From positions 124,001 to 188,000 of IMG/VR virus record IMGVR_UViG_3300027668_000008: a DNA stretch of 64,000 bases; one strand, 5' to 3'. This document shows positions 1 to 64,000 of this stretch, piece after piece. The notes under the pieces are model-generated. The model was not told the DNA's origin and did not search any database. It saw only the letters and a list, made by a program, of their open reading frames with translations. Position 1 is the stretch's first letter. Each line of letters opens with the position of its first letter. The position numbers and the translations under genes were made by a program.

Positions 1-131
1 AAAATGTCAACAGGCACGTCAGGCTTATCGAGCTCAGTAGTGCAAATGTATCGTACTTCGCCTCCGGTTTCGACTCCATAATATTTCTCCACTTGATCAG
101 TATCAGTTAAAGGTTCGTGATTAATCTTCAT
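1..131 (-). CDS. Conserved phage hypothetical protein, 5' part only (runs off the window edge)
   Basis: Manual translation from ATG at 131: MKINHEPLTDTDQVEKYYGVETGGEVRYICTTELDKPDVPVDI; start overlaps the stop of the upstream ORF. Confidence 0.7.
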   Translation of the reverse strand, partial: MKINHEPLTDTDQVEKYYGVETGGEVRYICTTELDKPDVPVDI

Positions 132-318
132 TATTCTCTTTATCTATTTTATCCACTGTTTGATGTATTCTGTCATCTGTTATATCAATAACACCAGATT
201 GTTGTAATACGTCTAATGTCGTAGTAACACCGTGTTCTACTCCTGCTTTCCAATTATAATAAGCACAAGCACCTGTAAAGATTATAAACGCACTGCAATG
301 CCAAACTGTTAATACCAT
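121..318 (-). CDS. Small hypothetical protein with N-terminal hydrophobic segment
   Basis: 65-aa ORF with GAGG RBS, packed in operon. Confidence 0.7.
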   Translation of the reverse strand: MVLTVWHCSAFIIFTGACAYYNWKAGVEHGVTTTLDVLQQSGVIDITDDRIHQTVDKIDKENNED

Positions 319-329
319 AACATTACCTC

Positions 330-1358
330 TTAATTGTTAAAAGATTCAAAGAATTTTATACTTGCTAAATTCTTTGCTTTTGATTCTACCATAATATCTG
401 CAAACTCATTAAATGTGGATGCCCAAGTATTTACCGCATTATTCCACATAAAGTCACTATGTCCACGCATCTTGCCTTTTTTGTAACCTTGTTCTAATAA
501 TAATTCCTTATCAGGTAATGTGTTAACATCGTGGTCTATAAGATAGTCAAGTCTACTTACTGAATAATGCATTGCAGGACGTAAGCCACGCCAACTATCT
601 ATTACGCCTTTAAATCTATCATCGGAGGGTTGTATGTATTCACCACTTTTGACCCAGTGATGGTGTATGTCAAGTACGAGTGCGAGGTGCTTGCCAAGTT
701 CGAGACTGTCTTCGATGCCCCACGAGTTTTCGTCGTTTTCAATGGTAATAACATTTCTCGCCTCTTTAGAAAGTCTTGGGAGGACATTAATGATACCGGT
801 TGGACCTTGTCTACCTGATATATGGACATTGCATTTGAAGTCTTGGAACTCCTTGCCGTAGCCCATGAATTTGATGCAATCAACATGATATTCGAACTCC
901 TCTATACTACGTTCTACAACTTCGGGCCTATCACTTGCTAATACAACAAATTGACCAGGGTGCATACTAAGACGTACATCATGTTGTCTGGCAATGTCGC
1001 CTACTTTAATTAAGTTGTCTTCTAAATATTTTTGTACATATGCTTGTTGCCAAAAGTAACGCCAACTAGGTTCTGTGTATGCTGGTAGCAAGTCACTGCC
1101 TAGTCTAAGCATTCTTAGTTCTGGTTGTAATGTACTTACATAGGTAATAAGATTTTTGTACGATTCAATATTATGAACCATAATATCCCAAAGTCGTTGT
1201 TCAGCAACTTCTTTAGTTTGCCTATTAAGCCATGAGATTGTTGTCGACCTACTGTTGTAAGGACGTTGCAGTTCTTCTAATACTTTTTTATTTTGGGTTT
1301 GATCTGCTACCATGTACTTACAAGCGAAACCAACTCTTTTTATATCTTGATTAAACAT
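330..1358 (-). CDS. uvsE: UV DNA damage endonuclease (UvdE/UvsE family)
   Basis: Motifs RVGFACK, MLRLGSDLLP, RLSMHPGQF, TIENDE, LVLDIHHHW, RGHSD. Confidence 0.93.
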   Translation of the reverse strand: MFNQDIKRVGFACKYMVADQTQNKKVLEELQRPYNSRSTTISWLNRQTKEVAEQRLWDIMVHNIESYKNLITYVSTLQPELRMLRLGSDLLPAYTEPSWRYFWQQAYVQKYLEDNLIKVGDIARQHDVRLSMHPGQFVVLASDRPEVVERSIEEFEYHVDCIKFMGYGKEFQDFKCNVHISGRQGPTGIINVLPRLSKEARNVITIENDENSWGIEDSLELGKHLALVLDIHHHWVKSGEYIQPSDDRFKGVIDSWRGLRPAMHYSVSRLDYLIDHDVNTLPDKELLLEQGYKKGKMRGHSDFMWNNAVNTWASTFNEFADIMVESKAKNLASIKFFESFNN

Positions 1359-1407
1359 AATATCCTATACATTAAACTAAACATAACACTATGTTAGCAC
1401 AATTATA

Positions 1408-2037
1408 TTATGTTGTCAACAGTTGATTTTCTAAGTTTTCGTAAGTATCGGCATACGCATTTGGGTGATTTAAAAGACTGTCCGGTGTCCAGTCATTAAC
1501 AAATATAAACTTAACATCGTTGAAGTGTTCAATAATGTGTCCTATTTGTTGGACATCATATCCCATGTCACGTTGCTTTGCAGTTTCTTTTGGATTGTTT
1601 TGTGATCCTGAATAGATACAATTAATTGCACCAAAAGGATTTTTCATTGATCGTTCGCCAGAACCAATAAAATCATAACCAATAATAGTTACAATTTCAT
1701 TTTCTAATGCGGCAAGTAGTATTGCATAAGAACCGGATGTCCAATTCTTTTCTTCATCTTTTTCGTGTGTAATAGTGTAAGGTATTTCTGGTAATACTTG
1801 TAAGTATGGATTCTTAACAATGTTGATTAAGTCAGTTGTTGTAAACAAGTAGGACTTTTTTTGTAAATTGTGTTCCACTGCTTCTTGTAAATGATGTAAC
1901 TTATTACAAACTATATTCTCTACAACAAAGTCTCTGTGAATACTGTTACACCCATATGTAATACCTCTGCCAAAAAGTTTTCGTAAATCAAAATCTTTCC
2001 TACTATTAGCATTACCTATTGCGTAACCAACATCCAT
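1408..2037 (-). CDS. Conserved phage protein, GNxxSR..YGCN Rossmann-like family (glycan-modification associated)
   Basis: True start likely ATG 2037 (TAATG overlap with upstream stop); AIGNANSRKDFDL, TYGCNSIHRDF, IIGYDF motifs. Confidence 0.55.
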   Translation of the reverse strand: MDVGYAIGNANSRKDFDLRKLFGRGITYGCNSIHRDFVVENIVCNKLHHLQEAVEHNLQKKSYLFTTTDLINIVKNPYLQVLPEIPYTITHEKDEEKNWTSGSYAILLAALENEIVTIIGYDFIGSGERSMKNPFGAINCIYSGSQNNPKETAKQRDMGYDVQQIGHIIEHFNDVKFIFVNDWTPDSLLNHPNAYADTYENLENQLLTT

Positions 2038-2954
2038 TATTGAGCTTGTCCAATAATGGCCCAAACTGTGCCACCTAAACAAATCCAACCAACCGGTTGA
2101 CCAACTGCTGGATTACTATTCCATGCAATGTCGCCTTTTTCTCCGGAATGTCCTGGTGTTTCTGTTACTGAAGAATGTCTTGTGCCTGCAAGTACAGGGT
2201 TAGATATTTTTGTTTCACCGTCTTGTGTTAATACAATGTTGTTGTGTGTCGCTGAGCCAATTTCCATATTGCTTTTGGATCTAATCTCAACTGTATGTTG
2301 TTTGCTCTTACCTATATTAAGATTTGTTTCCTCGTCCCATAAGGTTAATGTGCTTGTTGGTTCGTCTGTATTAATGCCAACTCTTTTTGTACTCGATGCG
2401 TATAATGTGTTACCAAGTAATGTTTCACCTACTACAACCAAGTCTGATAAGTTACCAACCGACTTAAGATTACTGTTAATTATAGTTTTAGGCAAACTAT
2501 CGCCTGCTACAAAATCTTGTAATTCTGATAATCCTTGTATGCTATCAGCAGTTAATAACCCTGTTACTGTTAATTTATCTACTGTAATTTCTTGTGCATT
2601 TAAGTTGTTAGTGTTTAAATTTTCTGATGTAATGTCTGGAGAGTGTAATGCGTGTGTTACTTGCACACCATTTGCGTCAACATCTAACTCTGGAGTTGAA
2701 AGTAATTCAGTACTAAGGTGTTTAAAATCGCCAGTAATCATACCAGCGTTCATTCTAAATCCTTCCCAATTAACTGCACTATTGTTAATAGACCCAGTTG
2801 GGAATTCTAAACTATCGATTGTTTCTTGTACAGATTGTTTAACAAATTCTGCGACAGATTCCTTAAGATTTACTTTATTAAGGTTCTCTCGTATTTGTTT
2901 TTCTACAGTTTCACGTATGAATGACTGTAATGCGTTTTGTAGTTCTTGTGACAT
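2037..2954 (-). CDS. Putative virion structural / tail-fibre-like protein
   Basis: Beta-rich repeats, RVGINTDEP motif, C-terminal GDIAWNSNPAVGQPVGWICLGGTVW typical of phage fibre proteins. Confidence 0.55.
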   Translation of the reverse strand: MSQELQNALQSFIRETVEKQIRENLNKVNLKESVAEFVKQSVQETIDSLEFPTGSINNSAVNWEGFRMNAGMITGDFKHLSTELLSTPELDVDANGVQVTHALHSPDITSENLNTNNLNAQEITVDKLTVTGLLTADSIQGLSELQDFVAGDSLPKTIINSNLKSVGNLSDLVVVGETLLGNTLYASSTKRVGINTDEPTSTLTLWDEETNLNIGKSKQHTVEIRSKSNMEIGSATHNNIVLTQDGETKISNPVLAGTRHSSVTETPGHSGEKGDIAWNSNPAVGQPVGWICLGGTVWAIIGQAQ

Positions 2955-2975
2955 TGTTGCCTCTTTGATTTATTA

Positions 2976-3719
2976 TTAAATCTTGGCAACTGCAATATAC
3001 TCGTAACTTCTACTGAATAGGTTTTTGTAAAACAGGCTTTGAGATATTTTAAAATCTGAACAGCCTAAGTCGTGTATATATTTTGCAAGTTGCTTGAAAT
3101 ATAATGTTCTTTTTATTTCAGTTACCTCGGATATTAATTTACCGTTGCTTAACTGATACATTGTTTCGTTGAATTTCTGCTTGTCTGCACGATCCCATGT
3201 TCTATGGCATACAAATACATGACTTGCTTCACCACTATTAATAACCATGGGTGGATCCACTAAACGGTCCACTGACTTCATATTTTTGAAATCTTTAATA
3301 GTAGTTACTAATGCTTTTCTAGTATAACCATGTGCATCAGCAATAATTTGTTTCTGAGTATCCTCAGTTCCGTATCTCGTAAAATAACTATCCAATGCTA
3401 ATGTAACATCAAACTTTTGATCTGTAATTTCATCTTTAGTTAATACTGTAACGTGCTTTAAATCTTCATGGTTACGGATAAATTCCGATTCATGATCATC
3501 TCTACACAATACATGATACTTAAAAGCATCTACGTTGTCTTTGCATAATGCCCAAAGAATAGGATTGAAGCCCAACACCAATGCAGTGCTATATTCGTCA
3601 GTTGTAAAATCGCCCATTGTATCTCTTATGATCTGAGCTTTTAATTCTACTAACTTTAGAAATTTAGTTTTATCCTGCTTATATAGATTGTCAACAGTAT
3701 TGTACCAATACATTTTCAT
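2976..3719 (-). CDS. Hypothetical protein, possibly degenerate SAM-methyltransferase fold
   Basis: 247-aa ORF; ALVLG and FDVTLAL resemble MTase motifs but the glycine loop is degenerate. Confidence 0.4.
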   Translation of the reverse strand: MKMYWYNTVDNLYKQDKTKFLKLVELKAQIIRDTMGDFTTDEYSTALVLGFNPILWALCKDNVDAFKYHVLCRDDHESEFIRNHEDLKHVTVLTKDEITDQKFDVTLALDSYFTRYGTEDTQKQIIADAHGYTRKALVTTIKDFKNMKSVDRLVDPPMVINSGEASHVFVCHRTWDRADKQKFNETMYQLSNGKLISEVTEIKRTLYFKQLAKYIHDLGCSDFKISQSLFYKNLFSRSYEYIAVAKI

Positions 3720-3784
3720 TTTTATCCTTTTGGATTGTTTTATACAATGTATTTATCAATACTATTGCGTAGCCGTATAAGACT

Positions 3785-3967
3785 CTACTTTTCGTACTTA
3801 CTAGTGTCTTTGGCTAATAGTAAACAGTCTGCTTGGATTGTTTGTATAGCAACATCAATCTCGTCTTTAGACGATTTAATTGGACCGTACTTCATATCTC
3901 GTAACTTATCCGATTGTACCTTAATGCTGTCTATCTTTTCACAGAACTGACTTATTTTATGCAACAT
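3785..3967 (-). CDS. Small hypothetical protein downstream of tRNA cluster
   Basis: 60-aa ORF with AGGAG RBS. Confidence 0.7.
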   Translation of the reverse strand: MLHKISQFCEKIDSIKVQSDKLRDMKYGPIKSSKDEIDVAIQTIQADCLLLAKDTSKYEK

Positions 3968-3984
3968 AGCATTTCTCCTTAATT

Positions 3985-4061
3985 TGGCGCACCCTACAGG
4001 ACTCGAACCTATTACCTCTGGTTCCGCAAACCAACGCTCTATCCAGATGAGCTAAGGGTGC
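3985..4061 (-). tRNA. tRNA-Arg, anticodon GCG
   Basis: GCACCCT/AGGGTGC acceptor stem, A20, anticodon arm TTGGT-TTGCGGA-ACCAG, TTCGAGT T-loop, encoded CCA. Confidence 0.9.
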
Positions 4062-4072
4062 CTTTATAGTTT

Positions 4073-4148
4073 TGGTGGAGGATACAGGGATCGAACCTGC
4101 TACCTCCTGAATGCAAATCAGGCGCTCTCCCAGATGAGCTAATCCCCC
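4073..4148 (-). tRNA. tRNA-Ala, anticodon TGC
   Basis: GGGGGAT/ATCCTCC stem with G3:U70, arm CCTGA-TTTGCAT-TCAGG, encoded CCA. Confidence 0.95.
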
Positions 4149-4181
4149 AAAACTAAATTCTTTTTGTAACATACTAATACT

Positions 4182-4210
4182 ATAATATAACATTCAACGA
4201 GTGTTGTCAA
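4182..4210 (-). promoter_or_regulatory. sigma70-type promoter for tRNA-Ala/tRNA-Arg
   Basis: TTGACA-N17-TATTAT. Confidence 0.75.
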
Positions 4211-4222
4211 GAGCCATAAAAG

Positions 4223-4312
4223 TGGCGGAGAGACTGGGATTTGAACCCAGGAAAGAGTTGCCCCTTTGCCGGTTTAGTAAACCGGTGCTTTCAACCGCTC
4301 AGCCATCTCTCC
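4223..4312 (-). tRNA. tRNA-Ser (long variable arm), anticodon ACT
   Basis: GGAGAGA/TCTCTCC stem, G73, long variable arm AAAG-GGGCAACT-CTTT, arm CCGGT-TTACTAA-ACCGG, encoded CCA. Confidence 0.88.
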
Positions 4313-4321
4313 GGAGTATTT

Positions 4322-4525
4322 TTATTTAGGTACGATTTCAAAACACTTAACTAGTGCCTGCATATCAGTCAAACCAGCCGCTTTACATTCTGCGTATAAT
4401 TTCTTTCTAGCGCCGACTACTTCGTCTGGTGCTACTTTTATACTTTGCATCCTATTTGATTTTGCATTAGGATTCATGCCACGATATCTGGTATTATGTT
4501 TATTATTTTTGTTACGATCATTCAC
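4322..4525 (-). CDS. Small basic hypothetical protein between tRNAs
   Basis: 67-aa ORF, GTG start. Confidence 0.55.
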   Translation of the reverse strand: MNDRNKNNKHNTRYRGMNPNAKSNRMQSIKVAPDEVVGARKKLYAECKAAGLTDMQALVKCFEIVPK

Positions 4526-4541
4526 GCAATTTATTTTTCTG

Positions 4542-4617
4542 TGGTGCCGCTTCCCGGATTCGAACTGGGCACCTACTGATTACAAATCAGTTGCTCTACC
4601 AAATGAGCTAAAGCGGC
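4542..4617 (-). tRNA. tRNA-Thr, anticodon TGT
   Basis: GCCGCTT/AAGCGGC stem, arm ACTGA-TTTGTAA-TCAGT, encoded CCA. Confidence 0.95.
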
Positions 4618-4695
4618 GTTGATATTATTTACCTGTTAAAATTTTCAATGTCTTATTATTGAATACAGTACAAGTATTTGTTTCATTATAACGAA

Positions 4696-4899
4696 CTATT
4701 GCTCGATTGTCAACTCTTTTTCTGCGTCTTGCCAAAAATCTTTTAACGAGTCTAATTTCTCTGTTAAGTCTTGTATTTTAATTCTTGTTTCTGCTTCTTC
4801 TTTTACATCTTCTATTAGTGGAAGATTGTCTTTCATTTCTGCTATACGCCTGGTATATTCAGATATGAGTGTCTTGTATAGTGTCTTTGATTGTTTCAT
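4696..4899 (-). CDS. Small coiled-coil hypothetical protein
   Basis: 67-aa ORF. Confidence 0.65.
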   Translation of the reverse strand: MKQSKTLYKTLISEYTRRIAEMKDNLPLIEDVKEEAETRIKIQDLTEKLDSLKDFWQDAEKELTIEQ

Positions 4900-4920
4900 T
4901 TTGTGATTATTCTTTAAAGG

Positions 4921-5817
4921 TTATGCTAGTTTGAACATTCCGCCAAAGATGTTATCAACAAATGTACTGTGGTCAATCTGCTCGTAACTTGTGCAGTTCT
5001 CGGGTAGAAACCCTCGATGCCACATATAAACAAAACTAGCAACTACACAGGCGTTAGCATAATGCCAACTGTTAAGTGTTCTTCGTCCAGGTATCAGTAA
5101 ATGACTGTGTTTTACTAAATCTTCTGTTTGATACTCTGAACTACTTGTAACCGTAGTATGGAACAATGTTTCTGTGTGCCAATCAACTTTACTAGCATCA
5201 ACGTTGTCGGTATCTGCTATCCAGTTTGTTTGTATGTCGATATTATCATCTCCTAGCCATGAATCAATTTCACTAGCGAAAAAATATTTATTTTGTAACT
5301 TAATAAGTTTAGGTTGCCCTAATACGTTATTCATTACTTCTTGGTAATCTTCTAATGACAATCCAGGTAAAGCATTTTCACCTGTTTCACTAGTTTTAGA
5401 AATTCCTGTAAAATGTTTGATAGACTTTACATTCTCGTTTACATTAACAATACGTTTAATCCACATATCCGTTGCCGCATATTGTAAATTAATATCATCT
5501 AAAATAATGTTATTGTGCGGTGCTACGTCATCTTGTAATGCAAATGTACAAAGTAACGGTATTCCGAATTCTGAACATAAGCCTACTATATTGTCATCTT
5601 CATAGTTTGGGTTTGTACAAACTACAATGTCAGCACCTCTGACAATATCATGCATTGTTAGTGTTGATGTAAATTTTCTAACATATGCTGGGTTCAAATA
5701 ATTATCACCAAAACAAGTAACTTGAATTTCATCATCGAACTGTACTGCATTAATTTCAAGTAATGTTTTTACGGCATATAAATTTTTGCCATCGCCTACT
5801 ATGTGTATATTAATCAT
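4921..5817 (-). CDS. Rossmann-fold protein, saccharopine dehydrogenase / homospermidine synthase-like (divergent)
   Basis: N-terminal IHIVGDG, DIVRGADIVVCT and CSEFGIPLL resemble the NAD(P)-binding domain of this family. Confidence 0.4.
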   Translation of the reverse strand: MINIHIVGDGKNLYAVKTLLEINAVQFDDEIQVTCFGDNYLNPAYVRKFTSTLTMHDIVRGADIVVCTNPNYEDDNIVGLCSEFGIPLLCTFALQDDVAPHNNIILDDINLQYAATDMWIKRIVNVNENVKSIKHFTGISKTSETGENALPGLSLEDYQEVMNNVLGQPKLIKLQNKYFFASEIDSWLGDDNIDIQTNWIADTDNVDASKVDWHTETLFHTTVTSSSEYQTEDLVKHSHLLIPGRRTLNSWHYANACVVASFVYMWHRGFLPENCTSYEQIDHSTFVDNIFGGMFKLA

Positions 5818-6121
5818 TGAACCTCTCCCTAACGTGTTGATAAAAAGTGTCTAATTCTCCACCAAACTGTCCGGTTAGATGGTCTACTGCTTGTAGGCAA
5901 TATTCTGTATTATTGTTGTTCAATTCAATTACAAAGTCTTCGTGCAACTTTGTCCAGTTTTCTAACTGTGGTAAACTGTCAAGGCTTAGTTTAGCAGTAT
6001 CTACAACTGCATATAGTGTAAGGTCTGTGTTCTTTTCTTTCACAGTAACCGTGTCTAGTTCAAGCACGGTGTACCTGTCTCTTAATGCTTCTGCTTGTTT
6101 TTTACCATATACTATGTGCAT
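5810..6121 (-). CDS. Stand-alone homologue of the adenylate cyclase C-terminal region
   Basis: MHIVYGKKQAEALRDRYTVLELDTVTVKEK aligns by eye with LTLLVGESSVSDEYTFIELDKIAVKGK of the cyclase at 9030-11063; the helical tail (LHEDF..ELDTFYQHVRER vs EHDKY..ELHNYYEVMSER) also aligns; ATG at 6121. Confidence 0.65.
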   Translation of the reverse strand: MHIVYGKKQAEALRDRYTVLELDTVTVKEKNTDLTLYAVVDTAKLSLDSLPQLENWTKLHEDFVIELNNNNTEYCLQAVDHLTGQFGGELDTFYQHVRERFND

Positions 6122-6201
6122 CTTTGCCTCTCTTGAATAACTTATTATACTAGTACTTATCTTCTTCAAAGATAGGTAAATAATAATGTAAGTTAAGTAT
6201 T

Positions 6202-6230
6202 ATAATAACAGAATTATGTTGTTATGTCAA
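6202..6230 (-). promoter_or_regulatory. sigma70-type promoter for the 6121-4696 operon
   Basis: TTGACA-N17-TATTAT. Confidence 0.7.
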
Positions 6231-6239
6231 GGAGAATGT

Positions 6240-6518
6240 ATGGATATTTTTAAACTCATAGCAGAACTAGGTTTCCCTATTGCAGGTGCTTTAGCGGCTG
6301 GCTTCTTTGTCTTTACAACAGTAAAATTTATACTTGCAAGTGTAACTAGTAGTATTCAAGGGCTAAAAGGTATTGTAGGCAGTTTAGACAACCGTGTACA
6401 AACAATGAATAACGACTTGGTTAAAATGGATTCATTAATAAGTTATGCATTTGGCGTTAAACCAAATGTAGACAGAATTGCCGCTAATGAAGGCAAAGAA
6501 GACGCAAGGAGAGACTAA
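6240..6518 (+). CDS. Small membrane protein with GFPI motif, paralogue 1 (one TM plus coiled coil)
   Basis: ATG 6240 with GGAGA RBS; LGFPIAGALAAGFFVF, then LDNRVQTMNNDL. Confidence 0.8.
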   Translation: MDIFKLIAELGFPIAGALAAGFFVFTTVKFILASVTSSIQGLKGIVGSLDNRVQTMNNDLVKMDSLISYAFGVKPNVDRIAANEGKEDARRD

Positions 6519-6802
6519 TGGCAGATATAGATATTAACCAAACAGTGGAAGCACCACCCGTTGATGATGGTTGCATTACTGAATGTTTTGGCGAAGCAGA
6601 CAGAGTTGGTGTAGAGTTCACTGACGCCGGTGTAGTTAAAAATATTACAATAGATGATAGTGTTTCCGGTATAGGTGATGTACAAGCAGGTATAGAATTT
6701 ATCTATAATATGCGAGAACATATGGTAGATATTAGTGTAGCCACAGTATATGCAATAACTGTGTATGCTCTTGTTTTATGGATTAAAAGGAAGTTAAGAT
6801 AG
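6518..6802 (+). CDS. Small acidic protein with C-terminal TM helix
   Basis: TAATG coupling; C-terminal hydrophobic helix followed by KRKLR. Confidence 0.75.
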   Translation: MADIDINQTVEAPPVDDGCITECFGEADRVGVEFTDAGVVKNITIDDSVSGIGDVQAGIEFIYNMREHMVDISVATVYAITVYALVLWIKRKLR

Positions 6803-6814
6803 TGATATTTAAAC

Positions 6815-7135
6815 ATGATAGTAACAGATTTAATTAGCGATTACGGATTTCCTATTGTTGCCGCGGTGGGCATGGGATATTTCGTATATTATATATGGAA
6901 ATGGGTAACTATTGAAGTTAAACCTTTAATTGGCGCAACTAGTGGAACACTTATAGGGTTAATTGACCGTATAAGAATGCTCGATAACGACATGATAAGA
7001 TTAACACAAAAGATTAACATGGTTATAGAGTTCAAAGAAGAATACGAAAAACTAACGGGGAAGAAACTCGCAATGACTGTCGATGACATCGAATCGATTA
7101 AGAAAGAGAACTTAAAGAATGCTAAAAAGAAATAA
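6815..7135 (+). CDS. Small membrane protein with GFPI motif, paralogue 2
   Basis: YGFPIVAAVGMGYFVYYIW, then LIDRIRMLDNDMIRL; clearly similar to 6240-6518. Confidence 0.8.
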   Translation: MIVTDLISDYGFPIVAAVGMGYFVYYIWKWVTIEVKPLIGATSGTLIGLIDRIRMLDNDMIRLTQKINMVIEFKEEYEKLTGKKLAMTVDDIESIKKENLKNAKKK

Positions 7136-7268
7136 CAACTGGCTTAATAGTCAAAATACTGCTACTAAAATATATTTAAAATCACAACCTATATGGCATG
7201 ATAAAGATATGCTTATCGTAATTACTGTTGCTTTATTGTCTGGATTTCTTGTAGGACTTGCAGTTTAA
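7119..7268 (+). CDS. 49-aa membrane protein (QPIWHD motif), not in the ORF track
   Basis: Manual translation MLKRNNNWLNSQNTATKIYLKSQPIWHDKDMLIVITVALLSGFLVGLAV; overlaps the end of 6815-7135. Confidence 0.65.
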   Translation: MLKRNNNWLNSQNTATKIYLKSQPIWHDKDMLIVITVALLSGFLVGLAV

Positions 7269-8241
7269 CAATTGGTAAGAATTTCCATTGTAATACGTTA
7301 TTATCTTTACAATAGTCTTCAAACCTATGTCTAATTGCAACAACATTATCTGCACCATATTTAATTCTAGTTGGCAAGTATGTAAAGATATTAGAACGCC
7401 ATATGCTAGAACCAGGCTTTATCCAGGAAAAATCTTCTATAATATCCTTATTAAGGAATTCAACTGGAATAGATTCAAACCAATCCCAAAAATCTTCTCT
7501 GTCTATACTATCAGGTAACTGATTTAATACCGTTTCTTTATTGGTATAAATTTCTTTGTAGTACTCGATACTGTGTTTGCTTATATCATAAAACACAACT
7601 GTGTCAGGTATTACGTTATTTTTATAATATTCAGTTAATGTTATAAATGGTTTGTTACCAGCACACAATAAGTAAAGTGTTTTATCATAAGAGTAAAATT
7701 TATCGTATTGTTCTTTGCTACAATCTTTGTACACAGGTTCTGTGTTTTCCACATATAACCTATCTAAGTCTAAATTATAGTTGTGTTCGGTTTCCCAATC
7801 ATCATCAGTTTTGACAAATGTATCCAATCCAACTTCTTTAGAAAACCATTTTATTGTTGTATTAACAGGAACATCTTGTACAAACGTATCAGATCCTGAC
7901 ACAAACCAATCATGATTTAATCGTATAACAAAACAAAAACTATTCATGTTTTTAAATGCAATAATATCCGGTTCATCTTTAATTGCTTCTTTTACAAAAT
8001 CTAACATTAATTCGTTACGCAAATATGTACCTTCTCGAACGATAAGTGCGTAATCTGCCTTGTTTCTGAGGTTAGTAAGAGTACTGTCTAATGTACCAGT
8101 AATTTTAAATATATCAATATGTTCGTTATCTGCTACAGTATTATCATCTCTGATCAATCCCATATCAAATATGTTTGACCAAGTTATGTTGTGTAAGTAC
8201 TCGTCACTTGTACAATTTAATGCTACTGCTACTAAATTCAT
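7222..8241 (-). CDS. Hypothetical protein
   Basis: 339-aa ORF coupled to the upstream hydroxylase. Confidence 0.7.
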   Translation of the reverse strand: MNLVAVALNCTSDEYLHNITWSNIFDMGLIRDDNTVADNEHIDIFKITGTLDSTLTNLRNKADYALIVREGTYLRNELMLDFVKEAIKDEPDIIAFKNMNSFCFVIRLNHDWFVSGSDTFVQDVPVNTTIKWFSKEVGLDTFVKTDDDWETEHNYNLDLDRLYVENTEPVYKDCSKEQYDKFYSYDKTLYLLCAGNKPFITLTEYYKNNVIPDTVVFYDISKHSIEYYKEIYTNKETVLNQLPDSIDREDFWDWFESIPVEFLNKDIIEDFSWIKPGSSIWRSNIFTYLPTRIKYGADNVVAIRHRFEDYCKDNNVLQWKFLPIVKLQVLQEIQTIKQQ

Positions 8242-8864
8242 ATCAACTTCCTGTAGTTTTCATAAGCCTGTTTCTTAAACTCTGTAGTTTTGCCACCATG
8301 TAAAATAATATGATATCTATGTTCATTGCTATTATTACGAACACTGTGCTTGTTACTTAAATCTAACCATGCACCTTTATTTTGTTTAAATGGTACAACT
8401 CCGACATCCTCCATAACAAATTCACATCCTTCTGGATTGTTAATTGCAATGTTGATAGGACCTAATCTACTTTTATCATAATCTCTATGTGATTCAATAT
8501 AACCACCGGGTGCTACAGACATAATTCTAATTCTATCAAAGTCTATAAAATAATTTTGTTCTAACAACCATTGTTTAAGTGAAGGTATACTGTTACTTGC
8601 GTTAGTCCAATCAAAGACTGCATCTTCTTCTTGTATATCATAAAACATTGGAGCATTAGTGAATTCATCACCTTGCCCGTGCATAACTAATGATGACCAA
8701 CCTTTTGATTGGTCTTCTCTGTGATTATAAAAGTTATCTTGTGCTTGTGATATTTCTTGTAAAATATTTTCTACAGGCATATTGACATCGAACATTAAAT
8801 AAGGTAACTTACTATCTGTTCTTAATTCAATTGGATTTTTACATTCTTTGTTAAAACTTAACAT
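8238..8864 (-). CDS. Aspartyl/asparaginyl beta-hydroxylase-like 2OG-Fe(II) oxygenase
   Basis: IRIMSVAPGGYIESHRDY (HxD) and HSVRNNSNEHRYHIILHG; likely start ATG 8864 (ORF extends to 8927). Confidence 0.8.
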   Translation of the reverse strand: MLSFNKECKNPIELRTDSKLPYLMFDVNMPVENILQEISQAQDNFYNHREDQSKGWSSLVMHGQGDEFTNAPMFYDIQEEDAVFDWTNASNSIPSLKQWLLEQNYFIDFDRIRIMSVAPGGYIESHRDYDKSRLGPINIAINNPEGCEFVMEDVGVVPFKQNKGAWLDLSNKHSVRNNSNEHRYHIILHGGKTTEFKKQAYENYRKLI

Positions 8865-8883
8865 TTGTCGATTGTCTTTTCTT

Positions 8884-9021
8884 TTATTCTTGTTCGCCGT
8901 TTGCTTTACTTTTTGCGTAGGCGGCATCTGCTCTCATTTGTGTTGCTATTCGCAGTTGCATATAATCTCTTAAAGGTGGCTTAGTCTTTGGTTTATCTTT
9001 TCGTGCAGAACCCAGACTCAA
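8884..9021 (-). CDS. Possible 45-aa basic peptide (TTG start)
   Basis: Manual translation MSLGSARKDKPKTKPPLRDYMQLRIATQMRADAAYAKSKANGEQE fills the intergenic gap. Confidence 0.35.
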   Translation of the reverse strand: MSLGSARKDKPKTKPPLRDYMQLRIATQMRADAAYAKSKANGEQE

Positions 9022-9029
9022 CGAATCTT

Positions 9030-11063
9030 TTATTTGCTTGTTGCGATGAATACTCCGTCCCATTGTTTTGTACCTTTTCTTTTTAGCTCATGGGCCCGTT
9101 CAGACATTACTTCATAGTAATTATGAAGCTCTTCAGGGCATACACTTTGTAATTTGGAAATTTGATTAATCGCTAGATCCCACTTGGAATCTCTATATAA
9201 CTGCAAATATTTATCATGTTCCTTGACGTAATTAACTGCACACTCACTAAACAAAGCAGTATAAATGGTAGCCGGTACTGTCTTGCCCTTAACTGCTATT
9301 TTATCTAGTTCTATGAATGTGTATTCGTCGGATACTGAACTTTCACCAACTAACAATGTTAAACCGTACTCTTTACTTTGCCCCTCTAGTCTTGCCGCTA
9401 AATTAACACAATCACCCAAAACTGAGTAGTCAAAACGTTGATTAGACCCCATATTACCTACCACAGCACTACCTGTGTTAATACCAACACCAATTTTAAT
9501 AGGCATTAATCCTTCGGATTCTAATTCTTTATTAAGTTTTCTTAATGCAACAAACATCTCATCAGCAGTTTTAATTGCTAATTCACGTTGTTTAGGAACA
9601 TCTAAAGGTGCGTTCCAAAATGCCATAAGTGCATCACCAATATACTTGTCTACTGTGCCTTCGTTTTTCATAACAATATCTGTCATAGGTGTCATGTACC
9701 TATTAATTAAAGAAGTTAACCCTTGTGGATTTGTTTTGTATTGTTCACTAATAGGAGTAAATCCTCTAATGTCACTAAACAATAAAGTTAACTCTCTTGT
9801 ATCGCCACCTAACTTTAATAGTTCTGGATTTTGTTGTAATTTCTTAACCATAGCAGGTGCTAGATAGTGCTCAAACTGTTTTTTAATTTGTTGTTTTAAA
9901 CTAAACTCTTTTACAAATCTATTAAACACTGCATGAAAGCCTGTAAGTACAAATACTATTAATGGCATTGTTACATCGAGCAAATACAAATAGTGTTGCC
10001 ATGCATACAATGAACCATATACTAATCCTGCACTAACACTTAATATCGTAAGTCCAACAATATAATATGGTAATCTAACACTTATTAAAATAATAAGGAG
10101 ACCTAACGTAACAGAAGTTAGTAATTCAACTAGCACGGCCCAATACGGGCGTTGTATCTGGTCTCCGTCGATAACTGTTTGTAGTGTTACTGCCGAAGGT
10201 ATATAATTATATTTAGGACCAGTAGGTGTAGCAATTACTCCACCGATGCCTTCTGCTGTCGAACCTATAATAACTGTTTTGCCTGCGAATAAAGAAAAGT
10301 CGTCACTACTTGCACTAATTGTTTCAAACTCTTTATTCCAACGTAACCATATTTGTCCATTGGGATCTGTACTAATAATTGGATATCCCGGAACACGAAT
10401 TTTATCTATTCCGCCTTGGTTTGCTTTAATTTGATAACTTGGTTTACCTGTACTAACTCTAATAACTTCGATTGCTATTGATGGGTATGTGTTAGTGCCT
10501 ACTCTCATAATTAAAGGAACACGTCTTACAACACCATCTATCTCATTAGGTGTATTTAGAACACCAACGCCGTCTGCATTTAAGCCTAGTAACGGAATAG
10601 GTCCTAACATACCGGGCCATTCGAACAAATAAGGTACTGCATCACCTATTGTTGCAACTCCTCTTGTTACCGCATTTTTATTTACTTTTAAACTTCCTAC
10701 TTGTGCAATAACAATCCCATTGCCGGCTATCGATTCAACAAATGCTTGGTCACCGCCTAATCTATCATCTTCACTAAACAGTATAGGTATTACAATTACA
10801 CCTGCTCCTGCTTCACGCAACTTCCAAATAAGTTCTGCTAGAACATCACGTTTCCAGGGCCACTGTCCGTATTTTTCAATAGATGCTTCATCTATTGTTA
10901 CAATACCAATGTCGTTGGATACAACCGGAGTATCGGTTTGTTGTAGTAAATCAAACTGTTTAAGTCTCAATATTTCAACTATACTACTATTGCCGTAATG
11001 GAAGAAGGTTAGAACTGCCAATGTTACAAAGGCAGTTAACCAATGCGTTAAATATTTTTTCAT
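9030..11063 (-). CDS. CHASE2-domain class III adenylate cyclase
   Basis: N-terminal TM; CHASE2 motifs IDEASIEKYGQWPWKR and DGVVRRVPL; three TMs; catalytic LFSDIRGFT, DKYIGDALMAF, VGNMGS, DYSVLGDCVNLAARLEG, IAVKGK. Confidence 0.95.
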   Translation of the reverse strand: MKKYLTHWLTAFVTLAVLTFFHYGNSSIVEILRLKQFDLLQQTDTPVVSNDIGIVTIDEASIEKYGQWPWKRDVLAELIWKLREAGAGVIVIPILFSEDDRLGGDQAFVESIAGNGIVIAQVGSLKVNKNAVTRGVATIGDAVPYLFEWPGMLGPIPLLGLNADGVGVLNTPNEIDGVVRRVPLIMRVGTNTYPSIAIEVIRVSTGKPSYQIKANQGGIDKIRVPGYPIISTDPNGQIWLRWNKEFETISASSDDFSLFAGKTVIIGSTAEGIGGVIATPTGPKYNYIPSAVTLQTVIDGDQIQRPYWAVLVELLTSVTLGLLIILISVRLPYYIVGLTILSVSAGLVYGSLYAWQHYLYLLDVTMPLIVFVLTGFHAVFNRFVKEFSLKQQIKKQFEHYLAPAMVKKLQQNPELLKLGGDTRELTLLFSDIRGFTPISEQYKTNPQGLTSLINRYMTPMTDIVMKNEGTVDKYIGDALMAFWNAPLDVPKQRELAIKTADEMFVALRKLNKELESEGLMPIKIGVGINTGSAVVGNMGSNQRFDYSVLGDCVNLAARLEGQSKEYGLTLLVGESSVSDEYTFIELDKIAVKGKTVPATIYTALFSECAVNYVKEHDKYLQLYRDSKWDLAINQISKLQSVCPEELHNYYEVMSERAHELKRKGTKQWDGVFIATSK

Positions 11064-11068
11064 ACTAG

Positions 11069-11074
11069 TATTTA
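11069..11074 (-). promoter_or_regulatory. TAAATA late-type promoter box directly upstream of the cyclase
   Basis: TAAATA 6 nt before the ATG; the same box recurs before many genes. Confidence 0.6.
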
Positions 11075-11094
11075 TTTAAAGGAAATTTGGGGTG

Positions 11095-12549
11095 CTAATC
11101 TGATTGTGTAAAGGTCGTTGTTCCACAACCAGCGGCATTAGTGCAACTTTGTGTTAAACTATATGTCTTATCTGAACTACCATCTTGGTGTAAATCCAAT
11201 GTACTTGAATACCCAGACATATTAATTGTTGCGGCATGGTCGCCTGATCCATCTTGGTCAACTGAAACAGTTTGGTTACTTCCAACTGTAATGTCTTGAA
11301 AGTGTGTTCCTGTTCCGGCTTGGTCTAAATCTAATGTGTTAGAACTTCCGTTAATATCCACAAACATCATTTTATCGCCATCGTCATTTTGTTGTAAATT
11401 TATATTGTTACTATTTCCTGCAATGTCGACATCCATAAAATGACCCAAGTTACCAACGGCTCCGTCTTCTTCTTGAGTGAAAGTTCCTGTATTACTATTA
11501 CCAACTACATTTAATCTTAAATCATGGTCACCATCATCATCGATATTGTCACCTTGTCGTATTGTCATAGTGTTACTATTTCCGTTAATATCTAGCAAAA
11601 CAGTATTGCCATCACTAAATGATCCTGAGTTATTACCCTGTGTAATTGATAGTGTATTATCGTCGCCAGTTATTTCTGCGTTGTCGATACTGCTGGAAGT
11701 TGTTCCTAAACCTGCAACTAAATTATCATTGTCGTATTGTATAATGTCTATGTTTGCATTATTACCACTTTGTGTAATATAAATTCCGTTGCCACTGTGT
11801 GTTATTCCTCTTGTAGTTGATCTTAAATTAGTTTGTGCAGTTGTAGGTTCTGAAGTATATGATGCTGGACTGAATACGCCTTCCTCTTCAAGTGTTTCTC
11901 CTAAAAAGACATACATTCTTGCTGAACGAGTTGTGTTAGCATTATTAAATTGTGCCTGGTCTAAAGTGATAATTAATTTACCACCATTACTACCATAACC
12001 ATATACTGCCCAAGATTTCCAGCCACTAAGGCCTGATGCTGTATTTGACGCTATCGCCGTACCACCCGATTGCATTGAAAAAAGATTTCTTGTTACCCAT
12101 GAATTTGAAACGGTATATTGAGAACCATTAGCGTGAGAAGTATAGTTTGCCTCACCATTGTATATTGAGATAGCACCTACACTTAATTTACTTTCAACAA
12201 GCGATTCAATGCTCAGCGTTCTAGCGCCATCATGGTCACCATTACCAGCAATTAAAACTGTGCCACCTGCACTAATGTAAGTTTCATATGCTGTCTTACA
12301 GGTACCACCACAACTGTTATTACCTGCTATGTTAATGTGTAAATCTTTACCAGTAAAATCACTTAAAGTAACTGAACCACTATTTGTGCCTGTAACTGTA
12401 AACCCATGACCCTCTAACTCACCTTTTACTTTATTGTACATATTGGTATCAGTATAGTTTATATGAGCTGTTTCGGCAAATGCTTGTATAGGTAATACTA
12501 ATAATAAACTAATTAGACTGATTAATAGTGATCTGATTAACACCGGCAT
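11095..12549 (-). CDS. Large secreted protein: N-terminal globular domain plus C-terminal curlin-like repeats
   Basis: Signal peptide; repeats of type I-x-G-x-x-N-x-x-x-I-x-Q (ITGDDNTLSITQ, INGNSNTMTIRQ, VVGNSNTGTFTQ, IAGNSNNINLQQ, INGSSNTLDLDQ). Confidence 0.8.
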   Translation of the reverse strand: MPVLIRSLLISLISLLLVLPIQAFAETAHINYTDTNMYNKVKGELEGHGFTVTGTNSGSVTLSDFTGKDLHINIAGNNSCGGTCKTAYETYISAGGTVLIAGNGDHDGARTLSIESLVESKLSVGAISIYNGEANYTSHANGSQYTVSNSWVTRNLFSMQSGGTAIASNTASGLSGWKSWAVYGYGSNGGKLIITLDQAQFNNANTTRSARMYVFLGETLEEEGVFSPASYTSEPTTAQTNLRSTTRGITHSGNGIYITQSGNNANIDIIQYDNDNLVAGLGTTSSSIDNAEITGDDNTLSITQGNNSGSFSDGNTVLLDINGNSNTMTIRQGDNIDDDGDHDLRLNVVGNSNTGTFTQEEDGAVGNLGHFMDVDIAGNSNNINLQQNDDGDKMMFVDINGSSNTLDLDQAGTGTHFQDITVGSNQTVSVDQDGSGDHAATINMSGYSSTLDLHQDGSSDKTYSLTQSCTNAAGCGTTTFTQSD

Positions 12550-13600
12550 CTCCTAACTGTACATTATCTACACCAACAAAATTCTGCTTTAATGTTATGT
12601 TATAACTGTAATCTCTATCTAATCGTAGTTCCATAAAATTACCTGCACTATCTTCTTTAATAATAAGGTAACTAGGATCGTTTGTAAATGTTATTCCTGT
12701 TGTTTCGTCGAATCCAATTTTAAAACCATTCCTAGGATCAAATGCTTGTTTAAGTTTTTTGCTTAATTCTGCATTTAATACGACTAGTAAGTCTTGTAAA
12801 AAATCTTGTAATAAGAAGTCAATGTCTAATTCGTTTGCAAGTTCCTCATTTGATTCTTCTAATAAATCTTCATCTAAATCGTTAAATTCTAAAAAGTCAA
12901 TATCTAATGCACTTGATACATCTGATAGTTGCTCTGCTAGTTCTATTGCTTCTTGTAAATCCTTGGGCTTTTGTACGATTAACAAGTTGTTAATCATATT
13001 AGCATCTAAATCCAGTATAATAGGTTTTAAAGGTTTAGATTCAAATGTTGTAACTACTGTTGTTTGAAATGCTTGATTCATTATAACAAATCCTGCATCT
13101 GTTTCAACTTCAATTTCTCCTACATAACAGTTGCCGTTGCTATCGCAACTCGGTAGTAAAATTATAAGACTGCTTCCAATCTCATCTACTGTCATCGTGA
13201 AGTCAGTGCCTCTTACTCCAATGACTGCCGTAGGTGTTTTGATCTTTACATTTTGTTTAAACTTTTTTCCTATTTGCCCACTTGCATACCTAACTGTGCC
13301 TAAACTGGCTTTGATAGATAGTGATCCAATATCATTTGCAGGGTCATAGACAAATTCATCGATTATTACATTACTGTGTGGCGTAATTTCTAATTTAGTA
13401 TCGTCTATAAATTCTATATTTTGTTTATGCTTAAATGTTTCTATTCGGTCCATAGAGAATATATCAGAATCCACATCACCTTGTTCAGTTGTGTCTTCTC
13501 TATAAATCTTACTTGGTCCGTCCGATTTAGTAATTTTACCTATACTGGCAAATCCACTAGTCGGAAGAAAGCAGATTAGTATAACACAGAGCCACTTCAT
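12509..13600 (-). CDS. Secreted FecR-domain protein
   Basis: Signal peptide; FIDDTKLEITPHSNVIIDEF, GTVRYASG, IKTPTAVIGVRGTDF. Confidence 0.85.
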   Translation of the reverse strand: MKWLCVILICFLPTSGFASIGKITKSDGPSKIYREDTTEQGDVDSDIFSMDRIETFKHKQNIEFIDDTKLEITPHSNVIIDEFVYDPANDIGSLSIKASLGTVRYASGQIGKKFKQNVKIKTPTAVIGVRGTDFTMTVDEIGSSLIILLPSCDSNGNCYVGEIEVETDAGFVIMNQAFQTTVVTTFESKPLKPIILDLDANMINNLLIVQKPKDLQEAIELAEQLSDVSSALDIDFLEFNDLDEDLLEESNEELANELDIDFLLQDFLQDLLVVLNAELSKKLKQAFDPRNGFKIGFDETTGITFTNDPSYLIIKEDSAGNFMELRLDRDYSYNITLKQNFVGVDNVQLGDAGVNQITINQSN

Positions 13601-14292
13601 TAGTCGCTCTGCGTAATGTCTATGTCAGAATTGGTGCCAACTGTTGTTAATTGTATTTTGTTGTCATAAATTCCACTTTGTGTAATGTCCACTGTAGTAC
13701 CTTCACCTGTATGATTATGTGTTAAACTATGTCCTGCACTATCTCCTGCGCCTGACATTATATAGTTCGCCGTGTTATCTACTGAACTGCCTAATGCATC
13801 ATTATCCATATCGATGTCTGCATCTGCGTTCGCGGCATTTACTGTTAGTGTGATAGTATCTTCGTTGCTAGTTGCTAAATCTATTGTTCCTACAAAGTTA
13901 GCCGATGATGCACTGGCTCCAATAGCAACTGTTACTGTTGCGTCATCGCCGACTACATCTATGCTCATACTTACTGTTTCACAATTAGAACTTGCACAAG
14001 TTAAAGCAACTGTGTTAGAGTTACCTGTTAAATCTATATTACCTGTGTAAGTAGTACCGTTAATAACTGTAGACACAACGTTACTGTTACCAACTTGATC
14101 AATATTAAATGTCATGCTGTTACCAGTTAAGGATATCGCTGTACTGCTGTTACCTGCCACGTTGTTCTGTCCGTCCTGTGTTATATCCAAGTTTAAATTA
14201 TTACCACTTTGTGTAATATAGATATCATTAGCATACACCGAACTTATAGAACAAACCAGAAACAAGAGCACATAAACTATTTTATTTGTCAT
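13600..14292 (-). CDS. Secreted curlin-like repeat protein
   Basis: Signal peptide then NDIYITQSGNNLNLDITQDGQNN; Gly/Asn/Gln beta-solenoid repeats. Confidence 0.8.
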   Translation of the reverse strand: MTNKIVYVLLFLVCSISSVYANDIYITQSGNNLNLDITQDGQNNVAGNSSTAISLTGNSMTFNIDQVGNSNVVSTVINGTTYTGNIDLTGNSNTVALTCASSNCETVSMSIDVVGDDATVTVAIGASASSANFVGTIDLATSNEDTITLTVNAANADADIDMDNDALGSSVDNTANYIMSGAGDSAGHSLTHNHTGEGTTVDITQSGIYDNKIQLTTVGTNSDIDITQSD

Positions 14293-15355
14293 TTATTTTC
14301 TCCGTCTGTTTCTGCCCTTTTAGTTTAGTTAACGTTTCCCATAGATACATATCAGCAGTGTTTTTAAAACAGTTGCCTCCTGCATTGCAAACGTTAAAGT
14401 CATCTCCCGGTGCTCCTTTTAGCATTTCACTTTCGTGCATAGTTGGGATTGAGTTAATGTCCGGTTTAGAAATAGGCACAGATTTTAATTTAGAACTTTG
14501 GAGAGTCGTATTTTTATCATCTGTATTAATTACTTCACCGGACTTATGGATTAACTTCGTAGTTTTTTGTGTCGTTTTCTTAAACTTCCACAAGCCCTTG
14601 ATTTCGCCTTCTTTGACGATCTCGACAATAGCCTGCTCAATAGCAAGTCTAACTGCCTGATTGGTAGGTTCATTAACTGCTGAACCTATCTCAATTTCTA
14701 ATGCTCTTGTACCTAAATCTAAAAATCTAAATACATCTGAGCTATCTTTATAACTTGCAATAGTCTTATCAACTGCAACCGACAGTAGTATTTCACCAGT
14801 TGATACACTAATAATTCTCATTGCCACAGATACTCTATCTGTTCTGTATTCTTTTGATGCTCCAATACCAAAGTATCTTGCACCTACACCGCCACTTTCA
14901 ATGTTGCTATCGTAACCTATAATAGCACCATCTAATAATAGTCCAGCAAATAACATAGGTTGTAATGCTAGTGCATCTTTACCTTCAAAATTTTCTCTTG
15001 TGCTTCTTATTAATTGTCTTTCTTTTACCAACGAGTCTAAACTAACACGTTCTAATACCTTAAACCATTTACCGCCTCCGGCTTGTTGCAATGCACGAAT
15101 CACATGACTCTCTGCACCTTGCGTTACTGCGGTACTTAATTGACTAAAATTTGTTGAAGGTTTACGTTGTCCTGTTTTATCTCCAAAGCCGTATAGTGCT
15201 ATGGTAATAATAGGTCCGTCGATTGGTGGTAAGTTTAGAAGTGCATTAACCCCTATTGGTATCGAAGCAGGTGGGTCGTATCTGACTTGCTTTACAGGGT
15301 TACCTGCACAAGCACCTAGTAACAATATGATGGATAATGCTACAAATATCCTCAT
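14282..15355 (-). CDS. csgG: Curli secretion channel CsgG (lipoprotein) with C-terminal extension
   Basis: Lipobox LLLGAC; FGDKTGQRKP, STAVTQGA, WFKVLERVSLDSLVKERQLIR, GAIIGYDSN, GVGARYFGIGA, GEILLSV. Confidence 0.95.
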   Translation of the reverse strand: MRIFVALSIILLLGACAGNPVKQVRYDPPASIPIGVNALLNLPPIDGPIITIALYGFGDKTGQRKPSTNFSQLSTAVTQGAESHVIRALQQAGGGKWFKVLERVSLDSLVKERQLIRSTRENFEGKDALALQPMLFAGLLLDGAIIGYDSNIESGGVGARYFGIGASKEYRTDRVSVAMRIISVSTGEILLSVAVDKTIASYKDSSDVFRFLDLGTRALEIEIGSAVNEPTNQAVRLAIEQAIVEIVKEGEIKGLWKFKKTTQKTTKLIHKSGEVINTDDKNTTLQSSKLKSVPISKPDINSIPTMHESEMLKGAPGDDFNVCNAGGNCFKNTADMYLWETLTKLKGQKQTEKINDK

Positions 15356-15358
15356 CCA

Positions 15359-15808
15359 TTAAAACCCGAAGCCACTTAATGGCACCACTAGTTCACTAAA
15401 TGAACCATCGGCTTCAGTTATCTGTACAGTAATTGTACTCGAAGATGTATCTTTAATCCAGTATATAGTTGCACCTTCGACAGTTGCAGTACCACTATTG
15501 GCACCAGTGTCAGAAAACATACTATCAACTAAATTTTTGGATAAGTTTGCGTAAATTCTTGATTCAACGTTTGCTAAGAATTTTGAAAGAGTTTCTTGGG
15601 CGGCATCTCTAACTGCTTGTCTTTCAGCCGCTTCTTTGGCTTTCTTTATTTCAGCCGCACGTTGGAATTGGAGTTGCTCTATACTTAAGACGTGTGTACT
15701 ATAACCTTTTCCACTAAAGGAAGGATTTTTAAATTCATGTGTTAAGTCGCTGGCGTATGCAGGCGTCATAACGAACATAGTCAAGGCTATAGTGATAAAA
15801 AATTTCAT
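15359..15808 (-). CDS. csgF: Curli assembly component CsgF
   Basis: Signal peptide then SDLTHEFKNPSFSG; ITVQITEADGSFSELVVP; directly upstream of csgG. Confidence 0.88.
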   Translation of the reverse strand: MKFFITIALTMFVMTPAYASDLTHEFKNPSFSGKGYSTHVLSIEQLQFQRAAEIKKAKEAAERQAVRDAAQETLSKFLANVESRIYANLSKNLVDSMFSDTGANSGTATVEGATIYWIKDTSSSTITVQITEADGSFSELVVPLSGFGF

Positions 15809-15828
15809 AATAATACGATCTCCATTAG

Positions 15829-15836
15829 TATTTATA
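15829..15836 (-). promoter_or_regulatory. TATAAATA late promoter of the csgF-csgG operon
   Basis: Exact T4 late consensus about 20 nt upstream of csgF. Confidence 0.7.
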
Positions 15837-15906
15837 ATTTATTCGATTAAATAAACCGACATTATTAAGGAAATCGTAAATATTTTTACACCTACATAAA
15901 TACTAA

Positions 15907-15968
15907 GGTATAGTAAGACGTTATTATACTGGACGGTAGTTTATAGCCCTTTACTACCGTCCTTTTAT
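15907..15968 (+). ncRNA. Candidate small RNA (hairpin plus terminator hairpin)
   Basis: TAAATA at 15897; hairpin GTATAGTAA-GACG-TTATTATAC; hairpin GGACGGTAGT/ACTACCGTCC followed by TTTT; no plus-strand ORF. Confidence 0.45.
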
Positions 15969-16205
15969 TTCTAAAACTTTCATTCTAGCAATGAGACGTG
16001 TTCTTCCCACACCCAAATATCTACTCGCGGCGGCAACTGACTTGTGCATTGTTAACGCCTCAGTTATCTCACTGGTTTCAATTTGTTTAAGTTTGTCTGG
16101 GAGGGTAGTGTCAAGGGATTCAATAGCAGAGCCTGGTGCTCCCCATATGTCGTCCATCATTTCGAACAGTACTGTCTGTTCATTTGTGAAAACGCCCTTG
16201 TTCAT
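15954..16205 (-). CDS. Stand-alone Fis-type HTH protein
   Basis: ITEALTMHKSVAAASRYLGVGRTRLIARMK matches the Fis/NtrC C-terminal HTH; ATG 16205 below TATAAATA 16211-16218. Confidence 0.75.
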   Translation of the reverse strand: MNKGVFTNEQTVLFEMMDDIWGAPGSAIESLDTTLPDKLKQIETSEITEALTMHKSVAAASRYLGVGRTRLIARMKVLEIKGR

Positions 16206-16253
16206 ACTAGTATTTATATACCGCATAAACAAAGGCGTTTCTAAGTGGTTCTG

Positions 16254-16304
16254 TTATCTTTTACCAGATAACCAATCTGATTCTTCTTCTGTGTAGGGCC
16301 ACAT
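16254..16304 (-). CDS. 16-aa peptide MWPYTEEESDWLSGKR
   Basis: ATG immediately after the DUF1127 stop, with GGAGA RBS inside the upstream gene. Confidence 0.55.
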   Translation of the reverse strand: MWPYTEEESDWLSGKR

Positions 16305-16523
16305 TTAGTTATGTTCTCCACGATAAATTTTACCGCCTTTAGAAACATAAGGAATGTCTCCACGACAAATACCTATGTCATGTAATTCTGCATCTGATAA
16401 CCTAGAAAGAGTTCTTAAAGTTGTTGCGTTTGCTCGGCGCTTTTTGTAAGCATCTTGTATTCCTAAAACATACTCTTTAATTGTGTTGCAAATTGCACAA
16501 ACATTTAGTGTTATAGTAGACAT
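16305..16523 (-). CDS. DUF1127 (YjiS-like) small protein
   Basis: RRANATTLRTLSRLSDAELHDIGICRGDI. Confidence 0.88.
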   Translation of the reverse strand: MSTITLNVCAICNTIKEYVLGIQDAYKKRRANATTLRTLSRLSDAELHDIGICRGDIPYVSKGGKIYRGEHN

Positions 16524-16705
16524 TATTTTAATTCCTTATTCTTTAGTGCCATCATAAGTGCTTTTGCTTCTTTATGATATCCCATTTGTGATAGTTGTGA
16601 CGCGGCTCTAATAGTACCTGCATTTTCGCCTAGATGTATTATTGCTGATAAAAACTTTCTTACTGCTTCGCAAAACGAACAGTAATATACTGATAATGTA
16701 TTCAT
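16523..16705 (-). CDS. Small protein, possibly divergent DUF1127-like
   Basis: Likely start ATG 16705; GTIRAASQLSQMGY; coupled to its neighbours. Confidence 0.6.
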   Translation of the reverse strand: MNTLSVYYCSFCEAVRKFLSAIIHLGENAGTIRAASQLSQMGYHKEAKALMMALKNKELK

Positions 16706-16706
16706 G

Positions 16707-16907
16707 TTATTGTGTGATCCCTGTTTCAAATTTATGTTTGTATCTGGGACCATTACCTGTCTGTTGCATAACTTCGTAAGCATATCTCCAGTCGTTTCCG
16801 TATTCTGTCTTTGCCCATAAGAGTAACTGATCGTCTTTCGCACCACGTGTAGGGGTGAATCGGACGTCAAGCCAACTCAAGATGGACGTATATAGCATTT
16901 GTGCCAT
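16707..16907 (-). CDS. Small conserved hypothetical protein (WAKTEY motif)
   Basis: 66 aa, AGGAG RBS, first gene after the structured leader. Confidence 0.75.
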   Translation of the reverse strand: MAQMLYTSILSWLDVRFTPTRGAKDDQLLLWAKTEYGNDWRYAYEVMQQTGNGPRYKHKFETGITQ

Positions 16908-16924
16908 TTGTCAATCTCCTAAGT

Positions 16925-17112
16925 ATAAAATATATATGATGCTTGAGGAAAGCAATACCCCGGAACTTCCCCGGCGGTGCGTGAACCTTTGGTTCCCGTC
17001 AGTCTTTTTAAAGCATAGCCAATGCTCTAGTCTTTCCTAGTGCCACTCTTTTTTTCTGAGCCGAGGTCGCTCTTGAATAAAAACAAACGAATGTTTGTGA
17101 TTTTTTTATTCA
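16925..17112 (-). ncRNA. Structured leader RNA with 3' pseudoknot (possibly manA-motif-like)
   Basis: Multiple hairpins and an H-type pseudoknot GGGG-TATTGCTT-TCC-TC-AAGCA, downstream of TATAAATA at 17117-17124. Confidence 0.6.
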
Positions 17113-17155
17113 ATGTTATTTATACAATAGGTCAGGATTACTGCCCTATTAGGAT

Positions 17156-17172
17156 TGCATACTCGTTATGCA
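17156..17172. promoter_or_regulatory. Palindrome TGCAT-N7-ATGCA, LysR-type (T-N11-A) box candidate
   Basis: Perfect inverted repeat upstream of the promoter of the DUF1127 operon. Confidence 0.4.
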
Positions 17173-17188
17173 TTTTTGTTATAATGGA

Positions 17189-18328
17189 TTACTCGCCTAT
17201 AGTTGAATTTTCATAGACTGTATTTAATTGATTTGCTACTTGAATAAATGTAGCACACTTCGAAAGTCGCTTTAACTTATTTGCTCCAACGTAAGTGCAG
17301 GCACTTCTGATGCCTCCTAGAATGTCTTGAATAGTTATGTCTACATCTCCGCGATAAGGTACTAGTGCAGTACGTCCTTCGCTACTACGGTAGTCTTTTA
17401 AGCCACTAAAGTGTTTTTCGTTGGCTGTTTTAGAACTCATACCGTAGAATTGCACAAACTTCTTTTCTTCTATCTTTCTAGTTGTACCAGTTGACATTTC
17501 ATTAGTCATATATTTTTTAGTAATTACTTCGCCACCGCCTTCATTATGTCCTGCTAACATACCGCCAAGCATAACAAAATCTGCTCCTCCGGCAAAAGCC
17601 TTAGCAACATCACCCGGGCAAGTACAGCCACCATCAGCAATGATATGTCCACCTAATCCGTGGGCCGCATCAGCACATTCCATAACTGCTGAAAGTTGAG
17701 GATATCCAACACCAGTTTTAAGTCTAGTAGTACAAACACTGCCAGGACCAATACCAACTTTAACAATATCGGCTCCATTTAATATCAATTCCTGTGTTTG
17801 GTCTGCCGTAACTACGTTACCGGCAATAATAACAATTTCTGGATAACTTTTCCTAAACGCACTAATAAAGTCTAAAAAGCGTTCACTATACCCGTTTGCT
17901 ACATCAATACAAACATATTTTAATTTGTTACCTGTTTGCTCGTATACATCACGAAACTTTTGTTGGTCGTGGTCTAAAATTCCTATGCTCATTGCTACAT
18001 TATTACTACGTTCGTTACCTTCTACGTCAAAGTAACTTACTAGTTCTGTAACTGTGTAAGTTTTAACTAGACAGGTAAAAATTCTTTGTTTTGCTAACTT
18101 ATCAGCCATAGCAAGTGTGCCAACACCGTCCATGTTTGAAGCCATAAGTGGTATGCCTTTAAAGTCGCCATGCTCTGAACGTCTATTTAATCCTGGTTCG
18201 CTTGGCTTATAATGACGATAAGTAAACCTACGGTGTAAATCTACTTCTTTCCGTGAACCCAATGTACTACGTTTAGGTCTCATTAATACACTAGCATAAT
18301 CTAGTTTGATATCTGATTCTATTCTCAT
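17189..18328 (-). CDS. guaC: GMP reductase
   Basis: PLMASNMDGVGT, CIDVANGYSE, IIAGNVVT, VKVGIGPGSVCTTR, ADGGCTCPGDVAKAF, FYGMSS, YRSSEG. Confidence 0.95.
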   Translation of the reverse strand: MRIESDIKLDYASVLMRPKRSTLGSRKEVDLHRRFTYRHYKPSEPGLNRRSEHGDFKGIPLMASNMDGVGTLAMADKLAKQRIFTCLVKTYTVTELVSYFDVEGNERSNNVAMSIGILDHDQQKFRDVYEQTGNKLKYVCIDVANGYSERFLDFISAFRKSYPEIVIIAGNVVTADQTQELILNGADIVKVGIGPGSVCTTRLKTGVGYPQLSAVMECADAAHGLGGHIIADGGCTCPGDVAKAFAGGADFVMLGGMLAGHNEGGGEVITKKYMTNEMSTGTTRKIEEKKFVQFYGMSSKTANEKHFSGLKDYRSSEGRTALVPYRGDVDITIQDILGGIRSACTYVGANKLKRLSKCATFIQVANQLNTVYENSTIGE

Positions 18329-19041
18329 TTTATTATCTCAATCCTTGGTGATAAATGTTTAGGTTGAAAACCTAATTTCTTCATATATGTAATGTCGGCT
18401 AATGTGTGTTGTCTTTCATGTGGCGTGTGTAATTTAATTGGTAAGTCGGGTGCATAATCTCTAACTTGCACACTATTACCCGATCCAATATCAATACACC
18501 CTATAACATCGGGATTAGTAACTAGTATCCAAATTGCATCTAAACAATCATCCATGTGTATAAAATCTCTAGTATGATTTGTTACATATTCTAATGTTTT
18601 ATTTTTTAACTTATCAAAAAACATTCCTTCTCTTGGTACATCCGAATATACAGTATGAAATCGCATACCAACTGTAAAAGGATAAGATGCTCCTAAGAAT
18701 TCCAAACAATGTTTGGAAGCCGCATACGGATTTAAATGTGGTTCATATTGTGAGCTCGAACTTGCATAAAGAATTCGTTTGCCTTTATACTTGTCAAATA
18801 AGCGTCTACTGGCTTCAATGTTATTCAACCAATAACTTGTTGGGTCTGCTAAACTTTGTCTTACTCCACTTTTACCTGCTAAATGTATAACAATGTCTAC
18901 AGTATGAGGTTCAGGCAGTTCACAATCCAGTAAATCGTTACCATCTTGTTTGTCGATACCTATTACATTATGAAAATCTCCAAGACGTTTTGTTAACTGA
19001 GATCCAATAAAACCTTTGTGTCCTGTTATTAGAATATTCAT
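18325..19041 (-). CDS. NAD-dependent epimerase/dehydratase (short SDR)
   Basis: ILITGHKGFIGS, IHLAG, YASSSS, YAASK, RDFIHMDD. Confidence 0.9.
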   Translation of the reverse strand: MNILITGHKGFIGSQLTKRLGDFHNVIGIDKQDGNDLLDCELPEPHTVDIVIHLAGKSGVRQSLADPTSYWLNNIEASRRLFDKYKGKRILYASSSSQYEPHLNPYAASKHCLEFLGASYPFTVGMRFHTVYSDVPREGMFFDKLKNKTLEYVTNHTRDFIHMDDCLDAIWILVTNPDVIGCIDIGSGNSVQVRDYAPDLPIKLHTPHERQHTLADITYMKKLGFQPKHLSPRIEIIK

Positions 19042-19574
19042 CGGGTTATTCCAAAATGTTTAAAGGACTGCTGAACACACTTTGCTTGATAATAACAATC
19101 TGCCAAGGCGTTGTGAGCATCTGTTTGTATTGCTTTACGAGGATCTACAGGCATCATACTAAACAATGTTCTACTATCTCGCACTTGCCAGAAGTTCCAT
19201 GGAATAGGTTGTTTCATCTGTCTATATAAATTTTCTAATATAACCATATCGAATGCAGGACCTTGACACCAAATTTGATCACAGCCAATTAACCATTTGT
19301 TAAGTTGTGCTAATGTATCTGCAACACTTGTGCGATTTTCATCACCTAATGCTTCGTCTTGAATTTCTTTCTTTTGTTTGCCCCACCACTCGAGTGTTCC
19401 AGGATCCACACTACGATTCATAGTAGATTGTTCATCTACATCTAAACGTAAATATAAACCTTTTGCAGGTTCTTCATTATTATATGGATTAAATTTTATT
19501 CCACCCAGTGTAAGTACTGTGCAGTCTGGTTGAGTGCCTAGTGTTTCTAGGTCAATCATTGCGTGTGTTGACAT
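19038..19574 (-). CDS. DEDDh 3'-5' exonuclease (DexA/Rv2179c-like)
   Basis: MIDLETLG, WCQGPAFD, VRDSRT, HNALADC. Confidence 0.9.
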   Translation of the reverse strand: MSTHAMIDLETLGTQPDCTVLTLGGIKFNPYNNEEPAKGLYLRLDVDEQSTMNRSVDPGTLEWWGKQKKEIQDEALGDENRTSVADTLAQLNKWLIGCDQIWCQGPAFDMVILENLYRQMKQPIPWNFWQVRDSRTLFSMMPVDPRKAIQTDAHNALADCYYQAKCVQQSFKHFGITR

Positions 19575-19582
19575 AGTTGCCC

Positions 19583-19894
19583 CTATTTGTCTTCTTCGAT
19601 TCTCACTTCTAACGGGTATCCGTCGTTTCTAGCCGCTAGTGTAACTTCGATGCCTTTTTGTTCTGCCATTTCATAAGGATAAGTTGCCACTACGGCTGAA
19701 CCATCTTCGTGTATGTCTACAACAATTTTATTGGCTTGTGCATCTGTATATTCAAAGTAATCTGTTAAACAACTAACTACAAATTCCATTGTAGTTACAT
19801 CATCATTTAACATGATAACTTTCCATAAATTAGGTTCTTTTAGCTCTACTTTAGATGCCGGTTTTACTATGGTTGCATTATTTGTATCTGTCAT
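19583..19894 (-). CDS. clpS: N-degron adaptor ClpS
   Basis: WKVIMLNDDVTTMEFVV, DIHEDGSAVV, AEQK, YPLEV. Confidence 0.93.
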   Translation of the reverse strand: MTDTNNATIVKPASKVELKEPNLWKVIMLNDDVTTMEFVVSCLTDYFEYTDAQANKIVVDIHEDGSAVVATYPYEMAEQKGIEVTLAARNDGYPLEVRIEEDK

Positions 19895-19936
19895 AAGCCC
19901 TTACTTCTTTTATGTGTTTTATTCATTTACTGTTAC

Positions 19937-19965
19937 AGTATACAATATCGTGATGTACTTGTCAA
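19937..19965 (-). promoter_or_regulatory. sigma70-type promoter of the clpS operon
   Basis: TTGACA-N17-TATACT. Confidence 0.8.
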
Positions 19966-19975
19966 CCGCTAAGAT

Positions 19976-20009
19976 AAGGATAGCGACTACAGATTACTGC
20001 AATCGCTAT
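19976..20009 (-). terminator. Hairpin after hsp20
   Basis: GATAGCGA/TCGCTATC inverted repeat. Confidence 0.55.
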
Positions 20010-20023
20010 CTACAGAATTGAAA

Positions 20024-20458
20024 TTACTTAATTTCGATTGTTTTTGGCTTCTTAGACTCTGGAATAATCTTTTCCAATGATACTGTAAGTAAACCATCTT
20101 TTAGTTCTGCACCCTGTGTTACCATATCTTCTGCAAGTGTGAACTTTCTAACAAACTGACGTTTTGAAATACCTTTATGTATTACGCCAGGTTCTGGCTC
20201 TTGCCCTTCATCTGATACTACAGATTTGATGATTAGCTCGTTTTCGATAGTTTTGACTTCAATGTCGTCTTTACCGAATCCTGCTAATGCAACTTCAATA
20301 GTATATGTAAGGTCACCTGTTTTAATGATATTGTACGGTGGGTAATTCAACTGGTTACCTGAGCTCATACGTTCGAAAGAATCGAACATCTCGTCAAAGC
20401 CGATTGTCATCGGGCGTAATTGGTTGAAAAATGATAGATTTGTTTTGTATTGTGTCAT
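20024..20458 (-). CDS. ibpA: Small heat shock protein Hsp20 (IbpA-like)
   Basis: NYPPYNII, IEVALAGF, IHKGISKRQF, LKDGLLTVSL, KPKTIEIK. Confidence 0.95.
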   Translation of the reverse strand: MTQYKTNLSFFNQLRPMTIGFDEMFDSFERMSSGNQLNYPPYNIIKTGDLTYTIEVALAGFGKDDIEVKTIENELIIKSVVSDEGQEPEPGVIHKGISKRQFVRKFTLAEDMVTQGAELKDGLLTVSLEKIIPESKKPKTIEIK

Positions 20459-20520
20459 GCTATAACTCCTTTTTTAGTAAGCAAGTTTGTTGTAATGCAA
20501 CCCTATAATTAGGCATTGCG
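20459..20520 (-). promoter_or_regulatory. ROSE-like RNA thermometer in the hsp20 5'UTR
   Basis: CTTGCTT pairs with the SD AAGGAG leaving a bulged G; upstream hairpin GCAATGCCT/AGGGTTGC. Confidence 0.7.
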
Positions 20521-20688
20521 TATAATAATATGCACTAGAACTATTTCTAATACATACTGTATTATATAGTTATTTATATTCAAAAGTCAAGTCCTTTTGG
20601 TAAAAAAACTCTATAATATGGTACTTTAAACGCACACAGACGTCATATAACGGCACTTTACAGTATATATTACTGTTTACCGTATATA

Positions 20689-20979
20689 TTAACTACGTCT
20701 TTCGTTTTCTTTTTGTAGTTTTTTAGCCCGAGCAATGCCTTGTTTCTTCTTTTCTCTTTTAATTTCCGAAGGCTTTTGATAGTATTGTCTATCTCGTTGC
20801 AGTTGTAGTATACCATCATTCATAATTCGCTTTTTGAGTTTTCTCATAGCCTTAGTCAATGCTTCTGGTCCGTCACCTACTACGTGAACCATTAGTCCCT
20901 CGTCTCGTGGTCTGTCTTCCCATTTCTTCTTGTTATTGAAGTTGTTCTTAAAATTACTTTTGTTTCCTTGGTACGCCAA
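20689..20979 (-). CDS. rpsU: Ribosomal protein bS21 with N-terminal extension
   Basis: ALTKAMRKLKKRI, RDRQYYQKPSEIKREKKK; TTG start. Confidence 0.9.
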   Translation of the reverse strand: MAYQGNKSNFKNNFNNKKKWEDRPRDEGLMVHVVGDGPEALTKAMRKLKKRIMNDGILQLQRDRQYYQKPSEIKREKKKQGIARAKKLQKENERRS

Positions 20980-20980
20980 A

Positions 20981-21355
20981 TTATCCTCCGTTGTTGCTAT
21001 CTAGTTGTTTAACTAATGAAGTAAACACATCGAAACTATAGTTATTGTTTATTGTCCGATGTTCTTCACTATTGTGGTATACGTTAGGGCGTGATAGTAC
21101 CCAACCTAAGTATAACCTGTCAATCTTTGTTTGTTTATCAACAAATACAAAATTGCTTGAATTTATTGTGTTTGCAATCCAAGTAAAGTCTTTGTCGTTT
21201 TCTGTAACACAATGAACACTTACTCTACGTTCATCTTTATCCAGTATTGGTAATATGTCGTTAATTAAAGGAGAATCTCCTACTAAACATATTTTATAAT
21301 CACTATTGTGATCAAAGTCTGGACTTGTTACTATTGTAATTTTATCGTTTATCAT
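20981..21355 (-). CDS. Hypothetical protein
   Basis: 124-aa ORF in operon. Confidence 0.7.
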   Translation of the reverse strand: MINDKITIVTSPDFDHNSDYKICLVGDSPLINDILPILDKDERRVSVHCVTENDKDFTWIANTINSSNFVFVDKQTKIDRLYLGWVLSRPNVYHNSEEHRTINNNYSFDVFTSLVKQLDSNNGG

Positions 21356-23436
21356 TCTTTACCGTTGGATAAAAAGTCTGTCATTGTTCCTTTTTCAGAA
21401 TCTGTTAAATCTTCAAGTTCTATTTCGCCTTGTGCTACTTTCTCGACAAGTGTGCGAACATAATCTTCTGTTAAGTAACCGTCTGTTCCGGACTTATCAA
21501 CTTCGATCCATTTCTTTTCATTCCACTTGTACAATTTGTGTGGGAATAAATCAGTTTTTGTAAACAGTTGTCCATTAACTGCATCTACCGGAAACTTACT
21601 TCCATATGTCGCAGGTGGTACAACGTCTCCATCTTTCATACTAGCCATCATAGTAGCAATATCATTATCTACTTGTGGTTTTAAAATATCAGGTGTCATA
21701 TCTGGAGCACCGTCAACTTCTACTAGTTTATATTTTTCGTTTAATCTAGCAATCGCGGCATCTCTTGCCTTAATTTCTTTTTCCCTTGCTGACAGATTTG
21801 CTTCTACTTCTAATTTTTGTTTTTGTACTTCCAGTTTTTCTAGTAACTGCTTTTCGCTTTCCGATAGTGCCGCTTGTATCTTCGTTTCGTCTTCCACTAG
21901 TTTTTCTACTTCCACCAGTTTCTCTACGACTTCGGGCTCTTTCTCTTCTAAGAACTTTACTGTTGCTTGTAGTTCAGCAAGATTATCATCTTTATTAGAT
22001 ATCTTTTGTTTTAAGCCGTCAGTAACTTTAAGATGTTTTGCATCTGCATCTTCCATTAGTTTCATTAAACGTTGTTCAAGTGCATCTTTGTCTTTGATAG
22101 TTTTATCAATCGCTTTTTGCAGTTTAGTAATGTCTTTATCTTTTGCAGTATTACTAGCCTGCAGAGCATCCATCTTTTCTTCAAGTTGATGGAGGAACTT
22201 CGTATAGTCGTCGATCTTCATTTGTAACTCCTCAATTTTCTGTTGTTTTGCTTCGGGACGATTATGGAATTCTTTTTCCTCACGTCTCCATTTTAATTGC
22301 ATTGTTCCTGCCAACACTAACATGATTGCTAGTGGATCAAACACTATAACAATAATAATGATTACCCAACGCACTGCGTCTTCGAGCATATTTTTGTCTG
22401 CGTCATTGCCGTATATAAACTGTGCAATATATTTAATAGGCCCTACTTCTGCTTCTAGTTTACGATACTCGCCTTCTAGTGCATACTTCTCATCTACAAG
22501 ATTATCAATCTCGTTATTAGCCGTCTTAATTCTTAAATTTTGTGTATCTACTTCTGCATCAATACTTTCTGTTTTATCAGTATCGCCAAGTTGGTTACGC
22601 AACCTATTAATTAATTCATTCGATTGTGTAATTTGTGATTCAACTGTTTTACGCAATCTTTGTATTTCTAAAGCCGCCGCTTTTGCTTGTGTATTGTTAG
22701 AGGCTTGTTCAATTTGAGATAACAAAGATAAACGTTCTTTTTGTTTTAAGTCTTTCCAATCACCAATCTTTTCAGCAGTCTTTTTACCAAACACTCCATC
22801 AGCACTTGCACCGATCATTTGTTGTGCTTTTTTAGTTTCGCCACTATCTATATAACTTTGCAGTGTTGCTAGTGATTGATCTAGTCTAGTAAGTTCTGTT
22901 CTATATAACTCTGCTTGACTATTAATAATTAATTGTTGCTCGTCGATGGAAGGTTGTACCCTAGTATATGCACTATCGATACGTTTTTGTTCCTTGTCGA
23001 TTTGCGATTGTATATTAGCGTCACCGCCAACATTACTTGTTTCTAACTTTTTAATTTTGTTTTCAGCACGGAGAATGATATCCTCTTGCCTAACAATTTC
23101 CCCAGAGATACGTTCAACTTGTGCTACACTTTCTTGTCCAGCACTTGTTTGTTCAATATGTGCTTTACTTAAAAATCCAAAAATTCCCATGCTTGTAATA
23201 AACATAAGAATAATAACTGCTATAACCAAATACCAGCGGGTAAATGCAGGTGCTCTTTTCCAATAAGTGTGTAACCATACTGTAGCAGTAATTTTGCCTA
23301 CTTCCAGTACTATACCCATAAGAATAATAGGAAAAACTGCCGCCGCAAAGATGGCTGTTAATCCTACAATACTGTAGTAAGCCGCTATTGCACTTATACT
23401 TAAAGCGACTAATAATGTTATTAATGCGTAGAACAT
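21352..23436 (-). CDS. Large membrane-anchored coiled-coil protein with a peptidoglycan-binding-like motif
   Basis: Three N-terminal TMs, long coiled coil containing QQMIGASADGVFGKKT, second TM, cytoplasmic coiled coil; TATAAATA at 23441-23448. Confidence 0.7.
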   Translation of the reverse strand: MFYALITLLVALSISAIAAYYSIVGLTAIFAAAVFPIILMGIVLEVGKITATVWLHTYWKRAPAFTRWYLVIAVIILMFITSMGIFGFLSKAHIEQTSAGQESVAQVERISGEIVRQEDIILRAENKIKKLETSNVGGDANIQSQIDKEQKRIDSAYTRVQPSIDEQQLIINSQAELYRTELTRLDQSLATLQSYIDSGETKKAQQMIGASADGVFGKKTAEKIGDWKDLKQKERLSLLSQIEQASNNTQAKAAALEIQRLRKTVESQITQSNELINRLRNQLGDTDKTESIDAEVDTQNLRIKTANNEIDNLVDEKYALEGEYRKLEAEVGPIKYIAQFIYGNDADKNMLEDAVRWVIIIIVIVFDPLAIMLVLAGTMQLKWRREEKEFHNRPEAKQQKIEELQMKIDDYTKFLHQLEEKMDALQASNTAKDKDITKLQKAIDKTIKDKDALEQRLMKLMEDADAKHLKVTDGLKQKISNKDDNLAELQATVKFLEEKEPEVVEKLVEVEKLVEDETKIQAALSESEKQLLEKLEVQKQKLEVEANLSAREKEIKARDAAIARLNEKYKLVEVDGAPDMTPDILKPQVDNDIATMMASMKDGDVVPPATYGSKFPVDAVNGQLFTKTDLFPHKLYKWNEKKWIEVDKSGTDGYLTEDYVRTLVEKVAQGEIELEDLTDSEKGTMTDFLSNGKE

Positions 23437-23455
23437 ATAGTATTTATAACTTCCT

Positions 23456-24085
23456 TTATTTCATAAACGTATGGTTTCCTAGTATACCTAGGTGTTCCAT
23501 TTTGTCTGCCCAGTAAGGATAAACTAAATTATGTGCATAATAATATACTGCACCTATTGTATTATCCGAAATCGTGTACGAACCGTGTCCACTAACTATA
23601 ATTGCAATTTGCACAGATTCTCTCCACGCCCTTGCATTACCTTCGATAGTTTGTCCAGTCGATTCTTTGTTTGCCCAAATCGTATCTGCTTTTCCATCAC
23701 AATACCAACTGAATTGGCATCTATGCTTTTTTGGATAAAATATTGCATCATCTGGATCAGGTGTCTGTTTTGTTTTCCAACTTTCTCTAACCGGACCATC
23801 CATTACAACACCACATAAAGTATTGGGCCATCTTTTATCTGCAACTCTATTTTTAGTTACGTTTGCAACTGCGGCTTTACCACTATAACTTTCAGCTCTT
23901 GCTTCAAAGTAGATATTCTCTGCTAAACACTGTATCGCTGGGTGATAAGCATTTTCTACTTTTTCGTTATTAAGTTCGCCCCACAGAATGTGCTTTGCTT
24001 GTGTTGTCAACGTTGCACCAGTAGTAGCAACTGCTGAATTGGATATTGACATTAAAATACCCGTAATAATTAATAGTTTCCGCAT
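23456..24085 (-). CDS. Cell wall hydrolase, SleB/Hydrolase_2 family
   Basis: CLAENIYFEARAE, AVANVTKNRV, WPNTLCGVV, CQFSWYCDGK, YYYAH, GNHTF. Confidence 0.92.
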   Translation of the reverse strand: MRKLLIITGILMSISNSAVATTGATLTTQAKHILWGELNNEKVENAYHPAIQCLAENIYFEARAESYSGKAAVANVTKNRVADKRWPNTLCGVVMDGPVRESWKTKQTPDPDDAIFYPKKHRCQFSWYCDGKADTIWANKESTGQTIEGNARAWRESVQIAIIVSGHGSYTISDNTIGAVYYYAHNLVYPYWADKMEHLGILGNHTFMK

Positions 24086-24120
24086 ACATATCTCCTTATG
24101 TTTGTTTAACTTACTTTATA

Positions 24121-24148
24121 AGTATAACACAAACAGATATATTGTCAA
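24121..24148 (-). promoter_or_regulatory. sigma70-type promoter (extended -10) with conserved early leader
   Basis: TTGACA-N16-TATACT with TGn; followed by TAAGTTAAACAAACATAAGGAG. Confidence 0.75.
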
Positions 24149-24155
24149 CCTTTAA

Positions 24156-24989
24156 TTAGGCCCTATCTTGCACACTTTTTAAATACTTTTCTAGCATTTT
24201 TCCCCAAGTATCGTCAAAATTGTCACTTATCTTCAGTTGTGCTTCTCTTATTAGTGTAGAATCGCACCCACAGTAGTTTATATTCGCCCCTATATGTTGT
24301 AAAAACGTACTGTAAAAGTTGTGCCCTATTAAGTAGGATTTGGCTTTTACTTCGTTTTCTGCATAAAATTTGTTGAATAATTCGATATGGTTTTTTATTG
24401 AATGTGCATTGTAATCTTTTATGAAATCAGATGTTAATCCTGCATACAACCAATCGTTAGTATGTAATAATCCGTGTTTTTCATTTTGTACACCTGTAAA
24501 AACGTATGCTTTATTGTTCCATGCACTTTGTACAAAGTCTTGCAAGAAGTTTGTATTTCTAATAGCACAATCCCAACGAGCATGGAGTACAACATCTGAT
24601 TTTGCTATGTTATCTCTGTGTAAAGAAAGTATGTTATTTAACATGAATAATCTACCAAAGTAGTAGTCAAATGTGACATTGTGACCTAGATGCGATTCGT
24701 TTGAATTGTTTAAGTACTGTTTTAAAACAGGCGAGCATAGGTACTCTTTTGTAAGTACTTGTTCCGGAGATGTTGTCATAACACTACCCCAAAGTGCTTT
24801 GCCTTTAGTATAGTTTTTATGTTTGGCGTTATCCGGTAACTTGTGTAGTTTCTTTATATCGTCTGAATAGTAAGTGTTACTATAAAACGTTACATTGTAT
24901 GTTGACTTGTCAACTAGATTTTGCCACCATTCTAAACAGAAGTCCAAATGTCTTGGATCTCCTGTTAGTATAATAGCAATGCTCTTCAT
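24156..24989 (-). CDS. Hypothetical glycosyltransferase-like protein
   Basis: IAIILTGDPR, DVVLHARWD, HTNDWLYAG. Confidence 0.5.
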   Translation of the reverse strand: MKSIAIILTGDPRHLDFCLEWWQNLVDKSTYNVTFYSNTYYSDDIKKLHKLPDNAKHKNYTKGKALWGSVMTTSPEQVLTKEYLCSPVLKQYLNNSNESHLGHNVTFDYYFGRLFMLNNILSLHRDNIAKSDVVLHARWDCAIRNTNFLQDFVQSAWNNKAYVFTGVQNEKHGLLHTNDWLYAGLTSDFIKDYNAHSIKNHIELFNKFYAENEVKAKSYLIGHNFYSTFLQHIGANINYCGCDSTLIREAQLKISDNFDDTWGKMLEKYLKSVQDRA

Positions 24990-25420
24990 TAAAGCACAAC
25001 TACGCCTTCTTTAAGTAATCTTTTACGATTCTTTTCATGTTGTTTAGCAACATCTTCTTTAGCACCGCCAAAGTACGCAACTGCGTGTCCTGATTTAATC
25101 ATAATCTCTGTGGCACGTTTATCGTCAATTAGGAAGTCACCTAATATTCTACCAAATTTACCTTTTGCATCTTCACCACTTCTGTCAATTTCAGTTTTAA
25201 GTACTGACGTTGATCCCAGTGGCAACATTTCTTTAAGTTTAGCCTTTGCCGCCAAGCCAAATTTCTTTTCAACTTTGTCTCTTGTTCTAGATTCTGGTGT
25301 ATCAATACCCATCATTCTAACACGTTCTTTTTTAAGCCAGACGCCAAAGCCTAAGTCAATATCTACATCAACTGTGTCGCCGTCTACTACTTTAATAATT
25401 TTGCATTTATATTCGTACAT
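24989..25420 (-). CDS. Thermonuclease (SNase-like)
   Basis: VVDGDTVDV, RVRMMGIDTPESRT, GKFGRILG, GHAVAYFGG. Confidence 0.92.
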   Translation of the reverse strand: MYEYKCKIIKVVDGDTVDVDIDLGFGVWLKKERVRMMGIDTPESRTRDKVEKKFGLAAKAKLKEMLPLGSTSVLKTEIDRSGEDAKGKFGRILGDFLIDDKRATEIMIKSGHAVAYFGGAKEDVAKQHEKNRKRLLKEGVVVL

Positions 25421-25422
25421 TT

Positions 25423-25566
25423 TTATTTTCCTTGTCCTCGGTATTTTTTGTAACTTCGTTTTTTACTTTTGTTCATAGAACTAAACTTTGTTCTAGAGTG
25501 GTTGTTCCCAATACTTGTTTTTTTTGGGCTTGTGACATGACCTTCATGTCCTTTATGTAATTTCAT
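25423..25566 (-). CDS. 47-aa highly basic peptide, not in the ORF track
   Basis: MKLHKGHEGHVTSPKKTSIGNNHSRTKFSSMNKSKKRSYKKYRGQGK. Confidence 0.7.
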   Translation of the reverse strand: MKLHKGHEGHVTSPKKTSIGNNHSRTKFSSMNKSKKRSYKKYRGQGK

Positions 25567-25590
25567 AAAACCTTTGGGTTAATGGGTTAA

Positions 25591-26265
25591 TTATATACTA
25601 ATATTTAGTTGTTTAAGTCTAGGGTTGACTACTAGTTCAGCCCAGTCTTTATGTGCTTGTTCGCCTGGGTGATCTGCTATCCATTCATAATTGTAATCAT
25701 CTGTAAACTGCCAAAGTCCGCTTTTTTCTTCATGAAACATCCAATTATTCCAATTTACTTGATTCCATAATTGTTCTATATAATGTTTCTCATCATTTGT
25801 TTTTAGTTTTTCAAAAAATGAATTATCACGTTTATTCATATCCCAATCTGCGTAAACCATATCTCCCATATGGGAGAACAAAACAGGAATATTATTTACT
25901 TTACAAGTATTTTGTATTAATAATATATATTCTAATGTTTTTGCAAATTGATTGAAATCTGTATAAAAGTATTTTAAGTAATTTTCTTTAGGGCCTGTAT
26001 AACTAGCACCTTCTGATTTGTATGCATTATATTCAGGCATATACCAATCATAACGTTCAATAGTACTCCACATAATAACTACTGCTTCAGTACTACTATC
26101 AATGTTGTCTAACACTCTACGAGCAATTAATCTGTTACCTGCTCCACCTATTGCTACATTTTTAGAATTTGGGATAAAGTTGGGCCAGTGTTTATAATCG
26201 ACATCATTATTATTGACGTCTTTGTGTGATCCGATTGTAAAACTACAACCACTACATAATATCAT
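25591..26265 (-). CDS. SGNH/GDSL-like hydrolase-fold protein
   Basis: GCSFT, NVAIGGAGN, C-terminal DHPGEQAH. Confidence 0.65.
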   Translation of the reverse strand: MILCSGCSFTIGSHKDVNNNDVDYKHWPNFIPNSKNVAIGGAGNRLIARRVLDNIDSSTEAVVIMWSTIERYDWYMPEYNAYKSEGASYTGPKENYLKYFYTDFNQFAKTLEYILLIQNTCKVNNIPVLFSHMGDMVYADWDMNKRDNSFFEKLKTNDEKHYIEQLWNQVNWNNWMFHEEKSGLWQFTDDYNYEWIADHPGEQAHKDWAELVVNPRLKQLNISI

Positions 26266-26310
26266 TGAATACCTCTTATTGTAATATACTTATCTTATCT
26301 TATTTTAACC

Positions 26311-26340
26311 AAAAAAAATCCCCAGGCAGAGTGGGGATTT
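26311..26340 (-). terminator. Rho-independent terminator downstream of tmRNA
   Basis: AAATCCCCA-CTCTGCC-TGGGGATTT followed by a T tract. Confidence 0.85.
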
Positions 26341-26479
26341 AAAATTACTTGGTACTTTTTATATATCTGTATATAGTTCGTCACGTTCACTGAAACGTGT
26401 GCAATTAGAAAGTGTATTTCCATGTTACCAGTGTATGCTTGTAACAATCCTTTGTCACTAATGTTTCTAACTTTGGTAT

Positions 26480-26745
26480 ATGCAACGATTTCTGTTGCTA
26501 GGTACGTTGCCAACCCCCACGTGCTTATTTTACTAAGCCGCTAATGCCATTTCTGGCTGATAATTGTTATTTGCAATTATAAAGTTTCTTCGCGATAACG
26601 GTGCTTAGATCCCGAGAACTCCACTAACTCTAGTAATTACCTGTCGATCCTATTCATCCCCATATGAAAAATCTGTTGTATTTGGTGGAGATGCCGGGAT
26701 TCGCACCCGGGTCCAGTTTAACTTTTGAATTGCTTCAACGTTCTA
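26480..26745 (-). ncRNA. ssrA: Circularly permuted two-piece tmRNA (alphaproteobacterial type), tag ANNNYQPEMALAA
   Basis: Acceptor piece ends with T-arm and CATCTCCACCA at 26683; 21-nt spacer; coding piece starts GGGGATGAATAGGATCGAC at 26661 (G3:U70); tag ORF 26574-26533; CCTAGCAACAGAA near the 3' end. Confidence 0.93.
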
Positions 26746-26749
26746 AGTA

Positions 26750-26780
26750 TATTTATACACTATTCACTTGACTTTGTCAA
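26750..26780 (-). promoter_or_regulatory. Hybrid sigma70 / late promoter of tmRNA
   Basis: TTGACA-N17-TATAAA, where the -10 is part of TATAAATA. Confidence 0.8.
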
Positions 26781-26865
26781 CCAAATAATATACAAATAAA
26801 GTACTAATATTAAAAATAAAAGATAAGTATTCTATAAAAGCAAAATACATCAACTAAAGGTAATT

Positions 26866-27114
26866 ATGAAGAAATTAAGAACTTACACGTTTATTGACGG
26901 AGAAGACACAAAAACAATCGAAGCCCTATCTTATAGGAAAGCAGTAAGATCATTCCAAGGTGGATCAGAAAGCAAAGTTGTTAGAGTAGAATGGGAAGCC
27001 AAAAAAGGCGGTGAATACGAAAAGATCCAAACATTACCCTTAGGTAGAAAAATAAGACAAGCGGCAATAATACAAGCGAAAAAAGATATTGCCAAAGCAA
27101 AGATCGGAAAATAA
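26866..27114 (+). CDS. Small basic hypothetical protein
   Basis: 82-aa ORF below a TAAGTA box. Confidence 0.75.
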   Translation: MKKLRTYTFIDGEDTKTIEALSYRKAVRSFQGGSESKVVRVEWEAKKGGEYEKIQTLPLGRKIRQAAIIQAKKDIAKAKIGK

Positions 27115-27140
27115 ACGTGAGTGTAAATCATAACCCAATA

Positions 27141-27272
27141 ATGAAACAACTAGTAAAACTAATTGTGAAACTTCGTATGTCCTATGCAGATATCAGAGGA
27201 CACCACGGTAAAAAGTGGAACTATGAACCAAGTAAGAATTACATGGGCATGGCTAAACGAAGAGTCAAGTAA
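27141..27272 (+). CDS. 43-aa basic peptide, not in the ORF track
   Basis: MKQLVKLIVKLRMSYADIRGHHGKKWNYEPSKNYMGMAKRRVK. Confidence 0.6.
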   Translation: MKQLVKLIVKLRMSYADIRGHHGKKWNYEPSKNYMGMAKRRVK

Positions 27273-27279
27273 GGAATAA

Positions 27280-27474
27280 ATGGCTGGAGTCAAAGCAAGA
27301 GGCATTATCTCTGTTAATAACAAGAGAATGCGAGAAAACGCAAACGGCGAGTTAACTGAAGTAAGACCTGTAAAATATTACGGTGCAGGTTCAAATGGTA
27401 GAATGTGTGGTAGCATCGATGGTGAAATGATCGTAGATGACAATGGAAGACCCATACCTTTAAGCCAGTGTTAG
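27280..27474 (+). CDS. Small hypothetical protein
   Basis: 64 aa with AAGGA RBS. Confidence 0.75.
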   Translation: MAGVKARGIISVNNKRMRENANGELTEVRPVKYYGAGSNGRMCGSIDGEMIVDDNGRPIPLSQC

Positions 27475-27478
27475 ATTT

Positions 27479-27880
27479 ATGGAACATCTTGTACATAAAC
27501 ATATTATCATCAGAGCTGATGTAATAAATCCACCGTTAGATGCTACAAGTACATCTGACAGTGTAAAAGAATTAATTCAACAAATAGGTATGAAAATACT
27601 TATGGGACCTTACGCAACATATTGCGATATGCCAGGTAACAGAGGTCTTACAGTTGCAACAATAATAGAAACTTCACATATAGTATTACATTCATGGGAC
27701 GAATCAAGTCCTGCTAATCTACAATTAGATGTTTATACTTGCGGTGAGTTTAATCCCCAAATAGTATTCGATTGGTTAAAACAATTTAACCCTGTCAGAG
27801 TAGACTACAAATACTTAGACAGAGAACACGGTTTAACCGAAATAGATATACACCCCTCAACAGTAAATATAGCAGTTTAA
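27479..27880 (+). CDS. speD: Pyruvoyl-dependent S-adenosylmethionine decarboxylase family protein
   Basis: HKHIII, GLTVATIIETSHIVLHSWDE, QLDVYTCG. Confidence 0.85.
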   Translation: MEHLVHKHIIIRADVINPPLDATSTSDSVKELIQQIGMKILMGPYATYCDMPGNRGLTVATIIETSHIVLHSWDESSPANLQLDVYTCGEFNPQIVFDWLKQFNPVRVDYKYLDREHGLTEIDIHPSTVNIAV

Positions 27881-27889
27881 TTCAGTCAT

Positions 27890-27925
27890 AAAAAAAGGCC
27901 CTTTGCTATTATGCATTGGGCCTTT
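27890..27925. terminator. Bidirectional terminator between convergent genes
   Basis: AAAGGCCC/GGGCCTTT inverted repeat with A/T flanks. Confidence 0.75.
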
Positions 27926-27950
27926 AAATTTACTTAATTATTTAAAATAA

Positions 27951-28208
27951 TTATGCAGATACTCTACGTCTTGGAATAGAGTAAGTTGCCGCTGGTCTTC
28001 CAACAGATCCTGAATCAGATTTTGTTGCTTTTACGTTAAAGCCTGCATCTCTTAATTCAGTTAGTCTAGCACCCGGAGATGCGATACCTAGGTCTGATCT
28101 TAGGTCATCAGCAGTAAACGTTGAACCGTTACCCCAATAGTTTGCTAGAATTGTTTGATTTTGAGTTCCTTCTTTGAAGAACTTTGTTCCTATTGCTTTA
28201 GTCATCAT
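27951..28208 (-). CDS. Small winged-HTH DNA-binding protein
   Basis: TFTADDLRSDLGIASPGARLTELRDAGFNV; both sigma70 (28255-28283) and TATAAATA (28222-28229) upstream. Confidence 0.7.
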   Translation of the reverse strand: MMTKAIGTKFFKEGTQNQTILANYWGNGSTFTADDLRSDLGIASPGARLTELRDAGFNVKATKSDSGSVGRPAATYSIPRRRVSA

Positions 28209-28313
28209 ATGTTTCCTTTTCTATTTATAAATGTTAATGTTAACTAACTTCTATAATATAACAGATTGCGAGGTAAATGTCAACCTTTTATTTTACCTAT
28301 ATAAACTGCGAGT

Positions 28314-28637
28314 TTAAGTGATGATTTTAGGTGCACCTGGGGAAATAATCTTAGATGTTAACTGTTTAACTACAGTATGATATCCGTCAACCATTTCTTT
28401 CTTAGGTTCACCAGTCATTGTGATTGCACTTTTGTATATATTAATAGGTACATTTTCCCAATCAACACTAATAAACATAGGTGCCATTGCAGGGCCAGTT
28501 TTTTGCATAAGAAATGCAAATGGCTTTTCTACTACATAATGAGCGATATGCTCTTCTTTTACTTCAGTAATTACTTCTTCGCCTGTAACTAACTTGAATG
28601 TTAGTACTACGTCTTTTAGCCCTTTTTCTAATAACAT
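28314..28637 (-). CDS. Conserved phage protein, Sm-like beta fold likely
   Basis: TFKLVTGEEVI motif. Confidence 0.55.
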   Translation of the reverse strand: MLLEKGLKDVVLTFKLVTGEEVITEVKEEHIAHYVVEKPFAFLMQKTGPAMAPMFISVDWENVPINIYKSAITMTGEPKKEMVDGYHTVVKQLTSKIISPGAPKIIT

Positions 28638-28640
28638 ATT

Positions 28641-28898
28641 CTATCCTATTTTTGATCCACCTGTGCCATTATAGCCAGTGTTTTCGATGTATTCTAATAA
28701 TTGGTCGTATCCGCCGATTTTGTCTTTATATACTTTAATCTGCGGAAATGTTCTTGCTCCCGGAAACTCTTCCATTACATCTTCTCTTTGAAAGTCTGTT
28801 CCCAACTGTTTGTATACAAACTCGTATCCACGTTGCTCACATAATGCTTTTGCTTTTGTGCAACTTGGACAAGCAGGTTTGCCCCATATTTCTATCAT
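28641..28898 (-). CDS. nrdC: Glutaredoxin (NrdC-like)
   Basis: CPSC, ARTFPQI, IGGYDQL; follows nrdB. Confidence 0.93.
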   Translation of the reverse strand: MIEIWGKPACPSCTKAKALCEQRGYEFVYKQLGTDFQREDVMEEFPGARTFPQIKVYKDKIGGYDQLLEYIENTGYNGTGGSKIG

Positions 28899-30013
28899 AA
28901 ACTAAATCCCTTAAATGTATCTGTGTCAACGTCTTGTTTAGTACCGCCGGTTACATAAGAACTAATCTCTGTTTCTTGTGGTGCTACTTGTACTTCTGCT
29001 CCACTAATCCAATTTTGTGTCCAAGGTAACGGGTTACTTCCACCTTTATAAGGACTAGTCAATCCAACTGCTAACATACGTTTATGTGCAGTCCATTCAA
29101 CATAGTCTTTTAGTAATTGTGCATTAAGACCAATCATACTGCCATCTTTAAACAAATACTCGGCCCATGCACTTTCTTGTTCAACTGCTTCAACAAACAT
29201 CTTTTCACACTCTTCTTTTGTTTCTTCTGCAATCTTAATAAAGTCTTTATCATCTTTTGGAAGGATCTTTAACAATGCTTGTGTACTTGCCAAGTGTACG
29301 TTTTCATCACGGCAAATAAATTTGATAATTTTTGCATTGCCTTCCATTTTTTTAAGTTCTGCAAATGCCCAACTACAGGCAAAAGAAACATAAAAACGAA
29401 TTCCTTCTAATATGTTAACACTGTTAATTGCTAACCATAATTTTTTCTTTAGTTCATATAAGTCTACTTCAACTTTTTTACCATTAACTGTATGTGTTCC
29501 TTCACCCATTAGTTGGTATGCTAAACTTAACTGAATAAGATCATCATAGTTCTTACTAATGTCATCAGCACAATCTGTAATTTCTGAAATGTCCATCATC
29601 TCGTCAAAGATTTTACTTGGATCGCTATAGATATTACGGATAATATGTGTATAACTACGTGAGTGAATTGTTTCACTAAATGTCCAAGTTTGAACCCATG
29701 CTTCTAATTCAGGGATACTAATTAACGGACCAAATGCTTCAGTAGGTGCTCTACCTTGTACACTGTCTAGCAAGATTTGTCTTTTAAGATTACTTGTAAA
29801 GATGTGTTGTTCATGTGGTGTCAAATCTTTAAAATCTTTACTATCTTTACCAATGTCAACTTCTTCAGGTCTCCAAAAGAATCCTAGTTGTTTATCTGTA
29901 AACTTGTCAAATTGTCTATACTTAACGGCATCATACCTTTGTATATTAACACCGCCGTCTAAGAAGGCTTTGCTTTCAAGGTGATTTCGTTTCTCATTAC
30001 TGAATACTGTCAT
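28895..30013 (-). CDS. nrdB: Class Ia ribonucleotide reductase beta subunit
   Basis: FFWRPEEVD, ILLDSVQGR, ETIHSRSY, LEGIRFYVSF, RDENVH, VAPQETEISSY. Confidence 0.97.
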   Translation of the reverse strand: MTVFSNEKRNHLESKAFLDGGVNIQRYDAVKYRQFDKFTDKQLGFFWRPEEVDIGKDSKDFKDLTPHEQHIFTSNLKRQILLDSVQGRAPTEAFGPLISIPELEAWVQTWTFSETIHSRSYTHIIRNIYSDPSKIFDEMMDISEITDCADDISKNYDDLIQLSLAYQLMGEGTHTVNGKKVEVDLYELKKKLWLAINSVNILEGIRFYVSFACSWAFAELKKMEGNAKIIKFICRDENVHLASTQALLKILPKDDKDFIKIAEETKEECEKMFVEAVEQESAWAEYLFKDGSMIGLNAQLLKDYVEWTAHKRMLAVGLTSPYKGGSNPLPWTQNWISGAEVQVAPQETEISSYVTGGTKQDVDTDTFKGFSL

Positions 30014-30037
30014 TTTATTTTATCTCTCCGTATCTAT

Positions 30038-32356
30038 CTATATTGTGCAGGCTTCACAATAATCATCATACTCAGCATCGGTTTTAAATTCATCTCTGCC
30101 TAATAATTCTGCCTTATTAATGTTAAACTTATCAACATCAATTTCACCTTGTCCGTCATATGTATTAAAGTAGTAAAGTTGTTTACCACCATACTTATAG
30201 AACATAATTAAATGTTGTAACATCACACTCATTGGAATCTTTTCATCTTCGTAGTGTGTTGGATTATAACTGGTATTAACACTAATACCTTGATCAATAT
30301 ATTTTTGCATCACTGCCATAATCTTCAGATAACCCTCTGGAGATTTTTGATCCCATAACATTTCATACTTATTTTTAAGTCTTCGATATTCTGGTACAAC
30401 TTGCTTTAAAATACCATCTTTGCTTTGTTTAACACTTACAAATGCACGTGGTGGTTCAATTCCGTTGGTACTGTTACTTATCTGTGCTGACGTTTCTGCA
30501 GGCATAAGTGCCATCAAAGTACTGTTTCTGATACCTGTTTTTTGCAGTTGTTTACGCAAACTAGTCCATGCCATACGTTCTTTGTGTGGCACTAACTCGT
30601 CTACATCAGTCTTATATGTCATATTAGGCGTAATACCTGCACCATACTTTGTTTCGTCTATTCCTGGACAAGCACCTTGCTCTACTGCCAAATCCGCACT
30701 TGCTTTAATTAAGTAGTAACTCCATGCTTCTGCATATCTGTCAACTAACTCTAAGTTTGGATTTGTGTAAGTCATGTCATGTTTAGCCATCCAATATGCT
30801 AAATTAATAATACCAATACCTAAAGGACGTCTTTTGTTTGTGCTATTCTCTGCCGCTTTTACAGGATAATGTTGATACGTTAGTAACGCATCTAATCCAC
30901 GCACTGCAAGTCTGCATACACGTTCAAAGTCTGCAATGTCTTTAATGTTTCCCCAGTTGACTGCACTTAATGTACACAATGCAATTTCACCTTCTTCGTC
31001 ATTAAAGTCGTTAAGAGGTTTAGTTGGTAAGTTAATCTCACAACATAAATTACTTTGTTTAATTGGTGCTTTACTGGCAATGAATGAACTGTGGTCGTTT
31101 GCATGGTCTACATTCATTAAATAAATTCTACCTGTGTTTTTACGTTCTTCCATAAACGCACTAAACAAGTCACTAGCACGGATACTTTTCTTTCGAATTT
31201 TTGTATTACGTTCTGCACGTTCATAAAGTTCTTTAAACTTATCTTGATCTTTAAAAAATGATTCGTATAATCCAGGTACATCTTGAGGCGAGAAAAGAGT
31301 TATGTTGTCGTTTGTAAGTAAACGTTCATACATTAATTTGTTAAACTGAACTCCATAATCCATGTGCCTAACTCGATTTTCTTCTGTGCCTTTGTTATTT
31401 TTTAGCACAAGCATATCTTCAATTTCTAAATGCCATAAAGGATAATACAATGTTGCCGCTCCATTACGCACACCTCCTTGTGAACAAGAACGTGTTGCCG
31501 CTTGGAACATTTTATAAAAAGGTATAACACCTGTATGGTATGCGTCACCGTTACGAATAGGACTACCTAATGCACGAATACTTCCTGCACCAATACCAAT
31601 ACCTGCCTTTTGTGAAACATACTTAACAATAGCACTTGTTGTTGCATTAATACTGTCTAAACTATCGCCTGTTTCTACTAGTACACAACTACTAAACTGT
31701 CGTTGTGGAGTTCTAACTCCTGCCATTACTGGCGTAGGTAAACTAATGTCGAAAGTACTTGTAGCATCATAATACTCTTTAACATATTGCATTCTTGTTT
31801 CTTTTGGGTAGTTACTAAACAGTGTTGCCGCAATTAACATATATGCTACTTGTGGTGTTTCATATATTACTTTTGTTACACGATTTTGTACAAGATACTT
31901 ACCACGCCATTGTTCCATAGCCGCATAAGTCATGCTCTCGTCACGGTCGTGTTTTATGTATTTGTCAAAGTCATTAAATTCTTCTTCTGAATAAAGTTCT
32001 AAAATTTCTGCATCATAAAATCCTAGTTCAATATTCTTCTTTACAATATCTAAAATGTGTTTGGGTTTAAACGAATCATAAACCATTTTACGCAAATGGT
32101 AGTTAATAAGTCTACCTGCTACCCATTGATAATTAGGAGTGTCTTCGCTGATTAAATCAGCCGCACTCTTTATCATTGTTTCTTGTATTTCTGTTGAAGT
32201 GATTCCTGTATAAAAGGAAAGGTGGGATTTAATTTCTACTTCACTTGCACTTACACCTGTTATATTCTCACACGCATAAAATACTACTTTATGCATTTTT
32301 TCTAGGTCTAAGTCTTCTTTTGTTCCGTCTCTTTTCGTTACTTGAATTTGTGTCAT
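30038..32356 (-). CDS. nrdA: Class Ia ribonucleotide reductase alpha subunit with ATP cone
   Basis: VTKRDG ATP cone, QFSSCVL, SNLCCEI, ALMPAETSAQI, C-terminal CEAC. Confidence 0.98.
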   Translation of the reverse strand: MTQIQVTKRDGTKEDLDLEKMHKVVFYACENITGVSASEVEIKSHLSFYTGITSTEIQETMIKSAADLISEDTPNYQWVAGRLINYHLRKMVYDSFKPKHILDIVKKNIELGFYDAEILELYSEEEFNDFDKYIKHDRDESMTYAAMEQWRGKYLVQNRVTKVIYETPQVAYMLIAATLFSNYPKETRMQYVKEYYDATSTFDISLPTPVMAGVRTPQRQFSSCVLVETGDSLDSINATTSAIVKYVSQKAGIGIGAGSIRALGSPIRNGDAYHTGVIPFYKMFQAATRSCSQGGVRNGAATLYYPLWHLEIEDMLVLKNNKGTEENRVRHMDYGVQFNKLMYERLLTNDNITLFSPQDVPGLYESFFKDQDKFKELYERAERNTKIRKKSIRASDLFSAFMEERKNTGRIYLMNVDHANDHSSFIASKAPIKQSNLCCEINLPTKPLNDFNDEEGEIALCTLSAVNWGNIKDIADFERVCRLAVRGLDALLTYQHYPVKAAENSTNKRRPLGIGIINLAYWMAKHDMTYTNPNLELVDRYAEAWSYYLIKASADLAVEQGACPGIDETKYGAGITPNMTYKTDVDELVPHKERMAWTSLRKQLQKTGIRNSTLMALMPAETSAQISNSTNGIEPPRAFVSVKQSKDGILKQVVPEYRRLKNKYEMLWDQKSPEGYLKIMAVMQKYIDQGISVNTSYNPTHYEDEKIPMSVMLQHLIMFYKYGGKQLYYFNTYDGQGEIDVDKFNINKAELLGRDEFKTDAEYDDYCEACTI

Positions 32357-32375
32357 TTGATGCCTTGCTATTGTA

Positions 32376-32816
32376 TTATAGATACTTCTGTGCCTTTAGA
32401 TCCTCTACTGTGAAGACCTTCTGGATTGATAAATCTTGTGGTATCGATGTTGTATTTACTACTTGTCGATACACTATATTAAGAGCATATTTTGTTATAT
32501 GCACTGCGTTAACGAATTTGTTTTCACTCTTATATATTACTACACTTATAGTACTATTGTCAAGTATTTCCGACAAATAAATTGTATAAAAGATCCCTAG
32601 TGCTATTGCTACGTCACAATAGTGATTGTCGTTAAGTAATGTCCACGGATCTGGCCATTCTTCACAACGTGTCCAATCTAAGTAACCGTTGGTTGTAGGA
32701 GCCTTGCCCCATAAATCAACTACGGCTTGTAGAGCTTCTTCTTCAGGTAAACTCTTTAGGTCGGCACGAAATTGCCTCCAGAAATGTAGCCTGTCTTCGG
32801 GTTTTAAATCAAACAT
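32376..32816 (-). CDS. Hypothetical protein, transglutaminase-like (BTLCP) fold candidate
   Basis: WPDPWTLLNDNHYCDVAIALGIFYT resembles the W-x-T-P-x-E..G-D-C-E-D motif. Confidence 0.45.
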   Translation of the reverse strand: MFDLKPEDRLHFWRQFRADLKSLPEEEALQAVVDLWGKAPTTNGYLDWTRCEEWPDPWTLLNDNHYCDVAIALGIFYTIYLSEILDNSTISVVIYKSENKFVNAVHITKYALNIVYRQVVNTTSIPQDLSIQKVFTVEDLKAQKYL

Positions 32817-32822
32817 TCTTAA

Positions 32823-34388
32823 TTAAGAAAAATTAGTTATACGATATTTAAGTGTTGCGTCTGCACCTGTTGATGTTGTTGTGTACTGAACAGTACCATC
32901 AGAGGCTAATAGTGTTAATCCTGCACCTACGTCTGCATTTTCAGTGAAGGCTTGTTCAAAAGTATAACCAGCAGTATTACTACCAGCAACTTTCATAACA
33001 CCCATTCGTCTTGCATTACCACGTTCAATAACAAAGTCTATTTCTGCATTAATTAAAACACTTGAATCAAAGTCAATTGCAGTGCTCGTTACTGAAGTAG
33101 TGTTATCAACTAATGTAAAACTTTTTCCTGGCTCTTGAGTATGTAAACCATAAGTTAGTTTATCACCTGCAATTAAACCAAATACTGCTTTACCATTATT
33201 TTGTAGGTTTGGGTGTGTTGCCTGTTGTGATACAGTTCTGTCGAACCCATCACCGAGGCTAATATTGTTGTCTGCATCAAAGTCAATAATTGGACAAGTA
33301 GGTGTTCCACCACTAGCAATGTTTGCCACGCCACAAGTTGTAAATGTATTAAACGAACTCGTAAACTCTTGTACTGTTACAGTTTTGATTGCTTCTTTGT
33401 ATATAAGTTCAAACAAAGAATTTGTTACTTTAACACCACGTGGGCCTGATCCTGATCCAACTGCTGAAAGTAAAATACCTGCAAAGTTATCGTGTATGTA
33501 ACAATTATTTAATATTACATTTGTAGCATCGTTATTACTATATAATCCAACATCTAATTTTGCAAAGTCACAGTTTTCAAATTTAACATTTTTAGTATCT
33601 GTTGAAGCAGTTTGTGTAATAATTACACCTGCTTTACCGTTGCTTAATGATGATGGATTAGTAACGTGTCTTCCTTTAAATCTAACGTTAGTAAACGTTA
33701 CCATGTTTGCTTGGTCAACTAAAAAGTTGTGATCATCTTGTGTATGATAAAATTGTATATTCGAAATGTTTATGTTTTTAGGTTTTAATGCTCCACCTAT
33801 TCCAACATTGGCTCCTACTTGTTGCTTACTATCAGAAGTTTCGCCAACATATCCTGAAACAGATGTTCTTTTAAGTATAGTAGCACCTGGACCGTCACCA
33901 ACAATGTTTGCATTCCTAGGAAACTTAATTGAATCAGATACAAGATACACGCCTGCAGGAAAGTAAACTGTTTTTAATGTTTCTTTGTTTGTTGCTTCAC
34001 GTGAATAAATTTGATTTAACATAAAGTTAATTTTAGCAGTATGATCCGTGACACCGTCTCCTTCAATGCCAAAATCTTTAGCATTAATGAAGTCATCTAA
34101 TTTGTTTTGGAGAGAACGTTGTATACTAGCACCACTTGATGTAGTTTGTGCAGTATATCCTACTTCAGCGCCTTTATATGTATAACTGTTAATACTTCCT
34201 AATATATCACTATATTGTGTTAATATTTCTGTATTACCAATAGCCGGTGCACCCTCTGATGTGGTTCCGTTACCAATGTATAATTTACGTTCGTCAATCA
34301 CCCAGCCAATTTCTGCACTTGACAGTTGTGGCAAGTCAGCGTTCAGACCCCTGCGATGTTGAATTTTTGATATTTGAATTACTGCCAT
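32823..34388 (-). CDS. Virion fibre/spike protein with pectate-lyase-like beta-helix
   Basis: N-terminal QHRRG..LPQLSSAEIGW..LYIGNG; AKDFGIEGDGVTDHT, VYFPAGVY; TATAAATA at 34406-34413. Confidence 0.8.
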   Translation of the reverse strand: MAVIQISKIQHRRGLNADLPQLSSAEIGWVIDERKLYIGNGTTSEGAPAIGNTEILTQYSDILGSINSYTYKGAEVGYTAQTTSSGASIQRSLQNKLDDFINAKDFGIEGDGVTDHTAKINFMLNQIYSREATNKETLKTVYFPAGVYLVSDSIKFPRNANIVGDGPGATILKRTSVSGYVGETSDSKQQVGANVGIGGALKPKNINISNIQFYHTQDDHNFLVDQANMVTFTNVRFKGRHVTNPSSLSNGKAGVIITQTASTDTKNVKFENCDFAKLDVGLYSNNDATNVILNNCYIHDNFAGILLSAVGSGSGPRGVKVTNSLFELIYKEAIKTVTVQEFTSSFNTFTTCGVANIASGGTPTCPIIDFDADNNISLGDGFDRTVSQQATHPNLQNNGKAVFGLIAGDKLTYGLHTQEPGKSFTLVDNTTSVTSTAIDFDSSVLINAEIDFVIERGNARRMGVMKVAGSNTAGYTFEQAFTENADVGAGLTLLASDGTVQYTTTSTGADATLKYRITNFS

Positions 34389-34415
34389 ATTCGTCTCCTA
34401 TAACGTATTTATACT

Positions 34416-35099
34416 CTAAAAATGATTTGTATAAAAGTCTTCTACTCTTTTCCACCATTCTTTAACAGTTTTATCCCACTCGTCACCTTCAAGTACCCAA
34501 TACTGGTATTCATAGTCTTTACTACACATTAAAATAGCACCTTGATGTATATCAGTACCGTGTATTTCGTTGTGAGCAGTGGCATAGGCTGTTAACTGTA
34601 AGAAGTAATCACCTACCCATTCGGTCTTTTTAGGTTTATTAGTTTGCTTGAAATCTATAATAGAGGGTTTACCGTCATACAATCCAACACAGTCCGTTGT
34701 ACCAGCATAGATACTTGGGAAATACAACGGAACTTCTGTTCCCCATATTTCGCTTACATGAGACATACCTTTTTCAATAACAATCTCAGCCATTTTATGA
34801 CTTTGTTGGCTGAATGGGTTACTGCCTGGTGCTTTAATTTTATCTTCTATGCAATAGTCTTCTAACCATTTATGCATACGAGTTCCACGTCCAGATGCTT
34901 CAGTTACAATTTCTTGTGCCTTTGCTTCACCTACACGTTTTTTCCAGTTACGAAGTATCTGTTTTTTCTCTTCTGATTTTGTTTTGTCAAGGATTGTTGT
35001 AACACTTGGAACGGCTACACCTGATGGTGTTGTGTATAATCTTTTGCCGTCTACTTGTTTACGTTTGATTGGTGTATAATCGTACCGTTCAGTTATCAT
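34416..35099 (-). CDS. PD-(D/E)XK exonuclease (Cas4/MGME1-like)
   Basis: VPSVTTIL, RGTRMH, YAGTTDCVG, IIDFKQT, QLTAYA; sigma70 promoter at 35133-35162. Confidence 0.9.
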   Translation of the reverse strand: MITERYDYTPIKRKQVDGKRLYTTPSGVAVPSVTTILDKTKSEEKKQILRNWKKRVGEAKAQEIVTEASGRGTRMHKWLEDYCIEDKIKAPGSNPFSQQSHKMAEIVIEKGMSHVSEIWGTEVPLYFPSIYAGTTDCVGLYDGKPSIIDFKQTNKPKKTEWVGDYFLQLTAYATAHNEIHGTDIHQGAILMCSKDYEYQYWVLEGDEWDKTVKEWWKRVEDFYTNHF

Positions 35100-35165
35100 G
35101 AATAATTCTCTTATTGATTATGTATAACTTTAATTATACAGTAGTATTGCCTACAATGTCAAGTA

Positions 35166-35528
35166 TTATTTTCTTTTATTTAAGGCACGTTTAGCCATTT
35201 TGTCAACTTGCGTTGTTGGCTCTAACTCAACATCAGATGCATTTGCAATAGACTGGTCGTCCTGTCCATCTGTGTTTTTAAATATAATAAGATCTTTATT
35301 ATAATCTGTAACTAAATTTTGTATAGATTGATTATTTTGGAATAGCTCACTAAAACTATCGTAAGATAAAGGCACACCTAAACGATTTGCCATAGAAGAA
35401 AATGCTTTCATAGAGATTTGTGTTTTAGCACCCATCTGTTCAGCACGGTTTCTAAGGAACAATAACAAACTTATAAGTTTGTCTATTCCGACTGGTGCTT
35501 TTTCTGTGATGAAATCACTTGCTTTCAT
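35166..35528 (-). CDS. Hypothetical, putative internal head protein
   Basis: N-terminus MKASDFITEK. Confidence 0.6.
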   Translation of the reverse strand: MKASDFITEKAPVGIDKLISLLLFLRNRAEQMGAKTQISMKAFSSMANRLGVPLSYDSFSELFQNNQSIQNLVTDYNKDLIIFKNTDGQDDQSIANASDVELEPTTQVDKMAKRALNKRK

Positions 35529-36529
35529 TATGAACGTTCTTGTCGATCTAAATCGTCAACGCCTTCTTGTCCAGAAGCGTCTGCGTCTAAGTCTATATCT
35601 AATGTATCATCGACTGCATTTACTTCTGCGTCTGCATCAGCATCTGCTACAGGCTCTTCAAGTTCAAGGTCGTCAGCAGTAGTTAAGTCTGTTCCAGACT
35701 CGTCTGCATTTCCAGTTAAAATACGTGATGCATTATCCATGTCGCCTCTTGCAGTTGTTAACGCATCATATAGTGCATCCAACGAACCTTTAGCGGCATT
35801 TATAAATGCTTCTGCTTTTTCATTACCCATTTCATCACGGATTTGATCCGTTAATGGAAGTAAATCTTCTGCCTGCATATCACTCACATCTTCTAACATA
35901 GATTGAATTCTGTCAACTAGGTCTTTTGATGCTAGTACTAATTCAGCACTCTCAACATCACCTTCGTTAATTTGTTTAGACTCTGCAATGCCTAATTGTT
36001 TTTTAGCACGTTTGTCTACCATTTGTAAGAAACGCACATTTGCTAAATTACTAGACATAATTTCATCAATCATATCTATAATTGGCATAAGTCCTGTCAT
36101 TAAAGTCGGGGGAACTGTTTGACCTTTTTTGTACATTTCTAAAGCACGTTTGGCTTTCATATAATTTTGTGGGCCTACTAGTAGTCTTAAAGCATTTGCT
36201 TTTCTACTTTGTGCCGCTGGAGATTCTTGTTCTGGTTCTACTTTACCATCATTGGGCTCAATCTCACCTTTTTCTTTTGTAGTTGGACCTTCGTTAACAC
36301 CTAAGTTATTTTCAATTTGCCATGCTTCAACTGTTTCTAAAACAACTTTAGACATCATATACTTCTTGCCCTCAGTTTCTTCTGCCATTTCTCTTTTAGC
36401 AGTTTTTATCATTTGGTTGGCGATGTCTTCGTTCATTTTGCTTAAATCAAAACCGAATCCAAAACGAGTAGACAGTAATTTGTTTAACTTACTACTTCTC
36501 GATACTTTGTTTAAATCATTTAATTCCAT
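35528..36529 (-). CDS. Putative prohead core/scaffold-like protein with acidic tail
   Basis: Multiple [LIV]-x-E sites (VNEG, IAES, INEG); acidic C-terminus; TAAATA upstream. Confidence 0.55.
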   Translation of the reverse strand: MELNDLNKVSRSSKLNKLLSTRFGFGFDLSKMNEDIANQMIKTAKREMAEETEGKKYMMSKVVLETVEAWQIENNLGVNEGPTTKEKGEIEPNDGKVEPEQESPAAQSRKANALRLLVGPQNYMKAKRALEMYKKGQTVPPTLMTGLMPIIDMIDEIMSSNLANVRFLQMVDKRAKKQLGIAESKQINEGDVESAELVLASKDLVDRIQSMLEDVSDMQAEDLLPLTDQIRDEMGNEKAEAFINAAKGSLDALYDALTTARGDMDNASRILTGNADESGTDLTTADDLELEEPVADADADAEVNAVDDTLDIDLDADASGQEGVDDLDRQERS

Positions 36530-36559
36530 GTGAGTTCCCTAATTCTATGTTATTACTAT

Positions 36560-37000
36560 TTAGTTGATTTTAATCTTTTTAATTGTTTCATCTAACTGTC
36601 CTCTAACGTAATTCTTATGGTATTCGCTCTCTTCATACCTAATATACATCAAATCTTTGCGAAATTCGTCATTTGCAGTACGATATCTTTGATGAAATAT
36701 CATCGAATCATTAGCAAACCTACTAAACTTCAAATCCTGTGCTTCAACTAGTTGTGCTTCTGTCTGTTGCCCTTGTAATGAAGCGACAGCCCATGCTAGA
36801 GCACTGTTTCGTAGTGTAAAGGAGTTAACTAACTCTCCGTTATCATATACTTGCCATACACCATTACGTTCTAAGCAATAGTATTTACCCACTTTAACAT
36901 GAGCACCATTTATTGATACAACGGGTAAGTTATCAGATTTTTCTTCTAAGAAGTTTTTAATCTTTGTTATACTTACTTTACTTTTTATTTTCTTTGACAT
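36560..37000 (-). CDS. Hypothetical protein
   Basis: Likely start ATG 37000 (ORF extends to 37039). Confidence 0.65.
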   Translation of the reverse strand: MSKKIKSKVSITKIKNFLEEKSDNLPVVSINGAHVKVGKYYCLERNGVWQVYDNGELVNSFTLRNSALAWAVASLQGQQTEAQLVEAQDLKFSRFANDSMIFHQRYRTANDEFRKDLMYIRYEESEYHKNYVRGQLDETIKKIKIN

Positions 37001-37184
37001 AGTAGAGATCACCATTTTTCTTTTTCCTATTGAGTACACTTTTATTCACTAACATAAATGCCAACTTTAGTTGACCTGGGCTTAACTCAGTCATTATAAT
37101 TGACTGCTTAAATTCTCCTAAAAAGTCTTCTTCTTCCTTTGTCAATGAAACTCTTGCTCCATCGGAAAACTTATAGTATGTCAT
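36978..37184 (-). CDS. Small hypothetical protein
   Basis: 68 aa, coupled to the upstream stop. Confidence 0.7.
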   Translation of the reverse strand: MTYYKFSDGARVSLTKEEEDFLGEFKQSIIMTELSPGQLKLAFMLVNKSVLNRKKKNGDLYYVKENKK

Positions 37185-38091
37185 TACTTGCCTTGTTGCG
37201 TCTTAATCCATGCTTTTGCAACAGGATTAGTATGCGGTGTTTCTGTGTATGCTTTCATTCTTCTATACATACTCAGTAATACACCCTTTAGGCTTTCATT
37301 ATTTGAATTGTCTACTACGAACATATTTCTACCAAAAAAGTTGTGGAATTTTCCAATGTTTGTTTGTACACTTTTCCACATTTTAGTAACTAGTTCGTTG
37401 GGTAATCTTCTATCTCTTTTAGCATTACGTTCTAATGCCGTATCTAAGTCAGTGTTAACAAACACCATTGCACAATCGTATCCGATTTTACGCAATTCTC
37501 CACTTAGATGTTCTATTTTGTCATAATCTTTACCGGTGCCATCTATAACTACGCCTAGGCGTCCATCTAAAAAAGATTGTTGTTTTATATCAGTTAAGGC
37601 TTTAGCACGTTGTCTTGTCGCTTGTCCGTCAGTACTAGCAAGTGCATCTGGATCTGTTAAATCAATATTGCTCTTTTTTGCTAGATACTCATAAGCATCG
37701 TCGGTGTTTATTATTTTATATCCTAAAGACACAAATGCAACATTCTTAGCAATAAAGCTCTTACCACTACCAGGACCACCTGCTAGGAATACTGCTTTAA
37801 AAATTGCGGGATCGTTTACACCTTCTTCAAGGTCAGTCAGTCTTTTTTTTTGACCTCGGTAGCAATGGATACTGTTTGTCCGGGTTTAATTTTGGAGCCT
37901 TGTCCTTGGGGTTTAGCGGATTTTGGCTTAATGGTTGGAGCATTAGGATTTGAAGTATCTATATCCATTTTCTTTAGGTCAATTTTAGTCGTAACACCTG
38001 GCTTCTTTGGATCGATAATTTCAACATTATCGCCAGCAACCTTAGTTACTTTACCTTGCATAGGTTCTTCAAATAAATCACTAATTCTCAT
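37184..38091 (-). CDS. P-loop kinase (AAA_33/Pnk-like) fused to the 84-aa upstream ORF via a -1 frameshift at A9 (37843-37851)
   Basis: Walker A in AVFLAGGPGSGKSF lies upstream of the first canonical start (GTG 37732); no ATG/GTG/TTG in frame between the in-frame TAA and Walker A; VVIDGTG and ERNAKR lid downstream. Confidence 0.7.
37837..38091 (-). CDS. 84-aa unshifted product (MRISDLFEE...)
   Basis: ORF ends AAA AAA AAA GAC TGA. Confidence 0.75.
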   Translation of the reverse strand: MRISDLFEEPMQGKVTKVAGDNVEIIDPKKPGVTTKIDLKKMDIDTSNPNAPTIKPKSAKPQGQGSKIKPGQTVSIATEVKKKD

Positions 38092-38092
38092 T

Positions 38093-38410
38093 TTAACTCC
38101 GTTTATTCAATGCTTGAACACGTTTACTTGCTGGGTTGATACGTTTAGTACGTTTTGATTTCAACTTCATTCTGGATCCAAGTTTTGCTTTAGTCATTTT
38201 TAGTTTAATACGTTTTCTTATATCAGGTGCTTTAAAACACGCACCAGGACTACTTACTATTTTACCTTTTAATCTACCAATTGAGCATCTGTACTTTCGT
38301 ACAACTTTGTTACCCGAACGGCCCCAAGCCATTTTGGTTTCATCTAAAGAAGTAGGATGTACTTCTTCGATAGGTGTATTTTCGTCGCTGAATAGTTCTA
38401 ATATAAGCAT
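38093..38410 (-). CDS. Small basic putative internal head protein
   Basis: MLILELF, LDE site, basic C-terminus; TAAATA upstream. Confidence 0.65.
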   Translation of the reverse strand: MLILELFSDENTPIEEVHPTSLDETKMAWGRSGNKVVRKYRCSIGRLKGKIVSSPGACFKAPDIRKRIKLKMTKAKLGSRMKLKSKRTKRINPASKRVQALNKRS

Positions 38411-38459
38411 AACACTACTATTTAGTTAAGTTTAATCGGTTTTAATTTTTTGTGAATTA

Positions 38460-38717
38460 CTATATGAATAAGTTGTAGGATAGTATGCCTACTGCACTGA
38501 TTAAAGAACCAATGATAGTCATACCCCACATGATAAGTTGAGATTGACGTTTTTCTCTATCTTTGACAACAGTGTCTCGGATTTCCCCAAGTACAGTTTC
38601 AATGCCGATAACTCGGCCCTCTAAATTGTCTAATTTTTCTTCCAATCGTGAATACCTCGCCGCACATAATTCTACATGGGCCTCTAGGCTTTCTTTCTCA
38701 ATTTCTCTTGTACTCAT
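38460..38717 (-). CDS. Coiled coil plus C-terminal TM protein (XhlA/holin-like architecture)
   Basis: SLEAHVELCAARYSRLEEKL coiled coil, then one TM. Confidence 0.6.
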   Translation of the reverse strand: MSTREIEKESLEAHVELCAARYSRLEEKLDNLEGRVIGIETVLGEIRDTVVKDREKRQSQLIMWGMTIIGSLISAVGILSYNLFI

Positions 38718-38737
38718 TCTCTTTTAGTTCCTGTTAC

Positions 38738-38840
38738 GCCTACCTGGGGCGGGTTGATAATTTCGGAGCCTTAATGAATGCCTTTGATTTGCCTATAAAT
38801 TGTTGCCTGTATGCCTAAGTTTGTTGCCTTAATTTTGCCT
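38738..38840 (-). repeat. Leader with eight AGGC (six AGGCA) motifs
   Basis: GCCT on the plus strand at 38738, 38768, 38780, 38791, 38805, 38813, 38826, 38837; TATAAATA at 38875-38882. Confidence 0.8.
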
Positions 38841-38926
38841 ATGTAACAAACGTTTATTACGTTTCTTACTAATGTATTTATAAAAGTCAAACAGTAGTAA
38901 AACACAAATATAATGTATAGGGTGTT

Positions 38927-39679
38927 TTACGCCTTTTTAATCTTATATTTCTTATGTACGTTTTGAATGTTCTTATCTCGGATTGCTTTGTATCCTATAA
39001 CTGCACCAACTGCCACACCTGCAATAGTTTTTGCGAATGTGTTACCAGTGTACGGACTTTTAGCATTTTGTGAAACTATACCAGTAACACTTTTGTTATA
39101 CGGTCCTGCTAAATCACTGCCTCTGGCATAATGATTAAGCATAAACCCTAAACGTGTTGCTCCTGCTTTTTGTTCATTTGGTAAAGCACGAGGCCAGTCT
39201 GAAATGATTCGTCTCATTGCAGTTAGTTTTGGATCTCTAATTTGTAGTGAACGTTCAACGGCAAGCATAGTACGTCTGTCTAATTGTGTATCTACTACAC
39301 CATTTTGTACGTTCTTTAAATATCTTTTAATTTGTGCAGTCGGAATACTGTATCCGCCTTTACGTTCCAATCCTGCAATTAAGTTATGCAAGTCTGTTGC
39401 ACCGGTTCTTACTCCGTCGAAGCCGTTGTATGACATAGTTTTCCTAGCATATGTACTTGCTTGTCCAGGATCAGTATAACGCATTGCTTGTACACCCATT
39501 AAGTGTGCATACACGTTCTTTGCAATATCTTCTTTATTTGATGTAGCGAATTGTGTTGGGTTTCTAAACAATCTTGCTTCAACTAGTTCATCGTTCATAA
39601 ATCCAAACATCTTTTGTTTAGGTTCAATTGTATGACCACCGTCCATTGCCGCCCATTCACTTGCAGTATACTTGTCCAT
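38927..39679 (-). CDS. Conserved phage hypothetical, putative virion protein
   Basis: LVE site near the N-terminus; C-terminal hydrophobic GVAVGAVIGY. Confidence 0.6.
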   Translation of the reverse strand: MDKYTASEWAAMDGGHTIEPKQKMFGFMNDELVEARLFRNPTQFATSNKEDIAKNVYAHLMGVQAMRYTDPGQASTYARKTMSYNGFDGVRTGATDLHNLIAGLERKGGYSIPTAQIKRYLKNVQNGVVDTQLDRRTMLAVERSLQIRDPKLTAMRRIISDWPRALPNEQKAGATRLGFMLNHYARGSDLAGPYNKSVTGIVSQNAKSPYTGNTFAKTIAGVAVGAVIGYKAIRDKNIQNVHKKYKIKKA

Positions 39680-39683
39680 TAAC

Positions 39684-40940
39684 TTATTTGCTCCAAGTTT
39701 TAGTTGCTGAGAAATTCAATGCATTGAATTCCATTCTATCATTTAGTTTAACTGCTCCACCGTCTATACCAAATGCTACAAATCCTTCATGGTTTGTAAC
39801 TCTGTATCCATTTTCAGTTTTTACAAATGTTCCAATTTTATCTACATTACTTAATTTACTAATTAATAATAGTTTAGCACTAATTATACGACGATACACT
39901 GCTAGTGTCAAGAGCAACGTATTACTATTGTCTGCTAAAAATTTCTTTTGTTGTTCAATTTTTTCAAAACGTTTTTGTGCCGCTGGACTTTCAGCGCCGC
40001 CTTTTAATTTTTCAACTTCTTTATTCATCTTATCATTATAATAATTCATAAAGTCTTGTAGGAACTTTGTCGGTTCACCGACTTGTTCCCCTGCTCTTAC
40101 ATTATTATTAATAAAAGGTTTAATAAACTTTGCAAATTCAGCCTGTAGTACTTGATCCATTTTAGGACCTACTTTTTTAAGTGTAGTACGCCCTGTTGCA
40201 ATAGTACCGTCTATAGCCTTTTCTTCGCTAGGTGTTAGTGTTGCAATACCGGATACATCTTTATAATTTGCGTCATCATACCATACATCTGCTGTAGGTT
40301 GTAAACCTCTAACACTGTAACCAAAATTTGCAGTCATTTCTGGTAGTGTAGCACCTGTATATTCTGTATGAAATACTATTCCGATTTTTGCTTTAGCGAC
40401 ACGTTTGCCAATAGCACTATCCACAGGAACTGCGTATGTAATAGTGTTAGGGGTAAACGTATAACAGTTGTCATCACCAACGTCTTCTGTTTTAACATCA
40501 CCTGGGCCAAAAAGGAAGTCGCCTTGTACAACTGATCCTATGCCTAATTTAGGTAATAGTTTAAACGCCATTAATAATTTTGCTTCTAGTGAAGGTTGCT
40601 CGGAATACCATTCTTTAATTTGTGCTACTGATTTAGCAACTTTAGGTGTCTTTGCATTAAACACTGATTTAGTGCCTACAAAGAATTTACTATCTTCTGG
40701 ATCTATTCCGCAAATAATTGCCGGGGCACCATCCCACTTAACAGTAACTTTACCTTCTGGTTGTCCGCCTTCTAATAAACCTTTAACTGCATCTAGATAA
40801 TTAAATGCTCTTTGGGCACCTGCGTAACCTTCATTAAAGATTAAGTCTTCAATATGTTCTAAGTGTGTGTTTTTACCTTCTGCTTCGTTAAGAATATTCC
40901 AGTAATGTGTTTTAGGTTCAAAAATTTCTTTTATAATCAT
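39684..40940 (-). CDS. ATP-dependent ligase-superfamily nucleotidyltransferase (RNA-ligase-like)
   Basis: KWDG (motif I), VGTKS (Ia), VQGDFLF (III), HEGFV (IV), AVKL (V). Confidence 0.6.
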   Translation of the reverse strand: MIIKEIFEPKTHYWNILNEAEGKNTHLEHIEDLIFNEGYAGAQRAFNYLDAVKGLLEGGQPEGKVTVKWDGAPAIICGIDPEDSKFFVGTKSVFNAKTPKVAKSVAQIKEWYSEQPSLEAKLLMAFKLLPKLGIGSVVQGDFLFGPGDVKTEDVGDDNCYTFTPNTITYAVPVDSAIGKRVAKAKIGIVFHTEYTGATLPEMTANFGYSVRGLQPTADVWYDDANYKDVSGIATLTPSEEKAIDGTIATGRTTLKKVGPKMDQVLQAEFAKFIKPFINNNVRAGEQVGEPTKFLQDFMNYYNDKMNKEVEKLKGGAESPAAQKRFEKIEQQKKFLADNSNTLLLTLAVYRRIISAKLLLISKLSNVDKIGTFVKTENGYRVTNHEGFVAFGIDGGAVKLNDRMEFNALNFSATKTWSK

Positions 40941-40941
40941 G

Positions 40942-41205
40942 TTATGCCGCTCGCTTACTTCTGGCTAAGATAGCTCTTACTTCGTCGTCTAAGTCTAGTG
41001 ATTTAATAACCATTGCTAGTGCTTCTACATCAACAGTTGCTTGTGTTACTTCTGGTGCTTGTGCTGTAGGCTCTACTGTAGGCTCTACTGTAGGCTTTGC
41101 TTTAGGTATTGCGTTTGCTTTTTGCTGGCGCTTTTTTGCTTGTTGCTTTTTACGTTGTTTACGACTTTTCTTTTCAGTTAAATCGTTTAACTCATTAAGT
41201 TTCAT
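40942..41205 (-). CDS. Small putative internal head protein
   Basis: MKLNELNDLTEK, basic stretch, PTVE repeats. Confidence 0.6.
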   Translation of the reverse strand: MKLNELNDLTEKKSRKQRKKQQAKKRQQKANAIPKAKPTVEPTVEPTAQAPEVTQATVDVEALAMVIKSLDLDDEVRAILARSKRAA

Positions 41206-41747
41206 TATGCTTTGCTCCCAGCCTTATTAAGTAGAGCATCTAATTGGGCTTTTTGCTCATCTGTTAAATTTTGTAATGTTTGTGATATATCATCTGGAAG
41301 TTTTTCAGGATTCTTTTGTTCTTCGCCTCTAATAAATCTACCAAACACTTGGTCTGCTATGTTAACTAACTGCGGATCTACTATCTTAACAATTTTCATA
41401 AAAGTGTTAGCACCTTGAAACGGAGTTTTAGGTTTTAAGTAGTAATTCTGTGATGCATATGCAACTACAAGTTTTCCAACTTTTTTAATGTTAGCATCTG
41501 AAAGTTTTAATGCAGGTATATTCAATACCTTTTCAACATCATTTTTAAACATATGTTTAAACCAATTAGCAAAGGCTTGCATTGGTTCTGCGTCAAATTG
41601 CTCAGCATTTTCAATTTCGACATCTGCGAAATTTTGTTGTGCTTTTTCATACATTCCCTTAACTTTTTTACCAAGTTCTTTTAGTTCTTGTATTTTTGCT
41701 TTGCTGTCTGTGACTCGTTTTCCAAAGTCAATTTCATCTATTCTCAT
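41205..41747 (-). CDS. Hypothetical, putative internal head protein
   Basis: N-terminus MRIDEI. Confidence 0.6.
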   Translation of the reverse strand: MRIDEIDFGKRVTDSKAKIQELKELGKKVKGMYEKAQQNFADVEIENAEQFDAEPMQAFANWFKHMFKNDVEKVLNIPALKLSDANIKKVGKLVVAYASQNYYLKPKTPFQGANTFMKIVKIVDPQLVNIADQVFGRFIRGEEQKNPEKLPDDISQTLQNLTDEQKAQLDALLNKAGSKA

Positions 41748-41986
41748 TTTTTTAACTTCTTTAATCCGTTATTAAACTTGGCAGGGTCCTGCCTCTTAAT
41801 TGCTAGTAGCAATTTACGTTCCATTTCTTCTACAACTTCATCATCGTAACACTCTCTAATTAAGTTAACTAGGTTTATGGCGCCTGCAATAATATGTTGA
41901 GCCCTTGATTCGATAAGATGTACACGATCTCGAGGAATTGCTATTTTGTCTAGTTCTTCTAGTAGACTACGATGTTTGTGTTGCAT
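41744..41986 (-). CDS. Conserved small phage protein
   Basis: 80 aa; TAAATA boxes upstream. Confidence 0.75.
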   Translation of the reverse strand: MQHKHRSLLEELDKIAIPRDRVHLIESRAQHIIAGAINLVNLIRECYDDEVVEEMERKLLLAIKRQDPAKFNNGLKKLKK

Positions 41987-42074
41987 TAAAATTATCTCCG
42001 TATTATATGTTATTTATTTAAAAAATTTGGTTAAATACATATTATTAAGTTAACTAAAGAAGGAGTCTGATAAT

Positions 42075-42857
42075 ATGAACTATGATTCACACCATGCAAT
42101 GCTTTCTGCCTGTGCATACACGGATCTAAACCCATCTATTGAAGCAACTTTTAGTAAAATAGGGTATAAAACCATCCATTTTTTGAATACCGATGGGGCT
42201 CAAGCATATTTGTTGAGCAATGATGACCTTATTACGATTGCTTTTAGAGGTACTGAACCTAGTCAACCTAGCGATCTTATTGCTGATGCCAAAAGTTGGA
42301 AAAGTAAGAGTAAAGTTGCAGGTAAAGTACATGATGGATTTTATGATGAAATTGAAAAGATTTGGGATGAAATTGAAGAATTTGCAAATAACAACCCAAA
42401 AAAACAAATGACTATTACCGGTCACAGTTTAGGTGCCGCGATGGCAACACTCTGTGCCGCAAGGTTACAAGATAAGTTTGAGGATTTAGCATTATATACA
42501 TATGGTTCGCCACGTGTTGGTAATAAAGAATTCATAAACAGTTGTAAATTTAAACACTATCGTTGGGTTAATAACAATGATGCGGTAACTAGAGTTCCAC
42601 CTGCGTTTATTGGTTTTAGACATCACGGTCAAATGAAATATTTAAACCATTTTGGCAATATTAGAAACGGGTTAAGTACATGGCAACGTTTCAAAGACAG
42701 GATACGAGGAAGAATTTCTGCTTGGAAAAAGTGGCAATTATTTGATGGTGCATATGATCACAGTATTAGTGATTACCATAGAAAAATTAATAAAGCACAT
42801 TTATCTAAAACAAAAGATGGTAAAGTGATACTAGACCAATTTAAACCTAAAGACTAA
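42075..42857 (+). CDS. Lipase class 3
   Basis: IAFRGTE, VHDGFY, ITGHSLGAAMA, YGSPRVGN, NNDAVTRVPP, DHSISDY; AGGAG RBS; TAAATA at 42032. Confidence 0.92.
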   Translation: MNYDSHHAMLSACAYTDLNPSIEATFSKIGYKTIHFLNTDGAQAYLLSNDDLITIAFRGTEPSQPSDLIADAKSWKSKSKVAGKVHDGFYDEIEKIWDEIEEFANNNPKKQMTITGHSLGAAMATLCAARLQDKFEDLALYTYGSPRVGNKEFINSCKFKHYRWVNNNDAVTRVPPAFIGFRHHGQMKYLNHFGNIRNGLSTWQRFKDRIRGRISAWKKWQLFDGAYDHSISDYHRKINKAHLSKTKDGKVILDQFKPKD

Positions 42858-44251
42858 GTCTTTAAATTTTTAAGCATATCATTCAGTTTATTAGACTGTA
42901 CTTCGGCTCGGACAATCTTTTCTGGTTGTTCGGCTGATTGGTTCCCTACATTAGATTGTGCTTTAATTTTATTCATCACATCTGTACTAATAGTAGAAGA
43001 AGCCGATGCAGAATCACTATCAGATTCATCACAATCTCTAATACGCAAACTATTGTTATCAAATTCTAAGTCTACTTTTTGCCCTACTCCACTACTACTT
43101 CTAGTTTTCATAAATTGTATTTGATATCTTCCACGTTCTCTCATTGCCCTACTAGTAAATATACCAATAACGTTATCAGCAGTATTAATTTTACTAATAC
43201 CACCAGCGATATGAGAATGGTCAAATTCAATTTCTTCAACTGCCGCTCTGTTTAACTGCGAAGCAGTTACCATAATAAAGTCCATTTCTTTTGCCAAGTT
43301 ACGCAATTCTTCACTTACATATTTGTCTTTAATAAACTGATCATTTGGACTAACTTTTGCACTAACAGGCATTAACAAGTCTAAGTAATCAACACAAATA
43401 TAATCTAGTTTTTTACCTATTTTAACTTGTAATTCTTTTATGTATGACCTAATATCGTTAATGTTACTTTGTGCTGGCATATACTTAATACGCAAACTTC
43501 CTGCTTTTTTACCAGCCATGCCAATTTTCATTTCAAGTGTATCTAAATCTTTAAAGACATCTTTAGTTGGAATTTCGGAAACCATACTGTCTAAACGCAT
43601 AGCACACAATCCTTCACTTAACTCTAATGTTAAGTATACACCATTAAGTCCTGCCATTGTCCAGTTAACTGCAAGATTTTGCATAAACAAACTCTTACCA
43701 GATCCACTACCACCTGCAAAGATGTTTAGTTCGCCTCTGTTAAATCCACCAAATAATTTCTTATCTAAGTTTGCCCAGCCAGTACTTACTTGACCATTGC
43801 CGTCTTTAAGAGCCATAAGTCTTGCTCTAGGATCTTCCCAATACTCGATACCTAAGTCTTTTGTTAAACTTATTTGTACTGCATCTTTAATTAGTTTCTC
43901 TACAGGATCATACTCGCCTTTTTCAAGTAAGTCTGCACTTTTTAAAATAGCACGTTCTAATTCGTTACGTCTAGTAAATGCTTCAAACTCAGACATAAAC
44001 CAATCATAATGACCTTCGGTTAATTCTTTTACTGGTTTAAGTTTACTTCCAGTAGCCGCATTAATCTGGTCTGCCGTAGGCATAGTGCTATATTCAGAAG
44101 TATGCTTTTCGATAAACTTTGCCGGTTCTCTTAAACTTTTATCAAAGTTTTCTGCGTTAAAAATATTTTGTACTCTAACGTAAGACTCTGCATCGTTGAG
44201 CATCATCTCTAAGAATAGTCTTTGTAAGTCTATTGTATATTCAGTTGCCAA
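42854..44251 (-). CDS. Replicative DnaB-like helicase (gp41-like)
   Basis: AGGSGSGKS, TLELSE, CVDYLDL, TASQLNR, IQFMKTRSS. Confidence 0.95.
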   Translation of the reverse strand: MATEYTIDLQRLFLEMMLNDAESYVRVQNIFNAENFDKSLREPAKFIEKHTSEYSTMPTADQINAATGSKLKPVKELTEGHYDWFMSEFEAFTRRNELERAILKSADLLEKGEYDPVEKLIKDAVQISLTKDLGIEYWEDPRARLMALKDGNGQVSTGWANLDKKLFGGFNRGELNIFAGGSGSGKSLFMQNLAVNWTMAGLNGVYLTLELSEGLCAMRLDSMVSEIPTKDVFKDLDTLEMKIGMAGKKAGSLRIKYMPAQSNINDIRSYIKELQVKIGKKLDYICVDYLDLLMPVSAKVSPNDQFIKDKYVSEELRNLAKEMDFIMVTASQLNRAAVEEIEFDHSHIAGGISKINTADNVIGIFTSRAMRERGRYQIQFMKTRSSSGVGQKVDLEFDNNSLRIRDCDESDSDSASASSTISTDVMNKIKAQSNVGNQSAEQPEKIVRAEVQSNKLNDMLKNLKT

Positions 44252-45248
44252 GTTTTTTCCTCATAAGTTCGATTTTAATTTTACTAGTTTGTGCAGTGTT
44301 TATAATGCTCCACAATGTATACAGTTTACCATATGTATCTATTGCATCACTTACATCCTTAACATCTGCGTCCCAGTCTGGAAAGGCTACACTCCAACCA
44401 TATTCGATTGCAGTGTCAATTACTTTACTTCCTGCATTGTCCTGGTCTGGTACTACTATAACATCTTTTCCTAAAGAGTCAAGTAAATCCGCTTGGGTAT
44501 CGTTAATCATATTACTGTTTATTCCAACACCACCAATCTTTAGTGCATCTATTGGGCCTTCCATAACTAATACAATCTTTCTATCTTTTTGTTGTTCATC
44601 AACATTAAACACATACCCTGGTTGCATATAATTCATATACTTAGGTTGTATGTTATTGTTAATCGATCTTCCTGTATGACCAACACATTTATTCTTGTAA
44701 TAAAACGGAATAATTAATCGTTGATTCAAGTTTCCTGCTCTACTAGGTGACCATCTCAATGTGTCAAGTTTAGATTCAAGTCCTCTAGTTATGGCATACT
44801 CTGCCACCGCTGAAATTTGTTCTTCGTGATCGCCTGGATTATGTATCCAATGCATAAGTGTTTGTGATCCATCTGGGAAGTCTTTTTCTTCAAAAGTAAT
44901 TTCTTCTACTACTTCGACTTCACCTATTTCTTCTGCATACTCTTTTAATCGTAATGCTTCAATTTGCAAACCTTTTATTTGCTTATCGTCAGCACCAAAC
45001 CATTGAAATAACTTTCTTACTTTATATGTAAGATGATATCCAGGTTTCCAATGTGCTTTATAGCCACAGTTAAAACAATGGTAACTTAAAACTCCGTCAC
45101 CACCGGCTATACCTGCTCTGCCTCGTTTGTCTTGTGACTCTCCATTGTGAGTACAACACGCACCATTAAAAGATATCCAACCACTTGGGCTAGTCTTCTT
45201 TTTAGAAGGCAGTAAAGCGATAAATGTATTATAGATTATATTTTGCAT
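44241..45248 (-). CDS. DNA primase (gp61-like; Zn finger plus TOPRIM)
   Basis: CC..H..CFNC Zn site, VMEGPIDA, VPDQDNAG, KDVSDA. Confidence 0.9.
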   Translation of the reverse strand: MQNIIYNTFIALLPSKKKTSPSGWISFNGACCTHNGESQDKRGRAGIAGGDGVLSYHCFNCGYKAHWKPGYHLTYKVRKLFQWFGADDKQIKGLQIEALRLKEYAEEIGEVEVVEEITFEEKDFPDGSQTLMHWIHNPGDHEEQISAVAEYAITRGLESKLDTLRWSPSRAGNLNQRLIIPFYYKNKCVGHTGRSINNNIQPKYMNYMQPGYVFNVDEQQKDRKIVLVMEGPIDALKIGGVGINSNMINDTQADLLDSLGKDVIVVPDQDNAGSKVIDTAIEYGWSVAFPDWDADVKDVSDAIDTYGKLYTLWSIINTAQTSKIKIELMRKKLGN

Positions 45249-45270
45249 ATGCTATTATTATAGCACAGAA

Positions 45271-46053
45271 CTACGAACGATACAAGACTTTTGTTAAGGT
45301 TCCGTAAGTTTTTACGTCTTTAAATCTAACGGCAGTAAAAACTCCATTAAATTCAACGTATTCATTGCCAGTTTTTGATGTATAAGTGTTAGATTTTACA
45401 TCAATCCAGTTAGCAGATAGTAGATTTGTAACATCATCCATAGTCGCTTGGACTGTTATTGTACCGGTGTATCCACTTAGATAGTACTGAGCAGTATGAA
45501 GTGCTTTATTTTGATTTAATTCTGGGTATGAGTTTGTAGAAGAGGTAAATTTGGTTGTTTCGGTTCCTGTACCAACTACGTCACTAATAACTAGTACTGT
45601 TGCACTATCTTTAAATTGGTTATAAACACCGTCAACAATATCGATAGTTCCGCCTGCATCATAGTTATCACCGCTGAATACTACTTTTCTAGTACCATCA
45701 GCAAGTTGTTCGTGTACACTATAAGTGTACATACTAGCGTCTGTATTTCTTAAATCTGAATCAGAAAGTTCAAAGTCTACTTTGCCTAGATTCGCATTCG
45801 TTATGGTCCCGGTTTTAGAAAGGATAACTACATATGTAGAAGGATTTAAAATATTAAAAACAAAAGTTTTGCCAGTAATGACAACGGGTTTTTGGTCTGA
45901 ATCTTTCAGTTGAAGTTGTAGAGTGTTTTTAATTCCTCTATATGCTTTTAAGGGACGTGAGTACACTGTTCTATTCCTATGTTCTACAGATGTATCTGTT
46001 GAATATACAACTGTTTGTTTCTGATCTACTAAATAACCTGTTAATTTCTGCAT
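45271..46053 (-). CDS. Putative baseplate/structural Ig-like protein
   Basis: YRGIKNTLQLQLKDSDQKP..GKVDFEL, BppU-N-like pattern; TAAATA at 46080. Confidence 0.5.
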   Translation of the reverse strand: MQKLTGYLVDQKQTVVYSTDTSVEHRNRTVYSRPLKAYRGIKNTLQLQLKDSDQKPVVITGKTFVFNILNPSTYVVILSKTGTITNANLGKVDFELSDSDLRNTDASMYTYSVHEQLADGTRKVVFSGDNYDAGGTIDIVDGVYNQFKDSATVLVISDVVGTGTETTKFTSSTNSYPELNQNKALHTAQYYLSGYTGTITVQATMDDVTNLLSANWIDVKSNTYTSKTGNEYVEFNGVFTAVRFKDVKTYGTLTKVLYRS

Positions 46054-46099
46054 TATATTTTATCTTCCACATACAACTATATTTATGTAAAAAGGCGCC

Positions 46100-46474
46100 A
46101 TGGACGAGTTACTAGAAAAATTACTTAATCAATACCCATTTTTAAGCCATATTAGTTATGGGCAAAAAGAGTATATCGGGATAATTCAAAACCGAGACTC
46201 TCATTGCACTAGTTTTTATGACTACGAAAAAGTTCAAGACATAGAGCTAAAAAGGCACTATCTGTCATTAGCCGAAACTTGGTGGTGGGAATCAAATAGA
46301 ATGATTCCAATCAACATATTCCTTAAACAAGATTGGGTCTGCTTTAGACCTTACCTAACAACTTTTGTTAGTAAGGACTGTAATGTACTTGCAGGACCAC
46401 AAGTTAGTCTTAGTGAATTGTCTAAAAAGCGTACTAAAAGACGCTCTATTCAATTGGTCAAAAAAGTAAACTAA
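46100..46474 (+). CDS. Conserved hypothetical protein
   Basis: 124-aa ORF, convergent with the ferredoxin. Confidence 0.75.
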
Positions 46475-46830
46475 ACTTCCTCACCAGGATTTTCACTTAA
46501 AAATTCTGTCTTATCACCTATGTCCGGATTCAGTTTTGGATTATTAGCATCTGCATCATCCATTTCATCAATTTTTTCAGTAATGACAGGCCATAGTTCA
46601 GACATTCTAGTATTAATGTCTAACCATTTTTCTCGCTCTTCTGGTTCAAAGTCTGTATCTGCTCTAATAGCACCTGCTGGACATTCCGGTTCACACACTC
46701 CACAATCAATACATTCATCTGGATTAATTGCTATTGAATTCTCTCCTATGTAGAAACAATCTACTGGGCATACTGATACGCAATCTGTATACCTACATTT
46801 AATACATTTATCGTCTACTAGATATGTCAC
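46471..46830 (-). CDS. fdxA: 7Fe ferredoxin (FdxA type)
   Basis: [18 protein letters not shown] and [13 protein letters not shown]-terminal W..IN...S..WP. Confidence 0.93.
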
Positions 46831-47408
46831 TTATACTCCTCGCATAATAAGTTTATATGAACTGCTACTAAATGAGCATACGCAACTGCGTGAGCTTTTT
46901 TAAAATAGTAAGCACTGCCCTCAGGTTTGTTCCAAACACTTTCCGAAACTTCCTTCCAAGTCTTACCTTGTAAGTTTGCTTTACCGGGTCTTATAATGCT
47001 TAACAACATTGCCATTCTAGGTATGCTATCGGGTTTCATTTTTTTGATTAAATCGTGATAGTTTCCTATATGAATAACTTGCTCACAAAATTCTTTACTT
47101 TTCCAAAGCAATTCCCATAAAGGTTCTTGCTTTATTAATTTATCTAAATGTGCTTCATCTTTTACTTTTTGATACACTGCTACATTAAGTAAATCTAATT
47201 TAAAATATCCTCTATCTTCTGCAATCTTATAATCTAACGTACTCATGTTAGTTGCTGGATCTACAGGTATCTGTGTATAATAAACACCAGTGTTATGTTT
47301 CTTAACAACCCCGTGTTCGTTCATAGAAGCCGCTATAGCAGGCAAGGCACTTAATACTTGTTCTCTGTCTGCAAAGTCTATATCGACGTCTGGTAATCTA
47401 TGACTCAT
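46827..47408 (-). CDS. Miniature family C (DnaE-like) polymerase catalytic core
   Basis: [35 protein letters not shown] in order within 193 aa. Confidence 0.85.
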
Positions 47409-48139
47409 AATTTTGCTTCTTTTAATGCATCTTTAACTATTGCAGTTTCTGTATGAAACTTTACAAAGTTCTTACGCCAATAATCAGGATCAATATATTC
47501 ATAAATTATTCCTAATTGTTCTTGGCTTAATTTTCCTAAGAATGCAACGCCTGAATCACAGTTAAATATAATCCACGGACTTAGTCTGCCATTTACAATA
47601 TGGCTACAAATTTTGTTTGGATTTGCCGCAAAGAAATAAGTGTGTAAATGTACACCATGTTCTTTCATATGGGATTCCATTGTTTTTAAACTTCTTGTAA
47701 TAGCATCTTGCCATGTTTCAGTTCTTAAATGTGTTTCTAAATATTCCTGATAATACTTGTCATGTGTCCATTGGTCTAATTTAATATTGTTCTTAACAAC
47801 AAACTTAATAAATGCACTAGTGTTAATACAAGAAATACTAACCATATGCTTACCAAACTTTACAAATGCATTATAATACTGACTGTTAACAAAGTCGCCA
47901 TATGACTTCTTAGCCGCATCGCCTCCTTGAGTCATTTCATAAAAACGTAAGTATGCTTGTAAGCCTAACTGTACACCTTTGTCACCTTCTTGTTGCCATC
48001 TGCGTTTTTGTTCGCATACATGGGTAGTTAAAGTTTTTTCTCTACTAAACCCTCGTTCACAATATTTACATATAAACGCCTTTGTTGGCGGTTTGTAATT
48101 TTCTTTAGTTTGTTTTGCTATAGCCATTAAGTTGATCAC
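47405..48139 (-). CDS. Zn-finger-containing conserved hypothetical protein
   Basis: CKYCERGFSREKTLTTHVC (C2HC-type). Confidence 0.7.
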   Translation of the reverse strand: MINLMAIAKQTKENYKPPTKAFICKYCERGFSREKTLTTHVCEQKRRWQQEGDKGVQLGLQAYLRFYEMTQGGDAAKKSYGDFVNSQYYNAFVKFGKHMVSISCINTSAFIKFVVKNNIKLDQWTHDKYYQEYLETHLRTETWQDAITRSLKTMESHMKEHGVHLHTYFFAANPNKICSHIVNGRLSPWIIFNCDSGVAFLGKLSQEQLGIIYEYIDPDYWRKNFVKFHTETAIVKDALKEAKL

Positions 48140-48660
48140 AATTTCAAATTCTTTTCATGGTATTGAATAATACTTTTATCCCACTCTGGGAATACAGTTC
48201 GGTTAACGTAAATATCATTATAGTCGAATCTTTGTAGATTGTCAATCTTTTTTGCTACTTTATCAACAATCGCATTGTATTCATCTAAATGACGTTGCTT
48301 AACCGTCTTCTTGCCTGCGGAGCCGTATATTTTCTTTAAACGTAAATCCATAACATACTGTAGTGTTTGTAAATCGCTTATTGTTATTGCCCATGCTTGT
48401 TCACATTTAAAATTGTAGTTATCTAAATAAAAGTCACTTGGGTTATGAGCACTTATCATGTTTGCACCTTCGACACTATGTATGTCATTCATTGTGTCAA
48501 TTTGTGCTACACTAGGTAAAGGTGTGCTATCATATAAATTATTATGTATTTCACATGGTACATTTTCAATATCTTTCCAAGTATATAGACTCTGCAGGAA
48601 GTTGCCGCCTGAACCTGGTCGCCAAAGGAGAAATAATTTACAATTTATTGTCGGGGTCAT
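48136..48660 (-). CDS. Sulfotransferase-like P-loop protein
   Basis: LWRPGSGGNF motif, shared with 63319-63999. Confidence 0.4.
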   Translation of the reverse strand: MTPTINCKLFLLWRPGSGGNFLQSLYTWKDIENVPCEIHNNLYDSTPLPSVAQIDTMNDIHSVEGANMISAHNPSDFYLDNYNFKCEQAWAITISDLQTLQYVMDLRLKKIYGSAGKKTVKQRHLDEYNAIVDKVAKKIDNLQRFDYNDIYVNRTVFPEWDKSIIQYHEKNLKL

Positions 48661-49124
48661 AGCATCTCTTTTATTTGTTTGTCATCATATCCTAAATCTA
48701 TCAAATGTGCTTTCACATCTTTCTTTGTATTCAAACTTGCTAGTAATTCTAGCTCATCTTCTTTTGCTGAAGGATATAAAACTTTTAGTGTTTTCAATAT
48801 CTTGTTATTTACTGCATTCTTCTTTTTACCGCCTGCAATCCATTCGTGATATGCAGTACCCAATCCCGGACTTGCAGTTGTCATTAATAACCATTGCAGT
48901 TTAGGATGTTTTGTTAAATCAAAGAAGTTTGTATTAACACGTTTATTAGTTGCAATAAGCCACCACTCTTGTAATGCAGACTCGCCTTTCACACTACTAG
49001 CATATCTGTTCATAAGAAACGGACTAAAAGCCTTCTTTTCCTCGTCGCTTAAGGTATCAAAGAAGCCCTTGTGCTTACGATCCATTGCTCCGAGTACTTT
49101 GTTAAGTGGTAGTTTGTTTGCCAT
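48657..49124 (-). CDS. Clamp-loader small-subunit-like protein (gp62-like)
   Basis: FSPFLMNRYAS, HPKLQWLL, LYPSAKEDELELL; replication context. Confidence 0.55.
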   Translation of the reverse strand: MANKLPLNKVLGAMDRKHKGFFDTLSDEEKKAFSPFLMNRYASSVKGESALQEWWLIATNKRVNTNFFDLTKHPKLQWLLMTTASPGLGTAYHEWIAGGKKKNAVNNKILKTLKVLYPSAKEDELELLASLNTKKDVKAHLIDLGYDDKQIKEML

Positions 49125-49142
49125 GTTGTTATTATAACACCT

Positions 49143-49415
49143 TTATAAATATTCTGCAAATGTTATTTCAAATAAATTTGCATCATCGATACTTTCAAAT
49201 TTGATGTAGTACCATCTGTTGTTATCTTTGCCCCAATCGATCCGTATAGTTACACCCTTATTTACTAATTGTCTGTCATTAAAAAAGTTTATAACATTCT
49301 CTATTAAAGACCTCTGTACATTGATCCAATACTCTTCGTTTTCTGCGTTAAGTTTTAAATCATATTCGTGCGAGTTTTGTTTAACAATCAACTTACCAAA
49401 CTTGGGAGACATCAA
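49143..49415 (-). CDS. Small hypothetical protein
   Basis: 90-aa ORF. Confidence 0.6.
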   Translation of the reverse strand: MMSPKFGKLIVKQNSHEYDLKLNAENEEYWINVQRSLIENVINFFNDRQLVNKGVTIRIDWGKDNNRWYYIKFESIDDANLFEITFAEYL

Positions 49416-49893
49416 CTACTTCCGACGTTCTGCTAATTTCTTCAACAAAGTACACGCAAGGTGGATTCTCGCCCTCACACAAAGGTACTGCTAATAAATG
49501 CCCAGGTTTAAGTTTAGGGAAATACCATTTAACTTCCTGATACACATCTACTATTTCTACTGGATAAAACTCAGGTCTAAAATCACCACGTGGATTAAAC
49601 GTAAATGCATTAAACCCTCTATCGTTTAAACTTGTTAACGGAACAACTTCTAAGTCGCCTACTTCTGCTTCACCAATTAATAGTTGCCAATCACGTGGCA
49701 TTCTAATTGTATACTCTCCGATTCTTAATACTAATGCCGGAGCATTAAAACTTTGTAGGAAAATAAGTGGAATAAAGTAATAATCAGGATCTTTAGGATT
49801 ACTGTTGTCTAAAACGGCAAACCTTAAATCATCTACTTCTTCAGGCAAGTCGTTCATTACAAAAGTTTTATTTTCTAATGTAAGAATTTGCAT
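49393..49893 (-). CDS. Conserved beta-rich protein, Hint-like fold candidate
   Basis: ILTLE at the N-terminus, IRMPRDWQLL, VEIVDVYQEVKWYFP. Confidence 0.45.
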   Translation of the reverse strand: MQILTLENKTFVMNDLPEEVDDLRFAVLDNSNPKDPDYYFIPLIFLQSFNAPALVLRIGEYTIRMPRDWQLLIGEAEVGDLEVVPLTSLNDRGFNAFTFNPRGDFRPEFYPVEIVDVYQEVKWYFPKLKPGHLLAVPLCEGENPPCVYFVEEISRTSEVVDVSQVW

Positions 49894-49894
49894 A

Positions 49895-50503
49895 TTAATA
49901 TAACTCCTTAATTTTGTCTGCTATACCAAATTTGACTGCTTCTTTGGCTGATAACCAAATGTCCTGTGGTGGTAACAATACTTCTCTGATTTTCTTTTCA
50001 GATAATCCAGTACATTTTTTATAATGTTGCATCATACGTTCGCTTGATAGTTCAAACTCTCTAACACGGGCAAATAACTCATGTTCTTTACCTGTTGAAC
50101 CCCAACTGTATTGATGTGATAAAATACTTGTATTAGGCGTAATGATACGTTTGCCTTTTGCTCCACTCATAAATGTAAGTATACCACAACTTGCAATAAG
50201 TCCTAGTCCTACGGTTTTGATTGGAATACCACTTGCCTTCATTGTATCAATTAAAGCAAATGCACTATGCACATCACCGCCTGGACTATTAATAATAAGT
50301 GTTAGCTCTTTAGGGCGTTCAGTATCCGGTGCCAAGTTCTTTTCAATAATCCACTGAATTACTGGCTTTGTAGTTTCAGTTGTAAATGGATCTGCAAAGT
50401 AATAAACACCTGCCTCCCACATAAGTATTCCAGGTGGTTTAGGTTGCACTGTAGGTTTTCCTTGTTTAACGTTTTTCATTATTTGATTCTCCATATTATT
50501 CAT
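49895..50503 (-). CDS. clpP: ClpP-family protease
   Basis: INSPGGDV, GLIASCG (Ser), ILSHQY (His), DIWLSAKEAVKFGIAD. Confidence 0.92.
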   Translation of the reverse strand: MNNMENQIMKNVKQGKPTVQPKPPGILMWEAGVYYFADPFTTETTKPVIQWIIEKNLAPDTERPKELTLIINSPGGDVHSAFALIDTMKASGIPIKTVGLGLIASCGILTFMSGAKGKRIITPNTSILSHQYSWGSTGKEHELFARVREFELSSERMMQHYKKCTGLSEKKIREVLLPPQDIWLSAKEAVKFGIADKIKELY

Positions 50504-51959
50504 TCCAATCTGTCTTTTTTACAACAAATGGATAATTTGCTTCTTTATAGAAGTTTTTTCGTTTAGTTAAATGTCGCTTGGCATATTTACAAGTACTTGT
50601 AATATCCCATATTTTAACAAAATCTTTATCACTTGCTTTACGAATACCACGTCCAATACTTTGTATTACTCTTACAAAACTTTTTCCTGGTTCGATTAAT
50701 ACAAGGTTAAATATCCTTGGTATATTAATACCTACTGCCGCAACACCATATGTTGCTACAATAATCTTATTGTCAACGTCTGCAATCTCGTCATAGTGTG
50801 CTTTTCTGTCACTTGTTTTAGTGGCACCACTTACAAATACTGCTTTGTCTCCAAGTCTGCTTACTAGTTCTTTACCCGATTCTACTCTGTCTACTAATAC
50901 AAGAGTATTGCCATCTTGCCCTATTGTACCGAGCAGTTTAGCAAGATAATCCAATCTTTTTGCGTTTGTTAGCAAATACTTTAATTCACTTTGATAGTTT
51001 CCATAATCTCCATGGTCAATTAATTGCAATACATTAACTTCACAGTTAGCAAGTACACCCTGTTCTTGTAATTCACTTGCAGTTTTTCTACCAACTACTT
51101 CTCCTAAACTTACCATAATACTCATAAATTCAAAATCTTCTTTTGGCACTGTTCCTGTTAGTCCCCAACGAATTGGTATTTGACTCATAGGTCCTGTTAA
51201 CAATGTTTTCAATGCATCCGCTTTTGCCATATGCACTTCATCTACCATAACACAAACTACACCTGCAATAAATTCTTGTATAGTAATAGGTGCAACTGCG
51301 TTCTTTGTATTCTTTAAAAGAATGTTTAGACTTTGCCAAGTACAAATAGTATGCTTGTGTCCAAACTCTTTTCGGTCTCCGTAAAACACACCAACGTCTA
51401 GTCCCATGTTGACATAGTCTTCTTCTGTTTGTGTTACTAGCGACTTATTTGGCACTATTACAATGCTTCTACCGTACTGTTCGACTTTACTACTTAATGC
51501 GGCAGTTATTAATGTCTTACCTGCACCAGTGGCAATCTCCTGCATACTTTGTGGATTCTTTAAGAAATTATTAATAATCTCTACTTGGTAATCACGCAAT
51601 ACAATTGGTTCGCCTACAAGTTGATGACCTTTGGGCCACATCACATCATTAAATGCAGTTTCGTCAATTTCATCAAAATCAAATCTTGTTTGATAATCTC
51701 GTTGATCATCTAGTTCAATTTGATATTTCATTTCTTCTAACACAGGAATAATCTTTGGAAGAAGATTAATGTATGTGCTACCACCTAACTGAAAGTATGC
51801 AACTTTTCCGTCCCACCGTCCTAAACGAACTGCTGGAAGATATCGTGCATAAGGAACTTCGTACTTAAACATATTAGACAATCGACGCCTAGCGTCTAGT
51901 TCTAACCCTTTTATAGAAACGTTTACTTCGTCTCTAATCAATAATTTTGCTTGTGGCAT
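50496..51959 (-). CDS. uvsW: SF2 helicase (UvsW-like)
   Basis: LRDYQ, ATGAGKT, DEVH, GLTGT, QSIGRGIR. Confidence 0.9.
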   Translation of the reverse strand: MPQAKLLIRDEVNVSIKGLELDARRRLSNMFKYEVPYARYLPAVRLGRWDGKVAYFQLGGSTYINLLPKIIPVLEEMKYQIELDDQRDYQTRFDFDEIDETAFNDVMWPKGHQLVGEPIVLRDYQVEIINNFLKNPQSMQEIATGAGKTLITAALSSKVEQYGRSIVIVPNKSLVTQTEEDYVNMGLDVGVFYGDRKEFGHKHTICTWQSLNILLKNTKNAVAPITIQEFIAGVVCVMVDEVHMAKADALKTLLTGPMSQIPIRWGLTGTVPKEDFEFMSIMVSLGEVVGRKTASELQEQGVLANCEVNVLQLIDHGDYGNYQSELKYLLTNAKRLDYLAKLLGTIGQDGNTLVLVDRVESGKELVSRLGDKAVFVSGATKTSDRKAHYDEIADVDNKIIVATYGVAAVGINIPRIFNLVLIEPGKSFVRVIQSIGRGIRKASDKDFVKIWDITSTCKYAKRHLTKRKNFYKEANYPFVVKKTDWNE

Positions 51960-53154
51960 TTATTTTCCCTAGTGTGTAATAACAAATCCACGCATCATTA
52001 ACAAATGTCACTCCGGATTGTCCGTTGATGACATTGAAGCCATATTGTCTAAACTTGCTTATAGAATTCGTACTAATAACAAAGTCAGGCTTCCAGTCAC
52101 TTTTTACTTTAGGATTGGAATACCTTTGTATACTATCTATTATAGCAAATTTTGTGTCCGAAGTCAATGACTTATTAACGTTAAAGTAGTGGTGATTGTT
52201 CTTTAACTGCACTGTACAGACGTCTTTGCCCAACTTAGACACCAAATCTTCCAGGTTATTAGTTAGTTCGGGTGTAAGTGTTCTACCGTCTATAACGAAT
52301 GCAACTCGTTTAAAGCCAAAATCGTTAACTGCTGAATTATAAATTTCTTCTGGTTTTACTTCTGTCCAGTCGAACTTACCGCCTCTATTTTGTAACATTT
52401 CTGTTCCAACTTTAGAAAGTTTTATGTTTGTACTGTTATTAACAATGTCTAAGTTTTGATTAGCCGCAGTAACTATTTGGTTCATACGGTTCTTACTCGA
52501 CATATTAGTTGTCCACCATTCGTTTAAAGTGTCCGGTGCGTTACGCAATAAACAAGTATCGTCTTCGACTACTAATTGTATTGCATACTCGCTTCGATTA
52601 CTAGTAATCGATTTACATTTCTTGTACACGTCTTTTACTGCATCAGAATAGTCAAACTTATATTTGGCTGACCAATTATATAATGCAAGTAAGTTATATT
52701 CATTATATGTTGTTTGGTATTGTTTTGTCTCTTTTTCAAAATATGTTTTATTAGATTTTAACTTCTTTGCTAATGAATTTATTTCCCTAATCATTTCCTT
52801 GTTATAAGGAAACTTCATAATAATCTTGTCGTCTTCGATATCAATATATTTTGTTCTATCTACTTGACGTAATTCGCTTGTCCAAGTCGGAGATTGCACT
52901 AGCTCAGTAACATCGATACCTAATCGTTTATACTGGCGTTCGTATTTGCTTACAAGTTTGATTGTAAGAGCTCGTTGCCTATCGCTTAATCCTTCACCTT
53001 TGTTAATACTACGAACCGCATTATTAACAAAACCAACATCATAATTTGCTAGACTAATAGGCTTATGTATAAACTTCGGAGGTACCGGACTTGCTATCAC
53101 ACCTATTGCTATTTTTAAGCAATACTCTAGGTCTGTGGGTTTATAAAATTGCAT
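51934..53154 (-). CDS. Conserved hypothetical protein
   Basis: 406 aa; LSDRQRALTIKLVSKYERQ. Confidence 0.7.
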   Translation of the reverse strand: MQFYKPTDLEYCLKIAIGVIASPVPPKFIHKPISLANYDVGFVNNAVRSINKGEGLSDRQRALTIKLVSKYERQYKRLGIDVTELVQSPTWTSELRQVDRTKYIDIEDDKIIMKFPYNKEMIREINSLAKKLKSNKTYFEKETKQYQTTYNEYNLLALYNWSAKYKFDYSDAVKDVYKKCKSITSNRSEYAIQLVVEDDTCLLRNAPDTLNEWWTTNMSSKNRMNQIVTAANQNLDIVNNSTNIKLSKVGTEMLQNRGGKFDWTEVKPEEIYNSAVNDFGFKRVAFVIDGRTLTPELTNNLEDLVSKLGKDVCTVQLKNNHHYFNVNKSLTSDTKFAIIDSIQRYSNPKVKSDWKPDFVISTNSISKFRQYGFNVINGQSGVTFVNDAWICYYTLGKINATSKIID

Positions 53155-53172
53155 TCTTATTCCTTAAAGGTA

Positions 53173-53193
53173 AAAAGCGGTCCGAAGACCGCC
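53173..53193 (-). terminator. Rho-independent terminator
   Basis: GCGGTC-TTCG-GACCGC followed by TTTTT on the minus strand. Confidence 0.85.
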
Positions 53194-53204
53194 TTATTAA
53201 TTTG

Positions 53205-54230
53205 TTATGCTCTTCGCATACACGTTGAAGCCGCCAAGTTCTGCCAATTGCTCGGACTTAACTTTTTAAGGTCCGCAATCTTTAGTGCCATCCTTAACGA
53301 CATTTCCCTTAGGAACTTTCTTTTCTCAAACATGAATTGAAGTATTTCTTTCTCTTCATCATCTGACATCTTAAAGTTTTGAAACAAATCACCTTTTCGA
53401 GCAATTTGTTGAATTCTAAGATACTTGTCTCGTTCAGTATCAAGTGTTAAGTCAATGTAATGACAACGTGACATTAAAGCATCTAAGTGATCTTTAAGTC
53501 TTTTGCTTTTAACATTGTCAAACTTGATGTTTGTAATAAAGCAAACACTTCCTTGGAAGTCGAAACTGTTAGGAATACCTTCTGCTCTCAATTTACTTGA
53601 ATCTGCATTCCAGTAAATCTTACGTCTAGCACCACTATCAAGTGCCGCTTTAAGAATGTTAAGAGCTAAATCATCTAGCAATACACTATCACAGTCATCA
53701 AATACAACTACGTTACCACGAGCACTGTATTCATAAAGTTTAGCATAAAGACCTAGTGCCGTCATTGCACCTTTTACAAATTCAAACTTCCTATTACCAG
53801 CAAGGTCATCGAAACCCGACTGTTCTTCTAGTGTAGTTTCGACACCGTATGATTTACCAACACCTGGAGGTCCAGTAACAATCATTGCCCTAATGTCATT
53901 ATTTTTAAGAGCACCTGTCATTTCATTCAGGATCTCAAACCTATCCTGGATTTCTATGATCCTCTTTTCGTCTTTTGCATTTAACTTGGAACTTTCTTTA
54001 GGTGTATCTGCTTCAACTTGTGAAGCATATTCTGACCTATCAACGAAAGTAATTGCGGTAGGGGTTTTAATCTTTACCCTAATTTTGTCTGATCCAAAGC
54101 CCTCTGTTCCATCTACAGTAACAAACATTCCTGTTTTGCTTTCTGTAATGTTTTTCACTAATGGGAAAACTTTGTTCTTTATTGCTTGGTTTCTGTATGA
54201 ACCACTTTTAACTAAAACGTAACTATTCAT
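53205..54230 (-). CDS. AAA+ ATPase
   Basis: IVTGPPGVGKS, VVFDDCD, FITN, ALMSR; sigma70 promoter at 54276-54303. Confidence 0.9.
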   Translation of the reverse strand: MNSYVLVKSGSYRNQAIKNKVFPLVKNITESKTGMFVTVDGTEGFGSDKIRVKIKTPTAITFVDRSEYASQVEADTPKESSKLNAKDEKRIIEIQDRFEILNEMTGALKNNDIRAMIVTGPPGVGKSYGVETTLEEQSGFDDLAGNRKFEFVKGAMTALGLYAKLYEYSARGNVVVFDDCDSVLLDDLALNILKAALDSGARRKIYWNADSSKLRAEGIPNSFDFQGSVCFITNIKFDNVKSKRLKDHLDALMSRCHYIDLTLDTERDKYLRIQQIARKGDLFQNFKMSDDEEKEILQFMFEKRKFLREMSLRMALKIADLKKLSPSNWQNLAASTCMRRA

Positions 54231-54315
54231 GTATGACTCCTATTCGTCGTTTTTTGTTTAAATGTTTATATTACTATAATAACACATCTGTACTATGTGT
54301 CAACCTTTTATTTCA

Positions 54316-54753
54316 TTATGCGGCAACCTTTTGGTTAGTTGTTTCATAATTTTTGTTCCATGCACCAACGGCAATGTTGATATAATATGCAGTATGGAAA
54401 TAATCTGTTTGGCAGTCTGACTCATCAAACCAACCTTTGCCTTTATGATAACCGTTTCCGTTAATTGGAGCAGTTTTACATATTTCATATATGCTATCAA
54501 ACAATGCTTTATGTATACCATAAAAATTTGTATGATAATGATTAATTTGTGCCGAGCCTGGAAATGGTGTAATTTTCTGTGAATACCTGTCAAAGAAATC
54601 TAAAGATCCATCATAAAAGTCAACATCACCTGAAACCAATGTAACTTGTACACTTGAATGGTGATCTTTTCTTACACTAAACTTAATGTTAGGATATTGT
54701 TTTTTAAGTTCTTGTCTAATTGCTTTAACATCTTCTTTATTAACAAACGCCAT
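54316..54753 (-). CDS. LPD29-like polyvalent-protein domain
   Basis: AIRQELKKQYPNIKFSVR, DCQTDYFH; sigma70 promoter at 54790-54817. Confidence 0.7.
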   Translation of the reverse strand: MAFVNKEDVKAIRQELKKQYPNIKFSVRKDHHSSVQVTLVSGDVDFYDGSLDFFDRYSQKITPFPGSAQINHYHTNFYGIHKALFDSIYEICKTAPINGNGYHKGKGWFDESDCQTDYFHTAYYINIAVGAWNKNYETTNQKVAA

Positions 54754-54813
54754 ATTATGTATCTCCTTATTTGTTTAACTTATATTACTAGTATAGCATC
54801 TTACGTCTATCTG

Positions 54814-55134
54814 TCAACCTTTTAGACCCCATTTCTTTAATAATGGTGCAATATTAACCATTGATTTTACTGGATTTTCTGACTCAATGGAAGTTTTTAA
54901 AACTTTTTTCTTCTTTTTTAAACGTATTTGGTAAGATCCAGGACCTCTCATAGGTGTTAATACTTCGGATATACTAGGTATTGCTTCACACCATTTGTGC
55001 ATTTCGTCATATATCTTGCCCTGTCCTGTAATTACTGTAAACTTTACAACACCATTTAATTCACATAACTCAACGTGTACTTTAAATTTACGCCAAGCAT
55101 CGTGTAATGTGTATCCGTGTAAATCTAACCGCAT
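54814..55134 (-). CDS. Stand-alone Smr domain protein
   Basis: LDLHGYT, VITGQG, GPGSYQI. Confidence 0.85.
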   Translation of the reverse strand: MRLDLHGYTLHDAWRKFKVHVELCELNGVVKFTVITGQGKIYDEMHKWCEAIPSISEVLTPMRGPGSYQIRLKKKKKVLKTSIESENPVKSMVNIAPLLKKWGLKG

Positions 55135-55340
55135 TAATCAAAACTGAATGTTAATTCCATACCACTAAAATTTGCAACATATAAGTTCTTACCCTTATAT
55201 CTATTAAAGTTTAGAGGTACTCCCTCTAACATTACTTTAACTACATCATTATGTGATTGAATAACAGTCCCTTCCCATTTCCTATCGTTATCAGTACAAT
55301 GTACCATAACTTTATCTGGTTCTCCACTATCAAATTGCAT
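55134..55340 (-). CDS. Small beta-rich hypothetical protein
   Basis: 68-aa coupled ORF. Confidence 0.65.
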   Translation of the reverse strand: MQFDSGEPDKVMVHCTDNDRKWEGTVIQSHNDVVKVMLEGVPLNFNRYKGKNLYVANFSGMELTFSFD

Positions 55341-55839
55341 TGACTACTCCTTGTGCTTGTTTGTATATATCCATTAAATGTATCTTTGTCATTGCTTTTA
55401 ATAACAAGTCCATTTCAGCGATATAAGTTACTGCGAACTTTGGATCGTTAACTTTGATATCCTTACCATTGCTAATCATATCTGCCGCTTTTATTAATTG
55501 TGCCGCCGCTGATGCTTGGCTTAACCGGTCTCTATCAATGCCTTTACGCACTGTACGATTCCCGTCTCCGGGCTTTGAAGTATCAGTTAACCATTTAACC
55601 ATGTCAGCAGTAGAATTGCCAAATAAGACTCGTATTTCATCATTTGTTACGTTAGTGTCTTCTACTACATCATGTAATAAAGCCGCGGCAATCATTTCTT
55701 TACTGCCGTTGTGACTACGAACAATGTCTGCTACTTCTTCTGTGTGAGTAACATAAGGTAAGCCTGTGTATTTGCGAACTTGCCCTGTGTGTGACACACG
55801 GGCAAATTCTTTGGCTTTTTCTATAAACACTTCGTCCAT
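55330..55839 (-). CDS. RelA/SpoT-type HD hydrolase (small alarmone hydrolase, Mesh1-like)
   Basis: HTGQVRK, PYVTH, AALLHDVVEDT, VKWLTD, IKAADMISN. Confidence 0.9.
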   Translation of the reverse strand: MDEVFIEKAKEFARVSHTGQVRKYTGLPYVTHTEEVADIVRSHNGSKEMIAAALLHDVVEDTNVTNDEIRVLFGNSTADMVKWLTDTSKPGDGNRTVRKGIDRDRLSQASAAAQLIKAADMISNGKDIKVNDPKFAVTYIAEMDLLLKAMTKIHLMDIYKQAQGVVNAI

Positions 55840-55840
55840 C

Positions 55841-56209
55841 TTATTGAATCCCTGTCCAACTAATTATATTCATGTTATTGGCATCTTCATAAACGTTACC
55901 ACGTTTAAAGTTCATCGCAGGAGCATTATACCCTGCCGCTTTAAGCATATCGCCTTCTACAAATCCTTTAGTAGGAACCTTAACAATAAAGCCTTGCACA
56001 CTGCCACCTTGCATTGAACTTTTGTGGTCTTTTTTGATTAGTTTAATATACTTTTGACCATCTTTAATTTCAATGTTCCAGTTATCAACAACTTCCTTAC
56101 TGTACTCTGACATTGCTTTTTTGCCGTCTTGTGTAGACCAACGAATATAATCGTTCTTCATTGTTTCAACAACTTGCTCAACTGCTTGTTTAAGTAAAAT
56201 GTTCATCAT
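55841..56209 (-). CDS. Conserved early phage protein
   Basis: GSVQGFI..GDMLKAAGYNAPA..RGNV; sigma70 promoter at 56243-56270. Confidence 0.75.
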   Translation of the reverse strand: MMNILLKQAVEQVVETMKNDYIRWSTQDGKKAMSEYSKEVVDNWNIEIKDGQKYIKLIKKDHKSSMQGGSVQGFIVKVPTKGFVEGDMLKAAGYNAPAMNFKRGNVYEDANNMNIISWTGIQ

Positions 56210-56286
56210 ATCAATAACTCCTTTAATTAACTTACTATAACTATAATAACATCTATAGCAGATCTGTCAACCTTTTCAGTCATAAA

Positions 56287-56311
56287 AAAAGCCTTGATAA
56301 ACAAGGCTTTA
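56287..56311 (-). terminator. Rho-independent terminator
   Basis: AAAGCCTTG/CAAGGCTTT with a T tract on the minus strand. Confidence 0.8.
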
Positions 56312-56326
56312 ATTATTAATTTTTAT

Positions 56327-56533
56327 TTAACTAAAATATGTTTCTGCTTCTTTGCGTGATTCCTTTGCAGATGCTTGGTTTGTGATGCTCAAAACGTTAA
56401 TATAATCAACTATATCTAAGAACTCGTCTTCTAGTTGCTTTTTAGCATCTTGTTCATCGCCTGCTAACATAATAACTTCTTTACTTCTGGGATCGTCGTC
56501 TGTAACGTATCGTACAATATACTTGTGTGTCAT
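56327..56533 (-). CDS. Small hypothetical protein
   Basis: 68 aa with RBS and sigma70-like promoter. Confidence 0.7.
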   Translation of the reverse strand: MTHKYIVRYVTDDDPRSKEVIMLAGDEQDAKKQLEDEFLDIVDYINVLSITNQASAKESRKEAETYFS

Positions 56534-56596
56534 TTTTGCTAGTCTCCAATTTAATTACTATAGTGTTAATATACACTCAGTAATGCGTCTTGTCAA

Positions 56597-57421
56597 CTAG
56601 TATTCTAATCTTTTATACATCTTTACATAAGTATCATCAATACCTAACACCGGCTGTAATGCTTTGTTCAAAATTTCGGAGTTTTGCTTACTTCTATGTA
56701 CTGCTATAATATTCACTACACCACTATTTAAGAAGATGTTTGCTCGTTGACCTTTGAAATTTGTTGGATTGTAGTTTTTAACCGGTAACCACCATAAGCC
56801 GTAATCTTTGTTTACTAATGTATTCCACAGAAACTCTACATGGGTCTTGCTATCGTTTACTTCAATAAGCATACTTGGTTTAAACTTTTCAATAGATTTT
56901 ATAGCACCTTGTATTACTTCCTTTTCGTACCCTTCAACATCTATTTTCATAAAGTCAATTTTTACAGGGTCTAGGTCATCAACAGTTACCATTTGTGATG
57001 TATGGAAAGGTCCTGCACGTTTGTTCAATACAGTGCATTCTCCATAATTACCTGGAACGTGTGGACTATACGAACTTATAAAAACCGAACTAACCTTATT
57101 ACCCAAACAGTTGTTGTACACTGTTACATTTTTAATTTGATTGTTGTGTAAATTCTTTTGTAATAATTCTCTACTAAATTCATTTGGTTCAAATGCACTA
57201 ACAAATCCTTGAAATGCGTGTTTGGCAAACCATATAGTATGTACACCAATATTAGCACCTATGTCTAATACATAATCAGTTGGTTTAACCATATGTTGCA
57301 TAATTGTGAACTCTTGTTCACAATACTCGCCATACAGATCCAAACTTTTACCAATAATAACATCATTAGTAAAGTAAGAAAACTTACCATGTTTGCATTG
57401 TGTTGTTTTAATGCTACTCAT
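56597..57421 (-). CDS. FkbM-family methyltransferase
   Basis: LDIGANIG, AFEPN, FMKIDVEGYE. Confidence 0.92.
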   Translation of the reverse strand: MSSIKTTQCKHGKFSYFTNDVIIGKSLDLYGEYCEQEFTIMQHMVKPTDYVLDIGANIGVHTIWFAKHAFQGFVSAFEPNEFSRELLQKNLHNNQIKNVTVYNNCLGNKVSSVFISSYSPHVPGNYGECTVLNKRAGPFHTSQMVTVDDLDPVKIDFMKIDVEGYEKEVIQGAIKSIEKFKPSMLIEVNDSKTHVEFLWNTLVNKDYGLWWLPVKNYNPTNFKGQRANIFLNSGVVNIIAVHRSKQNSEILNKALQPVLGIDDTYVKMYKRLEY

Positions 57422-58187
57422 TTTTATGTTCTATGTCTTCCTCTGTACACTTATCGCCGTATTGTATTTCAATTAACTTTACGTCTTCGTTACTAGGATT
57501 ATTTAACTGATGCCATGTGCCTACTGTTATATTTGTGAATTCATGCTTATTAAAAGTTTCTGTTTTAAGTAATCTACGATCCGCCGGATGTTCTGTATTA
57601 TTAGCAAGTACACCTTTTGTTACAAACCATATTTCACTTCTAAGATTATGTCTTTGGTACGACAACGTTTCTCCAGGACGTATAACAATTTCTTTTACTT
57701 TAACGTTATCGTCTCTGTATAATACTTTGTAATGACCCCAGGATTTTTCTGTTTGTTGGTTTACCCAAGATGCTAAAAAGTCACGTGAACCGTATTTCTT
57801 TTCTTCACCTACACCATAAGCAAATGTTAATCTGTCTTTAAGTGCAAAACTTTTGTGTTCGGGTGTTGTCTCGTCTGTTCTGTCTCCACCATTTGCAAAT
57901 ACGATTTCATCTTCTGGATATTTCTCTAAAAGAACTTGTATAGCATCTTTGGCAGTTCCATCTGAATCATCGAAATGAATACATTCCGATACCATGTCTA
58001 AATGTTGTATGATTGTTGTTCGAATTTCCAATGATTGAAATTCTTTACCCTTCTTGCGTCTTAACCATTCGTCACTATTAATGCCGACAATAAGTTTGTC
58101 GCCTAGTTTCTTGGCTTCGACGAAGTAGGAGATATGTCCATCGTGAATGGGATCAAAGCCTCCTGTAACTAATACAAGTTTCTTCAT
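57414..58187 (-). CDS. Cytidylyltransferase (RfaE-like) fused to a mannose-6-phosphate isomerase cupin
   Basis: GGFDPIHDGH, FANGGDR; WGHYKVL, LSYQRH..RSEIW, LIEIQYG. Confidence 0.9.
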   Translation of the reverse strand: MKKLVLVTGGFDPIHDGHISYFVEAKKLGDKLIVGINSDEWLRRKKGKEFQSLEIRTTIIQHLDMVSECIHFDDSDGTAKDAIQVLLEKYPEDEIVFANGGDRTDETTPEHKSFALKDRLTFAYGVGEEKKYGSRDFLASWVNQQTEKSWGHYKVLYRDDNVKVKEIVIRPGETLSYQRHNLRSEIWFVTKGVLANNTEHPADRRLLKTETFNKHEFTNITVGTWHQLNNPSNEDVKLIEIQYGDKCTEEDIEHKNE

Positions 58188-58218
58188 ATATACTACTTAT
58201 CTGATTTACTGCTATAAT

Positions 58219-58971
58219 TTAGACGTTTGAATAGTCTACTATGGTGCCTGTTAACCATTTTAGGATCAATCCCTTGTTTGTTATATAACCAAACTTTTCA
58301 ATTTGTTGTGTACATACTTCGGGCATAAAGTCCAGTAACTCGTGTATTGACTTTTCGTTATAATCAAACACTTCTGCTGAATCTTTGTATACAAATGCAT
58401 TGATAACATTCGTGTTAGGTTGTTTGTAGATAAAACCATCTCTACTATTGAATCCACTTAATGCCAACATATAAATTAAACTTGGTATAGTAATTTGATG
58501 TTTTGCAGTTTCGTAAATTCTATGATCTGGTTCGCCATAAAATGTGTTTATTGTTGTAGGGAAACTTAAACACATAACTCCACCATCACTAGTGAATTCA
58601 TTCATTCTGTGTAAAAACTTTAAAGGGTTATTTGCTTCTTGTAAAACACTATGAGCCCATACTACATCAAACTTTTTATCAAATGTAATAGTGTCCCAGT
58701 CGGCTTTTACCTTGTTAACATTACTATGTTCAAAGTCTTTATTCCAATTAGGATTATTATCCAATGCAGTAACATTAATGTTTAATGGTAAAGGATTTGT
58801 CTCGTCTCCATCATCACACTCTGCCCACCAATGAGCATCATGTCCATCTCTACTTCCAACATCTAACACACTGTCGATGCTTTCTAGCATTTCAGGATAT
58901 TCGTATATTATCTTTAAAAAATTAAGACTGTGTAGTCTAGAGTTCGCTGGGTTACTTAACAGAAAATCCAT
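58219..58971 (-). CDS. SAM-dependent methyltransferase
   Basis: VLDVGSRDG, FDVVWAHSVL. Confidence 0.85.
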   Translation of the reverse strand: MDFLLSNPANSRLHSLNFLKIIYEYPEMLESIDSVLDVGSRDGHDAHWWAECDDGDETNPLPLNINVTALDNNPNWNKDFEHSNVNKVKADWDTITFDKKFDVVWAHSVLQEANNPLKFLHRMNEFTSDGGVMCLSFPTTINTFYGEPDHRIYETAKHQITIPSLIYMLALSGFNSRDGFIYKQPNTNVINAFVYKDSAEVFDYNEKSIHELLDFMPEVCTQQIEKFGYITNKGLILKWLTGTIVDYSNV

Positions 58972-59245
58972 CGTTTAACATTCCCTTCATGAACTCTACT
59001 TTAACATCTTCGAGTTTGTTTTTTGTATTAGTTATTTTCTTATTAAATACATCTGCTTTAACTCGATTAAAACTACGATTCAAGTCTTCTGCTAGTTGAT
59101 CTAACAAATATTTATTGCGTTTAAAATCTAAACTAGCCGAACTATCGTCTTTTAACGATGTAAGAAACGTGTTATAATCCTTAGTAAACTTGTTGTATTC
59201 GTACAGTATATCTACTGCACGTTTACTTGTTTTATAATGATACAT
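58952..59245 (-). CDS. Hypothetical protein
   Basis: 97-aa coupled ORF. Confidence 0.65.
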   Translation of the reverse strand: MYHYKTSKRAVDILYEYNKFTKDYNTFLTSLKDDSSASLDFKRNKYLLDQLAEDLNRSFNRVKADVFNKKITNTKNKLEDVKVEFMKGMLNDGFSVK

Positions 59246-59687
59246 CTTCCATTCCGGCTGTTCTAAGTTTTACAATATGACCTAGTTGCCATTGTTTAGC
59301 ATCTATGCCTTTAAGTATACCTAACCACTTGTTACGCAATAACGCAACTTCGTTAATTAAGGTTTCAAAGTCTATTACTTCGTCTTCTCCGTCAACATAT
59401 TTTTCTGCATCACGGCTTGTTAAAGCCCTAGCATATGTTTCTAGATATTTTTGAAAATACTTACGTCTAATTTTTCGTAATTGAATGTGTAGGTGATTAA
59501 GCACCGCCTCAACCTCTTGTAACTGGTTAAAACGATGCTCAGTAATACCTGGTAAAGACCTTAAACTTTTTTCAACAATACCATATATACCCACATCTTT
59601 TCGTGCATTTTCTAATTCTGTTTCAAAATGCATTATAAATCCAGGTAAGTTAGATAAGTCATGTGTTACTTTACCGTACCAACTCAT
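59232..59687 (-). CDS. uvsY: Recombination mediator UvsY-like
   Basis: KYLETYARALTSRDAEKYVDGE; located downstream of uvsX. Confidence 0.75.
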   Translation of the reverse strand: MSWYGKVTHDLSNLPGFIMHFETELENARKDVGIYGIVEKSLRSLPGITEHRFNQLQEVEAVLNHLHIQLRKIRRKYFQKYLETYARALTSRDAEKYVDGEDEVIDFETLINEVALLRNKWLGILKGIDAKQWQLGHIVKLRTAGMEDVSL

Positions 59688-59918
59688 TTATTCGTCTCCG
59701 TATTCATCTTCGTCATCTACTAATTCATCATCAGGAATAGCGTCTGCTACTGCACTACGGATTTGTGGATCTTCTTTCCCCAAGTCTGTTAGTGTTTCGT
59801 CTGCTACACCTAAGTCAATCAATGACGACACCCAATGATCGGCGGCTGTTTGTCTATCTTTTGCTGGAATATATTCTTTGAGAACATTCCATATTTCTGG
59901 CAAACAATCTTCGTCCAT
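59688..59918 (-). CDS. Small acidic hypothetical protein
   Basis: 76 aa. Confidence 0.75.
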   Translation of the reverse strand: MDEDCLPEIWNVLKEYIPAKDRQTAADHWVSSLIDLGVADETLTDLGKEDPQIRSAVADAIPDDELVDDEDEYGDE

Positions 59919-59927
59919 AATAACCTC

Positions 59928-60998
59928 TTATTCAGTTTCAACAGTTTCGATTTCTGTTTCTGCTTCTGTTTCTAAATCTAAGCCGACATCGCTAGATTGA
60001 ACATCATTCATAACAACTTGTAGTTTTTCACCAATCCAGTTCTTACGAAATTCTATCATCTCTGTTCCATCTTTAGCCTTATAGGCAAGTCTGTTACCTT
60101 GCTTTTTAAGTAACCCGGCTTTTTCAAATAAATCAACAAGTCCACTATAAGGATCCATTCCTGTTTCATAAGGGATCTTAACTTGTACGCCTTCGAACGG
60201 TTTTGCATAACGAGTTTTCATTACTTTACAACCTGCTCTAATACCACGTACATCACTTACTTTATTACCATCTTGATCTTCTTTAAGTTTCATCTTCTTC
60301 ATTGCAATAACAATACTTGAAGCATAGATAAAGCCTTGTCCGCCCGAAATCTTATCGTCTGGGTCAAACATATCTTGTGATTGGTAAGTGTGGTTTGTTG
60401 CTACTAGCCCTACATTATAACTACCGAACATATTAACACAGTTCATTACTAATGCCTTTAGAGCTTTTGCTTTACGACCCATATCGCCTTTCATGTCACC
60501 TGCATCGAACTGATTAAGTTCTGTCGGTGTCATCATCATGCCTAATGAGTCAATTACGAATAGTACTTTAGGTCTTTCACCCTCAGCCATATCCCTATAA
60601 TCTTTCATAAACGTACTAATAGTTTTAGCAACATCATCTAGCATTGCCATACTTAACTTTAATAGTTTACTTTCGCTTGTGTCTACGCCTAATGCTTTTA
60701 GCCACGTTTCATCTAATGCGTTCTCAGAATCAATTAATACTACAAAGATACCTTGTTCTTGTGCAGACTTAACTACATTACCTGATGCAAAATAACTTTT
60801 ACCTGCACCGGATTCTCCTGCGAATACACTTACTTTTCCTAGTGGAAGTCCTTTATTAAAGTCTCCACTTATTAGATAGTTTAGTGCATAACTGCCTGTG
60901 CTGACCCAATCTGTTGGATCATTAAAGCCTACACTTAAACCACTAATGCTTTTCGTAATATCTTTACGAAATTTACTAACGTCAAATGGTCTTACCAT
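59928..60998 (-). CDS. uvsX: RecA-like recombinase UvsX
   Basis: STGSYALN, AGESGAGKS, IDSLG, ISGGQG, KTRYAKPF. Confidence 0.95.
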   Translation of the reverse strand: MVRPFDVSKFRKDITKSISGLSVGFNDPTDWVSTGSYALNYLISGDFNKGLPLGKVSVFAGESGAGKSYFASGNVVKSAQEQGIFVVLIDSENALDETWLKALGVDTSESKLLKLSMAMLDDVAKTISTFMKDYRDMAEGERPKVLFVIDSLGMMMTPTELNQFDAGDMKGDMGRKAKALKALVMNCVNMFGSYNVGLVATNHTYQSQDMFDPDDKISGGQGFIYASSIVIAMKKMKLKEDQDGNKVSDVRGIRAGCKVMKTRYAKPFEGVQVKIPYETGMDPYSGLVDLFEKAGLLKKQGNRLAYKAKDGTEMIEFRKNWIGEKLQVVMNDVQSSDVGLDLETEAETEIETVETE

Positions 60999-61015
60999 GT
61001 TTGTTTCTCCATGTT

Positions 61016-61047
61016 AAAAATGAGAGACGACATAAAGCCGTCTCTCT
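61016..61047 (-). terminator. Terminator after ssb
   Basis: AGAGACG/CGTCTCT stem followed by a T tract on the minus strand. Confidence 0.75.
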
Positions 61048-61059
61048 ATTATTTTTAAT

Positions 61060-62085
61060 TTATGCTTGGCGTGAACGAATCATTGCTAAAATGTCTTCTG
61101 CATTTTGAGATGATCCACCAGCAGGTGCACTTGGCTCAGGTGTTGCAACAGGTGTTGCTACTGCCTCAGTTTGTACAGGTGCTGATATTGGTGCCGCCGG
61201 AGTTGGTGTTGGTTCTGCAAACGGTGCCGCAGTAGGTGTTGCCACTGGTGTTGCCACTGGTGTTGCTACTGGTGCCTTGTTAGCCGATTCCGGTAATTGT
61301 ACTCCTGAAGGACGGAAGTATTGCGAATACTTCTCGGAATCATAAGCCTTACCGTCAACACTATCTTCAAACATTTGTTTGATAATGCCTAGTTCTGCTT
61401 CGTTCGGCTTCTTTGGTAAGAAGTCGTTCAAATCATACAGACCATAAGTTTCGATTGCTTTTTGTTCTTCCTCAGTTAGAGCAGTTTCTTTCCTTGCCCA
61501 GTTAGAAGTAGAATAATCTGCATATCCGCCTTTACTAGTTTTTAGTACACGGAAGTCGATACCCTTTGTATAATCAGTAGGTAATTCTTCCATATCAGGA
61601 TCCATTAAACTTGCTTTAATAATATTAAAGAGTTGTGGTCCCATAATAAACCTACGAATTGGATTCTCAGGTGCATCTTCGTCTAATGCCGAATCGCGAA
61701 CAATACCTTGGAAAACATAAGATTTCTTTTTCCAATATTTACGACCCATGTCCTCTAAAGAACTGTCTTTAAACCACGGACGTACTTCCGCTAGTATTGG
61801 ACAAGAACCTACTGGTTCCCACATTTCCATACAAGGTACTTGTACAGTAATTGGCTTACTGTCCATTTGACCTTTAATGCCATTGAACGGTAAACGAATC
61901 ATCGCTCGCTCTGCCCAAAAGAATGTGTTTTGATTGTTGGAGTCTGGAAGGAATCGCAGTGTACTACTTGTTCCTTCTGCTATGTTCCAGTGTGGATAAA
62001 TTGCGTTGTCGCCGCCGCGGTTTCCGCCTTGTGAACGGGTATCCTGTGCTTGTAGTTTTGCACGGATTTCTGCTAATGATGCCAT
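61060..62085 (-). CDS. Single-stranded DNA-binding protein (gp32-like)
   Basis: LRFLPD, VPCMEMW..CPI, RKYWKKKSY; Pro/Ala linker; EDILAMIRSR tail. Confidence 0.92.
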   Translation of the reverse strand: MASLAEIRAKLQAQDTRSQGGNRGGDNAIYPHWNIAEGTSSTLRFLPDSNNQNTFFWAERAMIRLPFNGIKGQMDSKPITVQVPCMEMWEPVGSCPILAEVRPWFKDSSLEDMGRKYWKKKSYVFQGIVRDSALDEDAPENPIRRFIMGPQLFNIIKASLMDPDMEELPTDYTKGIDFRVLKTSKGGYADYSTSNWARKETALTEEEQKAIETYGLYDLNDFLPKKPNEAELGIIKQMFEDSVDGKAYDSEKYSQYFRPSGVQLPESANKAPVATPVATPVATPTAAPFAEPTPTPAAPISAPVQTEAVATPVATPEPSAPAGGSSQNAEDILAMIRSRQA

Positions 62086-62180
62086 GTTATGTGCCTCTCT
62101 GTTGCCTAGTTAATAGCCTAGTTATGTTGTTTTAATATTGCCTTGATAGCAATGTGTACACCTTCCTGATGTACTGCTAA
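62086..62180 (-). promoter_or_regulatory. ssb 5' leader: 5' hairpin plus four AGGC motifs
   Basis: TAGCAGTACA..TGTAC..TGCTA hairpin; GCCT at 62093, 62104, 62116, 62140; promoter TTGACT-N17-TATAAT at 62183-62211. Confidence 0.6.
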
Positions 62181-62239
62181 CAATTATACTTATCTTTAAA
62201 CCCAAAGTCAACCTTTATTTTCTGAATCTAATATAATTG

Positions 62240-62462
62240 TTACAACTAACTGTTTGGAAGGACTTGCTGTGAACTCACCTCCAACTTTCTAATAGCAGAT
62301 CACATCTAATATTGCAAGGTTTCGACGTGAAATTTACTAGAACCACCGCTTCTTAAACCAACCCACTTGGGCGCCTAAAAAGATTAAGTGTGCGTTACCC
62401 CTCTGCCGAAGAGTTATTCCGCCACAAACACAAAAGAATTATAAGCCCTTTTGTTTTAGTTG
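62240..62462 (-). ncRNA. Unassigned ~220-nt structured RNA
   Basis: Own promoter TTGACT-N17-TATATT (62471-62499); no ORF; GC-richer than its flanks; multiple helices. Confidence 0.65.
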
Positions 62463-62517
62463 TTAAGTATAATATACATTAGAATGTATCCGAAGTCAAC
62501 CATTTTTTTAAATTATT

Positions 62518-62889
62518 TTATAAATCGCCGTTTTTTCGCATATTTGCACGGATTTTAGTAGCACTAATGTCGTGTATCTCTTTACCTAAGTCATGTTCTG
62601 TAATAGTATATCCTACTCCACGCCCATAACTAATGTCTACAATATTTGGAACATTGATAATATTGTACTCTTTACGATACTCGAATCCTTCGAAACTTAA
62701 TCCATTAATGATGTTTTTACGGACTGTATCAATATCAAATGGATTATCGTCTACACCCTGTACATTACGAATCATAATGCAAACTTGCCCGGTTTGTGCT
62801 AGTGCTTTTTTAAATAATGCTGTGTGGCCATCATGCCACGGTTGCCAGCGACCCAACATCTGAACTGTTGGCTTCTTACTATCAAACAT
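62518..62889 (-). CDS. Cytidyltransferase-like nucleotidyltransferase
   Basis: LGRWQPWHDGH (HxGH), ISATKIR. Confidence 0.85.
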   Translation of the reverse strand: MFDSKKPTVQMLGRWQPWHDGHTALFKKALAQTGQVCIMIRNVQGVDDNPFDIDTVRKNIINGLSFEGFEYRKEYNIINVPNIVDISYGRGVGYTITEHDLGKEIHDISATKIRANMRKNGDL

Positions 62890-63307
62890 TGTTTCTGTTC
62901 ATATAGTTTAGTATTACTTCAGATAATTGTGCGTGTGTATCGTCAAACCATTCACGTACATGGTAATTAACCTTGTTAGGCATTTGAAACATTCTGTTAG
63001 TATCCTCGTACTTGCCAATTTTAATTGTATCCATCCAAACTGTATAATCAGCATTAAACTCTTTTCTTGCTGTTTCAGTAGGACAAATAAAATCACAAAC
63101 TGCGATTTTATCAGACATAACTACTCCATCTGCTAAATGTTTCATGCGTTGTGCTTGTCTTATTCTTCCCTCAGGACTAAAATCCCAATCGTCATATTTT
63201 TTGCGTACTACATCGGCATTGATGTGTACTGCACCAATTAAGTTAGCAAATGGTTTTGCTAGTGTTGTTTTACCACTTCCAGGTAACCCAAAGATTAAAA
63301 TTTTCAT
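62882..63307 (-). CDS. Adenylylsulfate (APS) kinase-like protein
   Basis: GLPGSGKTT, NADVVR, WDFSPEGRIRQA, DFICPT. Confidence 0.85.
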   Translation of the reverse strand: MKILIFGLPGSGKTTLAKPFANLIGAVHINADVVRKKYDDWDFSPEGRIRQAQRMKHLADGVVMSDKIAVCDFICPTETARKEFNADYTVWMDTIKIGKYEDTNRMFQMPNKVNYHVREWFDDTHAQLSEVILNYMNRNNV

Positions 63308-63318
63308 ATTGCACTCCT

Positions 63319-63999
63319 CTAAACCAAACTATCAAGTTTAGGTAAAAAATGTTGTTGTTGCTCTGTGCTTAAATATTCTTTTACAAAGTTTCTAACTAAT
63401 GTTATGTTATCGTGTGTGTATTGTTCTACTACATCTTTAGTTAAGTTATATCTTTTCATTACTTCTTCATCATATTTAAAGAATAAACTTTCATAATCAA
63501 TGATGTATGTTTTGTTTGTTGCAAAACTATTAACTTCGTTAACTCGCTGTTTGTAGTCTGATTCCAATAATTTTAAGTCGTTGTCTTCTAATGCGTTGTT
63601 TACAAACTTATTATATGTATTTGTTGTTCGGTTTTTAAGTAAAGTTAAAAAACTAATGTACCACTGTATTTCGGGCTTTGGCAAAATGTAATGTATCTCA
63701 TTTATATCCAAATATTCTTTTAGATATATTGGCACCCAATGCCACGATAAGTTTTCCTCTTTGCTTTCAACTAACTTGCGTATATTATCTTCGTAAATGT
63801 CTTGTCTTATAGTATGCCCAATTTTTAGATAATGATATGCATGAATTTTGTTAAAGAACATTGGTATCCATTTGACCGGACCTTCGACTTGAAATTCGTT
63901 GTTAGGTTTTTCTGTACCGCTTCCGTAATGGTTAACCATTACAAAATTCCCACTTGCTCCGGGTGGCCATATCCATAGTTCGTTAACTTGTTTTTTCAT
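63319..63999 (-). CDS. Sulfotransferase-like P-loop protein
   Basis: WIWPPGASGNF, IIDYESLF. Confidence 0.4.
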   Translation of the reverse strand: MKKQVNELWIWPPGASGNFVMVNHYGSGTEKPNNEFQVEGPVKWIPMFFNKIHAYHYLKIGHTIRQDIYEDNIRKLVESKEENLSWHWVPIYLKEYLDINEIHYILPKPEIQWYISFLTLLKNRTTNTYNKFVNNALEDNDLKLLESDYKQRVNEVNSFATNKTYIIDYESLFFKYDEEVMKRYNLTKDVVEQYTHDNITLVRNFVKEYLSTEQQQHFLPKLDSLV

Positions 64000-64000
64000 A

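What the first reader, a model, noticed from the sequence alone, without database searches (positions are those of the whole stretch)
35166..41747. Cluster of genes sharing an N-terminal M-x-[ILA]-x-[DE]-[ILF] motif and [LIV]-x-E sites
Seven ORFs start MKASDF, MELNDL, MRISDL, MLILEL, MIIKEI, MKLNEL and MRIDEI. This pattern is rare elsewhere in the window. Internal ITE, LFE, LEE, LDE, LNE and LTE sites precede the mature-looking domains. This parallels the T4 capsid-targeting sequence (MKTYQEFIAE) and gp21 cleavage after L/I-x-E. Inference: a cassette of head-packaged proteins injected with the DNA.
Basis: partly seen in the sequence, partly recalled or inferred. Interest (0 to 1): 0.6.

Follow-up and report, generated by a model that had tools for sequence, protein, structure and literature searches.

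The report
Capsid-targeting tags on jumbo-phage proteins
Seven neighbouring genes of an uncultured 307-kb marine phage carry a conserved short N-terminal tag followed by a Leu/Ile-x-Glu site, which most likely sends them into the assembling phage head and is then clipped off, as in phage T4, though this was inferred and not measured.

Summary
The window lies in a 306.7-kb IMG/VR phage genome related to Pseudomonas phage PA5oct and the Rak2 group. This genome has T4-type head genes, including a gp21-family prohead protease. The strict motif M-x-[ILA]-x-[DE]-[ILF] opens 12 of 397 ORFs, against 2-3 expected. Seven lie within 11 consecutive genes in the window, four in a second island, and one at the gp67/68 position beside the protease. 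Ten of the 12 have [LIV]-x-E within residues 4-16, against 15% of other ORFs. The 12 proteins share nothing else. In 18+17 related metagenomic loci the tag and the x-E site stay conserved while the spacers vary. DUF6267 homologues of cultured cyanophages start exactly where the predicted cut falls. PA5oct counterparts at the same positions (gp150, 230, 237, 238) were found in virions by mass spectrometry. Best reading: these are T4-like capsid-targeting propeptides. Packaging, cleavage and injection are all inferred. Cargo includes a ligase-like DUF6267 protein and a P-loop kinase. The "MRISDL" ORF is the kinase's N-terminus, split off at a conserved A9 slippage run.

The parts
41744..41986 (-). 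First gene of the cassette (80 aa). It has no tag. It is an orthologue of PA5oct EST35_0225 and of CBB_292, which is annotated structural.
   Evidence: phrog_11854 'virion structural protein', E 1e-16. blastp to PA5_0225 (E 2e-18) and CBB_292. A promoter-like word upstream is shared only with the gp67-like head gene.
41205..41747 (-). ORF7, 180 aa, tag MRIDEI. Function unknown.
   Evidence: The tag is conserved in orthologues as MRIDEL, MKISEL, MRLDEL, MNLNEL and MKINEF, while residues 7-20 vary. No family match above threshold.
40942..41205 (-). ORF6, 87 aa, tag MKLNEL followed by LTE|K; basic (pI 9.9). It is a deletion remnant of a 746-767 aa protein of relatives.
   Evidence: Relatives encode a protein opening MKLNEV... 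The window ORF matches only that protein's last ~50 residues plus the tag. The full-length form has no Pfam or PHROG match.
39684..40940 (-). ORF5, 418 aa. A ~22-aa N-terminal extension (MIIKEIFEP...ILNE|AEG) precedes a DUF6267 domain, which is a probable ligase-like nucleotidyltransferase.
   Evidence: DUF6267 E 8e-108, matching from residue 24. 114 of 120 close homologues start M-x-h-x-E-[IV] and have a conserved [LI]-x-E|[AS] before GKNxHLEH. Cyanophage Syn1 and DSL-LC02 homologues start at the HLEH domain. In the AF2 model, residues 1-25 have pLDDT below 50. K68-W-D70-G71 is invariant. The only long structural matches are RNA/DNA ligases, Z 5.7-6.7 over 173-193 residues.
38927..39679 (-). 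250-aa gene without the tag, with a hydrophobic segment near the C-terminus. Conserved in relatives.
   Evidence: No family match.
38460..38717 (-). 85-aa gene without the tag, with a C-terminal hydrophobic segment. Highly conserved in relatives.
38093..38410 (-). ORF4, 105 aa. Tag MLILELFSDE, a variable spacer, then a conserved [LI]-x-E|T-[KR]-M-A-W-G. The predicted mature part is very basic (whole-protein pI 10.9).
   Evidence: In orthologues the tag is nearly invariant (seven of eight distinct sequences; L028 reads MLILELFDDD), the spacer differs in length and sequence, and the x-E|T[KR]MAWG junction is invariant. pI.
37837..38091 (-). ORF3, 84 aa in the zero frame. Tag MRISDLFE|E, then a small beta domain and a basic Pro-rich linker. 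[quoted passage not shown]
   Evidence: Relatives L018-L027 encode a single 294-302 aa ORF. In the AF2 model of the L019 fusion, residues 1-9 and 81-90 have pLDDT below 50 and residues 11-76 form a beta domain.
37843..37851 (-). A9 run where the reading frame must shift by -1 (or the mRNA gain one A) to join ORF3 to the kinase.
   Evidence: Sequence. The same A9 and the same split occur in five distinct relatives; A9 is in frame in two others. An independent DNA contig has no indel there.
37184..37851 (-). P-loop kinase frame (GGPGSGKS; adenylate-kinase / polynucleotide-kinase-like). It has no start codon of its own ahead of the P-loop and is preceded by LEE|G.
   Evidence: AAA_33 and Zeta_toxin. 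phrog_12810, ATPase and polynucleotide-kinase PHROGs. Adenylate kinases in the PDB at E 8e-4. [LI]-x-E|[GA]-[VI]-N-D-P is invariant in all relatives.
36560..37015 (-). 151-aa gene without the tag (MVISTMSKK...). Conserved in relatives.
   Evidence: No family match.
35528..36529 (-). ORF2, 333 aa, tag MELNDLN (invariant in relatives), acidic (pI 4.3). Homologue of the virion proteins PA5oct EST35_0237 and CBB_298.
   Evidence: phrog_14154 'virion structural protein', E 5e-14. tblastn/blastp to PA5oct 0237 (annotated ESI-MS/MS) and CBB_298 (annotated structural). N-terminal conservation.
35166..35528 (-). ORF1, 120 aa, tag MKASDFITE|K, the closest look-alike of the T4 capsid-targeting sequence. 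Probable counterpart of PA5oct EST35_0238 (VKIKDILVE|S), a virion protein by MS.
   Evidence: M1 and E9 are invariant in 10 orthologues. It occupies the same position as PA5oct 0238, between the ORF2 homologue and the exonuclease. hhalign is colinear from residue 1, E 0.002, but probability is only 14%.

Best explanation
The shared N-terminus M-[KR]-h-x-[DE]-h, usually followed within 2-20 residues by [LIV]-x-E, is a modular capsid-targeting propeptide of the T4 kind.

Proposed mechanism: during head assembly the tag binds the scaffolding core of the prohead. Unrelated proteins are thereby enclosed when the gp23-type shell closes. The gp21-family prohead protease then cuts after the Glu and releases the mature protein inside the capsid. 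From there at least part of the cargo leaves with the DNA at infection.

The window holds one of two variable islands of such cargo genes:
- small basic proteins (ORF4, ORF6)
- an acidic 333-aa virion protein (ORF2)
- a DUF6267 ligase-like enzyme (ORF5)
- a P-loop kinase whose long propeptide has two predicted cuts and whose synthesis needs a frame change at an A9 run

Shown here: the motif, its enrichment and clustering; its conservation and modularity; the presence of the protease; virion detection of the PA5oct counterparts.

Inferred: binding to the core, cleavage, retention in the head and injection.
For: 1. Enrichment and clustering: 12 ORFs against about 2-3 expected; 7 in 11 consecutive genes; 0 of 20,000 permutations reach this.
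2. The x-E site follows the tag in 10 of 12 proteins against 15% of other ORFs (Fisher P 7e-7).
3. The genome has Peptidase_S77/gp21, a gp23-type capsid protein, a scaffold and a portal. The 71-aa protein at the gp67/68 position carries the tag. Its PA5oct orthologue gp150 (MKINDIITE|G) is a virion protein.
4. The 12 tagged proteins share no similarity beyond about 10 residues.
5. Conservation in 18 + 17 related loci: tag classes and the Glu are kept while spacers change. Examples are ORF4 [LI]xE|T[KR]MAWG, the kinase [LI]xE|[GA][VI]NDP, ORF1 with M1 and E9 invariant, and island 2.
6. Modularity: DUF6267 proteins of cultured cyanophages begin exactly at the predicted cut, whereas 114 of 120 close homologues carry the extension.
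7. Predicted cut sites lie in low-confidence (pLDDT below 50) segments just before folded domains.
8. The cassette is syntenic with a PA5oct region (primase-helicase, 0225..., 0237, 0238, 0239, exonuclease, fibre, RNR) in which 11 of 15 genes are annotated ESI-MS/MS virion proteins. There 0230, 0237 and 0238 carry the tag. Genome-wide in PA5oct, 5 of 10 strict-tag ORFs are MS-positive against a 93/461 background (binomial P 0.03).
9. T4 background: the CTS is the first 10 residues of IPIII, gp21 cuts after L/I-x-E, propeptides run 7-65 residues, and the internal-protein loci vary with only the CTS conserved (PMC9026906; PMC3012670; PMC8442874).
Against: - There are no proteomic, structural or genetic data for this phage.
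- The PA5oct MS list also contains obvious non-structural enzymes (RNR, thymidylate synthase), so 'MS-positive' is not proof of packaging.
- PA5oct gp228 carries the tag but was not detected.
- Only ORF2, and weakly ORF1, are sequence homologues of PA5oct virion proteins. The others correspond only by position.
- ORF7 has no conserved x-E site. In one island-2 protein the residue two before Glu varies (I/V/A/G).
- Late-promoter evidence is weak for the window cassette.
- The protease-substrate complex prediction gave no answer.
Confidence: 0.68

Rival explanations
1. The tag does send the proteins into the prohead, but they are assembly-only core or scaffold components, like T4 gp22, gp67 and gp68. 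They would be cut into pieces and expelled before DNA packaging. They would not be cargo that stays in the head and is injected.
For: One tagged protein sits at the gp67/68 position. T4 core proteins are processed by the same protease and mostly leave the head (PMC9026906). ORF2 and the 899-aa island-2 protein are acidic and rich in x-E sites.
Against: The PA5oct counterparts gp150, gp230, gp237 and gp238 were found in mature virions. Folded enzymes (DUF6267, kinase) with a single predicted cut just before the domain look like cargo, not scaffold.
Confidence: 0.15
2. The N-terminal motif is a recognition tag for some other machinery. Candidates are the phage-encoded Clp-type unfoldase/protease system, an N-terminal degron, or a membrane or secretion targeting signal. 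It would have nothing to do with the capsid.
For: The genome encodes a ClpA-like protein (778 aa, genome 74604-76940, read from its N-terminus and not tested). PA5oct encodes ClpX, ClpP, ClpS and ClpA. Short N-terminal tags are used by such systems (general knowledge).
Against: The tag co-occurs with a gp21-type cleavage site. It is present on the head-module core protein. Counterparts are virion proteins in PA5oct. ORF1's tag resembles the T4 CTS.
Confidence: 0.08
3. The pattern is a nucleotide-level feature of the start of translation (A/T-rich early codons, translational coupling in tightly packed operons) or a relic of common descent. It would not be a protein signal.
For: Several of the genes overlap the preceding stop (ATGA/TAATG). 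The genome is 36% G+C, which favours K, I, N, E and D codons.
Against: Shuffled N-termini and position-specific frequencies give only 2-3 matches. Orthologues substitute within residue classes (I/L/F, D/E, K/R), which indicates selection on the protein. The pattern is absent from most other genes, including highly expressed structural ones. There is no paralogy beyond the tag.
Confidence: 0.05

Closest known systems
T4 internal proteins IPI, IPII, IPIII and Alt: capsid-targeting sequence plus gp21 cleavage
   Same: A short N-terminal tag sits on otherwise unrelated proteins and ends in L/I-x-E. A gp21-family protease is encoded in the same genome. The cargo loci vary while the tag is conserved. 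Cargo includes small basic proteins and an enzyme (Alt in T4). ORF1's MKASDFITE matches MKTYQEFIAE in M-K at the start and in [DE]-F-I-x-E.
   Different: - The consensus is one residue shorter, with different early positions (hydrophobic at 3, acidic at 5).
- At least 12 tagged proteins lie in three places, some of them 350-900 aa.
- Some propeptides are long and have two predicted cuts (the kinase, about 90 aa).
- The phage is a PA5oct/Rak2-type jumbo myovirus, not a T-even.
- Nothing has been shown experimentally.
T4 prohead core proteins gp67 and gp68
   Same: A small tagged protein (71 aa) lies between portal and protease, as genes 67 and 68 do in T4. It is an orthologue of PA5oct gp150.
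   Different: No sequence similarity to T4 gp67 or gp68 was tested or found. The PHROG family (13986) is of unknown function.
PA5oct virion proteins EST35_0150, 0230, 0237, 0238 and CBB_298, CBB_292
   Same: Syntenic positions. ORF2 is homologous to 0237 and CBB_298. The same N-terminal tag and x-E site occur (MKINDIITE, MRLDEI, MFLKDVKITE, VKIKDILVE). They were detected in virions by ESI-MS/MS.
   Different: The gene content between the conserved anchors differs almost completely. The PA5oct paper does not mention cleavage, propeptides or a targeting signal.
phiKZ / SPN3US inner-body and ejection proteins
   Same: Jumbo phages that load many proteins into the head and process them after Glu with a T4-related protease.
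   Different: The cleavage motif there is S/A-x-E, the protease family is different, and no short common N-terminal tag is described (PMC9026906). No sequence similarity.
T4 Pnkp + RNA ligase, and fungal Trl1 (ligase plus kinase RNA repair)
   Same: A ligase-like nucleotidyltransferase (KxDG invariant; structural matches to Rnl2, REL1 and the Trl1 ligase domain) is encoded near a P-loop kinase.
   Different: Fold scores are middling (Z below 8). No phosphatase or CPD domain was seen. Substrates are unknown. T4's enzymes are not known to be packaged.
Recoding at A-runs (dnaX-type -1 frameshift; transcriptional slippage in IS elements)
   Same: A conserved A9 run is followed two codons later by a zero-frame stop. 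The downstream frame is conserved and has no start codon.
   Different: No conserved stimulatory hairpin or upstream SD-like element was found. Products were not observed.

Membership tests
T4-type capsid-targeted, gp21-processed head proteins | A gp21-family (Peptidase_S77) prohead protease in the same genome | tested here: met
   PF03420 E 3.3e-29 at genome 234942-235391. phrog_207 head maturation protease, E 1e-59. It is flanked by portal, scaffold and a gp23-type capsid protein.
T4-type capsid-targeted, gp21-processed head proteins | A common N-terminal tag of about 10 residues on otherwise unrelated proteins | tested here: met
   12 ORFs carry it against 2-3 expected. They share no similarity beyond the tag. 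It is conserved in orthologues.
T4-type capsid-targeted, gp21-processed head proteins | An L/I-x-E cleavage site at the end of the tag or propeptide | tested here: met
   Present in 10 of 12 within residues 4-16 against 59 of 385 others. The Glu is invariant in orthologue alignments of ORF1, ORF4, ORF5 and the kinase.
T4-type capsid-targeted, gp21-processed head proteins | Sequence likeness to the T4 CTS MKTYQEFIAE | tested here: inconclusive
   ORF1's MKASDFITE shares M-K and [DE]-F-I-x-E but is one residue shorter. The other tags share only the residue classes.
T4-type capsid-targeted, gp21-processed head proteins | Physical presence of the mature protein in the virion head | tested here: inconclusive
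   There is only indirect evidence. PA5oct 0150, 0230, 0237, 0238 and CBB_298, CBB_292 are annotated as MS-detected virion proteins. There are no data for this phage, and MS does not say head or tail.
T4-type capsid-targeted, gp21-processed head proteins | Neo-N-termini after Glu; encapsidation of a reporter fused to the tag; ejection into the host | not testable with these tools
   This needs proteomics or genetics on a cultured relative.
ATP-dependent ligase / covalent nucleotidyltransferase superfamily (for DUF6267) | Motif I, K-x-D-G, with the catalytic lysine | tested here: met
   K68-W69-D70-G71 is invariant across 35 sequences down to 28% identity.
ATP-dependent ligase / covalent nucleotidyltransferase superfamily (for DUF6267) | Nucleotidyltransferase fold | tested here: inconclusive
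   Foldseek found nothing at E <= 0.001. In VIA-align the only long alignments are RNA/DNA ligases (5cot Z 6.7 over 182 aa, 1xdn Z 6.6 over 186, 9r3w Z 6.3 over 193, 1s68 Z 6.0 over 177), all below the tool's Z 8 caution line. The PDB sequence search found no relative.
Programmed -1 frameshift / transcriptional slippage | A conserved slippery run, and a downstream frame kept open without a start codon | tested here: met
   A9 followed by GAC TGA occurs in the window and in five distinct relatives. The kinase frame with its P-loop stays intact at about 54% identity. Other relatives encode an in-frame or fused gene. The DNA is confirmed in an independent run.
Programmed -1 frameshift / transcriptional slippage | A stimulatory RNA structure, or direct evidence of the shifted product or an A10 transcript | tested here: not met
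   No downstream structure exceeds shuffled controls. No RNA contig bridged the run with enough flank, and no indel was reported.

The most novel reading that the evidence does not exclude
The tag is a readable address label for the whole capsid-internal proteome of PA5oct/Rak2-type jumbo phages. The inner-body components of this group are still unidentified (phAPEC6 and 121Q show an inner body with no phiKZ-like proteins; PMC7247149). In this marine clade the label would load a pre-made nucleic-acid repair or modification pair into the head for delivery with the DNA. The pair is a DUF6267 ligase-like enzyme and a kinase. The dose of the kinase would be set by slippage at a conserved A9 run, which yields a short tagged beta-domain protein and a long tagged kinase from one gene.
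Probability: 0.2. Interest if true: 0.75.

Novelty: new member of a known kind. Interest (0 to 1): 0.55.

Why it matters
If the tag works as in T4, it is a simple sequence rule. The rule would pick out, from sequence alone, proteins that uncultured jumbo phages carry inside their capsids and may deliver into the host. That class is hard to find and often holds anti-defence or take-over functions.

It gives concrete candidates for the unidentified inner-body or ejection proteins of PA5oct/Rak2-type phages. These candidates can be tested at once by re-searching existing PA5oct virion mass spectra for peptides that begin after the predicted Glu.

It also suggests that DUF6267, a very large uncharacterised family of marine phage proteins, is ligase-like and is capsid-loaded in some lineages.

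Finally, it adds a candidate recoding site inside a cargo gene.

Tried and rejected
- Complex prediction of the protease with ORF4 residues 1-60: no answer, score 0.00. This is not evidence either way.
- Foldseek of the DUF6267 model against the PDB: no match at E <= 0.001. PDB sequence search: only chance hits.
- Papers mentioning DUF6267: none.
- Papers on cleavage or propeptides in Rak2-type phages: none found. The RaK2 paper only infers capsid-protein cleavage from gel mobility.
- PA5oct supplementary MS tables are not held, so peptide-level N-termini could not be checked.
- T4 late promoter TATAAATA: only 22 copies in the genome and, among the tagged genes, upstream only of one island-2 gene (genome 67266-67493), none in the window cassette. 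The late-like word ATAAATA[CG] precedes three island-2 genes (two with the strict tag, one with a near-match tag) but none in the window cassette.
- Island 2 could not be compared with PA5oct. The anchors match (0299, 0310), but PA5oct has fibre- and adhesin-like proteins there without the tag.
- Downstream RNA structure at the A9 site: none beyond shuffles.
- RNA contigs: pieces of the cassette occur in three metatranscriptome runs. None bridges the A9 run with 31 nt on both sides, and contigs cannot show minor A10 transcripts or prove transcription.
- Paralogy among the tagged proteins: rejected.
- The 68-aa ORF at 36978-37184 has no counterpart in relatives and was not counted as a gene.

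Full report
**What the window is**

The window is bases 124001-188000 of a single 306,714-bp IMG/VR virus record (36% G+C, CheckV completeness 87%). The genome encodes a T4-type head module far outside the window:
- a gp23-family major capsid protein (PF07068, E 2e-99)
- a Peptidase_S77/gp21 prohead protease (E 3e-29; phrog_207 E 1e-59)
- a scaffold and a portal

The capsid protein is 59-65% identical to those of jumbo myoviruses. These include Sinorhizobium phage Phosso, Vibrio phage 2.275.O, Pseudomonas phage PA5oct and Rak2-type coliphages. The phage is therefore an uncultured marine relative of the PA5oct/Rak2 group.

**The observation**

I made a crude non-overlapping ORF set for the whole genome (397 ORFs). 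The strict pattern M-x-[ILA]-x-[DE]-[ILF] opens 12 of them. Expected counts are 1.9 to 2.8, depending on the null (composition, position-specific frequencies, or shuffled N-termini). Poisson P is about 4e-5.

The 12 ORFs fall in three places:
- seven within 11 consecutive genes in the window (0 of 20,000 permutations give this)
- four in a second island at genome 59.9-68.8 kb
- one 71-aa ORF (MDLNDLFE|K) between portal and protease, where T4 has its core genes 67 and 68

An unbiased scan of residue-class patterns in positions 2-10 puts 'acidic 5, hydrophobic 6 and 7, acidic 9' first, with 6 observed against 0.39 expected.

[LIV]-x-E follows within residues 4-16 in 10 of the 12, against 59 of 385 other ORFs (Fisher P 7e-7). 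Beyond the first ~10 residues the 12 proteins show no similarity to each other.

**Conservation**

The search for related loci gave 18 loci around ORF2 (54-100% identity) and 19 around an island-2 protein.

In every orthologue group the tag is kept by residue class while neighbouring residues drift:
- ORF7: MRIDEI, MKISEL, MRLDEL, MNLNEL, MKINEF
- ORF5: MIIKEIFEP, MLITEIFEP, MLINEIFIP, MKALEFIIE
- ORF1: MKASDFITE, MKAEEFIIE, MRFEEIVIE, MKIVELTE, with M1 and E9 invariant
- ORF2: MELNDLN, invariant

The predicted cut sites are conserved as junctions:
- ORF4: a nearly invariant tag (MLILELFSDE in seven of eight distinct sequences), a spacer of varying length and sequence, then always [LI]-x-E|T-[KR]-M-A-W-G
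- Kinase: always [LI]-x-E|[GA]-[VI]-N-D-P just before the P-loop domain
- Island 2: the same behaviour, for example MRA[KR][DQ]F[LI]xE|Y and MKIWE[IV]T...VxE|[DE]

**Modularity**

ORF5 is a DUF6267 protein (E 8e-108), and the Pfam match starts at residue 24.

The word search hit its ceiling, with all 8,000 scored candidates significant. Among the 120 best homologues listed, 114 begin M-x-h-x-E-[IV]. They also have a conserved W-L-[LI]-x-E|[AS] immediately before the GKNxHLEH start of the domain.

DUF6267 proteins of the cultured T4-like cyanophages Syn1 and DSL-LC02 begin at that HLEH block and lack the extension. The extension is therefore an add-on that ends exactly at the predicted cleavage site.

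In the AlphaFold model, residues 1-25 have pLDDT below 50 and the rest is folded (mean pLDDT 75.9). In the model of an in-frame kinase homologue, the two low-confidence segments are residues 1-9 and 81-90. These are the tag and the linker that ends in L-E-E|G.

**Link to virions**

The cassette is syntenic with PA5oct 148-160 kb and CBB 213-219 kb. The shared order is primase-helicase, an 80-aa protein, a variable block, the ORF2 homologue, a small protein, exonuclease, a fibre-like protein, then ribonucleotide reductase.

In PA5oct, 11 of the 15 genes between 0225 and 0239 are annotated as ESI-MS/MS virion proteins.
- ORF2 is homologous to 0237 and to CBB_298, both annotated structural.
- The 80-aa gene matches a 'virion structural protein' PHROG.
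- ORF1 aligns colinearly but weakly with 0238 (hhalign E 0.002, probability 14%).

PA5oct 0237 (MFLKDVKITE), 0238 (VKIKDILVE), 0230 (MRLDEI) and the portal-adjacent 0150 (MKINDIITE) carry the tag and are MS-positive.

Genome-wide in PA5oct, 5 of 10 strict-tag ORFs are MS-positive against a background of 93 of 461 (P 0.03; PMC7318152). That MS list also holds clear non-structural enzymes, so it is supportive but not decisive. The PA5oct, RaK2 and phAPEC6 papers do not describe a targeting tag or cleavage sites.

phAPEC6 and 121Q have an inner body whose proteins are unknown.

**Comparison with T4**

In T4, the first 10 residues of IPIII (MKTYQEFIAE) suffice for encapsidation. gp21 cuts after L/I-x-E, and propeptides range from 7 to 65 residues. 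The internal-protein loci are highly variable, with only the tag conserved. Alt, an enzyme, is loaded the same way (PMC9026906; PMC3012670; PMC8442874).

The present tags share the logic and, for ORF1, the ...[DE]-F-I-x-E core. The consensus is one residue shorter, and the set is larger and more diverse.

**What the cargo is**

DUF6267 has an invariant K-W-D-G. Its only long structural matches are RNA/DNA ligases, at middling scores. I read it as a probable ligase-like nucleotidyltransferase, with moderate confidence.

The kinase is AAA_33/Zeta-like, with weak adenylate-kinase and polynucleotide-kinase similarity.

ORF4 and ORF6 are small and basic, like the T4 internal proteins. ORF6 is a remnant of a ~750-aa ORFan. 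ORF1, ORF2 and ORF7 have no assignable function.

**The A9 site**

ORF3 ends GTC AAA AAA AAA GAC TGA. The kinase continues in the -1 frame with its P-loop and no upstream start codon.

The same A9 and the same split occur in five distinct relatives. Two others have A9 in frame, and six have a fused gene without the run. An independent DNA run covers the site without an indel.

A sequencing error or a pseudogene is therefore unlikely. A -1 frameshift, or the addition of one A by transcriptional slippage, is the likely way the full-length kinase is made. No stimulatory structure was found, and the available RNA contigs cannot decide.

**Regulation**

The genome has an early-like word (GGTTGACA, 26 genes) and a late-like word (ATAAATA[CG], 31 genes). 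The late-like word precedes the portal, fibre genes and three island-2 genes, two with the strict tag and one with a near-match tag. In the window cassette only weaker variants occur (CTAAATAGTA before ORF2 and ORF4). The first gene of the cassette shares a 20-nt promoter-like word with the gp67-like head gene alone. This hints at co-regulation and no more.

**Verdict**

The main rival is that some tagged proteins are assembly-only core proteins rather than delivered cargo. Packaging, cleavage and injection remain inferences. They could be tested quickly on PA5oct.

Noticed in passing
window 37843-37851 (minus strand), with 37184-38091: A conserved A9 run splits a tagged 84-aa ORF from a P-loop kinase frame that has no start codon. 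The same arrangement occurs in five distinct relatives, A9 is in frame in two, and the gene is fused without the run in six. This is a candidate -1 frameshift or transcriptional slippage site. An independent DNA run shows no indel there.
   Followed up: yes
window 40942-41205; L012:3402-5642: The 87-aa ORF6 keeps only the N-terminal tag and the last ~50 residues of a 746-767 aa protein of relatives. That protein has no Pfam or PHROG match.
   Followed up: partly
genome-wide; window 41987-42020 region and genome 236534-236570: Promoter-like words: GGTTGACA before 26 genes (early-like) and ATAAATA[CG] before 31 genes, many of them structural (late-like). The word TTTTTTAA(A)TAAATAACAT(T)ATAATA occurs only before the first cassette gene and before the gp67-like head gene.
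   Followed up: partly
genome 59888-68833 (outside the window; L029): A second island holds tagged proteins of 354, 899, 75 and 163 aa, plus near-matches of 117 and 191 aa. Metabolic-looking genes are mixed in: an SGNH-like gene, an NT5C-domain 751-aa protein and a nucleotidyltransferase-like gene. Tags and x-E sites are conserved in 17 related loci.
   Followed up: partly
genome-wide N-termini: A second over-represented N-terminal class pattern was found: small at 2, acidic at 6, hydrophobic at 8 and 9 (9 ORFs against 1.24 expected). It is unexplained.
   Followed up: no
window 42075-42857 (+ strand): This is the only plus-strand gene in this stretch. It contains a GHSLG serine-hydrolase (lipase-type) motif, read by eye, and is conserved in relatives in the same divergent orientation. 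It was not scanned against families.
   Followed up: no
L028:5912-6970: One relative carries a radical-SAM gene (PF04055, E 3e-13) inserted in the cassette between the DUF6267 gene and the 230-aa gene.
   Followed up: no
L048:1913-7285: A 1790-aa protein has the N-terminus MKFKDL... Its last ~350 residues are homologous to the 354-aa tagged island-2 protein, so the same cargo domain is fused behind a very long N-terminal region.
   Followed up: no
window 39684-40940 and phage records (Syn1, S-CAM3, P-HM2 and others): DUF6267 is present in about 400 cultured T4-like cyanophage, pelagiphage and Methylophilales phage genomes, always annotated hypothetical. It usually lies next to a cytidylyltransferase and downstream of the primase-helicase and MazG.
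   Followed up: partly
window 32823-34388: A 521-aa fibre-like protein has a conserved N-terminus (MAVIQISKIQHRRGL...). It matches the N-terminus of PA5oct virion protein 0241 and of CBB_302, and is preceded by the late-like promoter word.
   Followed up: no

Follow-up and report, generated by a model that had tools for sequence, protein, structure and literature searches.

A conserved out-of-frame A9 run between a small beta-barrel domain and a P-loop kinase in marine jumbo phages is a probable transcriptional slippage site

The window analysed here, 64,000 nucleotides long, comprises bases 124001-188000 of a 306,714-bp viral record (GC 35.9%, CheckV completeness 87%). The source is a marine jumbo phage, and a megablast of 20 kb against the INPHARED phages returned no match. 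In a neighborhood of genes for ribonucleotide reductase, helicases, and tail-spike-like and virion proteins, the minus strand of the window carries a short open reading frame, ORF1, whose 3' end reads GAG GTC AAA AAA AAA GAC TGA (Table 1). The -1 frame relative to ORF1 is open from 37885 to its TAA stop and reads ...GGT CAA AAA AAA AGA CTG ACT GAC CTT GAA GAA GGT... through the run of nine adenines (A9), which translates across the junction as ...QKKRLTDLEEGVNDPAIFKAVFLAGGPGSGKS... This second frame encodes a kinase and has no ATG, GTG or TTG 5' of the Walker A motif; its first canonical start is the GTG at 37732, past the P-loop, and the gene-caller output for the kinase is a 182-aa fragment (P0003) that begins at this GTG and is without the P-loop. 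The layout reported in the initial annotation, namely an 84-aa ORF, an A9 run, an open -1 frame and no canonical start before Walker A, is present as described. The CTG that it noted in the -1 frame is present as well, at the coordinates given in Table 1 rather than at 37839.

Table 1 Features of the junction between ORF1 and the kinase frame, in window coordinates
Feature	Coordinates (strand)	Details
ORF1 Shine-Dalgarno (SD) sequence, GGAG	38100..38097 (-)	
ORF1, zero-frame product	37837..38091 (-)	ATG start; 84 aa; small beta-barrel N-domain; tail ...ATEVKKKD*
A9 slippery run, probable recoding site	37843..37851 (-)	T9 on the + strand; zero frame AAA AAA AAA, phased A_AAA_AAA
Zero-frame stop, TGA	37837..37839 (-)	2 codons past the A9 run
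Near-cognate CTG, kinase frame	37840..37838 (-)	overlaps the ORF1 TGA as CTGA
Kinase reading frame, -1 relative to ORF1	37187..37843 (-)	219 codons, from AGA (R) to the last sense codon
Candidate prohead-protease (L/I-x-E) site, L-E-E	37823..37831 (-)	directly before Gly; in the disordered inter-domain linker
Walker A, GGPGSGKS	37757..37780 (-)	upstream of the first canonical start of the kinase frame
Kinase-frame stop, TAA	37186..37184 (-)	

The product of the downstream frame is a predicted P-loop kinase of the Zeta_toxin/AAA_33 type with the fold shared by NMP kinases, PNK and zeta toxins. It matches Pfam Zeta_toxin (PF06414) at 45.9 bits (cut-off 22.3) and AAA_33 (PF13671) at 44.4 bits (cut-off 27), as well as phrog_12810 in PHROGs. 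Foldseek pairs it with zeta toxin, adenylate kinase and PNK at E values of 1e-7 to 1e-6, and its TM-score to the kinase domain of T4 Pnk is 0.72 by target. Homologues of the kinase with 32-46% identity are found in Methylophilales phage Melnitz, Pelagibacter phage HTVC008M, Agrobacterium phage Atu_ph07 and Ralstonia phage RsoM2USA. The N-domain encoded by ORF1 gives only a sub-threshold KOW match in Pfam, none in PHROGs or the Atlas, and no Foldseek match in the PDB below E 0.25. An AF2 model of the window N-domain contains six strands (pLDDT 73.5).

Apart from the window's own fragment, the best homologues are proteins of 301-306 aa that join an ORF1-like N-domain to the kinase in one continuous frame. 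P0020, P0021 and P0028, three of these with 302 aa each, read ...ATETEKKRLxxLxEGVNDP...; the corresponding window sequence is ...ATEVKKKD* in frame 0 and ...KKRLTDLEEGVNDP... in frame -1. The junction of the predicted fusion, ATEV-KKK-RLTDLEEG, aligns with ATET-EKK-RLxxLxEG of these relatives, so that a one-base shift within the run would yield a 302-aa product that is collinear with them residue for residue. In the AF2 model of P0020 (pLDDT 82), a six-stranded beta domain (residues 10-76) is followed by a disordered linker (79-89) and a confidently predicted kinase domain; the residues encoded by the run fall in the linker, where pLDDT is below 50. Continuous proteins of 301-306 aa are also encoded by a sister clade (L014, L015, L016, L032) and by the P0004 group. 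The sister-clade DNA, ACA GAA AAA AAA AGA CT, likewise contains A9, here in frame, and its gene measures 909 nt, the corresponding span in the window 908 nt. Flanking genes follow a common order in the window and the in-frame relatives.

Independent assemblies show that the A9 frameshift exists in the DNA. An IMG/VR contig separate from the window's shares its junction exactly and differs by four substitutions elsewhere in 1 kb, and within the window's lineage (W) A9 and the same frame offset are present in 10/10 distinct, near-identical contigs, which fall into two haplotypes and derive from JGI samples and one ENA assembly. The exact 84-aa ORF1 occurs on 74 contigs from NCBI, JGI, Logan, ENA and Tara. 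Five further out-of-frame lineages, designated B to F, were collected with a DNA pattern scan of IMG/VR and JGI metagenome contigs and with protein searches for the N-domain. Lineages B (L022, L025, L030), C (L018, L023, L031), D (L021, L029) and E (L038) all have out-of-frame A9, and from lineage F (L049) only the junction was recovered. Their common layout is an N-domain of 80-81 codons, then AAA AAA AAA GAC TGA, with the kinase following in the -1 frame; none of the out-of-frame lineages has a canonical start before the P-loop. The run itself is kept throughout the out-of-frame lineages W and B to F as well as the in-frame lineages I1-I4, and the GACTGA that follows it is kept across all out-of-frame lineages. 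The sameness of W to D over the 22 nt past the run is partly an artefact of the search pattern, which fixed GACT, CTT, GAAGG and TAAACGATCC; in E and F, both found by protein search, the sequence past GACTGA differs. The initial annotation had named an in-frame run in reads or relatives as the observation that would speak for a homopolymer error: W-lineage DNA contains none, and the offset is kept in at least six diverged lineages.

The roughly 20 distinct contigs from the pattern scans include no A10 or A8. Departures from A9 in the out-of-frame lineages are L048, a B-lineage contig with A12, a +3 change that preserves the offset, and L051, a D-lineage contig from a sample of unknown type that has A10. 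L051 also carries one additional A in an A6 run 230 nt downstream and was not counted, this second homopolymer insertion indicating that homopolymer noise is present in some data sets.

The kinase frame is under purifying selection. It is complete in W to E, at 218-220 codons, and among W, B, C and D the kinases share 58-74% amino acid identity with dS of 0.7-1.6 and dN/dS of 0.23-0.28; the C and D kinases, 92% identical to each other, have a dN/dS of 0.24. The N-domain gives a dN/dS of ~0.1 in comparisons with the window. The window kinase furthermore retains 50/50 residues that are invariant in a 63-sequence alignment of the family. Reversion by +1 at A9 should be easy, yet it has gone unfixed over such divergence, which suggests that the out-of-frame genotype is itself selected.

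The run at the junction is more than chance would provide. No other homopolymer in the 306,714-bp genome reaches 9 bases; an iid model predicts ~11 A/T runs of exactly 9 there, and runs of 8 bases number 8 against 34 expected under the same model. Across 273 long ORFs, lysine is encoded by AAA in 71% of cases; AAA AAA pairs are depleted (133 vs 210 expected), and none of the 19 KKK tripeptides found elsewhere is encoded AAA AAA AAA, where 6.7 would be expected. A within-gene control is weaker: conserved lysine columns are all-AAA in 6/16 cases across five lineages, which puts three in a row at P ~0.05.

RNA-derived sequence bears on the length of the run in transcripts. Four metatranscriptome runs were aligned to window positions 37150-38150 as assembled contigs rather than as reads, and only two contigs extend across the A9, one of 220 nt (X25 record 8, depth 3.6) and the other of 263 nt (X19 record 5, depth 2.1), each from a different study. 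Both have one extra T on the + strand, corresponding to A10 and the in-frame form, and are otherwise identical to the window. A10 is thus present in 2/2 RNA-derived contigs and 0/10 W-lineage DNA contigs (Fisher P ~0.015, at depths of 2-4 and with unmatched samples). The X20 contig stops exactly at the edge of the run and X15 has no contig across it, gaps that could stem from low coverage or from mixed run lengths that broke the assembly graph. The A10 contigs favour slippage at the RNA level, with reverse transcription or PCR slippage, or an A10 DNA allele in those samples, as other possible sources.

We conclude that the locus is probably a programmed recoding site within one two-domain phage gene, with RNA-polymerase slippage on the T9 template as the favoured mechanism and a ribosomal contribution possible. 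Standard decoding of A9 mRNA would give the 84-aa N-domain protein, ended by the TGA. Slippage of RNA polymerase on T9 would produce mRNA with one extra A, and translation of this A10 mRNA would enter the kinase frame to make a 302-aa fusion of N-domain, Lys-rich disordered linker and P-loop kinase. A ribosomal -1 slip on A_AAA_AAA would make the identical protein and may contribute. A8 and A11 transcripts are predicted to reach a stop within 2-3 codons and would give short N-domain products only; since these also end short, the run would set the ratio of short to long product. Recoding at A9 into products of 84 and ~302 aa had been proposed in the initial annotation, and it finds agreement in the in-frame relatives of exactly 302 aa, collinear with the predicted fusion, and in the two A10 contigs. 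Most of the shift would probably be made by the polymerase rather than the ribosome. The polymerase is likely that of the host, given that no phage RNA polymerase was detected: searches of the genome with PF00940 and PF00562 returned no match, although the PF00940 control matched nothing anywhere.

Runs of this length are known to slip. A/T runs of 9 bases slip efficiently during bacterial transcription in vivo, and Thermus dnaX uses one (PMC5009743); two-ORF dnaX genes with poly-A are known (PMC3711429), and tssM undergoes transcriptional frameshifting at A11 (PMC4256274). The dnaX genes of Thermus thermophilus and the two-ORF dnaX genes of Chlorobi (run of 7-10 A) resemble the phage locus in placing about 9 A/T within one gene, in mRNAs of varied run length, in having stops nearby in the alternative frames and in yielding two products with a common N-terminus (PMC5009743, PMC3711429). 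In Chlorobi dnaX, as would be the case here, slippage is required for the long product, whereas the short one ends just past the run, and among dnaX homologues both in-frame and out-of-frame polarities occur (PMC5009743, PMC3711429). The dnaX product is a clamp-loader subunit, whereas the predicted product here is a viral N-domain/kinase fusion. Citrobacter rodentium and Yersinia tssM (A11) and Shigella mxiE/spa13 (T9/A-run) are likewise similar in that a stop lies just past the poly-A, added A's restore the frame, and short and full-length forms are both made; in tssM, the two forms are each of consequence, as is the ratio between them (PMC4256274, PMC5009743). These genes belong to bacterial secretion systems, whereas here the interrupted state is kept across a phage clade at dS >1.

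The alternative of purely ribosomal -1 frameshifting, in which the mRNA stays A9 and some ribosomes step back one base on A_AAA_AAA into AGA CTG..., would make the same product as slippage, and every out-of-frame lineage has the heptamer correctly phased in the zero frame. A_AAA_AAA/G are known bacterial shift sites (PMC4066793, PMC3711429), and E. coli dnaX and IS elements (A_AAA_AAG/A_AAA_AAA) share with the phage gene an A-rich heptamer in the same phase, a -1 shift and a fusion or truncated product. Those sites are, however, accompanied by an SD 10-14 nt upstream and a stable downstream structure, which here are either not found or not conserved. The initial annotation had pointed to two such elements. 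One, an ACCTT-GAAG-AAGGT hairpin, does exist in the window as a stem-loop of 5 bp and 4 nt, but the hairpin (4-5-bp stem) is missing in E and F; folds near the site are no better than those of shuffled sequences (z -0.15 to -0.85), and RNAalifold finds no covarying pair. The other, an SD-like GAGGT, is present in the window, just 3 nt from the heptamer, and missing from lineages D, E and F. Both are thereby ruled out as conserved stimulators. The 9-base run, moreover, far exceeds what a ribosomal shift needs and equals the length of the RNA-DNA hybrid, and both run-bridging RNA contigs are A10. A ribosomal shift as the whole explanation is therefore unlikely.

A second alternative divides the locus into two genes, with the kinase produced by non-AUG initiation or by termination-reinitiation at the CTG that overlaps the ORF1 stop, in the manner of ATGA coupling. 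The CTG/TGA overlap is kept in all out-of-frame lineages, standalone kinases (HTVC008M, Melnitz, RsoM2USA) begin at the equivalent position and are often coupled to an upstream gene, and the two domains also occur as separate genes, the N-domain alone in another phage (L050) and the kinase alone in many phages. CTG is, however, a very weak start codon in bacteria, and no conserved SD lies at a usable distance. The product would be without the F4/Y7 targeting residues seen in 56/56 standalone homologues, and CTT replaces CTG in one D-lineage contig of doubtful quality. Initiation here would also leave unexplained the kept, genome-unique A9 and the A10 RNA contigs. CTG initiation, which the initial annotation had listed as the finding that would count against recoding, is thus disfavoured, and we regard it as quite improbable.

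It is very improbable that the run acts instead through phase variation in DNA, such that replication alters its length and only a minority of A10 genomes make the fusion. Poly-A tracts are mutable (PMC3711429), and the A12 variant L048 and the A10 contig L051 exist, but L051 has its second homopolymer error, A10 and A8 are absent from the ~20 pattern-scan contigs, and the exact 84-aa ORF is found on the 74 contigs noted above; the out-of-frame state has been fixed long-term, at dS >1, despite the easy +1 reversion. That the true run is A10 and the A9 a sequencing or assembly error, or that the gene is a recently inactivated pseudogene, is hardly credible: homopolymers are classic error sites, and broken runs do occur in error-laden long-read assemblies of in-frame relatives (P0131-P0134), but error is ruled out by the identical junction in many independent assemblies and the same A9 in six diverged lineages, and inactivation by the intact frame, the dN/dS of ~0.25 and the full set of invariant residues.

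A tree of the N-domain unites the out-of-frame lineages (support 85/86; 88% of bootstraps) and leaves the in-frame proteins outside as outgroup. The simplest history, consistent with this tree, would be one old 1-nt loss. In the kinase-domain tree the out-of-frame lineages are not one group, and the window kinase is placed weakly (82/82) beside an in-frame group, a placement that may reflect recombination within the gene.

The linker of the fusion contains a candidate processing site. Fifty-six standalone kinases have exactly ten residues before a conserved Gly, and in 56/56 of them these include F/Y4, Y/F/W7, L/I/V/M8 and E10. In IPIII of T4, positions 4 and 7 are reported to set capsid targeting and 8 and 10 to set processing by gp21 (PMC9026906), and T4 gp21 cuts after Glu (PMC5694885). 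The standalone kinases resemble T4 IPI-III/Alt in this decapeptide, whose positions 4 and 7 are aromatic, position 8 is L/I/V and position 10 is E, followed by Gly. The L/V-x-E-G element is kept in fused, out-of-frame and standalone homologues, and the fused and out-of-frame forms are without the aromatic residues: in the window fusion, L8 and E10 are present (LEE, then G), and positions 4 and 7 are R and D. The window fusion thus differs from IPI-III/Alt in keeping L-x-E only and in having an 80-aa beta-barrel in place of the decapeptide. The phage also encodes a gp21-family prohead protease (PF03420, G000:C1:234942-235391 on the minus strand, E 3.3e-29, over cut-off). The conserved L/V-x-E-G and the decapeptide of the standalone homologues, together with this protease, make release of the kinase at LEE, as suggested in the initial annotation, a plausible and reasonable idea. 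The fusion would then be cut by the gp21-like protease between L-E-E and G after its synthesis, and the kinase would be a capsid-internal protein that is ejected.

Combining the run with this processing gives a wider reading, which taken as a whole is rather doubtful: A9 might act throughout the family as a two-way switch that sets the ratio of products for a kinase delivered in the capsid. Slippage in the in-frame clade would make free N-domain, and slippage in the window's out-of-frame clade would generate fusion. The beta-barrel N-domain would stand in for the T4-type targeting decapeptide and bring kinase molecules into the prohead in a set, small number; there the gp21-like protease would cut between L-x-E and G, and the host would receive the ejected kinase together with the DNA. 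If this capsid switch were true, selection on how much enzyme is injected would account for the failure of the easy +1 reversion to fix.

Slippage at A9 is a mechanism of a known kind, and the gene family and viral setting are new; no published description of this site was found in the literature searched. The tail assembly chaperones G/GT of lambda-like phages are similar in being a conserved phage recoding case with a short and a C-terminally extended product in fixed ratio, but they involve another gene, G_GGA_AAG-like slippery sites and a ribosomal mechanism, whereas the site here is a long homopolymer. The present locus, from uncultured marine jumbo phages, adds a well-supported case of slippage or frameshifting to those classically known in phages from tail chaperones and capsids, and the two polarities around one run form a natural pair for studying how a slippery run sets a product ratio. 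The T4-type capsid-targeting peptide on the standalone homologues suggests that kinases widespread in marine phages may be packaged and injected, a possible lead on early host takeover. For annotation, gene callers at present give an 84-aa orphan (on at least 74 contigs) and a P-loop-less fragment of 182 aa, where the correct product is probably the 302-aa fusion.

Long homopolymers are strongly depleted across the whole jumbo phage genome (G000), which holds 8 runs of 8 bases where 34 are expected, and a single homopolymer of at least 9 bases against an expectation of ~15. Lysine pairs encoded as AAA AAA are likewise scarce, with 133 observed versus 210 expected. Together, these deficits suggest that slippery runs are under negative selection in this phage.

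At the slippery site itself, a B-lineage variant (L048, JGI 3300039353) carries A12 rather than A9, a difference of three that retains the frame offset and gives an ORF1 ending in KKKKD*. The D-lineage contig L051 (JGI 3300042020) differs from L029, another contig of that lineage, solely by two +1 A insertions, one that extends the slippery run to A10 and yields the in-frame fusion P0154, and a second in an A6 run 230 nt 3' of it; the source of L051 could be RNA or an error-prone platform. In another D-lineage contig (L052, ENA ERZ23498511), the zero-frame stop that follows the run is changed from TGA to TTA, which extends ORF1 to 91 aa, and CTT stands in place of CTG in the kinase frame. This contig is of doubtful quality, as further odd substitutions fall at conserved positions.

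The two domains of the window gene group discordantly. In the kinase tree, the window kinase domain clusters with the P0004 group of in-frame 306-aa proteins (support 82/82), apart from the other frameshifted lineages, while the window N-domain clusters with those lineages. The two domains may therefore have been brought together by recombination. The N-domain can also occur by itself, since a 200-kb contig (L050, ENA ERZ25068665) encodes a 107-aa standalone N-domain whose tail differs, and the DNA downstream of this gene carries no kinase. In the window, the N-domain begins M-R-I-S-D-L-F-E, and all homologues examined keep an L/I-x-E motif, as IFE, IIE or LFE at residues 6-8 and as ISE at residues 10-12 in L050. 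This motif may represent another site for the prohead protease, or the end of a short propeptide.

Standalone kinase homologues (P0012, P0018 and 54 others, 56 in all) begin with a 10-residue peptide of consensus M-x-S-F-K-x-Y-L-x-E|G, positions 4, 7, 8 and 10 of which match the determinants of the T4 capsid targeting sequence. Members of this marine-phage kinase family may thus travel inside the phage head and enter the host by injection. In Methylophilales phage Melnitz-1, the kinase gene overlaps by 53 nt an unrelated upstream ORF of 66 aa in another frame, and has an ATG of its own. A third architecture of the same kinase is found in the 490-kb Agrobacterium phage Atu_ph07, where the homologous domain lies mid-way in a 778-aa protein and matches phrog_12810 profile positions 258-464.

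Head maturation in the jumbo phage is predicted to be T4-like because its genome encodes a prohead core protease of the T4 gp21 family (L053; PF03420, E 3.3e-29). Elsewhere in the window, the ORF for a DnaB-like replicative helicase is listed with TTG as its putative start.

Coordinates of the features discussed
Feature	Location	Strand
Window kinase domain	window 37187-37843	-
N-domain, first 8 codons	window 38068-38091	-
DnaB-like helicase ORF	window 42854-44251	-
Homopolymer run of 8	window 25518-25525	
Homopolymer run of 8	window 26311-26318	
gp21-family protease	G000:C1:234942-235391	-
Standalone kinase, Melnitz-1	L001:2479-3147	
Melnitz-1 upstream ORF	L001:2334-2531	
Standalone kinase	L003:2486-3148	
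Atu_ph07 778-aa protein	L002:1760-4096	
A12 run	L048:~985-1000	
Standalone N-domain	L050:1501-1824	
A10 run	L051:1145-1154	
Insertion in A6 run	L051:~1374	
TGA-to-TTA site	L052:~1741-1760

What the first reader, a model, noticed from the sequence alone, without database searches (positions are those of the whole stretch)
37184..40940. Possible virion-delivered RNA repair pair: Pnk-like kinase plus ligase-like nucleotidyltransferase
39684-40940 shows ligase-superfamily motifs in order (KWDG, TKS, QGD, EGFV, VKL) and no OB domain, as in RNA ligases. The frameshifted protein has the Walker A and RxxxR lid of AAA_33/T4 Pnk kinases. Both carry the putative head-targeting motif and L-x-E sites. T4 repairs PrrC-cut tRNA with Pnkp plus Rnl1. 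Packaging such enzymes would give repair before phage expression, and fits the altered tRNAs (inference).
Basis: inference. Interest (0 to 1): 0.75.

Follow-up and report, generated by a model that had tools for sequence, protein, structure and literature searches.

The report
Head-packaged ligase-like and kinase enzymes
A giant marine T4-like phage encodes a new kind of ligase-like enzyme and a polynucleotide-kinase-like enzyme (made through a conserved frameshift), and both carry the short leader that T4 uses to load proteins into its head, so they are probably injected with the DNA as a ready-made break-repair kit.

Summary
ORF 39684-40940(-) is Pfam DUF6267, a large uncharacterised phage family. 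Its invariant residues are the ligase motifs (K68-x-D-G, Q-G-D141, E385-G-x-V, K398). In the second-look structure comparison, 49 of the 50 best matches to its AlphaFold model are ATP-dependent ligases, RNA ligases first. It has no OB domain, and a helical domain sits between motifs IIIa and IV.

The kinase is a P-loop kinase nearest to PSTK, bacterial Pnkp and T4 Pnk. It can only be made by a -1 shift at an A9 run (37843-37851) from an 84-codon upstream ORF. The shift is conserved, and both frames are under purifying selection, so it is programmed and not a pseudogene.

Both families carry N-terminal leaders like T4 Alt or T4 internal proteins. An [LI]-x-E site lies exactly at the leader/domain border. 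The genome encodes a gp21-type prohead protease. Delivery in the virion is therefore plausible but unproven.

RNA versus DNA substrate, any tRNA link and real packaging are untested. No 3'-end-healing enzyme was found. The two genes are also linked and fused to cytidylyltransferase-like genes and lie near leader-bearing adenylate kinase genes, which keeps a nucleotide-metabolism reading alive.

Verdict: partly supported. This is a new variant of known kinds.

The parts
39684..40940 (-). 418-aa DUF6267 protein: a divergent member of the covalent nucleotidyltransferase (ATP-dependent ligase) superfamily, with no OB domain
40887..40940 (-). Predicted leader of the ligase-like protein, residues 1-18 (MIIKEIFE...ILNE), ending in L-N-E before A19. 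This is the putative capsid-targeting propeptide.
   Evidence: Residues 1-23 have pLDDT below 50. The family consensus has [LIVM]-x-E within 14 residues of the HLEH motif in 237 of 246 members. It resembles the N-terminus of T4 Alt.
40728..40739 (-). Motif I, K68-W-D-G71. K68 is the predicted nucleotidyl-accepting lysine.
   Evidence: K68, D70 and G71 are invariant in alignment A1.
39849..40232 (-). Helical domain (residues 237-364) inserted between motifs IIIa and IV
   Evidence: Secondary structure of the model. Ligase matches align to model residues 22-412 on both sides of this domain.
39747..39788 (-). Motif IV (E385-G-F-V) and motif V (K398-L-x-x-R402)
   Evidence: E385, G386, V388 and R402 are at least 90% conserved; K398 is invariant.
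37837..38091 (-). 84-codon zero-frame ORF. It is the N-terminal targeting module (leader MRISDLFEE plus a small beta domain) and ends 4 nt after the A9 run.
   Evidence: It is colinear with the N-terminus of the in-frame 302-aa homologues P0142 and P0143. dN/dS is 0.10 against the relative L020.
37843..37851 (-). A9 run (T9 on the + strand): the -1 recoding site, by RNA-polymerase slippage or ribosomal A_AAA_AAA slip. It yields ...VKKKRLTDLEE...
   Evidence: Sequence. The run is identical in 8 metagenome contigs, in an independent DNA run, and in a relative whose flanks have dS of 1.0-1.3.
37821..37865 (-). 45-nt block identical between the window and the diverged relative L020. Its flanks can form an 8-bp hairpin around the A run.
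   Evidence: It is the longest identical run in the region. The hairpin appears in both the MFE and centroid folds, but the overall folding energy is not significant.
37187..37843 (-). Kinase reading frame (-1 relative to the 84-codon ORF): a P-loop kinase of the Pnk/PSTK/Kti12/zeta clade. The predicted protease site L-E-E|G lies at 37822/37823.
37757..37780 (-). Walker A GGPGSGKS. It lies upstream of any in-frame start codon.
   Evidence: Between the window and L020, the 23 codons from G(VNDP) to F differ by 6 synonymous changes and 1 conservative change.
37409..37429 (-). Lid motif R138-N-A-K-R142-D-R144 (RNxxR, as in T4 Pnk and PSTK)
   Evidence: N139, R142 and R144 are invariant; R138 is at least 90% conserved. 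The PSTK alignment covers this stretch.
38093..38410 (-). 105-aa basic protein with the leader MLILELFSDE. It belongs to the same leader-bearing gene cluster.
   Evidence: No family match.
40942..41747 (-). Two further leader-bearing ORFs: 87 aa (MKLNELNDL) and 180 aa (MRIDEIDFG)

Best explanation
The stretch encodes two enzymes of a capsid-delivered set found in marine T4-like myophages.

(1) DUF6267 is a divergent ATP-dependent ligase. It has an RNA-ligase-like nucleotidyltransferase core, a helical domain inserted between motifs IIIa and IV, and no OB domain. K68 is the predicted adenylate acceptor.

(2) The second enzyme is a polynucleotide-kinase-like P-loop kinase. It is made only when RNA polymerase or the ribosome slips by one base at a conserved A9 run. 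The slip fuses the kinase to an 84-residue N-terminal targeting module.

Each protein begins with a leader like those of T4 Alt or the T4 internal proteins. The leader would take the protein into the prohead core. The gp21-type protease would then cut after [LI]-x-E: after E18 of the ligase-like protein, and after L-E-E just before GVNDP of the kinase. The mature enzymes would enter the cell with the DNA.

Once inside, and before any phage gene is expressed, the kinase would phosphorylate 5'-OH ends and the ligase would seal breaks in nucleic acid.

Shown here: motif conservation, fold class, the conserved recoding site with selection on both frames, the leader and [LI]-x-E pattern, the presence of the protease gene, and the gene linkage. 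Inferred: packaging, cleavage, adenylylation, the polynucleotide substrate, and whether that substrate is RNA or DNA.
For: Ligase-like protein:
- Invariant KxDG, QGD, EGxV and K398.
- Model pLDDT 88.
- Ligase NTase domains dominate the structure matches, ordered NgrRnl 8.2, then Trl1-LIG and TbREL1 7.6-7.7, T4 Rnl1 and Rnl2 7.1, and DNA ligases 5.6-6.0.
- ESM-feature neighbours are mostly PF09414 RNA_ligase clusters.

Kinase:
- Pfam and PHROG matches.
- The top structural neighbours act on nucleic acids: PSTK, CthPnk, a Mucorales kinase, T4 Pnk, Kti12 and Pnkp1.
- Invariant N-x-D and RNxxR.

Recoding:
- A9 is present in 8 contigs, in an independent DNA run, and in a relative with dS of about 1.
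- It lies inside a 45-nt identical block.
- dN/dS is 0.10 upstream and 0.28 downstream.
- The P-loop segment has 6 synonymous changes against 1 replacement.
- Homologues are in frame.

Packaging:
- T4 leaders were read from the T4 genome.
- The family-wide leader and [LI]-x-E pattern is about 100-fold enriched at N-termini over internal Met positions in 80 related loci.
- The motif clusters in the window.
- The same motif starts the small ORF between the likely portal and protease genes, read by position and size only.
- The genome has a gp21-type protease.
- The neighbouring cytidylyltransferase family (T4-GC190) was detected in S-SM1 virions (PMC3037559).
- A 'minor head protein' PHROG contains this kinase domain.

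Linkage:
- HTVC008M has DUF6267, then a 170-aa ORF, then the kinase, then CTP_transf+DUF5824.
- The kinase lies downstream on the same strand in 19 of 80 loci.
- Fusions of these domains exist.
Against: - No sequence-level link to any ligase family: PDB phmmer and hmmsearch found none, and hhalign against T4 Rnl2 gave probability 0.1%.
- Motif III has Asp where ligases have Glu. Motif V has one Lys, not K-x-K.
- No 3'-end-healing enzyme was found in the window and no PNK3P match in the genome. A kinase plus a ligase alone cannot repair the 2',3'-cyclic-phosphate/5'-OH breaks made by anticodon nucleases.
- T4-GC71 (DUF6267) was not flagged in the three published cyanophage virion proteomes. The cultured cyanophage orthologues have no leader at all.
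- The gene sits in the replication module, next to the gp41 and gp61 genes.
- Foldseek ranks dephospho-CoA and adenylate kinases as high as Pnk.
- Zeta_toxin scores as well as AAA_33.
Confidence: 0.45

Rival explanations
1. Nucleotide or cofactor metabolism cargo. The kinase phosphorylates a small molecule, such as nicotinamide riboside, dephospho-CoA or a sugar nucleotide. It would work with the linked cytidylyltransferase-like (NMNAT/PPAT-type) enzymes and adenylate kinases to restore NAD+, CoA or ATP pools. DUF6267 would nucleotidylate something other than a nucleic-acid break.
For: - DUF6267 is fused or adjacent to CTP_transf_like and DUF5824.
- One ORF carries CTP_transf, the kinase and DUF5824 together, an arrangement like NadR or CoA synthase.
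- Adenylate kinase genes with the same leader lie in the same neighbourhoods.
- The top Foldseek matches of the kinase include dephospho-CoA and adenylate kinases.
- Zeta_toxin, a UDP-GlcNAc kinase family, is the best Pfam match.
Against: - The RNxxR lid matches T4 Pnk and PSTK.
- Every informative structural neighbour of DUF6267 is a polynucleotide ligase.
- Fusions may reflect co-delivery and not one pathway. DUF6267 is also fused to Cu/Zn superoxide dismutase.
Confidence: 0.2
2. DUF6267 is an ordinary intracellular replication or repair DNA ligase of marine T4-like phages, the functional stand-in for T4 gp30. The N-terminal motifs would have nothing to do with packaging.
For: - It is present in all 16 cyanomyophages of Sullivan et al. 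2010. That paper's 'non-cyanophage core' list, as reproduced in PMC5349666, includes gp30.
- HTVC008M, P-HM1 and S-PM2 have no PF01068 and no PF09414 match.
- The gene lies beside the gp41, uvsX and gp43 genes. A roughly 460-aa ORF cluster, not annotated here but probably that helicase, lies in 57 of 80 loci.
- The cyanophage orthologues lack a leader and were not seen in virions.
Against: - This genome also carries a canonical ATP-dependent DNA ligase (PF01068, E 1.6e-17).
- RNA ligases outrank DNA ligases structurally, and there is no OB domain.
- Most family members do carry a T4-type leader with [LI]-x-E.
- The two readings are not exclusive. The same enzyme could be cytoplasmic in some lineages and packaged in others.
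Confidence: 0.2
3. The kinase is a decaying pseudogene split by a homopolymer error or mutation, so there is no functional pair.
For: The reading frame is interrupted in the assembly. No RNA contig bridges the A run in three metatranscriptomes.
Against: - The same A9 is found in 8 assemblies, an independent DNA run and a diverged lineage.
- There are no stops in about 217 codons, although dS is about 1.3; dN/dS is 0.28.
- The P-loop segment, which has no start codon of its own, shows 6 synonymous changes against 1 replacement.
Confidence: 0.05

Closest known systems
ATP-dependent RNA ligases: Naegleria NgrRnl (Rnl5), fungal Trl1 ligase domain, T. brucei REL1, T4 Rnl1 and Rnl2
   Different: No detectable sequence similarity. 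The helical domain is inserted inside the NTase domain, between motifs IIIa and IV, and not appended. Motif III is Q-G-D. Motif V has a single Lys plus Arg. There is an extra near-invariant H-L-E-H-x-E-D motif at the start of the domain. Most members carry a capsid-targeting-type leader.
T4 Pnkp with Rnl1 (tRNA repair after PrrC), and bacterial Pnkp/Hen1
   Same: A P-loop 5'-kinase of the same clade (Walker A, catalytic Asp, RNxxR lid) encoded close to a ligase.
   Different: The kinase has no HAD or metallophosphoesterase 3'-healing domain, and no such gene was found nearby. The T4 enzymes are made after infection and are not packaged. The substrate here is unknown.
T4 internal head proteins IPI, IPII and IPIII, and Alt (capsid targeting sequence plus gp21 cleavage)
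   Same: Short N-terminal leaders. T4 IPII/IPIII read MKTYQEFIAE and T4 Alt reads MELITELFDE. Here the leaders read MRISDLFEE and MIIKEIFE, and family members read MKSFKQFLxE. An [LI]-x-E site comes before a small residue, and the genome has a gp21-type protease.
   Different: The cargo would be nucleic-acid or nucleotide enzymes, not restriction inhibitors or an ADP-ribosyltransferase. Packaging has not been shown experimentally for either protein.
Programmed slippage at A runs (dnaX of Thermus, IS elements) and -1 frameshifts in phage genes
   Same: A run of 9 A followed by a zero-frame stop, with a -1 frame that encodes the functional domain. The site is conserved at the nucleotide level.
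   Different: Here the shift joins a head-targeting module to an enzyme. The mechanism (RNA polymerase or ribosome) and its efficiency are unknown.

Membership tests
Covalent nucleotidyltransferase (ATP-dependent ligase / capping enzyme) superfamily | Motif I KxDG with a conserved catalytic lysine | tested here: met
   K68, D70 and G71 are invariant in 60 sequences with 32-91% identity to the window protein.
Covalent nucleotidyltransferase (ATP-dependent ligase / capping enzyme) superfamily | Motifs III, IIIa, IV and V in canonical order on beta strands | tested here: met
   QGD (139-141), a conserved F162/Y169 and H191/Y194 region, EGxV (385-388) and K398 all lie on predicted strands. Deviations: Asp replaces Glu in motif III, and motif V has a single Lys.
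Covalent nucleotidyltransferase (ATP-dependent ligase / capping enzyme) superfamily | Nucleotidyltransferase fold | tested here: met
Covalent nucleotidyltransferase (ATP-dependent ligase / capping enzyme) superfamily | Detectable sequence or profile similarity to a known ligase family | tested here: not met
   The only Pfam match is DUF6267. PDB phmmer and hmmsearch found no ligase. hhalign against T4 Rnl2 gave probability 0.1%.
Covalent nucleotidyltransferase (ATP-dependent ligase / capping enzyme) superfamily | Formation of a covalent enzyme-NMP intermediate | not testable with these tools
   This needs an adenylylation assay. The ATP docking job was not folded.
RNA ligase as opposed to DNA ligase | No OB domain; closest structures are RNA ligases; seals RNA | tested here: inconclusive
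T4 Pnk-type 5'-OH polynucleotide kinase | Walker A, catalytic Asp after strand 2, and an RNxxR lid | tested here: met
   GGPGSGK[ST], N45-x-D47 and N139, R142, R144 are invariant.
T4 Pnk-type 5'-OH polynucleotide kinase | Closest relatives are polynucleotide kinases and not small-molecule kinases | tested here: inconclusive
T4 Pnk-type 5'-OH polynucleotide kinase | Fused 3'-phosphatase domain (bifunctional Pnkp) | tested here: not met
   The protein is a kinase domain only. The genome has no PNK3P match.
T4-type internal head protein (capsid targeting sequence plus gp21 processing) | N-terminal leader resembling the T4 CTS or Alt leader, followed by [LI]-x-E at the border of the folded domain | tested here: met
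   The pattern is about 100-fold enriched at N-termini over internal Met positions.
T4-type internal head protein (capsid targeting sequence plus gp21 processing) | gp21-type prohead protease encoded by the same phage | tested here: met
   PF03420 at E 3e-29, at genome 234942-235391, inside the 211-aa ORF 234798-235433. Neighbouring ORFs sit where T4 has its portal, scaffold and capsid genes; this is read from position and size only.
T4-type internal head protein (capsid targeting sequence plus gp21 processing) | Presence of the processed protein in purified virions | not testable with these tools
   Literature only. T4-GC71 was not flagged in the S-SM1, S-PM2 or Syn9 virions, but those orthologues lack a leader. 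The neighbouring T4-GC190 was detected.
Programmed -1 recoding site | A conserved slippery run, with purifying selection on both the upstream and the shifted frame | tested here: met
Programmed -1 recoding site | Slipped transcripts or a frameshifted protein observed | tested here: inconclusive
   The metatranscriptome contigs of three runs all stop short of the A run, while a DNA contig spans it. Coverage is low.

The most novel reading that the evidence does not exclude
Abundant marine T4-like phages load their heads with a kit of enzymes, each tagged with a T4-type capsid-targeting leader. The kit includes a new RNA-ligase family (DUF6267), a Pnk-like kinase, adenylate kinase, cytidylyltransferase-like enzymes and HAD-like phosphatases. 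The phage injects them with the genome, so that damage to nucleic acids or nucleotide pools is repaired before any phage gene is expressed. In this lineage a conserved A9 slippage site sets how much kinase is made.
Probability: 0.3. Interest if true: 0.85.

Novelty: new variant of a known kind. Interest (0 to 1): 0.7.

Why it matters
- DUF6267 is a very large family. It has at least 2,542 clusters at 50% identity and is a core gene of cyanomyophages, yet it has no assigned function. Placing it in the ligase superfamily gives a direct, cheap biochemical test.
- If the leaders really are capsid-targeting sequences, internal head proteins of T4-like phages would include nucleic-acid repair or nucleotide enzymes, not only anti-restriction factors. 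That would be a new layer of the phage-defence contest in the ocean's most abundant myophages.
- The conserved A9 site is a clean new example of programmed recoding. It couples a packaging module to an enzyme.
- The family may also answer an old puzzle: which ligase cyanomyophages use, given that they lack gp30.

Tried and rejected
- Sequence searches of DUF6267 against PDB, with a single sequence and with a profile, returned only antibody light chains and coiled coils.
- Foldseek against PDB and AFDB-SwissProt found nothing significant; ligases appeared only at E 0.2-0.7.
- hhalign of the family profile against T4 Rnl2 gave no match.
- The ESM Atlas structure search returned only DUF6267 clusters.
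- Docking ATP with complex prediction was not folded by the tool, so it is no evidence either way.
- A literature search for 'DUF6267' found no papers. 'Capsid targeting sequence' together with 'cyanophage' gave only a T4 review.
- Reads: only assembled contigs were available. The RNA contigs stop short of the A run, so slippage could be neither shown nor excluded.
- RNA folding around the slip site is not more stable than shuffled sequence, z -0.37.
- I considered 'DUF6267 is simply the missing gp30' and kept it only as a rival, because this genome has its own PF01068 ligase.
- I considered a sequencing error at the homopolymer and rejected it.
I rebuilt it without that row.

Full report
Context. 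The window is bases 124001-188000 of a 306,714-bp viral metagenome record that CheckV rates 87% complete. Its nearest cultured relatives at the DNA level are T4-like marine myophages: cyanomyophages, Pelagibacter phage HTVC008M and the Methylophilales Melnitz phages. Nearly all genes in this part lie on the minus strand. Upstream of the finding (in the direction of transcription) lie a DnaB-type helicase and a weakly primase-like ORF. Ribonucleotide reductase genes lie further downstream.

The ligase-like protein. ORF 39684-40940(-) matches Pfam DUF6267 end to end (E 8e-108) and the function-unknown phrog_455. The family is large. More than 8,000 proteins passed in the 90%-identity collection. 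It has 2,542 clusters at 50% identity and matches in 470 phage genome records, nearly all marine T4-like phages, every one annotated as hypothetical. It is 'T4-GC71' of Sullivan et al. 2010, present in all 16 cyanomyophages compared there.

In a 60-sequence alignment the invariant residues are K68, D70, G71, G140 and K398, plus G78, P81, F86, F87, Y169 and G196. Near-invariant residues include K91, Q139, D141, E385, G386, V388, L399 and R402.

The AlphaFold2 model is confident (pLDDT 88, pTM 0.85). Residues 1-23 are disordered. A long helix follows, then a beta-rich half (64-223), a helical domain (237-364) and a second beta segment (370-399) that carries motifs IV and V.

I conclude that DUF6267 is a divergent member of the covalent nucleotidyltransferase superfamily. 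It has no OB domain and an unusual internal helical domain. The RNA-over-DNA ranking is only suggestive.

Walker A lies upstream of any in-frame start codon. The frame is entered from the 84-codon ORF 37837-38091 by a -1 shift at the A9 run 37843-37851, giving ...VKKKRLTDLEEGVNDP.... Homologues of 302-306 aa are in frame and colinear. A 74%-identity relative (identity measured on DUF6267) has a single 371-aa ORF.

This is not an assembly artefact:
- The same A9 is present in eight metagenome contigs.
- It is present in an independent DNA run.
- It is present in a lineage whose DUF6267 is 87% identical and whose kinase is 58% identical.

Between the window and that lineage, dS is about 1.0 in the upstream ORF and 1.3 in the kinase frame, with dN/dS of 0.10 and 0.28. 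There are no stops. The longest identical stretch in the region is a 45-nt block centred on the A run. In the 23 codons from GVNDP through the P-loop I count six synonymous changes and one conservative replacement. The shifted frame is therefore translated and selected, and the site is a programmed recoding signal.

A run of nine A is a classic RNA-polymerase slippage site, and A_AAA_AAA could also allow a ribosomal -1 slip. I could not distinguish the two. Contigs from three metatranscriptomes all end before the run, but coverage is low. The flanks can pair into an 8-bp hairpin around the run, without statistical support.

Head targeting. I read the T4 leaders from the T4 genome: MKTYQEFIAE in IPII and IPIII, MKTFKEF...ITE in IPI, and MELITELFDE in Alt. 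The window proteins start MIIKEIFE, MRISDLFEE, MLILELFSDE, MKLNELNDL and MRIDEIDFG, which is closest to Alt. Many family members from other phages start MKSFKQFLxE or MKNFKDYLAE, which is closest to the internal proteins.

In the kinase family, 114 of 120 proteins have [LIVMF]-x-E immediately before the conserved G[VI]NDP. In DUF6267, 237 of 246 leader-bearing proteins have [LIVM]-x-E within 14 residues of the first conserved motif. In 80 related viral loci, a strict T4-like pattern starts 52 of 982 ORFs, against 3 of 5,586 internal Met positions. The hits are concentrated in DUF6267 and in the genes just downstream of it. Within this genome the looser motif is enriched and clustered (P 1.5e-7). 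It also starts the 71-aa ORF between the likely portal and prohead protease genes, which is where T4 has gene 67; that reading rests on position and size only. A gp21-type protease is present.

The published record is mixed. The neighbouring cytidylyltransferase family (T4-GC190) was found in S-SM1 virions, but T4-GC71 was not flagged. The cultured cyanophage orthologues start directly at the conserved domain, with no leader. HTVC008M has a short leader ending in L-V-E. Packaging is thus well motivated for leader-bearing lineages like this one, but it is not shown.

Neighbourhood. DUF6267 usually follows a roughly 460-aa ORF cluster that I take to be the gp41-type helicase; the cluster was not annotated (57 of 80 loci). 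It is usually followed on the same strand by the kinase (19 of 80 loci) and by cytidylyltransferase-like proteins (at least 31 of 80). HTVC008M has DUF6267, then a 170-aa ORF, then the kinase, then CTP_transf+DUF5824. Fusions exist: DUF6267+CTP_transf+DUF5824, CTP_transf+kinase+DUF5824, and DUF6267+Cu/Zn superoxide dismutase. Adenylate kinase (Pfam E 2e-40), HAD-like DxDDT proteins and DUF6321 proteins with the same leaders occur in these neighbourhoods. This supports the idea of a set of co-delivered enzymes. It also means that linkage alone does not prove the ligase and the kinase act in one pathway.

What argues against a simple tRNA-repair story:
- No 3'-phosphatase or cyclic phosphodiesterase was found in the window, and the genome has no PNK3P match.
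- The genome has no canonical RNA ligase, but it does have a canonical ATP-dependent DNA ligase just upstream of the window.
- In cyanomyophages, which lack gp30, DUF6267 could be the DNA ligase.

I therefore rank 'capsid-delivered kinase plus ligase for nucleic-acid break repair, substrate undecided' first at 0.45. The nucleotide-metabolism and intracellular DNA-ligase readings follow at about 0.2 each.

Novelty. I found no paper that mentions DUF6267, and none that links capsid-targeting sequences to cyanophage or pelagiphage enzymes. RNA repair by Rnl, Pnk and HAD enzymes in large phages is known (PMC7824862). So are T4 internal proteins (PMC3012670). What is new is the combination: a new ligase family, T4-type leaders on enzymes, and a conserved recoding site.

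Noticed in passing
window 26481-26799 (-): The phage encodes a permuted, alphaproteobacterial-type tmRNA: Rfam alpha_tmRNA at 107 bits and tmRNA_permuted at 113 bits. ARAGORN gives the tag ANNNYQPEMALAA. This hints at an alphaproteobacterial (SAR11-like) host.
   Followed up: partly
window 3985-4617 (-): A cluster of four tRNA genes: Arg-GCG, Ala-UGC, Ser with anticodon ACU (unusual) and Thr-UGU. All four score as tRNA in Rfam.
   Followed up: no
genome C1:119885-120430 (about 3.6 kb before the window start): A canonical ATP-dependent DNA ligase (PF01068, E 1.6e-17, 374-aa ORF) coexists with DUF6267 in this phage. HTVC008M, P-HM1 and S-PM2 have no PF01068 or PF09414 match.
   Followed up: partly
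L079:9516-10235, L063:5785-6537, L073:9539-10351; L049:4801-5388: In related viral contigs, HAD-like proteins (DxDDT motif; only a weak Pfam HAD match) and adenylate kinases (Pfam ADK 2e-40) lie in the DUF6267 neighbourhood and start with the same T4-type leader (for example METFGEFLTE, MKSFRDFIFE).
   Followed up: partly
ESM Atlas clusters; P0302, P0357; L040:5537-8674: Unexpected fusions: DUF6267 with Cu/Zn superoxide dismutase, DUF6267 with CTP_transf_like and DUF5824, and CTP_transf_like with a RimK ATP-grasp domain and a Zn-protease domain.
   Followed up: no
window 42075-42857 (+): A class-3 lipase gene (Lipase_3, E 4e-29) lies on the opposite strand, between the helicase gene and the leader-bearing cluster. 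It is conserved at this position in relatives.
   Followed up: no
window 62518-63307 (-) and 57414-58187 (-): Further nucleotidyltransferase-fold genes without leaders. One is a 123-aa HxGH protein directly followed by a 141-aa P-loop kinase. The other is a 257-aa cytidylyltransferase-like protein.
   Followed up: no
L012 (S-PM2) 3992-5771: In S-PM2 the DUF6267 match is split over two annotated genes. The C-terminal half is joined to the 'cytidyltransferase' S-PM2p142. This may be a frameshift or a fusion in that genome.
   Followed up: no
window 38460-38717 (-) and 38927-39679 (-): Two proteins between the kinase and the ligase-like gene have predicted C-terminal hydrophobic segments (85 aa and 250 aa). 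They have no family match and no leader, and their role is unknown.
   Followed up: no
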